Source of the DNA: Octopus bimaculoides
Lineage: Eukaryota
Length of the DNA stretch: 64,000 nt
Assembly: GCF_001194135.2 (NCBI RefSeq)
Contig: NC_068983.1
Coordinates: 134,563,383-134,627,382, forward strand
Reading direction: 5' to 3'
The notes beneath the pieces are model-generated. The model ran no database searches. It saw nothing but the letters and a program-made list of their open reading frames with translations, and had not been told where the DNA came from. Positions 1 to 64,000 of the stretch are shown here, one piece after another (the first letter of the stretch is position 1; each line of letters begins with the position of its first letter). A program made the position numbers and the translations under genes.

Positions 1-23470: not shown

Positions 23471-25120
23471 ATTATCATTATTATTATTATTATATGAAAA
23501 CTCACAGCTTATTTTGCTGGGTATGATGGAAAGTGTCAGCTGTCCACAGCCAGCAGACTAAGGTGGCACTTGTTTACTGGTCATGCTTCAAGAAGCCTAC
23601 GAAGAATTCTTGCAGTTCCAAGCAATGCTGATTTTTGTAGGTGTTCTACCTTCACACTTGCACCGATCTTTTTCAGCCATGTTGGTTGTTGAGTGCTGAT
23701 ACTTCCAAGTCTGCTCTCTTCATTGACCACAACCTTCGTATTTCCCACTTTAAATCGTCGTAGTTGCTTATTTTTTCTTCTTCTTTCACATTGATCCTGT
23801 TGTCACCAGGGCATGTTATATCGATTTTCATACATGTTCTTTCTTTTTTATTCACCACAACAGTGTCTGGTTTCCGATGTCTGGTCAGGGGATTGCACTG
23901 GATCATTACATCCCACAAGATTTTGCAGTTCTCATTTTTGTTGACTCCTTCTGGGATTTGCTCATACCATATCTTTGTTCTTTGTTCTTGTAGTCTGTGA
24001 TTTCCACAGAGCTTCCAGTGGATCATTTTTCCACATTGTCGTGGTGTTGTTTGTACTCGCGTTGTGCCCCTCTCACCATACATTCTGTATTTGTCGCTAT
24101 CTGTAGTGTTGTCAATTCTGCTCTTCATATAATTGGTCCTTAACATTTGTTCCTGATCTGTGCATATGAGTGCTTCTGTCTCTATCTTCAGGTCACTCCT
24201 CGTCCATAGCCACCAGTCGTCTGTATCTGTCTTGGCATTCACATCTCTTGCAAACTGACCATACATTTTTTCCTTCCATGCTTTTTTCTTTTTTTGTTGT
24301 TGTTTATTTCTTGTTTAAATTTTTCTTTAGTTACACAATTTTCAGTTTTGATGATGCAAGCCTTCTTTGTGTGTTTCAACTGTGGTTCCATGTTTTCCTC
24401 TACTTCAATACAGTCCTGGCAACTGATCAAACCTCTCCCACCCTTTCTTCTGGACAAGTAGAGCCTATCAGTGTTACTCTTAGGGTGGAAGGCTCCATGT
24501 ACTGTCAATATTTTTCTGTTCTTGCTATCCATTTTCTTCATTTCTCTCTTTTGCCATTTTATAATTCCTGCTCCATACCAAAGTGATGCTATTGCCCACA
24601 TATTGACTGCTTGAATTTTATTCCATCCAGTCAATTTTGAGAGTGACACCAACCGCAGTCTTTGGAAATACTTCATCTTCAGTTGCTCTTTCATTTCCTT
24701 TTCCATTATCTCGTTGAACTCTAGTACACCAAGGTATTTGTATCCTTCTTTTTCAATTTGTTTAATCAGGTCTCTTTTCAGTAATTCTATCCCTGCTAGA
24801 AACTCTACCATGCCTCTTTTTATGTAAATTATTCTGCACTTCTTGAGTTCAAATCCCATTCTAATATCAGTACTAAATCAATGGACCGTGTTCACCAAGG
24901 AACTCACTTGTGTCTCATCTTTGCCATACAGTTTCAAATCATCCAAGAAGTGGAGGTGGTTGATTGTTTGGATTTTCCTTTAGTTGGTACCCCAGATTAA
25001 TTTTCCTGAGTACCAAGGTCAGGGGTATCATGCAGAGAACAAAAAGCAACAGAGATAGGCTGTCACCCTGGGAAATCCCTCTTCTGATACCCAGGGTGCC
25101 CAAGCTTTTTCTGTAAGATA
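23471..25120 (-). mobile_element. 5'-truncated, decayed R4/Dong-type non-LTR retrotransposon (RT plus restriction-like endonuclease) with (TAA)n 3' end
   Basis: RRGISQGDSLS, HFLDDLKLY, RLYLSRRKGGRGL, and KPDTVVV..IDITCPGD..KEEEKISNYDDL (PD-D-K endonuclease); ends at attattattatta on plus. Confidence 0.88.
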
Positions 25121-26094
25121 CTTCTCTGCCATCCATGATTCTCTTACAGTTTTGAGGACTGGGTTGGTATGACTATCATGCATCTCCCCAGGACATTGAA
25201 TTGAAATAAGAAACAAACCTAAAGCATGAATTTAATGTGACCAAAATAATTTTAAATACAATACACCAAAAAGGAATGATATTGAGTAATGTTAGAGTTT
25301 TTAATTCAAGTTATTAGTAATGTACAAAGTTTGCAAAGTGAAATTGATAATTGCTTTCAAGAATAATCTAATGTTTTCAGTAGGACTCTTCAGAGAACAT
25401 AATTTACCACATTAGGTGTTTCAAAGTATTTATACCTGCTTTCCTGTCTCTTGCACCTGAAAATTAAAATTCATATTTAATGCAAGAATGAAATGAAGAC
25501 AGGCACTTGCTCCTGTGTATATATATTTGTGTGTGACCTTTATTTTTAACCAAGGTTTACAGATATATATATTGGTAATCAAAATCCAACATTATCCATT
25601 TAGTCAAATCATGCATTTTAACATATTTAATAATGATTAGATATACATTGGCTGGTTGAAGTTATCTGGTAGAGTTGATTTTGTTTTGTATAGTGTGTGT
25701 GTGTGTGTGTGTTTGAACTGAGATTTAAAAAAAAATCCAACAAATTATTATTCAAAGATGTGGTAAATATGTACATTTTTTTCTTATTGAGGTACACACA
25801 AACACATTTGAAATTTTTATCCTATTAAATACTGGTGAGATATTAAAAATACCAAAAATTGGTGTTTGTATGTACGACTAGTCACTTTATACCCTCCCCC
25901 AGAACTTTTTCAAGTATCATAATAATCATCTTTAGAAAGAGTTTTAAAATAAATCATAAATAAATTTGACATAAATATGTTTAAATTGTGCAAGTATTGC
26001 TAATGAAAGATCCAAATTATTTTCCTTGGCACTTTCTTGATGAGATCAAGGACAAATGTGCTTAGAAAAATAAATTTGAATTAATATTGATTTT

Positions 26095-26390
26095 AAATTT
26101 TGGCACAAGGCCAGCAAGTTCGGGGGAGGGGATAAATTGATTACATCAACCCCAGTGTTCAACTGGTACTTATTTTATTCTTTTCTACTCTAGGCACAAG
26201 GCCCAAAATTTTTGGGGAAGGGGGCCAGTCGATTAGATTGATCTCAGTACACAATTGGTACTTATTTTATTGATGCTGAAAGGATGAAAGGCAAAGTCAA
26301 CCTTGGTGGCATTTGAACCTAGAAATGAACAAAATGCTGCTAGGCATTTTGCCTGGCATGCTAACAGTTCTACCAGCTTGCCGCCTTAAA
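26095..26390 (-). mobile_element. Two tandem SINE pieces with a Nin/Deu-like core
   Basis: Minus strand contains gactttgcctttcatcctttc...ataaaataagtacc and a tRNA-like head; the domain name is from recall. Confidence 0.65.
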
Positions 26391-28879
26391 AATTGGAATT
26401 AATATTAGTTAAAGGAAGTTGTAAAAAACAAACATCTACTATATATATACTGGATAAATGTTTGTAAGGAGTGAAATGAGTTTATAAGTCTGGTAATTGG
26501 CTGGGAGTCTGTAATGTTATATAAAAGAATCCTCTTCATTTTTTTTGGTCAAGAAACCAAGCTATTGCAGGCCCCCAGAAGAATCAGCACCCACTCCTCA
26601 TATCTAGGTACTCTCAAGTCCTATAGAGTAACTGATCTGCCAGACAACTAAAAAAAGAGTGCCTGCAGCAGATGTTAAATCACAACCCATTGGTTGTTTA
26701 TTGTTTACAATATTCACTAGTTTAATTTGTGTCTGTCTTAGATTACTTTTGACAAGGTACATAGTCTTTGTATTTTAGTTGACAAGTAATTGTGAGTTAG
26801 TGGCATTCATACCTTTCTTGAGTAACATACATAACTTCACTGATTACAACCATGTAGTTTTATCTTACTGAGCACTTACTTCCATAATACTCACTATTTG
26901 CCTTTTATATTAAAATAAAATCTAGTTGCAAAGAAATAACAAAGTAAACATGTTTCTCTTCCCACTCTTAACATTCCAAGGCTAAAAAGGAAATATTAAG
27001 TCATTGCTATATTAACTTAGTGTATTTATAACAGAGACATATTACTATGCTGTATTGGATTTATGTTTTATAAAAAATAAAACAAACGAAAAAGATTGCT
27101 TTAAAATTTTGTTTTGCCCAGAGCAAGTCAGATAAAGCATATTGACACTCAGACCTTGCATTTTTGCTTCTTTATTTTATAAGTGGCATGATGATGTTCC
27201 TATGAACTGGTTTAACCTTAGGACTAAATAGATGTATATGTTTTATATATTATATAAGACTCACTCCTAAAAAGACTGGTTTTATTACCACCTCCATAGA
27301 ATTCTTTAAAAAAGGAAGGCAGACTGGTCTTGTAAGAGTCAATGCTAATTATAAAACATATTTTCTTTTATGCGTTGAATATTTTGCCTTGTATTTTGGT
27401 GTTTTCCAAGTTTTTGTTTTCTATTAGAAACATATAATACCAAAAACCATCAAAACTTGGTTTGTATAGAAATTAAGAAGAAAAGGTGGAAAACAACAAT
27501 AAACAAAAAAGTTTCAAAAAGCCAATATTTAGAGTAGGGGCTTTTCTTTTACGTTCTTATGGTTATGAGATAATGGGTAGAGTACGTCATATAGACTAGG
27601 GGGAATAACTTTGCCTGTTTAATTTCTTAGTAAAAATGTATATACATTTTAATTCTATAATTAATCTTAATTTTAAAATATTTATTAAGCATGGCTTAAA
27701 ACCAGTCTATATTTGAATTTTTATCATACAAACAATACGGATTATCCTGAATCTCATCTATTCTACAAACATACAATGCAATAACTTAGTGGAATTTAGA
27801 CTTCATATAATTTAAAATATTAAAAAAAAAGATGATTATTAAAGAAGTATATATGTGTGTGTGTGTGTGTGTATGTATGTAAATACATTCTTTGTTGAGA
27901 CATATCAGAATGACTTGTCTTATAGATGGTGCTGTATAAAAATTATCAATATTAAGAAAAAATTGATTTTTTTTGTAATTTAAGATATGTCAATATATAA
28001 CAAATGTTTTAAATAACTGCAGAAAATAATACTTGCTTAATTGTTTATATCAAATTTCCATAAATTATTCATTATACAATATTTAAAGAGGAAATGCTAT
28101 ACATGTATCCAGGTACTGAATATATCTGTATGATTTCAACACCCATCACATCTTGGAATGGAGTATATTGGCTAAAGAAAAGACATTGGTAACAGAATGT
28201 TCTGTGACTTATGTATGGATAAAACAATAGAGATTCTATTTGCAAAAAGACCCACTGATAAATAAGAGCTTGCAAATCAGTGCATGTAACGATAAAATAT
28301 ATTGAACATATATGTATTATCAGCCAATTTTGTACCCTGGTGACACAGGCATATGAACTTGAAATTTTCTAGATTCATAACTTGATTACTTTAAGATAAT
28401 TATTATTATTTTGTTGATTACTTTCATCAGATATTAGCTTGTCAGTAACAATCATAAAAAAACTGAACTTGGCTTAATAACAAACATATAACTTGATTGG
28501 TTATTTGTAACTGTTTTAAAGACATAATTATTTTTTTAAGATTACATCTAAATAATAATGGAAATTATACATTTTTTCACAAGGGTTGTTTTACATTATA
28601 ATTATTTAAAGTTAGGTAATAAGTTAAGAATTACATTATGGAATACTTAGATTGTAAAACATTTCTGCATATAATTGCATAAACAATAGGTTTGGTTTAT
28701 TTATATTATATAGCGAGTTATACTATAAATTGAGGTTTGAGAGGGAATATGACTGCTAGGAATTTGATCCTACCCACATATACTATATAACAATGTGTAA
28801 CAAAATGTTTATTTTATTTATTTTTGTCTTTGGTTAGTAAGTGTTATTTCCTATTTGCTTCTATCTACAAATCAAAGGA

Positions 28880-29160
28880 AATGACTACTATTCCCTTGAA
28901 ATTTTGCCTTTGTGACCTGGACATCAATGTCTTGAAACTGACCTATTTTCCATTACATTTCAGACAGTTTCAGCACCAAGATGCTGAAGCAGAAATATTA
29001 TAGAAAATTTTGTGCTTAATACCACAGATTTGCTTGATCTCAACCACTTGAGCCTGTCTCTTAGTGGCTGACAATATGGGCATCTCTGATGATGAGCAGG
29101 GGTAGTATCATAGCCATGTGCTGAGGGGGATTCTTTGGGGTTTGAAAAATGAAACAAAAG
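28880..29160. mobile_element. Interspersed repeat fragment homologous to 57530-57950
   Basis: Shared aaccacttgagc(c/a)tgtc...catagccatgtg...attcttt(g/a)g(g/a)gtttga motif. Confidence 0.55.
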
Positions 29161-29734
29161 CAAAATTTGAAGGAAATATTAATCATTTTTCATACTTTCT
29201 AGGGATAAGCAAATAGCAAATAACAGTTGCTACCCAAGGATAAAATTCCTGTTACATAATGTAATAAAAGTTATTTCTCTACTACCATTATAACAGGAAA
29301 GGTTCACTATAATAGTAAATATCACCTTACCTTTGCTTAGGAAAAATAGCTTCATTGTAGTTTTTAATAGGATGCACTGCAAAAAATATCACTATTAATT
29401 TGTGAATGCTTTTTTTTTATGTTAGGTTGTAAACACTAATGACAACTAAATAGAACCAAGAGAAATTTATTTAAAAATGCTATTGTTTCTATTTTTATGC
29501 ATTTATTTATTCATCTTCATAAGATTAAATGTGTTCAATTATGTCTTTGTTGCATAGTTAAGGTTGTTGAAAGCATAACACTCAAACTTGTTAAAAGTAT
29601 AACACCACTTGAATACATGAATATTCTAACAAATAGAATAATGTAGATTGTTATTAAATTAGATGTATAAGACAGTTCTGAAGACAATTAATTTTTGTAG
29701 TCATGGAAATGGATATTTCCTATAAAACTTGTTG

Positions 29735-30096
29735 CTGTGTGGTAAGTAGCTTGCTTACCAACCACATGGTTCTGGGTTCAGTCTCACTGCGTGGCACCTT
29801 AGGCAAGTGTCTTCTACTATAGCCTTGGGCTGACCAAAGCCTTGTGAGTGGATTTGGTAGATGGAAAGAAGCCTGTCATATATATGTATATATATATGTG
29901 TGTGTCTGTGTTTGTCCCCCCAACATCGCTTGACAACCGATACTGGTGTGTTTACATCCTCGTAATTTAGCGGTTCGGCAAAAGAGACTGATAGAATAAG
30001 TACTAGGTTTACAAAGAATAAGTCCTGGGGTTTATTTGCTCGACTAAAGGCGGTGCTCCAGCATGGCTGCAGTCAAATGACTGAAACAAGTAAAAA
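29735..30096 (+). mobile_element. tRNA-derived SINE, near full length
   Basis: A-box-like tggtaagtagcttg, B-box-like gggttcagtctc, internal (TA)/(TG) run, 3' end cagtcaaatgactgaaacaagtaaaaaag. Confidence 0.8.
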
Positions 30097-31814
30097 AGCA
30101 TAAGGTGAATATATATATATATATATATATATATTATGATTTTGAGACTGGTTTATTTTTGTAATAATTTTTTTTCTCTTTTAGATATTTTTATAATGAG
30201 GAATTACCAAGAATTTACTGTATAAATACTAAATATCCTATATAGTCACACTTTCAATAGTTTTTTTTTTTAGAACATATATATGTAGGTATGCAATTTT
30301 TTCTAGAAGTTTTATAAATTTAGAATATTTTATAAGGACACCTCTTATGAAAATAAGTTGCTCAACATGTTAGCTAAAATGTATTTACATACACTTTCTG
30401 AAAAATAAGCACTATTCTTCTCAATTGCATTTGCTATTTATTGGCTATAAATAATTATTATTATTCAAGATACTGGTTTGGTATATTTTCGATTATTTAT
30501 AATCTAGGCTTGATGTCACTTGATTTCGCTTTAGCCTATAAATATTTATTTTTAGCCAATTCAAAGAATTTATTTGCTTTGCAGTAATATTTTATTTCTG
30601 ATATAAAAACCATAAATCACATGACATAATTTCCTTATGAAGAACAACATAGGAGCAACGCTTATTAATTCACTTGTTGAAATATTTTTTTAAAAAATTT
30701 GTTTTGGCTATTTTCTGTTAATTTGAAAATGTGTAAATAAAGCAATTAACATTTGGCTTTGATAGCATTGTGCTCCATGAGGAGAATTCAAGCGAGAATT
30801 TGAAATGTTTGATTTATTTGTAGAGCTAATAAAAATAAAATCTATATTACAATATTATTAAGTACTTTATAGAACAGTGGTTGTTTTAGTTATATAACAA
30901 ATATTTCTATGTATATACATTTAATTAGTATGTATAAGTTTTCATTTATAAGAGTAATATTGTGATGTTCAGGCTTAAACAATGAAGTTGACTACAACCA
31001 GGAATTAAAACTTATTTACTGACTCATGAAGAGATTCTCTTTATCATTTTTTATCCCCCAAAATGGCAAAATATATAAAATTTAAAGAAATGAAGCAGTG
31101 ATATATCAGTTTTAGATTACCTTAAGCACCAGTCTTTTGCATTTACCTAAATACGAGTCATTATCTAATTAAAAACTAATCTTGGTGACTATCTTGACAA
31201 AGGAGCTACAATTTGACAATGGTTTCCCTGTTACATTCTTCACACCTAGGAAGACTTGAACTCAGTGCTGCAAGTTAAAAACCATTCATAGTGCTTCTGC
31301 TGCATACAGCAATGAGATGTAGCTATACAGCATACACACACCTAGGGGAACAAGATCAGCAAAAGTTAACTGTTTAAAGCATGCACAGTTGGTTTGATGC
31401 AATAAAAAAAAAAAATCATTGGCTCCACAGGCTGACCTTACTTACTATCAACTTTTAAGTCCTGAATTTACCTCTAAGATTCTTAATTGTCCCTTTCTTA
31501 TGATCCAATCAACATGTAGCAGAGATGGAAGAATATCAAGAAGAGGCAATATTTTAGAAACTTGACTAAACACAATTAGAATAGATTTTTCACCATCACA
31601 GTTTCTTATGTTAACCACCACCGAGAAATGTTTTGTATAAGAGCAAAACAAATGATTTCAAATATAAATTTATGGTACAAGGCTACATCTCATTGCTGTA
31701 TTTATGAGGTGATTTAATTCAGAACACAGAGATAAATGTAAATGTTTCACCCAATTCTCCCACATCATATCTTGCAAATAAATTAGGGGAAGAGTGACAC
31801 AATGACAGATGACA

Positions 31815-31970
31815 AGTGGTGTTAGGAAGGGCATCCAGCTGTAGAAACTCTGCCAAATCAGATTGGAGCCTGGTGTAGCCATCTGGTTCACCAGTCCTCA
31901 GTCAAATCGTCCAACCCATGCTAGCATGGAAAGCGGACGTTAAACTATGATGATGATGATGATGATGATG
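31815..31970 (+). mobile_element. Young RTE 3'-tail copy with (GAT)n
   Basis: Near-identical to 3720-3873. Confidence 0.85.
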
Positions 31971-32039
31971 CTAAAAATTCCATGATTGCTTCTCCAACAT
32001 TAATGAAGGCTATGGTTTGAAAATTGAACAGGAATCAAA

Positions 32040-33090
32040 GATCCTGGAGTTCTGTGATGCAAATAATTTAACAATTTACAACACAGACAAATCTGTGGAT
32101 GATGTAATGTTCCAGACAGGCATTTTGTGGAATAGTACTGTAGACAATGATAAAAGCTAAGAGATAGATTTGGAAAGACTTGAAGAAAATGGGGCAGTGA
32201 AGAAGAAAATGGAATAGCTTGAAGGCAAGTTAAACATCAAGTATGTTCAGTCAGGAAAGAAGCTGTGAGCTATTAGCACATGATCTGCAATGTAAGAGAT
32301 CAGAGATATAGGCTGCTCCAGACAGCAAGGTTGTGTGAGAAAATTGTATATAGAATAATAGTGCCCTACTTGCCCTCACTAAAGCCAAAAAGAAACATTC
32401 ATAAAAAGGCTATTATGAATGAGTAGAATGCATGGGGGAAGGGCATGTCTCAAATAAACCCAACAGAGACACCAGGTGTTCATGCTTACATCAGTAGTCA
32501 AAAGTGCAATTAATACTGGTGGTAGGGAAGGAGGAAGACCATCAGGAGTACTTAATGAAGTAATCAGGCTTGAGAGAAAGGTGTTGCACCAATGAGTGGC
32601 ATAGCAGAGCAAGGAAATACTTTAGAAGAAAAAAGAAACTACTTCTGAGGCATCAGATTGATAGAGTAGGTTATGAAAATTACTGATTTGGGTGAGAATT
32701 ATCTTAATTGCAATGCAGTTTGGGTTTATGCCAACAGTACTACTACCAATGACCTCTTCCAAGTGAAACAGCTACTGAAGTACATAGTTATGAGTATGCA
32801 ACCTGAAGGCTTTTGTCTGGTAGTCAAACATGGGTTATGAATGTAGGGAATTTGCAAAGGCTGGAAAAAAAATAAGGCAAGCATGCTCCACTGGATGGAG
32901 AATGTTAGAGCATGTAGAGTACTGGAAGTGAATGGAATCTATGGAAGGAGGCCAGGGAAGATATTAGATAAGGAGCAAAAATTGCTCTCAAGAAAGTGAA
33001 CTACATGAAAATGATGACCAAAGATGGCAACTTGTGGTGAAGCACTGTGATAGAGAACTATGTAACCATGGAAAAATGGATTTAAAAATG
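32040..33090 (+). mobile_element. Heavily decayed RTE LINE (endonuclease-end and C-terminal remnants)
   Basis: EFCDANNLTI-like start and later aggcaagcatgctccactggatg (ASMLHWM) and ggaaggaggccagggaaga remnants. Confidence 0.55.
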
Positions 33091-33707
33091 GTGAAGAAGA
33101 CTGGTACATATAATATATACATTTGATGCTCTCTTTACTATTGCTTATATTAAGTCTCCATTATTTGCAACTATCCCTATTACTACTCTTGTATTTACTT
33201 GTGTATGAGATGGCATCATATTGGATTCATTTACTAGCTGTTGCTTTTTTTCCTATCATTCTTCATTCCAACTCTCGTTATCACCTGTCTTTATTATTGT
33301 CCATCACTCATTCATTATGGATATTACTGTCTTCTATCTTCCCCATCACAAGGCTCGTTTGTAGTGAATCCTCTTGATCAATAATCCTATGTAGCCATCT
33401 ACCACTCTCTCTCTCTCTCTCTCCTGTTGTCTGCCACAGATAAAACAGGTCTCTGATGCTAGAGAACAGAGACTACAGGGCATAGAGGGGATTATTTAGT
33501 CTTGCAAAAATAAAGTAACCTCTTCAGTGCTAGTGTTACAATAATGTGACCCTAGTACACTTTGTAATGGTGTTTGGAAGGGCTTATATCTGCAGAAACC
33601 ATGTCAAAATTACAGTGTATGAGTAGGACATGGTCCCTGATGACTTGTCCAATCCCATGCCGGTATGGGAGAGCATACATAAAATAATGAAGAAACTATA
33701 TATATAT

Positions 33708-34180
33708 CATCATCGTTTAACGTCCGCTTTCCATGCTAGCATGGGTTGGACGATTTGACCGAGGACTGGTGAACCAGGTCGCTACACCAGGCTCCAATCT
33801 GATTTGGCAGAGTTTCTACAGCTGGATGCCCTTACTAACGCCAACCACTCAGAGAGTGTAGTGGGTGCTTTTACGTGCAACCGGCATGAAGGCCAATCAG
33901 GCAGTACTGGTAATGGCCACACTTGAAATGGTTTATTTTATGTGCCACCTGCACAGGAGCCAGTCCAGTGGCACTGGTAACGATCTCGCTCGAATGTCTT
34001 TTCATGTGCCAGGAAGGCAACGTTGGTAACGATCACACTCAAATGGTGCTATTTACATGCCACCGGCACAGAAGCCAGACAGCTGCTCTGGCAACGATCA
34101 CGCTCGGACGGTGCTTTTAGTGCTTCACTGGTACAGGTGCCATCACGATTTCGTTTTTGCTTGCCCCAACAGGTCTTCGC
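33708..34180 (-). mobile_element. Young RTE 3' UTR copy, minus orientation
   Basis: catcatcgtttaacgtccgctttccatgctagcatgggttgg is the reverse complement of the tail; includes hairpin modules. Confidence 0.85.
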
Positions 34181-34329
34181 ATTCCATAATGGTTACTCCT
34201 AAAGAGCACAAGGTTACATAATCAGACTGTTACTTAACACTCTGTTGAACCCTTAGCGTGAAACCAATTGGTAAGATCAGCTGTAATGGATATATAATAC
34301 TGTACTCTTCAAGTAATATATAAATTTAC

Positions 34330-34620
34330 AGTGAAGGTGCATGGCTTAATGGTTAGGGTATTTGGCTAAGGATTGTAAGATCACGAGTTCAATTCTTGGC
34401 AGCACATTAAGTCCTTGAACAAGATGTTTTATTTTATGTTGCTCCAGTTCACTCAGCTGGCAAAAATGAATTGTACCTGTATTTCAAAGAACCAGCCTTG
34501 TCACATTCTGTGTCACAATGAATATCACAGAGAACTATGTAGAGTGCTCAGCCATTTGCATGTTAATTTCAAGACCAGGCTATTCTGTTGATCAGATCAA
34601 CTGGAACCCTTATCCTCAAA
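34330..34620 (+). mobile_element. tRNA-derived SINE, different family
   Basis: tggcttaatggttagggt A-box-like, gagttcaattc B-box-like, gtccttgaacaagatgttt core. Confidence 0.65.
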
Positions 34621-34734
34621 ACCAACACAATATCAGTATATATATATATCATATACATACAAGATGTATATATGCAAGTCAATACAAAGTAGACAATATA
34701 CACAATACATTATAACTGTCGAGTCAAAATGTAT

Positions 34735-34740
34735 TTTATT
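34735..34740 (-). terminator. Candidate distal polyadenylation signal of PTDSS1
   Basis: AATAAA on minus followed by GT-rich tgtattgtgtatattg at about 34695-34710. Confidence 0.35.
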
Positions 34741-37700
34741 AACTAAATTATAGCTGATTTTCCTGCGTCTCTTCAAAGGTAAAAATGATTTTTATTTTGC
34801 ATTTTGAGGAGAGAAAGAGAAATATTTCAACAACTACAATTATCAGGCATCACCTTGTTATAAAATGTGTGTGATGCTGTATTTGTTCAAGAAAAAAGCA
34901 TACAGATACAAATTAAGTATTCTTCAGGAAGTGAAGTGTGTTTATTTAGTGACTAGAGTATATATATCTGGTCTGGTTAAAGAATCAGAGGCTAGCTGAG
35001 AGCAGATTCAGTAGGAATTGAAACAGAATTTGTTGTAAACTAGTCACCAAATAAGGGACACACAATTTTATATTATTACATGTGGAGCAACTGATAGAAA
35101 CATTAAAAAAAATTGAATACCTTACAGTATTTGTAATCTAAAGGGGCACTGCTTTACAAATCAATATTACAAGTAGATCACCTGGTTAAACTTATCAAAC
35201 ATGAGTAAGCAAATTCACTACTTTACATTCACATACACACACAAATATATGTATGTATGAAATAAACGTATAAAACACAACCTGGTAGCTTCTATCAGGC
35301 TTTCAGTCGTGAGCAGTTCCAGACACTTTCACCTTTGAGAGAAAAACATTGAGGCTTCATCAGTTGTTTGTTGGGACTTGTTTTCTGTTGAGTAGACAAG
35401 AGGAATATGGAGTAAAGTACCTTGCTCAAGGACACAATCGAACCCATGAGGTCTGTTCACATACGCTTTTCTGTGCTGGCATGGGTTGGTTAGGTTTTCT
35501 AATGTGGGTTTATGGCTAAATGCCCCATCCTCTTCTTTCCAACTTCTTTTTAGTTGCCTCTTAAAACCTGCAGAAACATGGGTGCACCTATTCTAAAATT
35601 GGAATTTATATACACAAATACATAAACACTACTGGTTTTAGTCAGTGAACTGTAGCTTACAAATATATATACATATATATATATATACATACGCACACAC
35701 ACAGTAATATATTTTGATATCTAATATCAAGGGTGAACTGTTTACTTCGAACTTTTGCTAAAAATAAAGAATATTTTGACAACAACTGGTATTGGGTCTT
35801 TTATTCAGTGCATGTTTAGTGTACTCAAGTACACAAACTTACAAAAAGGGTTTTATATATGATTGTATGTATGTAGACACACACACACACAATGTTTATA
35901 TTTTGCACATTTTTAATAAGTACCAATTTGTTTAAACAAAGAAAAAACAAAGCAAAGCAAAAATATTTGTAGATAACATTCAGTGAATCAAGGACTGTGA
36001 ATCTTCTATCAGTAATCTTAGTAGAACGCCTCATAAGGAACAGGAACAGAATTGCCAAGGCAAGAATAAGGCAAAATAATTTTATGTTCTAGAACATACT
36101 TCTAAAGGAACATTTGTTTTTAGAGAAGAAAAAAGAAAAAGTCGAGGGATGAGATTTTTCTTTGACTTAGATCTAAACCAATTTTCAAGAGAAGTGTAAC
36201 TGGTAACAATGACATATTTCCCTCAGTATATTACCGATTTTAATAACTGTTAAATTATGAAAGCTAATCTCAGATATTGAATTCAATTCACTGAAGCCTA
36301 AGATATTTTATTTAGCTCACTATTTACTAAGAAAATCAAGGAAAAGTATAAAAAAAACAAACTAAATGAAATTATAATAAGACTGATACGAAAGTTACAT
36401 TATATGAATGCTTTTTAAAATTTTTGTTTTCTTTTTTAACAACAAGTGTTGTATATTTCTACCATTTTATTTTTTGCATTGGGAAACAAAGGTAGTCATA
36501 AGTATTGACTTTTAGATTATCAGTGAAAGCCAACAGTTCATATCCCATTAAGAGCAGCAATGTGTTGTCTTCATAGTGACAACATATGTTCAGTCATTGA
36601 ATATCATGATCTATCAAGCATAAAATCACTGCTTGAAAAATGGGAAAACTGTTATTAACAGGTGTTTAATTAACTTGCAGTGTTCAGTTCATGTCCTCCA
36701 CTGATCCGGGAGTAGGAAATGGAGAAACCAACTTCATTTTCTTCTTTAATAGAATCTCACAAATTTCAATCTCACACCTAACACATCTAAGGAAGAAAAT
36801 AGCAATTGAGATTTGTTGCTCTAAACTAGATCTGGTAAAAACTAACCAGAGTGGTGAGAAAAATAAGTGCCAAATGAGGAATTTCCACTAGTTTAGAAAT
36901 TGTGCAACTAAAGTTTCTACTTTAAACTTGAAGTTACATTATGATGCTACTGTGTCTGTAGATTTAGCAATGAAAAAAGAAAAGAACAAATATAAATTAG
37001 ATTAAGGACTTTGTTTTAATGTTTATAAATGACAACAGAAGGGGAACTAAAGAAATTTGAGACAGTCTGTTTACAATCACCATGACATTTCTGTATTTAT
37101 TAATTTTTTTTTTGTAAAAGACTAACATAAAATTAAAACAAGATATATTTATGTATAAAGTGAAATATTTGCAACCTTCTCCTCCCCAATGCCAGTAATG
37201 GATAAATATGCAACAAATACAATCAGTTATGTAAGTGGTTACCCATTTATTTGTAGCCAGCAGTACATTAACTATTAAGTGCACTAGATGCAATTTTTTT
37301 CTGAAAGTCTCCAGTCATCGAACCACCATTGGATGGGAGTAAAAAACCCTCAGGTTCCAATGGAACTATATTTCAAATAAAATGCAAATTGCTCTACTAG
37401 ACATGCCTGAGGCATTGTGCCTCATGGATAACTTCTTAGAAGTTTCAAATCCCAAGTCAATTCAAGTTGAAGCCAGCCTGACATTTCAACCTGAATTGCA
37501 ACATTGAACTTCTATTGGAGCAACCACAACAACAGAAACTTCCTTTAACAGACAGACAATCATAATTAAGAAGAAATATAAAACTGACATTCTTTAAATA
37601 TCTTTAATCTTATGTATAAATGTGTGTCTGTATGTCAGCTTCTTGATGTGATAGGATGTTGAACTCAACTGAGGCAACTATTCCAGTCAAGTCATTGTGC

Positions 37701-40181
37701 TGTGCCTCTGACCAAGAACTTTCAAATGCCATTAAATTCACCAAGTAGTGAAAGAAATGACACAGAAAAGTAAATCTTATGGTTACAGACAGTAGCACTG
37801 TATAAATGATGACTGTTTTATTAGTTTTACAGTGCCAAGTTCAAATCTTGCCTTAGGTATTAGCCTGGAATTATGGGCTCTGTGTTGATTTGCCCAAAAT
37901 ACTCTCTACGAAGACAAATGGATTATGGGTTTCACCAATTTATACACACAAATATATACAAGTGTGTTTACTAGAAAAATTACACAGAATCAATTTATGC
38001 ATTTTTGCTAGTTCACTTTTAGACAGGGGTCCTTTAGATATCTCAGTTGATAAGGTGTCTGACTTTTGGTTGGAAGGTCAACAGTTCATATCCTGTATGT
38101 AGACATCTTAGCACAAACCACTTTCAGTGACACATCATAATTCACTGGTGTGGTAGCCAATCATTGTTGCTTTGCCTACAGAACAAACCATACAGAGACA
38201 TACTATAAGGTTTTTCTAAATGTTGAATATCAGGTTTGGGCTGAAGAATAGTATATTAATAGATTTGTTTCATATGGGTGAATCTAATCAAGTTATGCTT
38301 GCCCATGCTAATTAATAGGTGGTGCAGAAACAAATGAACAAGATTACACACACACAACCAGTAAACATTTTCTTTGTCATATTTATAATTAGAAGAAATA
38401 CAAAATTCAGTTTTAATTAGGTTTTTTTTTTCATTAAATAAACAAAATGTGGAGAAGAGTTAAGTAGCTACTTAGGATTGCTGCAGTATTGTCTCTCTAT
38501 GATATTAATCTTCTCTCAGCAAAAGTATTAATCTACAGTTTATATAATCAATATATCTAGTTCCTGACAGACAAACAAATCGATAAATAATAAATAAATA
38601 TAAACACAAAAAAATTTAAGCCTTTGCAGCTTGGGGCTTTTTCAGAGGTAGATGAATTGCTTAGCAGCAAACTTAAAATAGGGTAGATCACATCAGTGTA
38701 TGTGTCTAAACACATTTAAATAGTACGAGACAAACATAAAGCCAAAGAAATGCTGAGAGAAGTTTCAAAAGCATTTACAGAATGATAACATCTTTGTAAA
38801 TTTAATTTCTTTATCTATTTCAAACAACTCCAACTCTAGAAGTTTTCAAATTTTCTTGTCTTTATTTACATATATAAGAGACTTCTACTTTTTTTTTTAA
38901 TATTTGTTCCTATTTTATTATTTAGTGTTGGAACAAATAAAATTAGCAGGTTAACTACATGATTGGAAATAAATTATTTGATTAAAGAGAGGAAAATTAA
39001 AGTGAGGCCACTAAAGCTTAGAAAGAAACCCATCAGTTAAGTAATTGTTTCAGTTAAAAGTTAAGTGCAATAGCAACCAGCTCTGTAGTACTTCATCAGT
39101 TTGTTTCTTTAGTACTGCTCAATAATTTGTGATAGGATTACAAAGAATTAGTGTATCAAGCCATGACCTAATAATCTAGTAGTCTGAAGATCCTTGATAA
39201 ACATCAGTCCTGGCAATTCAATAATAGAATTTCTAGGACATTATTTGATATAATCAATGTAATAGTGAAATTTCCACCAATAAACTCCTTTAACATATTT
39301 AAAAAGAGTGTATCAGATATTTTAATTCTTAAAAGATGAAATGGTCATAGCTTGAAATACTGATCAAATAAATGCTTCATTCGATCAGCTAACTCCATAG
39401 GTTTGCTTAAATAAAGCTAACTTAAATCCTCTTGCAAACTTCAACTAGATAAACCCCTGTTCCTGGATAAATTGCTAGTCTACAACAGATGGTCTTGTAC
39501 CTGTTCTCTCCAGCTAGGTAAAGAGAGGTAAGTTGAGAAATGTATTTTAATCCAAGATACAATGAACTATCTATTACAACAGGATATGAACTGATGACTC
39601 TTGAGACAGGAGGAGTTGAATGGTGTCTCCAATTGACCCATTTAACTTCAACAAACTGCATATAATATATGCAGATTAAAAACTTTATTTTATTTTAATT
39701 TTTCAGGAAGCCATCAACTGATTAAAGTCTTTGGTTACAAAGAGGGAGAAATAAATACAGTTCTTTACAATCTTACATAAAGTCAAAATTAAAAAAAAAA
39801 AGGCTTTTAAATAAAAGGAGGTTAAATCTCATAAGTTGCTTTGTTTAATCCTTCTTCCTAACCTCACAACATTGTTAGGATAATTAACTGGGCAAAAAAT
39901 GGAATGTCAATGCCAATGTACAGACTCATTGGGCTTACAGGAATTATAAAACAAAAAAAAACCAAAAACAAAAAAACATTGCCCAATATTTACGTGATTG
40001 TCTGTTGTTAAACAGTTACAGCCTGTTGCAGTATATTTTAATTTAATTTCCCAATGAAACCCACTACTGGCTTCCTTGACAGTTACTTCATGATAATATA
40101 GCTCCCTTCCCATGTGCTTTTATTATATCTTGTGGAAGGGAGAAATGAAGCAAAATCCAATCTTCAGATTAGCCTGATTGC

Positions 40182-40382
40182 CTAGAGGCTTCCGTTAGTC
40201 ACGTTACTCTTTACCCTATGATGTAGCGGACTACGACTGAGACTGCCTGTTTCTTGTGGGGCGCTGTTACCCTCTGATGCTTCTGCAGAATTACTCTGCA
40301 CATGATGTGCCGAGTAATTTTGATGCACAGGTGTTGTACGATTTGTACTGTCAGAGTCCATCCAATCTGCATTCATTTTGTG
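40182..40382 (-). CDS. PTDSS1: PTDSS1 terminal exon (HKMNADW...HHRVKSNVTNGSL*)
   Basis: Acceptor ctcttgcag; 67 codons including TAG; ends KSNVTNG, like recalled human KSKVTNG. Confidence 0.8.
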   Translation of the reverse strand, partial: HKMNADWMDSDSTNRTTPVHQNYSAHHVQSNSAEASEGNSAPQETGSLSRSPLHHRVKSNVTNGSL

Positions 40383-40446
40383 CTGCAAGAGAAAATAATT
40401 GCATTTAATGTTAAGTGTCTGTGGGTGTATGTGTGTGTGTGTGTGT

Positions 40447-40883
40447 NNNNNNNNNNNNNNNNNNNNNNNNNNNNNNNNNNNNNNNNNNNNNNNNNNNNNN
40501 NNNNNNNNNNNNNNNNNNNNNNNNNNNNNNNNNNNNNNNNNNNNNNNNNNNNNNNNNNNNNNNNNNNNNNNNNNNNNNNNNNNNNNNNNNNNNNNNNNNN
40601 NNNNNNNNNNNNNNNNNNNNNNNNNNNNNNNNNNNNNNNNNNNNNNNNNNNNNNNNNNNNNNNNNNNNNNNNNNNNNNNNNNNNNNNNNNNNNNNNNNNN
40701 NNNNNNNNNNNNNNNNNNNNNNNNNNNNNNNNNNNNNNNNNNNNNNNNNNNNNNNNNNNNNNNNNNNNNNNNNNNNNNNNNNNNNNNNNNNNNNNNNNNN
40801 NNNNNNNNNNNNNNNNNNNNNNNNNNNNNNNNNNNNNNNNNNNNNNNNNNNNNNNNNNNNNNNNNNNNNNNNNNNNNNNNNNN
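40447..40883. other. Assembly gap (437 N) inside a (TG)n tract in the last PTDSS1 intron
   Basis: Direct reading. Confidence 0.98.
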
Positions 40884-40959
<76 letters not shown>

Positions 40960-41329
40960 TAAAAATTCACACACACATATATGCATACACTCAGTCACAC
41001 ATAGATACTATACACACAATTCATTCCTACATACCTATATGTGTATTAGTTCTACACTTTAATCATTAGCCCTGATCACCATTAGCAGGACTTACATCCT
41101 CACAGTTCAATTAACATTTTAACTAGGAGTGCCATTTATGCTGACTGTACCACTGAGTCTTTTGCAGCTTGCTACTATGTAACAGAATATGGCATGGGGT
41201 TCCATTTCAACCTTGGGTGCAGCATTTATGGTTTGCTCTTAGGCTTACAATTAACTGCCTTCAAGGTATTGCTCTGATCAATTAAACAACCAATGCTATT
41301 AACATCAGATATTACCATATTCTATTTAT

Positions 41330-41533
41330 TCTTTTACTTGTTTCAGTCATTTGACTGTGGCCAGGCTAGAGCACCGCTTTCAGTTGACCAAATCGGTCCC
41401 AAGACTTATTCTTTGCAAGACTAATACATATTCTATCAGTCTCTTTTACTGAACTGCTAAGTTTTGGGGATGTAAACACACCAACATCGGTTGTCAAGTG
41501 ATAGTGGGGGGACAAACACAGACACACACACAT

Positions 41534-41564
<31 letters not shown>

Positions 41565-41715
41565 TGACAGGCTTCTTTCAGTTTCCATCTACCAAATCCA
41601 CAAGGCTTTGGTCAACCTGAGGCTATAGTAAAAGACACTTGCCTTAAGTGCCACTCAGTAGGACCGAACCTGGAATCATGTGGTAGGGAAGCAAGCTTCT
41701 TACCATATTAGCCAT
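41330..41715 (-). mobile_element. tRNA-derived SINE
   Basis: Reverse-complement homolog of 29735-30096. Confidence 0.78.
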
Positions 41716-42502
41716 GCCTACGCCTTACCCAGCCACTATATTTCTCCAAAAGAACATGGGTTGGATGATAATATATGGAATTATAAGTCAAATAACGGAA
41801 CTATTATGTGTGGCCCAACATTTTTTAAATGTTATTCTAATCACATGGTCACAAACTACCGGCTTTCTCTGTCACAAAAGCATTCTAAATATTTTGAATT
41901 GTATTTGCCCTCTTTTCAGGACAATACATTACCTCCACTAAAAACAAAAACTTTTCTTTCACATCACACATTGAATGGTCTTCATTTCTCCCTAGAACAG
42001 CATCTTCTTGAAATTCTCTTTCCATGCATATATTACCATTTTCTCAGTCCAATCAATTCAAATGAAACATCCTAAACTCATAATTCTACCCTCCACTATT
42101 CTAGCTAAATCTTTGATGAGCAAGTAACATCTATTTCATCTGAATTATATCCCTCAAACAAAGCCAATTGTGAATTCATTTTAAGCATGAACCAACCTGA
42201 GACAATACACATTACATCAACTATCAAATTGATTAACCTCAGTCTAAGAAGGACAAAGGAAGTTAGAAACATTGTCATTTCTGCAGGAAAACTACATTCT
42301 CCATCTCTGTCTGTCTGTCTCTGTCTCTCAGACACCCCTATTTTCATTGCAACTAAGAAAATTTAATATCAGCCTACATTGGCCCTCATCTAAGTATTCT
42401 AATCAACTCTTAACAGAATCTACATAAGCTACAATCACATATTTTTGAAGTCACGAAAGTAACTAAAATACTCACAGAATCAAAGATCAAAATTATATTT
42501 AC

Positions 42503-42559
42503 CTCATTTCTTTTAGCAAACAGTGCACATGAGTAAACACAGGCCAAACTGCCTAGGAG
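42503..42559 (-). CDS. PTDSS1: PTDSS1 exon (LLGSLACVYSCALFAKRNE)
   Basis: Acceptor tctttcag, donor gtaaat; 57 nt, phase 0 to 0; last hydrophobic segment. Sequence similarity is weaker than for the other exons. Confidence 0.8.
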
Positions 42560-43738
42560 CTGAAAGAAGAGAAAAATATAAAGTAAATAGTCTTGAAAGC
42601 AAAATCTAACTAGCTGAGACTGTTTATACTTTTTGATCACAATGTCTCCATATTCTAGTAGAAAAATCTGTAATTAAAAGAATCTTTGGATGGAAACACC
42701 AGATTGAATTTGTCAGCAGTATGTACAAACCAAAAATGTCAGTCTTCTGTGAAATAATGTCAAATACATTTATACTGGAGTTTTTTTTTTATATATGGCG
42801 CTTGCAGATTTTTCTTTTTCAAAATTTTGAAAACAAAGTGAAGTGTAAGGACTCCATACTTTCCTTTAATATTTTTTATTTAGAAAAAGGTGATATTTGT
42901 TTGAACTACTACAGTTGGTTAATAGCTTATCTTCACCCCTAAAAAATTTCCACCACAACAAAATTATGGGAATATATATATATTTGTTAGTTAGGTAGCT
43001 TCTAAAATATAAAGCTCACAACAGATTCTGAAATTGGGACTTATGCATTTTATTTGTGTCACCCATCTTCAAAATCTTGCTCAACAATTCAAACACCTTC
43101 TTAGGATCAAAAATAAGGTGCATGTATGTGTGTGTGTGTGTGTGTGGATGGAAGGATGGACAGATGGATGGATAGAAACATATACACAAAGCAAAGAGTA
43201 TCTTCAAAATTATTTCATGATCATGTCATTAGTATTTCTATGTATATATATTGATACAAGAATTTACTATGAATATAAACCTGAATATCAGAGTAATAGT
43301 TGAAGATGTCAGAAGATGGATGGAGCACAAAGAAGAGAGCACATTATAGTTCAATAATTTCACATCAAATATCTCAAGATAGAAGCTTTCCAGTATTGTG
43401 TATACATGTCTATCATCATTGCTTAACATCCACTTTTCCCTGCTTGCATTGAGCAGATGGAATTTGTTGAGGTAGATTTTCTTTAGTCAGATACTCTTCC
43501 TGTCACCAGTTTCAAGCAAGGCAAATGTATGCAACAATTTTTAAAGTAGGAGGCAATGAAATAAGGCAAGTATATTAATAAGAGTTAATTCTAAAAGAAA
43601 ATTTTAAAAAATAGACACAGCAGTGTGAAAATGGAGTTTGCTAAGTAAGCACATGGTTTCAGGTTTCATCTACTGTATGTGTCTTCTATAACTTTATACT
43701 GACCAATGCCTTGTGAGCGAAGTTGCAAGACAGGATAC

Positions 43739-43775
<37 letters not shown>

Positions 43776-43952
43776 TGTGTGTGTATATGCACGCATGCAG
43801 GAATGTTTACCTTGAGGTCAAGTTTCTTATAAACAATACATTCTGCAGCTCAGTCTGAATACTGCCTTGAAGAATCTAGTCCAACTCACACCAGCCTGGG
43901 GAAAAGCATACAAAAACACTGATGACAATATTAATAATGGATCTATACTTAC

Positions 43953-44052
43953 TTGAACTCCAAGCCAAAAGAGAAGCCAGATCATGACTGTTTTCTTGAA
44001 GAGGTCCATTCCAAATTTGACACATACAATAGCTTCTGTTAAAGTAATGGCA
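43953..44052 (-). CDS. PTDSS1: PTDSS1 exon (AITLTEAIVCVKFGMDLFKKTVMIWLLFWLGVQ)
   Basis: Acceptor cttttag, donor gtaagt; 100 nt; EAIVCxKFG motif. Confidence 0.94.
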
Positions 44053-44929
44053 CTAAAAGTGGAGAAATTGTTAATAATTCAGAAAAACGTTTTGTAAAAT
44101 ATCCAAAATAGAAGAACATCAATTAAGATTTTGATATATTTTCATTATCATGTCCTATAATCTATTTAAGGATTGAGCACCATTATGACGATTCAAAGTT
44201 TCAGAATGGTTTTCTTGTGTTCTTAGGGAAGAAAGTGAGCCTAGTAAAAGAGGATAATAAAAATTTTGTCATTTATATTATGAAACCAAAACTGTAGTGA
44301 AATTTACCTCACACAAAGTTTATCTTTATAGATATATGGACAGGGACATTGAGATTTTAAATTATAGAAAAGTCTCTCTATATAAAACACATCATAAAGA
44401 TATTTCTCATTCAAAATATTTTTTAAAGCTTTAGTGTTATATTTCAAATTTATGTATATTCTGATAAATACTTAGATGACTGTTTGATAAGCCTAAAGTT
44501 GTGCTGTTTTATGATGGAGATCCTAGAAATCTCCAACCTGCAGAATCTCCATTATGACTATATGACTAGTTCTTTAATCCATTAAGAGATATTATTGATT
44601 ACACATTTAGAAAACAAAGTTTTCACAGCAGAGTGACTTGTTTAATAAACACACTATTTGGTTCTTTCACAGAGTTTACTAATAGAAACATTCAAACCAG
44701 AACAACAACTCCCTACCCACCCCTGCTTTTCCTGCAGGTACTAATCTAATGATGTTCTAAGTATAGACTATATCAATTTCACCACTCTGGGACAGTTTGT
44801 AATGGTCATGAGAACTCTTTCCACCTCCTCTTCTTAACTTAAAAAAATTTTAAATCATAATTTTGGAAAAATACCAGCTTGGACATCTGCCCAAACAATA
44901 TCTCTGGACAGTTTACTTCAGTCATCTTT

Positions 44930-45950
44930 TATATTGGACTGATGGACCCAAGCTATGAAAATAAAAGAATGGGTTATAGCACAACTAGTCAGCAAGAAAA
45001 TTAACTTAGATGAGATGCAGTTTAGCTTGTGACAGGAAGAGCACCACTGATGCCCTCTTCCTAGTGAGATAACATGGTACTACACTATGTAGTCTAGTGG
45101 TCGTTAAAGAAATTAAGTGTAGATGAATGGTTTGTGAAAGACAAGTCAGGTACAGAAATGCTGTTAGCAATGATCATACCCCTATTTGTTAACATTCTCT
45201 AGACTATAACTGATTTTTAAGACTGGCTGTCCAAGGGGACTTCCTCTAAATGAAATGTATAAGTCTCATAGATTTAGACAAGAAATTCCAAATGTGGAAG
45301 GGAAAGCCTAGATTCAAGTAAACCTTACAAAGACAAATGTCTTGGTTATCAAGTAAGACTCCACTGCGGTGTAGGTGATGGCCAAGCTTGATATGTAAGA
45401 AAGATATATGTAGAAATGCCATGTGGTGTAAACTTAGGGCATACAAGTGATGCAGCGGGATTGCTGGAAGGCTTAATAGAGAATTATTGTTTATAGCAGA
45501 TATGCAGGAGTAGTTAGCAGTAATAAAATGAATTCTTTCAAATGCTTGGAAGGTCTCCTAGAAGTAGTTGTTAGCTTCTGTTACCTAGTTAATTAGTAAT
45601 TAATTAGCAGTGAAAGTGTACGGGCGGGGTGGTAGCATAATAGCCAGAAAAAGAAAATGGCAAGAAAAGTTTATGTATGAATTGAAAAATTGCACAGTAG
45701 TAAACATGGATACTAAATGTGGAAGATGTGTGAAGGTTGGAAAGAAATGAAACAAGCATGCTCTGCTGGATATGTAACATTAGAGTGCATGAGGGAAAGA
45801 CTAGGTACAAGAAGAATCAGATGTGTGCAAGAGAGATGGCTATATGAAACAAATGGAGGATGACAAATAACTAAAGAAGAAGTAATGGGCAATCTGTGGA
45901 AGAGAACAGTATGGAAAGAAATGGTGAAACTGATCTCAGGAAGCTGAACT
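44930..45950 (+). mobile_element. Decayed RTE LINE RT and C-terminal region
   Basis: ttagatgagatgcagtttagc (LDEMQF), agcaccactgatgcc (STTDA), ctagaagtagttgttagcttctgttaccta (LEVV.SFCYL), gtgtgcaagagaga. Confidence 0.7.
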
Positions 45951-46085
45951 TTGTAAAGGAAATGACAAAGATTGCAACAAGTGGTAAGATGTCTCCAAGC
46001 AAAGCAAAAAATGAATACAAAATAATGATATTGGACTAACTGTATGAAAGTGTTACAAAAGAATCAGAATGTTAAAGTACACTTA

Positions 46086-46205
<120 letters not shown>

Positions 46206-48423
46206 TCATTTATAGAACAATATCCTATTGAGGATTAAAATGGGACAAGAAATGGTAACTGTAGTATGAATTATCATCTTAACAAAACTATATTTCATAA
46301 GGATGATACAGCTAAAATATTTTAGGGAAAATTGTGAGAAAGATTGTGTGTAAGGTGGGAGGGGAGAGAGAGAGAGAAAGGAAAATAAGAATCATAAAAG
46401 TACTGAGATAATACTTGAAACATGAAGAGAAAAAAACTAACCACAATAGTGATTCTTAGAGAGTGGAAGACAAAAACCAGGAATTGGGAAATATAAATCT
46501 AAAAGCAGGAAAGGAAACATTCTGGAAGCTATACAAAATGGAGAAATTTTAGAGACAGTAGTGCTCAAAGTAGTTTAAGTTACTCAACTGAAAGAAAACT
46601 GAATTCTTTTGTATTCCTGAACATTAACAAATTAGCTAACACAGTCTTTCTTGTAATTTTATACTGTAAAGAAGAAAAGCAGCCAATATTTTAAGCAGAT
46701 CCTTTCATGATGAGTGATAATTGCTTACATATTTTTCTGTCATTTGTTGAAGCAGATCTTCACAACTTTTTTTTTTTTTATTCTACTATTTTACTAAATA
46801 GATATTTAGAAATCTTTCTTTTTTAACTGTATCTATTTTGTTTGTGTATTATTAATATGGTTGCAAACCCAGATTTCATCGCATAAGGATCTGAACTTAT
46901 AAGAAAACCAGAAAAATAGCAAGTATTAAGTAATGCAAAAGGTTTTTTTTTTCTTTTAAAGCTGAACTTCTGTCTAGGTAAAAGAATAATAGACCCACTA
47001 AGAAAACTTGAACCACTTATCTATTGTTTACCTTTTGGCTGTGCTAGCAGTTATATAAGAGAATAAGAATGAAATTAATCAGTAAGCTTGGAACCAAACC
47101 CATATGTAACTTTCTCAAGGCTTACCACCACTCTACAGTGGTGATGTCACATGACTGAAGAGCCTGCTTTGCTGAACTTATGAAGATTTCTTGCAACTTA
47201 CTGTTTCGATATTACTGGATAAACTGTACAACATCAGTCTGACACCAGAAACTGGCATCTGAATAACATTAAAAATGATATCCAAATTCCAGGATAAATA
47301 CCAGCAAGCAAGAAATATTTGACACAATAGCCCTGATCTTTGATTGGAGTAATTTCACTTCCCTTAATTGACTAACCTACTTGGGAAATGTTTGAAGATA
47401 ACAACATTAATTTCCTTCCCTTAAAACACAGGGTATTTGTGTCTAGAGATAAGAAATAAACTACATCGGATAGACTCAAGTTGTAGAAATGACCTACATC
47501 TCTTAGATATTCAAGCTGGAGAGCCAGGAAATGTCATAGAAAGTCAATTCAGACTAAATTTTTTTTTTTTCAGAATTAAAGTGTCCAAAATATTTCCTGA
47601 GGATTAACCCCTTGAACAATCTTAGTCACTGACCCAATAATAAAGATGGCACAAACATGTGATATTAATCTCAAAGCAAGGAAAATTTTAAATTTCATAG
47701 TTCTGGTTTTGTTAATGTAACTGGTAAACATCAATTATAGTACCACAGAAAGAAACAAAATAAATTAAAATTAAAAAGTGACTAAAAGTAGATCCTCACC
47801 ACCAATTTTACTTCCTCACTGTCACTTTTTAAAATCAATTTGGTAACTAAGTACCAAATCTGGTTTTAAGATATTTTTCATCAAACATTCACATATATTT
47901 CTTCAACATAAGCAGTTTAATCTATTTGGAAAAAACCATACTTAGCCTTGCTATAAAAATTGCTTTCAGTTAAAAAATATAAGTTAATGGGAGTACATGA
48001 ATAGAACCTAACAATTATGATTTCATGTCTCTTTAAATTCTTCAGGCCCAATATACTCTGAATTAAACTTGGAAGCTTTTTAAACATTCTGCCATGGCGA
48101 TGATCTGATAAATAGTGCAAAATTCAACTACACAGCCATGAGGTAATTTATTTTGTGCATATATAAACATAATAGAAGACACCATATGCTGTATGATGAC
48201 AATATAATTAGTATTCTGTAACTGCTACTGGCAAAATGTAAATAAAGCTGTCATGTGACCACAACTGTAAAGAAGGAATAGACAGCATATCATGAAAGTA
48301 TTGTACCAAAACTGATGTTCATGCACACATATGTGCACATGCACACACTCACTATTACAAACCAGTGTTTAACATCCATAATTGCTGGCTCCATTCTAGT
48401 TCTGAGACTCAAAGTAAACTCAC

Positions 48424-48536
48424 CTAATTGCTGGTGCAGAAACAAGTGCAATAAGCACAGTGCGTATCACATTGACTGGATGTGCAGGGGGAATCATAAA
48501 TATGTGTTTTAGGAAGAACAGATTCAATTCTGCAAC
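48424..48536 (-). CDS. PTDSS1: PTDSS1 exon (VAELNLFFLKHIFMIPPAHPVNVIRTVLIALVSAPAIR)
   Basis: Acceptor atttcag, donor gtgagt; 113 nt; ELNxFFLKHIF motif. Confidence 0.94.
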
Positions 48537-48977
48537 CTGAAATTGAATATAAAAATTTTACAAAATATAACCTATACATTCTTGTATGAAGTAAGAGTGT
48601 GAGGAGAAGAGTCAGGAAAAATGGAGAAAGCAGAGTTATTCACTTTGTATAAGGTGAACAACGGCAGTTAGATTTGAACTTATAAACACAGTCAATAAAC
48701 CAGCATCTTAATTTCCCAACCACTATGCATATGTGTATATACATTTATTTCAGCTAAAGGGATTCCTTCAACTTTGGTTGAGAATTCACTTAAGAGTAAG
48801 TCAATACTAAATTGAAATCTCTACTGCTCTGTATTAACTTATGGGGAACATTTAGGCTTGAGATAATATCAAATTTATAGCTGATTGTCCAAGACAGTGC
48901 AGTATTATTCACAACAAATTTTTGACAACACTAATTTATGCAGATGACTCATACTAGCATGGAACATGGACATTAAA

Positions 48978-49260
48978 TCATCATCATTTAATACCCGCTT
49001 TCTATGCTAATATGGGTTGGACAGTTTGATTGAGGACTAGCAAGCAGGGAGGCTGCACCAGGCTCGAATCTGATCTGGCAAGGTTTCTACAGCTGGATGC
49101 CATTCCTAAAGCCAACCACTCTGAGAGTGTAGTAGGTGCTTTTTACGTGCCACCAGCATGGGAGCCAGTCAGGCAGCACTGGATCAATCATACTCGAATG
49201 ATGCTTTTTACATGCCACCAGCATGGGAGCCAATCAGACAGCACTGGCATCGACCACGTT
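48978..49260 (-). mobile_element. RTE 3' UTR copy, minus orientation
   Basis: catcatcatttaatacccgctttctatgcta...gtttctacagctggatgcc. Confidence 0.8.
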
Positions 49261-49619
49261 GATTATGACAATACACCCCGCCATTCTTTCCTAATCTTTC
49301 CCAACCATGCATCTTCCATTAGCAATATAGACAAGCATTTACCAAGCTTTCATTGATTCCATGAACAGACACCACAAAAGTATCTGCTAATAGGGCTATA
49401 TCAATCTTGTCTCTCTCAACAGAAAGAAAACACAAATACTACTCGTATTAAGAAAACATCATTGCAACCCTACCTTAACACACAGCACACAATTAGAACC
49501 CTCACAATTGCACCAAATGTTGAGCTTCACTAAAATCAAGAATCTATCTTGGCAAGCATATCCTTAACGAAGCTTGGACTATATTCTAACAACTGACTCT
49601 TCTCTTCAAGGGTCAGAAG

Positions 49620-50700
49620 CATTTCATCAGTTAAGATCCATTGTCCATGCTTGCATGGGTTGGGCAGGTTGATCAGGGCTGGCAGGCTGGAAGGCTGCAC
49701 CAGACCCCAGTCTGATTTGGCATGGTTTCTATGGCTGGATGCTGTTCCTAATGCCAACCACTTGGAGACTGTAACAGTTGCTTTTATGTGCCACTGACAC
49801 GGGTGCCTTTTGTGTAACACCAGTACCTGCCATGACTGTGATTTTACTTGGCTTGTCGTGGCCTTTGCCAGTACCGCCTGACTGGCCTTCGTAGGATTTT
49901 TGAGCGAGATCATTGCCAGTGCCCCTGGACTGGCTCTTGTGCGGGTGGCACATAAAATACACCATTTTGAGCGTGGCCGTTGCCAGTACCGCCTGACTGG
50001 CCTTTGTGCAGGTGACACGTAAAAGCACCCACTACACTCTCTGAGTGGTTGGCGTTAGGAAGGGCATCCAGCTGTAGAAACTCTGCCAAATCAGATTGGA
50101 GCCTGGTGTTGCCATCCGGTTTCACCAGTCCTCAGTCAAATCGTCCAACCCATGCTAGCATGGAAAGCAGACGTTAAACAATGATGATGATGATGATGGG
50201 TCTTCTCAAGCATGATATAATGTCAAAGGTCTTGGTCATTCGTCATTGCCTCCATGAAGCCCAAAGTTTGAAGATCATACTTTATCACCTTGTCCCATGT
50301 CTTCCTGGGTCTACCTCTACCACAGGTTCCCTCCACAATTTGAGATTGGTACTTCTTTACACAGCTGTCCTCATCCCAACAGTTTCCAACAATTATTGGA
50401 CACTCCACAAAGGTTAGGTAGGGGCTACAATAGAGTATTGCTCACACATCTGGAAAGATGTTGCTGCTGTTACACAGATACCCTAGGCTACATTTAATAA
50501 AGGGTTATAAAGCCACTCACAAGCACACTATAGTTCCTTCTCTCTGATCCATGGAGTTGGCTGAGCTCACCTCCAACAAGGCATACATGTCTCCTATCAG
50601 TCTTATATCTACCCACCTCACCACAAGCAATGCACTAAACACCACTTCCAGTCCTCCTTAATGTGAACACTGGCCTTCTGAAACTTCCTTTCTTCTCATG
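49620..50700. mobile_element. Nested RTE copies: young plus-strand 3' UTR (about 49860-50198) inserted into an older minus-strand copy
   Basis: Flanks cttgtcg and ggtcttctc rejoin to cttgtcgggtcttctc, matching the reverse complement of the family 3' junction (cf. gagaagacccggcaag at about 2240); ORF 50223..50408 is an RTE C-terminus. Confidence 0.8.
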
Positions 50701-51363
50701 TCTTTCTTGCAATTGTTGACATACAATGGTTTAAGAAGAATATTAAGGTCAATCAATCTTACTGATCAAGGAAGGATGGCAAAGATCATGGGAACAGTCC
50801 AGATTCAGCAAATTAAAAAAAATATATGTATAGTAAATAATAGCAGAAAAGTAGACAGAAGGTGCTTGAAGTATAGGCAACTTGAATCATCTAACTGACT
50901 ACCTCTACCTTAACTAGAAGCTTTACAATAATGAAGTCAATTTGACTATCATTTCTCCCATTATAATTAGGAGGTAAATATAATTCTACATTAGCTTTAC
51001 TAAGTTTCTGTGTGGAACAATAGAAATAATTAACCACTAATGTTTCATTTCTCAGTTACAGCCATTTCACTCCACTTATATCTAATGATCCTGAGAAATA
51101 CATGTATGTCTTATTTTCAATCCTTCAATCTGTTGCCTTAAGCTGATGTAAGAAAGCAATGTCAATCATTCACTCAAATCAAATGCAATACATGACTTGT
51201 ACAACTTTTATTAACTCCAGAAAGGTGAAAAGCAAAGAACAACACACTAACAAGGTCTAAACTTAAAATGTAAGAGATACATAAGAAAAATACTGCAAGT
51301 CATTAAGCCTGTTACTACCATTTCTTTGACAACATATATGAAAATGTTACAAATACAACTTAC

Positions 51364-51445
51364 CTGCCATATAACAACTAAAATACCTACAGCCAACACT
51401 CTCATGTAGGAGGAATTGGGATCAAGCCATCGCACATGAGTCCAG
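51364..51445 (-). CDS. PTDSS1: PTDSS1 exon (WTHVRWLDPNSSYMRVLAVGILVVIWQ)
   Basis: Acceptor ttttttcag, donor gtaagt; 82 nt; corresponds to [27 protein letters not shown]. Confidence 0.94.
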
Positions 51446-51487
51446 CTGAAAAAAAACAGAATAAATATAAGTATACTGAGAAAAATT

Positions 51488-51535
51488 TATAGGAAAGTGG
51501 TTATACACCATTAGGTGTACACCCACTTTCCTATA
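51488..51535. repeat. 22-bp-arm hairpin with 4-nt loop
   Basis: tataggaaagtggttatacacc-atta-ggtgtacacccactttcctata. Confidence 0.85.
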
Positions 51536-51543
51536 TTAAATTC

Positions 51544-52000
51544 TAAATAACAACGAAACGCTGACTCTGAACTATCAACACAACAATATTTATTTATGGT
51601 GGAAATAGGCATGGTTGCTGAGACGCCGGAATGTTGTTGTGAGCTGTCCCCAGAGTTGGAATGTTGGAGAGACAGTTTGACCTGACCACGCTCATGTGAG
51701 AGAGCTCTGTTGGACCTGTGTTACCTCTTCGCCGGCCGGCGAGAAGAGAGTGAAAAAAGCGGGAACGTTTAGATGTTGAATTCCACGCATGTGCATGGGA
51801 CTCTTCCTGTGTTCCTTCCGGAACTATTCCCTGCGGATGCATAGATGAAAACGCAGTAATGGCGACTGTATTTTGGCGCCAAATGACGTCACTACAAATT
51901 CAAGTAATGGCAATTTTTCAGTTTATCATTACATTAGAATGTAGAAATAGGCCATGTATCTGATAGACAAACTTGCTTTCACCAACACACTCCTATTGGT
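51544..52000 (-). promoter_or_regulatory. CpG-rich intronic island with clustered promoter-type motifs (CRE, E2F, YY1-like, ETS, CCAAT); identity unresolved
   Basis: 18 CpG in 51554-51889; TGACGTCA 51884-51891 abuts TTTGGCGCCAAA 51872-51883; AATGGCG 51858-51864; TTCCGGAA 51816-51823; CCAAT on minus 51995-51999. Confidence 0.5.
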
Positions 52001-52744
52001 GGGATATTTCTAAGCTGTGTCTTCCCTATTACAATAGCTTTTTCTTATTGATGATTTCAAATCATCTAAACTAACATTCTACTGTCTCACAATTATACAA
52101 ATATGTACACATATTTATGAAAGCTGTCTTCAGCTATATTTGGTGTGTTTTAACATTTGCATATTTTAGATGATGCTTGCTGCAGATTAAATTATGACTG
52201 GTAAAACTGTTATATAATACCAAATTACTGGCCTTCATAATTGAGAAATAAACCCAACTTTGAGCAATATTTAACTGAGTGCATGCCTCACAAAAATACT
52301 TCCCTTATAATGTGGGGTAACCATGTACCTCCTGTATAGCAAGACACCTGTCCTTGTCTCTCTATCATATTTTAGCCTATCAGCACCTGGTATAAAGGTA
52401 CCTCTCCCACCTCCTAATACAACCCCACCATTTAGTCATGGAGGATTCCACTTTCCTGTTCTTTTCTTGTCTTACAACTTACTTGGCAACCAGTGGAACC
52501 AAAAAGAAAGAGAAAAGCACCCAGTATACACTGGAGCTTGGTGCAGCCCTGTGGCATGCTGGGTCTTGTTAAACCATGCAACCTATATCAGCATGGAAAA
52601 CAGACATTAAAGTGACCATCTAGCTTGAGGGTTGTGCAGTAATTAAAATGACAATGGAAAGATGTTTAAAGCATTTGTCACAAAACTGTCAATAGATGTA
52701 GACTTTCAGTATATATATATATATATATAATCAGGTAAACTTAC

Positions 52745-52804
52745 CTGGATGGTGTAAACTGTAGAACTGCTCGGCGTATTTTTCCAGTGGTGGAATGGAT
52801 ATCT
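52745..52804 (-). CDS. PTDSS1: PTDSS1 exon (DIHSTTGKIRRAVLQFTPSS)
   Basis: Acceptor ttcacag, donor gtaagt; 60 nt, phase 2 to 2. Confidence 0.94.
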
Positions 52805-53234
52805 CTGTGAAACAAACAATCAGGATATAAATGTGCATGTCTGTAAAATAATCTTTGTGAATGTACATGCAACCTCTACATTACTTTAGCACTGTAATAA
52901 TTATAGTAATCATTGTTTTGGTATCCATTTTTATATGTTGATACAGGTTAGTTAATTTTACACAACAATACTTTATTGATCATATCAATTGCCTATCATC
53001 TTGATTGAGAGGTTTTACTTTTAGACCAACTGTTCACACAGCCAAGTAACTGAGTCAAACAGTTAGTCTTACAAATCATTGTACTTCTTTTAACATTAAT
53101 TTAAATAATTTTAAAAATGAAACAAAGGACAAAAATAAGGTATCAGTTAAATTCTAAGTAAATTTACATTTCTATATCACATCCTAAATGTGAATGAAAT
53201 TATAAATAGAATGGGTTGCAATGAAGTTACTTAC

Positions 53235-53386
53235 TTGATACTCTCCCAGTAATATGTTCTCATCTCCAGTTTTTGACAAACCAGCATACCAAGGTAAATA
53301 CCAAATCCGTTACAAACTAACACATCCAAAACCAGAGCATCCCACCAACATTCAGCGAAATTGGGGAGAAGATGTACAAATGCTGC
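53235..53386 (-). CDS. PTDSS1: PTDSS1 exon ([21 protein letters not shown]...[11 protein letters not shown]), catalytic-region residues
   Basis: Acceptor ctactag, donor gtaagt; 152 nt. Confidence 0.95.
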
Positions 53387-54000
53387 CTAGTAGGAGAAAT
53401 GGAAACGTTTCTTTGAAGAATGACAAAATGGTTGACAATTTATTTCATACATACAATGCCATTTTCTGATAAAAGTATTTTACCATTACAACTGTTATAA
53501 TAACACTTATTTGGTTTTGTCAATAGCTACAGTAATTTACACACCATTATCAATTCCATATAATATTTTCAACTTGTATCATTATCTGATATTCAACAGT
53601 TTCAAATCTGACTTTTAACAATGTCCTATAAGGTTTTCCTTCATGGTAGATACTTTCCACCACCATTTCTGGTGTATCATCATCCAGTAAATATCCATTT
53701 ATACCAGTACAGTCACTTTCAAACGCCCTGCTGCTTTAGTACAGTTAACAGAACATCAATCAACATGATTCATGACTGCTCCTTCAACAACAGCACAAAC
53801 AGATATTCTATTTAATCAATTGTGTGAGAGGAAGAAGAGGAGAGAGAGAGAGAGATGTAAGCAGACAAAGAAGCAGAAGCAAAAAAGATCTTGCTTAGAT
53901 AATGTAGAAGTGTCATGACCAGAGAGGTTTACAATGGAAAACAAACAACCAGAAAAAAAAAAAAAAAAAAGAAGCATTTTGTAGTAAATAATCAACTTAC

Positions 54001-54159
54001 CTCAGTAACTTCCCACAAGATGCTGATTGTCCAAAGAATTCCATAATGCCGGATGAGAAGTGCTTTCAGAGCCCAACCAAAAAAATGGGAAAAGGCGAAA
54101 AAGTCCACATGCTCATACAGCCGAGACCAACTGATATCCGAACAGTTAACAGCATATTC
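54001..54159 (-). CDS. PTDSS1: PTDSS1 exon ([11 protein letters not shown]...[10 protein letters not shown])
   Basis: Acceptor aaaccag, donor gtaagt; 159 nt; [23 protein letters not shown] motifs. Confidence 0.95.
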
Positions 54160-54307
54160 CTGGTTTTAAAAGAAATAATCTTTGTCAGTATCTACCTTAA
54201 GTAATTTCTTTTTAAATATATTTTTATCAAGGTATTTCCCTCCAACTCATATGAGCATGGAAATGTGACAGTACTATACAGGATGACAGCACTATATATA
54301 TTCATGG

Positions 54308-54432
54308 ATGTTAGGAAGGGCATCCAGCTATAAAAAACCCTGCCAAAACAGAAACAGAAGTCTGGTGCAGGCTCCTGCTAAACCATCCAATCCATGCTAG
54401 CATGGAAGGTGGATGTTAAACGATGATGATGT
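54308..54432 (+). mobile_element. Short RTE 3'-tail copy
   Basis: gttaggaagggcatccagcta...gcatggaaggtggatgttaaacgatgatgatg. Confidence 0.8.
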
Positions 54433-54691
54433 TGAATACATCAGGTATAAGTTACATCCAGCCCTGCAGCCAAAAGGAATTGATCTACATATTGACTGTT
54501 GACTTAATAAATGAAACTATACTTTTGCAAGTTCACAAACATATAACACTAAATGTGCACACACACACACACACACTTTGTTTATGATAGATCTTCACAG
54601 GACAGCAGGCCTGCAAGGCTAATAAAGACATTTGAATACTAATTATAATTTATTCAGCAATATTATTTTTATATCTGCTTTTCTATGCTAG

Positions 54692-55022
54692 TATGAACTA
54701 GTTTTTCTTGTTTTGTTGGAGTGAGAGAGGCAAGAGAGTTTATAAATGATAAGAAAGCTTGGAGTGTTTGTGGACGGATGAGCGAATTTGATGTTGTTCA
54801 AAGGGGTACAGAACCAGCATATGCTATCAGGCCCCACTGCTGATATTGGGGGTTGCATTCTACGCCTTGACCCAAGCATAGAATGGGGCTTGCTTCTTTG
54901 AGCTGGGAAATGAATGGAATGCCTGGCGTGTGTCTTGTTGTGGCTACCCACTCTTAAAAAAATGGGGAATAGGCCTGGGTGTATGTATGTGTATATATAT
55001 ATATATATATATGAACTAGTTT
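54692..55022 (+). mobile_element. 305-bp retroposon-like insertion with 13-bp target site duplication and (GTAT)/(TA) tail
   Basis: tatgaactagttt at 54692-54704 and 55010-55022 flank a GC-richer segment ending in a simple-repeat tail. Confidence 0.65.
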
Positions 55023-55079
55023 CAATATAGCACCTTGCCAATTGCTGCAGTCCCTCATCATCTTTCAGAAGCCTAATAT

Positions 55080-55760
55080 GTTGAGATCAGACCTCACTAC
55101 TCTTTACATCTTCCTCTTCTGTATGCTCATTTACTTCCATTATTTGATACTTTTTCACACAACTATCATTTTCATATGCATTACATATCTGTAGTAGTCT
55201 TCTGTTTTGTATGCTACAGTTATTTTCAATGCTAAGTTTCTCTCAACACACTCATGCTCCCTAACTCATGCATATTGACATTACACTTGGGTGAGCTTGC
55301 TTGTCTGATTTCTATCTAGCATTTACAAATCCTTGATATTCAGGGCCTATTTCTGATGACCTTGCAATATCATACTTCATACACAAGCATCATATTACAA
55401 TCTGACCTTGGAGAGAGAAGTCTTTTGTTGCCAACAGAAGGAATAGTTCCCTGAGCTTGTCTCAGCTACTTTTACATTGGCTTTCACTTTTGATTAAGTC
55501 AGAAAAGCCATTAGCTACTTCTAGTTGGCCGCCTGAAAAGTTAGAAAGATTTTATTTCTTAGGTGGCTGTTCCTGCTAACTACTTCTATACATCTGATAC
55601 AGAGTATAGAATTCCTGCATGTTCAACATGGTTACTTCGAAGACAGTAGCAATGGTTTCTTTCCTGCCCAAACTTTTGTCTACACTGAAGTGACCTTTCA
55701 AATCTAGATTACCTCCACAATTAAACGCTTTTCACAGACTCAGATATGAAAACTATGTCT
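55080..55760 (-). mobile_element. Decayed RTE LINE fragment
   Basis: Minus translation includes KLRELFPLLATKDFSL, resembling the RTE KFRELLPLLVTKGLSL segment as recalled. Confidence 0.55.
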
Positions 55761-55877
55761 CTGACAGACAATTCCCACAGACAACCAGTGTGTGTGTAAA
55801 GAAACTGAAGAGTTTATGTTCAAAGTTACAATCCACTGACTTAACTTAAAAAAAAGAATTAACCAAATTGAATACAT

Positions 55878-56126
55878 TCAATCCTTTAGTATTAAACCAA
55901 CCATATCGCCCCATCTGACCCAAATATTTCAACCTGTTTCATGATTAAACAGACCAGATCCAGCCTTTCCCACCTATATATACTACAATGACATTCTAAA
56001 AAAAAAAAAATGAAAAAAAACAAACAAACCCCAATCTCATCATTAATACCTTGAATGATTAATTCAAAACAATGTGAATAAATAAGCATTACATTTGACA
56101 GAGTAATCTCAATGCTAAAGGGTTAA
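55878..56126. mobile_element. piggyBac-type MITE, same family as 8678-8905
   Basis: Ends atcctttagtatt / aatgctaaagggttaa; shared aataaataagcattac..ttgacag. Confidence 0.65.
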
Positions 56127-56186
56127 GGATCATCTAAGGCTGTACAGTTCCACAAAGCTGAAGAAACCTGCTACTTCTATCCTTAC

Positions 56187-56305
56187 CTTTTCATCAGGTG
56201 TACCGTTTTTCAAGTCATGGTAAAGCCAACCTAAAATTACACGTGCATCATGTGGGTTCTGGAACAAGAGGAACACCAACAACATGAAGTAGAGGACACT
56301 GAGTC
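56187..56305 (-). CDS. PTDSS1: PTDSS1 exon (GLSVLYFMLLVFLLFQNPHDARVILGWLYHDLKNGTPDEK)
   Basis: Acceptor atttctag, donor gtaagg; 119 nt, phase 1 to 0. Confidence 0.93.
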
Positions 56306-56737
56306 CTAGAAATAGAAATATAATATTTAATCAGTGAAGAATTTGAAGAGGAGAATGAGACAAAGAAAGTAACACAATTCATTGAGTGGAAAGAAGTTGA
56401 GTATGTGATATTATGAAACACACCTAGTATATATATAAATATATATTATGATACTGTTGTCAATAGAGTAATAAATTATGGCAGATTGAGGAAACATTAC
56501 AGCTGACACATAATGGGAAATAGCCAAAACTACAGTCATAATAGTCTTAGCAAACCAAAGTATATGATTTTTTTTTTATTAGTTGATTTTTAGTTACTAG
56601 AAGGTAATACTCACTGGCTATATTACTAATATATTATTGTTCAACAATTAGTTTCACATATCAAAAGATTGTTTGTTGAAAGAAAGAGAGAATATATATG
56701 AGGAGAGAGGAATAAGTGGAGAAGCAGGAGGAGAAGG

Positions 56738-56739
<2 letters not shown>

Positions 56740-56773
<34 letters not shown>

Positions 56774-56801
56774 AAGAGAGAGAAAGAGAGANNNNNNNNN
56801 N

Positions 56802-56852
<51 letters not shown>
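56740..56852. repeat. (AG)n microsatellite with a 10-N gap at 56792-56801
   Basis: Direct reading. Confidence 0.92.
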
Positions 56853-56857
<5 letters not shown>

Positions 56858-57529
56858 CTTCTTCTCCCACCCATTATTCAACTTTAGTAGGTTAGGTCCT
56901 ATTAAGTAAATAGTTCAATAGTGATTGTATTGTACATCAATAACTATTGATTTAGGCCTTATTTTGGAGCAGTAGTTGGACTGAAGACAGTCAAATTAAT
57001 GGCAGTATGGGAGCAAAACCTTGTTTTGTTTCACCTCAAATGATATATGCAGAATAAGCACACCTTGCATATAAATATTATACAAATAGGCAGAGTATCA
57101 TTTGAACTCATGACATAGTAGTTATTCAATATCTTAAGGAGTAGGAGAAGTAATTTTTTAAAAATGAATACAGACAGTATGGTTGCAACAGTAAAGTACT
57201 GGACTGCAGAGTACATAGTCACTAGCATTTACAATATGCTTCTAGGTCAGATCTATAATTTAGCTGGGCTCATATTGTCTGACTAACAGGCACCACTCCA
57301 ACTTGATTAAAAGCTGGAAAATAAATGACAGTTGTTACACAACTTATTATATAAGATTTACACACGAGAAAAATTTCTAAATTCACAAAATCCATCCCAC
57401 TCATGCCAGTACAGAATGAATAATAAAATGGTTTCAAATTTAGATACATGAAGATAATGATGATGATGACGATAACAAATTTCAGGAGAGATACAACAAA
57501 TTCAATCAAACCCTACCATCTTACTCATG

Positions 57530-58060
57530 CTTGTTAGTTGCTTGACTTTAACCAGTTGAGCATGTCCCTCAATAACTGATGATATGTGCATCTCTAATCA
57601 CAAGCAGGAGTAGTGGGAAAGCATCACAGCCATGTGATGAATGGAATTCTTTAGAGTTTGAATAATTCACTTCTGGAAATATTCATCATCCTTAAACAAC
57701 CCTTATTCAGGGATCTTTTGAGCGAGATGGGCCACCCGACCTGAAGAAAATTCTAACTGGGCTCTATCTGCAAGGTCACACGCTGTTTATCTTGAAAATG
57801 AGATCACCATGTCATGCACATATGGTTGTGATGCATGTGCCTAATGTACTCTTATCAGAGGGGTAGTCATGAGGAGTATATTGGGTTTAGTATATTTGTA
57901 TCCCATGTCACTTTGATGGCATGCACTGCTCTGTCACTCAATAATAATAATAATAATAATAAGCCTTTCTACTATAGGCACAAGGCCTGAAATTTTGGGG
58001 AGGGTGATAGTCGATTACATTGACCCCAGCACTCAACTGGAAAAAACAGCAAGGTAAACT
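57530..58060. mobile_element. Interspersed repeat with (AAT)n followed by a partial Nin/Deu-like SINE
   Basis: Homology to 28880-29160, then ctttctactataggcacaaggcctgaaattttgggg as at 26178. Confidence 0.6.
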
Positions 58061-59777
58061 GATCAAAGAGTAGATGACTTGGAATTCCAAGGAGGGAAAA
58101 ATAATGAAGGAGCTGAACAAAAATGTACATTCTACAAATATCCGAACACAAATGACAAACTATTTGTGTAAAACGTGTCCAAATGAGAATGAAAAATAAA
58201 TGCATGGCCAATTGAAAGATACTAAAAACTCAACGGCAAGAACATGTTGATGTTGTGTACCATTATCATCAATGTCAGTTACAGTATATAGGTCTGCGGT
58301 ATTGTACTGAATTACAATAAAACTAATATTCATAAACAGTCATGTGATAAATATATTAAAAAGAAAAAATAATCCCATACTGCACAATAAGTCAGACACC
58401 CAGCAACAACACATCACAGGAGATTACTGAGTGTCAAAGAGCAGTCATTTATGTTGTCACTACTTTTCTAACTCACGAGATCTGTTACATGCCCTTGTTG
58501 ACTATAATGGGAAAGTAGCAAATTGATTCTATTTGTAACAACAAAATCCATGCAAAAAATTGGTTGAAACTTCAAACAACTGAAGCCTGGATCTAACACA
58601 GCAGCCAAAACAGTCAAACTAATGGCATCAACCAGGATAAGCCATTTACAGGATACATCATATATAAATAAAAGATTATCTTTGGATGCACTATTACAGC
58701 TTGTATGGAACAGCAGAAGTAATAACATTTATAACAGAGGTATAACAATCCCTATTAGATATAGTGAAAGGAAAATATTTTAGTGGTGATGTCATACATA
58801 TAATGATGATGACAAATGTTACATCCTGGAGTATTTCCTGAAACAATTCATCACATTGCATCAGGATGTTCACAACAGCTTTGACAAAATATAGTTGAAG
58901 ATACAACATTACAAAACTGCACTATTTGTGCCAAGTTACTAACTGTTGACTACAGAGAAAAACAAAACGATTCTCTGGTTCTCAAATGAACTTTAACTTG
59001 CTTCAGAAAATGATGATGCAAAAATACTGAAGAGCTTTAGTAAATATACAGGCTGTTAAATTAGCACATAAACCTGACATCATTCTCCTTGACAAAATGA
59101 CAATAACATCTAATTAGCATAACTAAATAACCATAATGTTAAACACAAGCAAGCTACAAAACTAAGTAACTACGTTAAAATGAAAAAAAAAAAAAAGAAA
59201 ATTAAAATAGTTAAGAAATGTGCCTGTCATCTGTTTGGTAAAGGACATGACTAGAGAAATACACACTCATTTCTGTCAGTACATAGACCAATTACCAATA
59301 AAGAGAGACATAAGCATGTTCCAGAAAGAAGTAATACTAGGATATATTAACATTGTTAAGGCAATGTATTTATTCACCTTGAACAACATTGCTATTCCAG
59401 AATATTTTCTATGCTTTCTATTGAATGTTCTTGCTAATCTTCAGCAGGTTCATTAATCACAAATATAATCTTTTACTCTCTAACACTTTTATGCATTTTT
59501 TCTGGAATGTGCCAAATTCTTGTCCCACAAAAGGAAACTCTTGGTGTATCTTTCAAATGAAGAATTAAAAATACAAAATCCACGATTGGTTTCTGATTTA
59601 GACACAAAGCCAATAATTTCTAGGGGAAATGATTAGTTGATACCACTGACTTTGAAACTATTTTATTGGCCCTGAAGTAAAGCTGACTTCAGTGGGATTT
59701 GAACTCAAAATGCAAACATTTGGAACAAATACTGTAAGGCATTTTATTTAATGTAAAGATTCTATCAATCCACTCTG

Positions 59778-59778
59778 C

Positions 59779-59832
<54 letters not shown>

Positions 59833-60025
59833 CTTTTCTACTAGAAGCACAAGGCCTCAAATTTGGGGGAAGGGATTAACTCGATCACATCAACACCAGT
59901 GCATAACTGGTACTTATTTAATCAACCCTGAAAAGATGAAAAGCAAAGTCGACCTCGGTGGAATTTGAACTCAGAACATGAAGACAGACAAAATGCTGCT
60001 AAGCATTTTGCCTGGCATGCTAATG
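59778..60025 (-). mobile_element. Nin/Deu-like SINE with (AAT)n tail
   Basis: Homolog of 26178-26390; tail 59778-59831. Confidence 0.72.
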
Positions 60026-60074
60026 ATACATTAACAATAACAACAATAATAAAAACAAACATAACATGACTTAC

Positions 60075-60119
60075 CAAAAACAATCCTCCATATTGCAGGG
60101 TGAGGTCTTGTAAATGGAC
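60075..60119 (-). CDS. PTDSS1: PTDSS1 exon (GPFTRPHPAIWRIVFG)
   Basis: Acceptor tgtccag, donor gtaagt; 45 nt; near-identical to GPFTRPHPALWRMVFG. Confidence 0.95.
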
Positions 60120-60179
60120 CTGGACAAAGAAAGAAAAAGATTATTATGCTTATATATATATAATAAGATTTTATTTTTC

Positions 60180-60527
60180 TGGCTGATGTTGGTGTCATGT
60201 AACTGGCACCTGTGTCAGTGGCATGTAAAAAGCACCCTTTCAATGTTGGGCCTCATTGAGGCAATGACAAGTGACTGCTACCTTTGGCAATATACTGTGT
60301 TTGGGAAGACCCATCAAACCAAGTGAAATTGTAGTCTTGGCCAATGCTGGTGTCACATAAAAGCATCCACTATACTCTTGGACTGGTTGGTATTAGGAAG
60401 GGCATCCAGCCATAGAAACCATGCCAAATCAGACTGGAACCTGGTGCAGCCCTCCAGCTTGCCAGTTTCAGTCAAACTGTCTAAGCCATGCCAGCATAGA
60501 AAGCAGATGCCAAATGATGATGATGTT
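60180..60527 (+). mobile_element. RTE 3' fragment, starting about 60 bp from a PTDSS1 acceptor
   Basis: gggcctcattgaggcaatgacaagtgac...aggaagggcatccagccatagaaacc...aaatgatgatgatg. Confidence 0.78.
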
Positions 60528-61290
60528 GATTTTTAGTGATAATATCTAATGTAATCTATCATCCACACATGTCTGACAGACAGGGCTATGATTAAAATTT
60601 TTTTGTAGCAGTTATATCATGTCTGTAAGTAACTGACGCACATTATCAGGCAGACCAATCACTTTTCTCACTATAGTTTGATGTTCTAAAAAGAACAGTT
60701 AAATTTTCCCAGTGCTTGACTGGTATTTTATTTTATTGACTTTGGCAGCATTTTGAAGGTAAAGACCCAGAAGAAGTGTCTCCAAGCATTTTGTCTGCCA
60801 GCTCACTGCCCTGAAAAATAATATGACTTAAAAACATTACAAAAATTTAAGAAAATGTTAAAAAAAAAAGATAAGTCTATGTTATTCTTCACATACTACA
60901 AATTATTACCCTAAATGAAATATATACACAACCATGTTTCTTAGTGTGGTAATCATTTTCATGCAACCCAAAATGGGCCAGACAAAGACAGCAAGAACAT
61001 GAAATTAATTTATATTTTTTTTTTAATTAATTTTCTTTAGCTTAAACCTATTCAATTTTAAATTCTTCTATTTAGTTGTTGCTGACATGGGGTAAAAACA
61101 TGACAGGAGATCGTGCCCAGAACAATCTTCTCTCCTGCATTACCCAATACTTTTTGATAGAGAGAAAATGAAACTTCAGCTCAGAAACATTTGAATTTTA
61201 GCAAATAAATCTTTTTAAAGTATTGTTTATGCATTGATCTAAACTCATTTTCATATATACATTAGGTATTTATGCATAAAATTCTCTGTC

Positions 61291-61345
61291 TCTCTCTCAC
61301 ACACAGTTATATGTGCACTGCACATATAACTGTGTGTGAGAGAGA
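61291..61345. repeat. Perfect palindrome: 27-bp arms, 1-nt spacer
   Basis: tctctctcacacacagttatatgtgca-c-tgcacatataactgtgtgtgagagaga. Confidence 0.92.
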
Positions 61346-63178
61346 CAGAATTGTCTGTATGAAGGTAATTTGGATGTACTTGGAAGTGAAAAAAGGTGTC
61401 ACCAAAATTAAACTCCAAGAGTTTCAAGCTTTTCAAGATTCAAGTAGATTTGTATCAGCATTTTCTCTTGTTGTCTGAGCCGGTCTCAGGGTACTAACTA
61501 CTACTTTTTCACATATAAACACATACAACAAAGTCCCCCAACATTTCATTTTTATAATTTTAAGTATATTTGTTATTTTTGTTGTTTATGAAAAATTGGT
61601 ACTTGAATAGTTTTTTCTCTCCCTCACTTCCTTTGGCTAATTGTCTTTATTTACCTCAATAACTATCTTCTTTTCCATATTAGTTTTTTTTTTTTTTTCC
61701 TGTTTGTACTACACTGTTGAGTCTTATCTGTAGCAAACATCTTTTCACCATTTTGATACCAGCCTACCTGAGACTATCATACAAAGTTCTTGTTTTAAAG
61801 TGATCTATTCAAAACCTCTCATCAAAATTTCATGTTAATTCACGTTCCAACCATCAGATAAATAATAACAAATGTATTTTACTAAATTTTTCATTATTTT
61901 CATATTTAATTGAAACAAAGAGAGTATGTTTCAAAAGAAATATGATAATGAAAGGGTTATATGCAGCAATGGCTCCAGCAAAACTGAAAAGGCACTTCAT
62001 AACAAATTAGTCATACGAAAAATAAAAGAGATAATTATTTTAAAAGGCTATTGAATTTTAAAAAGAGAATACAAATGGAGCAAGTTATTTGGTTACAGAA
62101 ATTATTGCACAGTAAAAGAAAAAAAATCACTGTGTTGGTGAGAGTTTAATAATACTAGTGTGTAAAATTATAGTGGGTTAAAAATACAATAAGTTGATGT
62201 ACTGATGATATATGTCACATGATATGAAAGATGATTTGCATAATAAACAGAAAAATAGGAAAATCTTATACACAGGTTGATGAGTAGATCACATGAATAA
62301 ATCTCATATCTTGCTGTTGCAAGATTTGTCAATGAAAATGGAATCCAAGAAAACTCTTTTCTGAGATAAGTAAAAGTATTTGATAAATTTTATATTTTGA
62401 CCCCATGTCTAGAAACAAGAGATCTCTCCTGAAAAACTGAGTTGGCATCTCCTCTGATGGTGTCCCATCAATGTTAGCTCTTTAAGTAGCTTTATTTCTC
62501 TTGTAAAATGAGAAAATCTTGATATTGTTTCAGTTAAAAGCAAACAAGGATATCAGCAAATTTCAGGCCTTATTGAAACCTATCCGGAAGGACAATTGAT
62601 CAAAATTGAACAATACTTTTTCTCACTTTCAACAGAAGGATCTATATTCTGAATCCCTAAGACAAGAGGAAGAATTTAGTGAGCTACAGTCTAACCATGT
62701 ACTAGAGATGAGATTTACTGATCTACTCCTGAATAAGCTCTAAGGTTCTGTAAAAGACAATGATCCTACCATTCATAAGATAGCAATAAGTATTGCTCTA
62801 ATTTTCCACTTACAAGTGTAAGCAAGTTTTTACTTATTTAACAAGTTGCAAGAACAAAGACAGGAAACCCCTTTCAGTTGAATATGAAGTATCTGGGTAT
62901 CAAGACAAGCACAAGGGTCTCATTAGAGAATCAAATTTCATTATATAAATACTAACAGTACCTTGACCCAAATGACATATTGCTTTGATTTACTTATGCC
63001 TTTTCAACATTATCAATAAAAGATTAAGCTATTGTAGTAGTTATCTATGGCAACATGAAAAGTTATGACAATGACATTCACTTTATAAGTGTTATTTAGG
63101 ATATTGGTTATTCATGTTTTGAAAAAAAGCTGAAGAACAACAATAAAAGAAATTTTTAAAAAATAATAATAAACTTAC

Positions 63179-63270
63179 CATTAGGGAATGCCAAAACACT
63201 GATGATGATAAAAATGAAGACCATGCAACATAGACCGGTCCAAATATTGTCATCTGAACTGACATCATTT
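63179..63270 (-). CDS. PTDSS1: PTDSS1 exon ([32 protein letters not shown])
   Basis: Minus strand: acceptor gttacag, donor gtaagt; 92 nt; corresponds to [32 protein letters not shown]. Confidence 0.93.
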
Positions 63271-63316
63271 CTGTAACAAAAAGACAAACAAACATGTATA
63301 TATATATATATATTTT

Positions 63317-63643
63317 TTTCTTTCACTTGTCCCAGTCATTGGATTGTGGCCATGCTGGGGTAACTGCCTTGAAAGGCTTAGTCAAACAAATCAACTTCAG
63401 TACTTAGTTTTTAAGTCTGGTACACAAAACAACACTGACTGCTACAATGGTGGGGTGATAAGGACAAGCACAAAAACACATACAAACATGTGAGTATCTA
63501 TGTACACACACACACACAATGAGCTCTAACATAATTAGGCATTAATCAATCCAGGGCTATAGTAGAAAATACTTGCCCTGGTGCCACACAGTAAGACTGA
63601 ACTTGAAATCATGGTGGTGAAGTGGACTTTTTAATCACACAGC

Positions 63644-63645
<2 letters not shown>
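63317..63645 (-). mobile_element. tRNA-derived SINE, degenerate
   Basis: Reverse-complement homolog of 29735-30096. Confidence 0.7.
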
Positions 63646-63676
<31 letters not shown>

Positions 63677-64000
63677 ATCAGAGCCACGATTTGACTCACA
63701 AGAAACTAGACACATCAGATGCCCTACTACCTCTTTTATTCAATATCATAGATAGGATTTACCAGCAATGTAATGCTTTCTTGTGATGAAAATCAAATAT
63801 TTCCACAGGTAAAGGATATAGATATTTGTGGAGCTAACTAAAGATATTGCTGTAGGTCACCAAAGGAAGCTTCTAACTGGCAACTGAGATAAAGTGTTCA
63901 ACAGCTTCAATTCTGGTAACATACCTATGGCAATTGGTAGCAGCAATTTATTAGATGAAGGGACTGTGCGTGTGTGCGTGTGTGCGTGTGCGTGTGCGTG

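Follow-up and report, generated by a model that had tools for sequence, protein, structure and literature searches.

A CpG-rich patch in a PTDSS1 intron of Octopus bimaculoides is probably recently inserted, lineage-specific mobile DNA

An intron of the Octopus bimaculoides gene PTDSS1 harbors a short CpG-rich patch with promoter-like motifs, an open reading frame, predicted RNA stems and a polyadenylation signal, which raises the question whether it is a regulatory or genic element in its own right or a recent arrival of mobile DNA. The initial annotation, made from a stretch of 64,000 nucleotides of contig NC_068983.1 (hereafter the window, to whose first letter all positions refer), described the patch as a self-contained CpG island and offered three readings of it, namely a young solo LTR, a nested mini-gene or structured non-coding RNA with its own promoter, and an internal PTDSS1 promoter that could be spliced to a downstream exon. 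Our analysis indicates that the observation is real and that its explanation is most likely an ordinary one, the patch being in all likelihood neither a conserved promoter nor a nested gene nor an RNA gene.

Genomic locus alignment showed that the window is 100% identical to the O. bimaculoides PTDSS1 locus, the gene lying on the minus strand. The exons were first placed by tblastn with a PTDSS1 query, which was used as a lead only, and their concatenated translation is 98% identical to Octopus PTDSS1 in a database search. The 90% cluster of PTDSS1 has members from O. bimaculoides, O. vulgaris, O. sinensis, Argonauta hians and Acanthosepion (Sepia) pharaonis, and five genomic PTDSS1 loci from these species were compared, among them L001 (O. 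vulgaris), L002 (O. bimaculoides) and L003 (O. sinensis). The annotated O. bimaculoides protein is full length and agrees with every exon in the window. The CpG-rich patch lies within an intron of 1.3 kb, between the following two exons:

52806-52747, minus strand: PTDSS1 exon DIHSTTGKIRRAVLQFTPS, upstream of the host intron
51447-51364, minus strand: PTDSS1 exon SWTHVRWLDPNSSYMRVLAVGILVVIWQ, directly downstream of the insert defined below

Elsewhere in the window, assembly gaps (N runs) are present at 40447-40883, 11852-11861 and 56792-56801, the largest of which (40447-40883) is flanked by a (CA)n/(TG)n microsatellite and located just upstream of the last PTDSS1 exon (40385-40185). Degenerate transposon reading frames were recognized by eye downstream of PTDSS1, one similar to Tc1/mariner transposases (14575-14973, plus strand) and two overlapping ones similar to reverse transcriptases (23673-24859, minus strand).

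The extent of the unit follows from comparison with the two congeners. The intron of O. vulgaris and O. sinensis aligns with that of O. bimaculoides at ~90-94% on both sides of the patch, and window positions 51488-51895 have no counterpart there; in either species one flank directly follows the other, with an overlap of 5 nt. At the level of single bases, the empty site reads ...GCCATTACTTCAATTTTTCTCAGTATAC... and the filled site of O. bimaculoides ...ACTTGAATTT-(408 bp)-AATTTTTCTCAG..., which defines the following features:

51488-51895, minus strand: inserted unit of 408 bp, absent from O. vulgaris (L001) and O. sinensis (L003), in which its flanks are contiguous
51896-51900, minus strand: one copy of the AATTT target, on the upstream side of the insert; the empty sites in O. 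vulgaris and O. sinensis (CTTCAATTTTTCTC) have this target once, O. bimaculoides twice
51483-51487, minus strand: the other copy of the AATTT target, on the downstream side, 36-40 nt before the exon acceptor (51448/51447)

A target-site duplication of 4-5 bp, AATT or AATTT, is thus found at both junctions in O. bimaculoides, and since AATTT is duplicated, the boundaries of the insert can be shifted by as much as 5 nt; on the assumption of a 4-bp duplication, the insert starts with TGTAG at 51896 and its 3' end is CTATA. The unit had originally been delimited as 51544-51895, flanked by a direct repeat aaattc, and these limits give way to 51488-51895 in the light of the empty sites in the two sister species. 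In particular, the aaattc at 51538-51543 lies inside the unit as a further copy of that hexamer and marks no boundary, the 3' boundary shifts 56 nt past the earlier one, and the hairpin at 51488-51535 falls inside the unit, because it is the empty sites that set its ends. The internal copy (GAATTT in the minus sense) would also fit a two-step origin, in which the hairpin was inserted first and a 351-bp unit later, a scenario less parsimonious than a single event. The CCAAT box that had been counted as part of a promoter (51995-51999) is located outside the insert, in old intron common to all three Octopus species. The segment labelled a 'self-contained CpG island' thus mixes inserted with ancestral sequence, and it misses the 3' hairpin.

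The same intron has received several independent insertions across Octopus species, since O. vulgaris and O. sinensis carry inserts of their own there, one of ~337 bp in O. vulgaris (L001 43311-43647, equivalent to window 52301-52317) and a larger one of ~630 bp in O. sinensis (L003 47013-47643, at the junction of window 52533/52528). The next PTDSS1 intron contains an O. bimaculoides-specific insert of 1546 bp (49234-50779) with a 3-nt overlap of the flanks in O. vulgaris, which comprises units of a dispersed repeat of ~170 bp, a 160-aa ORF (49536-50018, minus strand) and a CpG observed/expected ratio (o/e) of 0.26.

The contrast in CpG content noticed at the outset was borne out by counting. 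The segment 51544-51895 holds 18 CpG (o/e 0.92, GC 0.47), and the full insert of 408 bp likewise holds 18 (o/e 0.86, GC 0.456). The o/e of the window is 0.195, the patch being its densest 350-bp CpG stretch, while the values for the 1.56 kb of intron immediately flanking the insert and for the 32.8 kb of blocks shared with O. vulgaris are 0.02 and 0.13, respectively. By the customary definition, a CpG island spans 200 bp or more with a CpG o/e no lower than 0.6 and a GC content no lower than 0.5. The insert (408 bp, o/e 0.86) has the required CpG density; its GC of 0.456 falls short, and its absence from two congeners does not suit a conserved promoter. Other O. bimaculoides-specific inserts in PTDSS1 are likewise richer in CpG, such as a 473-bp insert at 33708-34180, absent in O. 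vulgaris, which has an o/e of 0.71 and is one of multiple copies of a SINE-like family whose tail is (GAT)n. Older copies of this family occur at 48977-49260 of the window and in several places in L001 and L003; the young copy at 33708-34180 keeps its CGs (..GCGGACGTTAAACGATGAT), and in an old shared copy near position 54432 they have decayed to TG (..GGTGGATGTTAAACGATGATG).

In O. bimaculoides, broadly expressed genes carry 5mC along their bodies, whereas transposons have virtually none (PMC9476566). The resemblance of the insert to a CpG island is probably due to its recent arrival in a gene body that is methylated and depleted of CpG. Its source DNA would have been unmethylated in the germ line, its residence in the methylated PTDSS1 gene body would have been too short for CpG loss, and youth alone would then lend it the appearance of a CpG island, until decay sets in.

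The sequence motifs on which a promoter had been proposed, together with the polyadenylation signal, are located as follows:

51872-51891, palindromic, no strand assigned: a CRE-like palindrome, TGACGTCA, directly next to an E2F-like one, TTTGGCGCCAAA, the pair lying 5-24 nt inside the 5' edge of the insert; motif match
51858-51866, minus strand: GTCGCCATT with a GCCAT core, YY1-like; motif match only
51589-51594, minus strand: AATAAA, followed by the GT-rich tract TATTGTTGTGTTGATAG

All three factor motifs were recovered where they had been reported. The CRE-like octamer (51884-51891) occurs twice in the window versus 0.22 expected occurrences, the adjoining E2F-like palindrome (51872-51883) is unique versus 0.04 expected, and the YY1-like site stands as a motif match. 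Palindromes are enriched in the insert in general, with six palindromic 8-mers versus 1.6 expected (P about 0.008). As for AATAAA, its position is correct and its informative value is nil, because the window contains 186 copies, 21 of them on the sense strand within the PTDSS1 span. The only other copy of TGACGTCA in the window is located at 1117-1124, well past the 3' end of PTDSS1, and the surrounding region (1000-3000) has a GC content of 0.45-0.49 and CpG patches at ~2051 and ~2476; it may represent a real promoter of a neighbouring gene. Exact matches to the 20-mer spanning the CRE- and E2F-like sites were found in 14 JGI metagenome contigs, 11 of which are GC-rich (~60-69% GC), and none in an exact scan of IMG/VR viral contigs. 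The metagenome matches share only 20-26 nt, the string (AG)TGACGTCATTTGGCGCCAAA(AT), as in L013 328-353 and L014 1522-1547, and these contigs were dismissed as relatives of the insert, being chance or unrelated matches with no similarity beyond that length; the string itself may belong to a repeat, or to a gene segment conserved within one group of bacteria.

The 82-codon ORF of the initial annotation is present at 51594-51842 and is part of a longer frame:

51597-51896, minus strand: open frame of 100 codons from the 5' edge of the insert to a TAA (51596-51594), containing the ORF 51842-51594

The deduced 82-aa sequence had no word-sharing candidate among 5.8 billion protein clusters, and the concatenated segments of all six frames yielded nothing in the same clusters at E values up to 10. 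A Pfam scan of the 100-codon frame gave no match, and exhaustive phmmer comparison with 1.84 billion representatives returned three weak matches, none of them to a protein bearing a reverse transcriptase (RT). Two of these are bacterial repeat proteins (FG-GAP/DUF5122 and DUF7507, respectively) without RT or TE domain and the third has no Pfam family; all three were discarded, the score of the best match being spread over repeated stretches and hence spurious. The proposed phase-0 splice donor GAG/gtaaca is in phase 0 only in the frame of a 34-codon ORF (51796-51692) and not in that of the 82-codon ORF, and joining it to the VAELN exon would need one exon to be skipped. An internal PTDSS1 promoter feeding that exon finds no backing, the element being absent from O. 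vulgaris and O. sinensis and lacking a homologue in any frame as well as an Rfam match.

RNA folding was considered for the whole unit and for two of its parts:

51752-51840, minus strand: stretch of 89 nt forming a closed three-way structure in the predicted fold, ending in T6 (51753-51758)
51488-51535, minus strand: terminal hairpin with 22-nt arms and a 4-nt loop (-32 kcal/mol, z -7.9 on both strands)

The stems named earlier do appear in the predicted fold of the insert. The whole unit folds better than shuffled sequences on both strands (z -4.3 and -4.7), and since the two strands are about equally strong, its folding mostly reflects DNA palindromes. The 89-nt stretch folds better in the minus sense (51840-51752; z -3.2, versus -1.2 in the plus sense), with a minimum free energy structure that makes up 41% of the ensemble; it has no Rfam match and no homologues from which covariation could be read. 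The terminal hairpin is almost perfect, broken by a single G.A mismatch and including one G.U wobble pair, which exists in the minus-sense RNA only, and no other copy of it was found in the cephalopod loci searched. Rfam at gathering thresholds gave no family match in the whole window. At E values up to 10, Rfam 15 applied to 51200-52300 left the core without match, and the terminal hairpin drew generic matches to plant miRNA-like precursors (best E 0.08), far below gathering. ARAGORN found no tRNA or tmRNA, and Rfam no tRNA, 5S or 7SL head on the insert. The proposal of a nested mini-gene or structured non-coding RNA likewise finds no support, in view of the absence of the unit from O. vulgaris and O. 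sinensis and the lack of both a homologue in any frame and an Rfam family.

That the unit is a young, lineage-specific insertion of mobile DNA into the O. bimaculoides PTDSS1 intron appears quite probable; the grounds for this reading are the empty site, the duplication and the CpG state. Integration would have used a staggered cut, as in transposition, and would postdate the separation from the O. vulgaris lineage 13-33 My ago, a period in which many TE families have been active (PMC13282606). The core of the first of the original proposals, that of a young inserted repeat, is favoured by the lineage-specific insertion, the target-site duplication and the undecayed CpG. The 5-bp microhomology at the junctions is also the expected trace of a deletion in the ancestor of O. 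vulgaris and O. sinensis, and such an event is central to a very improbable alternative, by which an ancestral functional element kept unmethylated (an intronic CpG-island promoter, or a nested or non-coding RNA gene) was lost there through microhomology-mediated deletion. The two species are sisters and a single deletion would be enough, the 5-bp repeat would be able to mediate it, and CpG retention, palindromic factor sites and the 89-nt core with its T6 would suit a protected promoter or small RNA gene; yet Argonauta has neither the insert nor any similarity to it, no Rfam family or protein homologue was found, the GC of 0.46 is under the usual CpG-island criterion, the CCAAT box counted as a promoter part is outside the unit, and other lineage-specific TE inserts in PTDSS1 share the CpG excess. 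In the comparison with the Argonauta and Sepia loci no part of the insert matches, and the terminal 100 nt of the Argonauta intron give a weak alignment that crosses the site without it (TTTTATTTTCAGGATACT versus TTTTTCTCAGTATACT, P about 0.05). Insertion is favoured over deletion by this outgroup comparison, itself weak evidence, by the extreme CpG contrast and by the like CpG excess of other O. bimaculoides-specific inserts. Self-BLAST and fuzzy searches of the 64-kb window, and of the O. vulgaris, O. sinensis, Argonauta and Sepia loci (~290 kb of cephalopod sequence), detected no second copy of the insert. The lack of another copy in this DNA would also be in line with the improbable case of a non-transposon fragment duplicated from another octopus locus, e.g., the CpG-rich promoter of a housekeeping or cell-cycle gene together with the first exon and the beginning of intron 1, and patched into a double-strand break. 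The succession of CRE, E2F and YY1 core, with a GAG/GTAACA donor ~150 nt further on, and a CpG o/e typical of an unmethylated promoter would agree with such a source, whereas transposition would more typically leave the clean 4-5 bp duplication, such a source does not account for the 48-nt terminal hairpin, and no annotated or predicted protein starts with either candidate first-exon peptide in a database that includes the O. bimaculoides, O. sinensis and O. vulgaris proteomes.

Within the preferred reading of inserted mobile DNA, a solo LTR of a Ty3/gypsy-type or similar element is the best-fitting class, which we assign tentatively. It is the best single fit because the minus-sense order of features, with the palindromes, AATAAA and the GT-rich tract ~300 nt further on, and then ~100 nt ending in the hairpin, would fit a U3-R-U5 layout. 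Such an element would begin with the 5' TGTAG and be bordered by the 4-bp AATT duplication; the CRE/E2F/YY1-like sites would lie in U3, AATAAA and the GT-rich tract in R, and the hairpin at the end of U5, so that the ORF, the stems and the polyadenylation signal would be features of the element and not of the host gene. The duplicated AATT(T), single in O. vulgaris and O. sinensis, is within the LTR range of 4-6 bp. Of the young solo LTR proposed at the outset, the young lineage-specific insertion is retained and the LTR class is a best fit only, given that the insert ends with TGTAG and CTATA, i.e., with a 3' TA and not CA, that its terminal inverted repeat is only 4/5, and that it has no clear TATA box. 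Among ~11,000 recent insertions in O. vulgaris, LTR elements account for 153, and 'unclassified SINEs' of ~390 bp dominate (PMC13282606). More in keeping with the prevalence of LINE and SINE-like insertions in recent Octopus activity (PMC13282606) would be a 5'-truncated non-LTR retrotransposon, or a non-autonomous partner with a 3' stem-loop, inserted by target-primed reverse transcription, the frame then being the end of ORF2 and the hairpin the 3' recognition structure; we regard this reading as unlikely, although it is the main rival of the solo LTR. The frame is open from the very 5' edge to the TAA at 51596-51594, with a chance of about 1% per frame, the 3'-terminal hairpin has its G.U pair only in the minus sense, and this combination of a 5'-edge open frame with a 3' hairpin is more typical of a 5'-truncated non-LTR element than of an LTR, the short duplication being compatible as well. 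On the other hand, no polyA or microsatellite tail is present, the hairpin being followed directly by the duplicated target; phmmer against the 1.84 billion representatives found no RT-bearing protein and only spurious bacterial FG-GAP repeats, no frame had a word-sharing match in the 5.8 billion clusters, and two exact palindromic factor sites at the 5' edge would be unexpected inside a coding tail. Its SINE variant is further weakened by the internal T6, which argues against Pol III drive, and by the lack of a tRNA, 5S or 7SL head. The unit might instead be mobile DNA with a compact promoter and a structured RNA of ~85 nt ending in U6 (LTR- or TRIMp3-like, an undescribed small-RNA module), or else a small RNA gene or an antisense/alternative promoter that arose recently in PTDSS1 of O. 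bimaculoides alone and is kept unmethylated, either of which we hold to be very doubtful.

A number of other classes were considered and set aside. A SINE is disfavoured by the lack of a Pol III head (ARAGORN; Rfam at E up to 10) and by the T6 inside the unit at 51753-51758, and a MITE or other TIR DNA transposon by the ends GTAGTGACG... and ...CTTTCCTATA, which are not inverted repeats. None of the five boundary registers gives the TC...CTRR of a Helitron on either strand, there are no internal terminal direct repeats as in a TRIM, and no CUGANGA...GAAA core of a hammerhead or Penelope-type ribozyme was seen by eye or matched in Rfam. The reading of TGGCGCC as a primer-binding site (PBS) was rejected as a match of just 7 nt inside a perfect palindrome. 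A NUMT is unlikely at a GC of 0.46 and with no tRNA or rRNA found, the GC content of octopus mitochondrial DNA being well below this value.

The mobile-element reading would not require any effect of the insert on PTDSS1, because the insert is upstream of the polypyrimidine tract and the likely branch point and the annotated protein is full length; both the polypyrimidine tract and a CTTAT branch-point candidate appear to lie downstream of the insert. Inserted ~40 nt from a splice acceptor in sense orientation, the unit can be used to ask how octopus genes tolerate insertions, and its presence in O. bimaculoides and absence from O. vulgaris and O. sinensis make it a clean marker by which the first can be told from the other two. 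For genome scans the locus is a caution, since a fresh octopus insertion can mimic a CpG island with promoter motifs because gene-body methylation strips CpG from the introns of broadly expressed genes while transposons stay unmethylated. If the element family is active, the termini of the insert and its hairpin would help to define it.

Set against known systems, the insert resembles a solo LTR of the Ty3/gypsy type (or BEL/Pao) in its size of ~400 bp, its TG(TAG) start, its 4-5 bp duplication and its young, lineage-specific state, in the lack of long terminal inverted repeats, polyA tail and tRNA head, and in the same-sense arrangement of factor palindromes, AATAAA and GT-rich tract; it differs in its 3' TA and missing TATA box, in that no paired copy or gag-pol body occurs in the window and the ~290 kb of loci, and in the 48-nt hairpin at the very 3' end, which is not standard. 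In the eel pair UnaL2/UnaSINE1, a 'stringent' LINE and its SINE partner, a 3' stem-loop is recognized by the reverse transcriptase. The insert is similar to these in having a 3'-terminal stem-loop, a frame open to the 5' break and a short flanking duplication, but it carries no terminal repeat, A tail, RT-related homologue or Pol III head and does contain an internal T6. Compared by description only, it is close to the 'unclassified SINEs' and unknown low-copy families of O. vulgaris (PMC13282606) in size (mean ~390 bp), recent activity and absence of classifiable features, whereas it is unrelated in sequence to the abundant SINE-like family of the window (33708-34180, with its (GAT)n tail). 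TRIMp3 elements (Cassandra, Helenus, Ajax) are LTRs that bear a small-RNA-derived Pol III unit (PMC10886601); like them, the insert is LTR-sized, has a 4-5 bp duplication and includes a compact RNA-like segment which folds well and has a T run at its end, but it shows no tRNA or 5S similarity, internal direct repeats, PBS or PPT, and a Pol III reading of it would be purely structural. Finally, an o/e near 0.9 on a depleted background and the CRE, E2F and YY1-core motifs recall a CpG-island promoter of the vertebrate style, from which the insert departs in that it is not conserved even within the genus, has a GC content below 0.5 and probably owes its CpG excess to young age; and, in contrast to the vertebrate-style setting, CpG depletion in the octopus is specific to methylated gene bodies rather than genome-wide.
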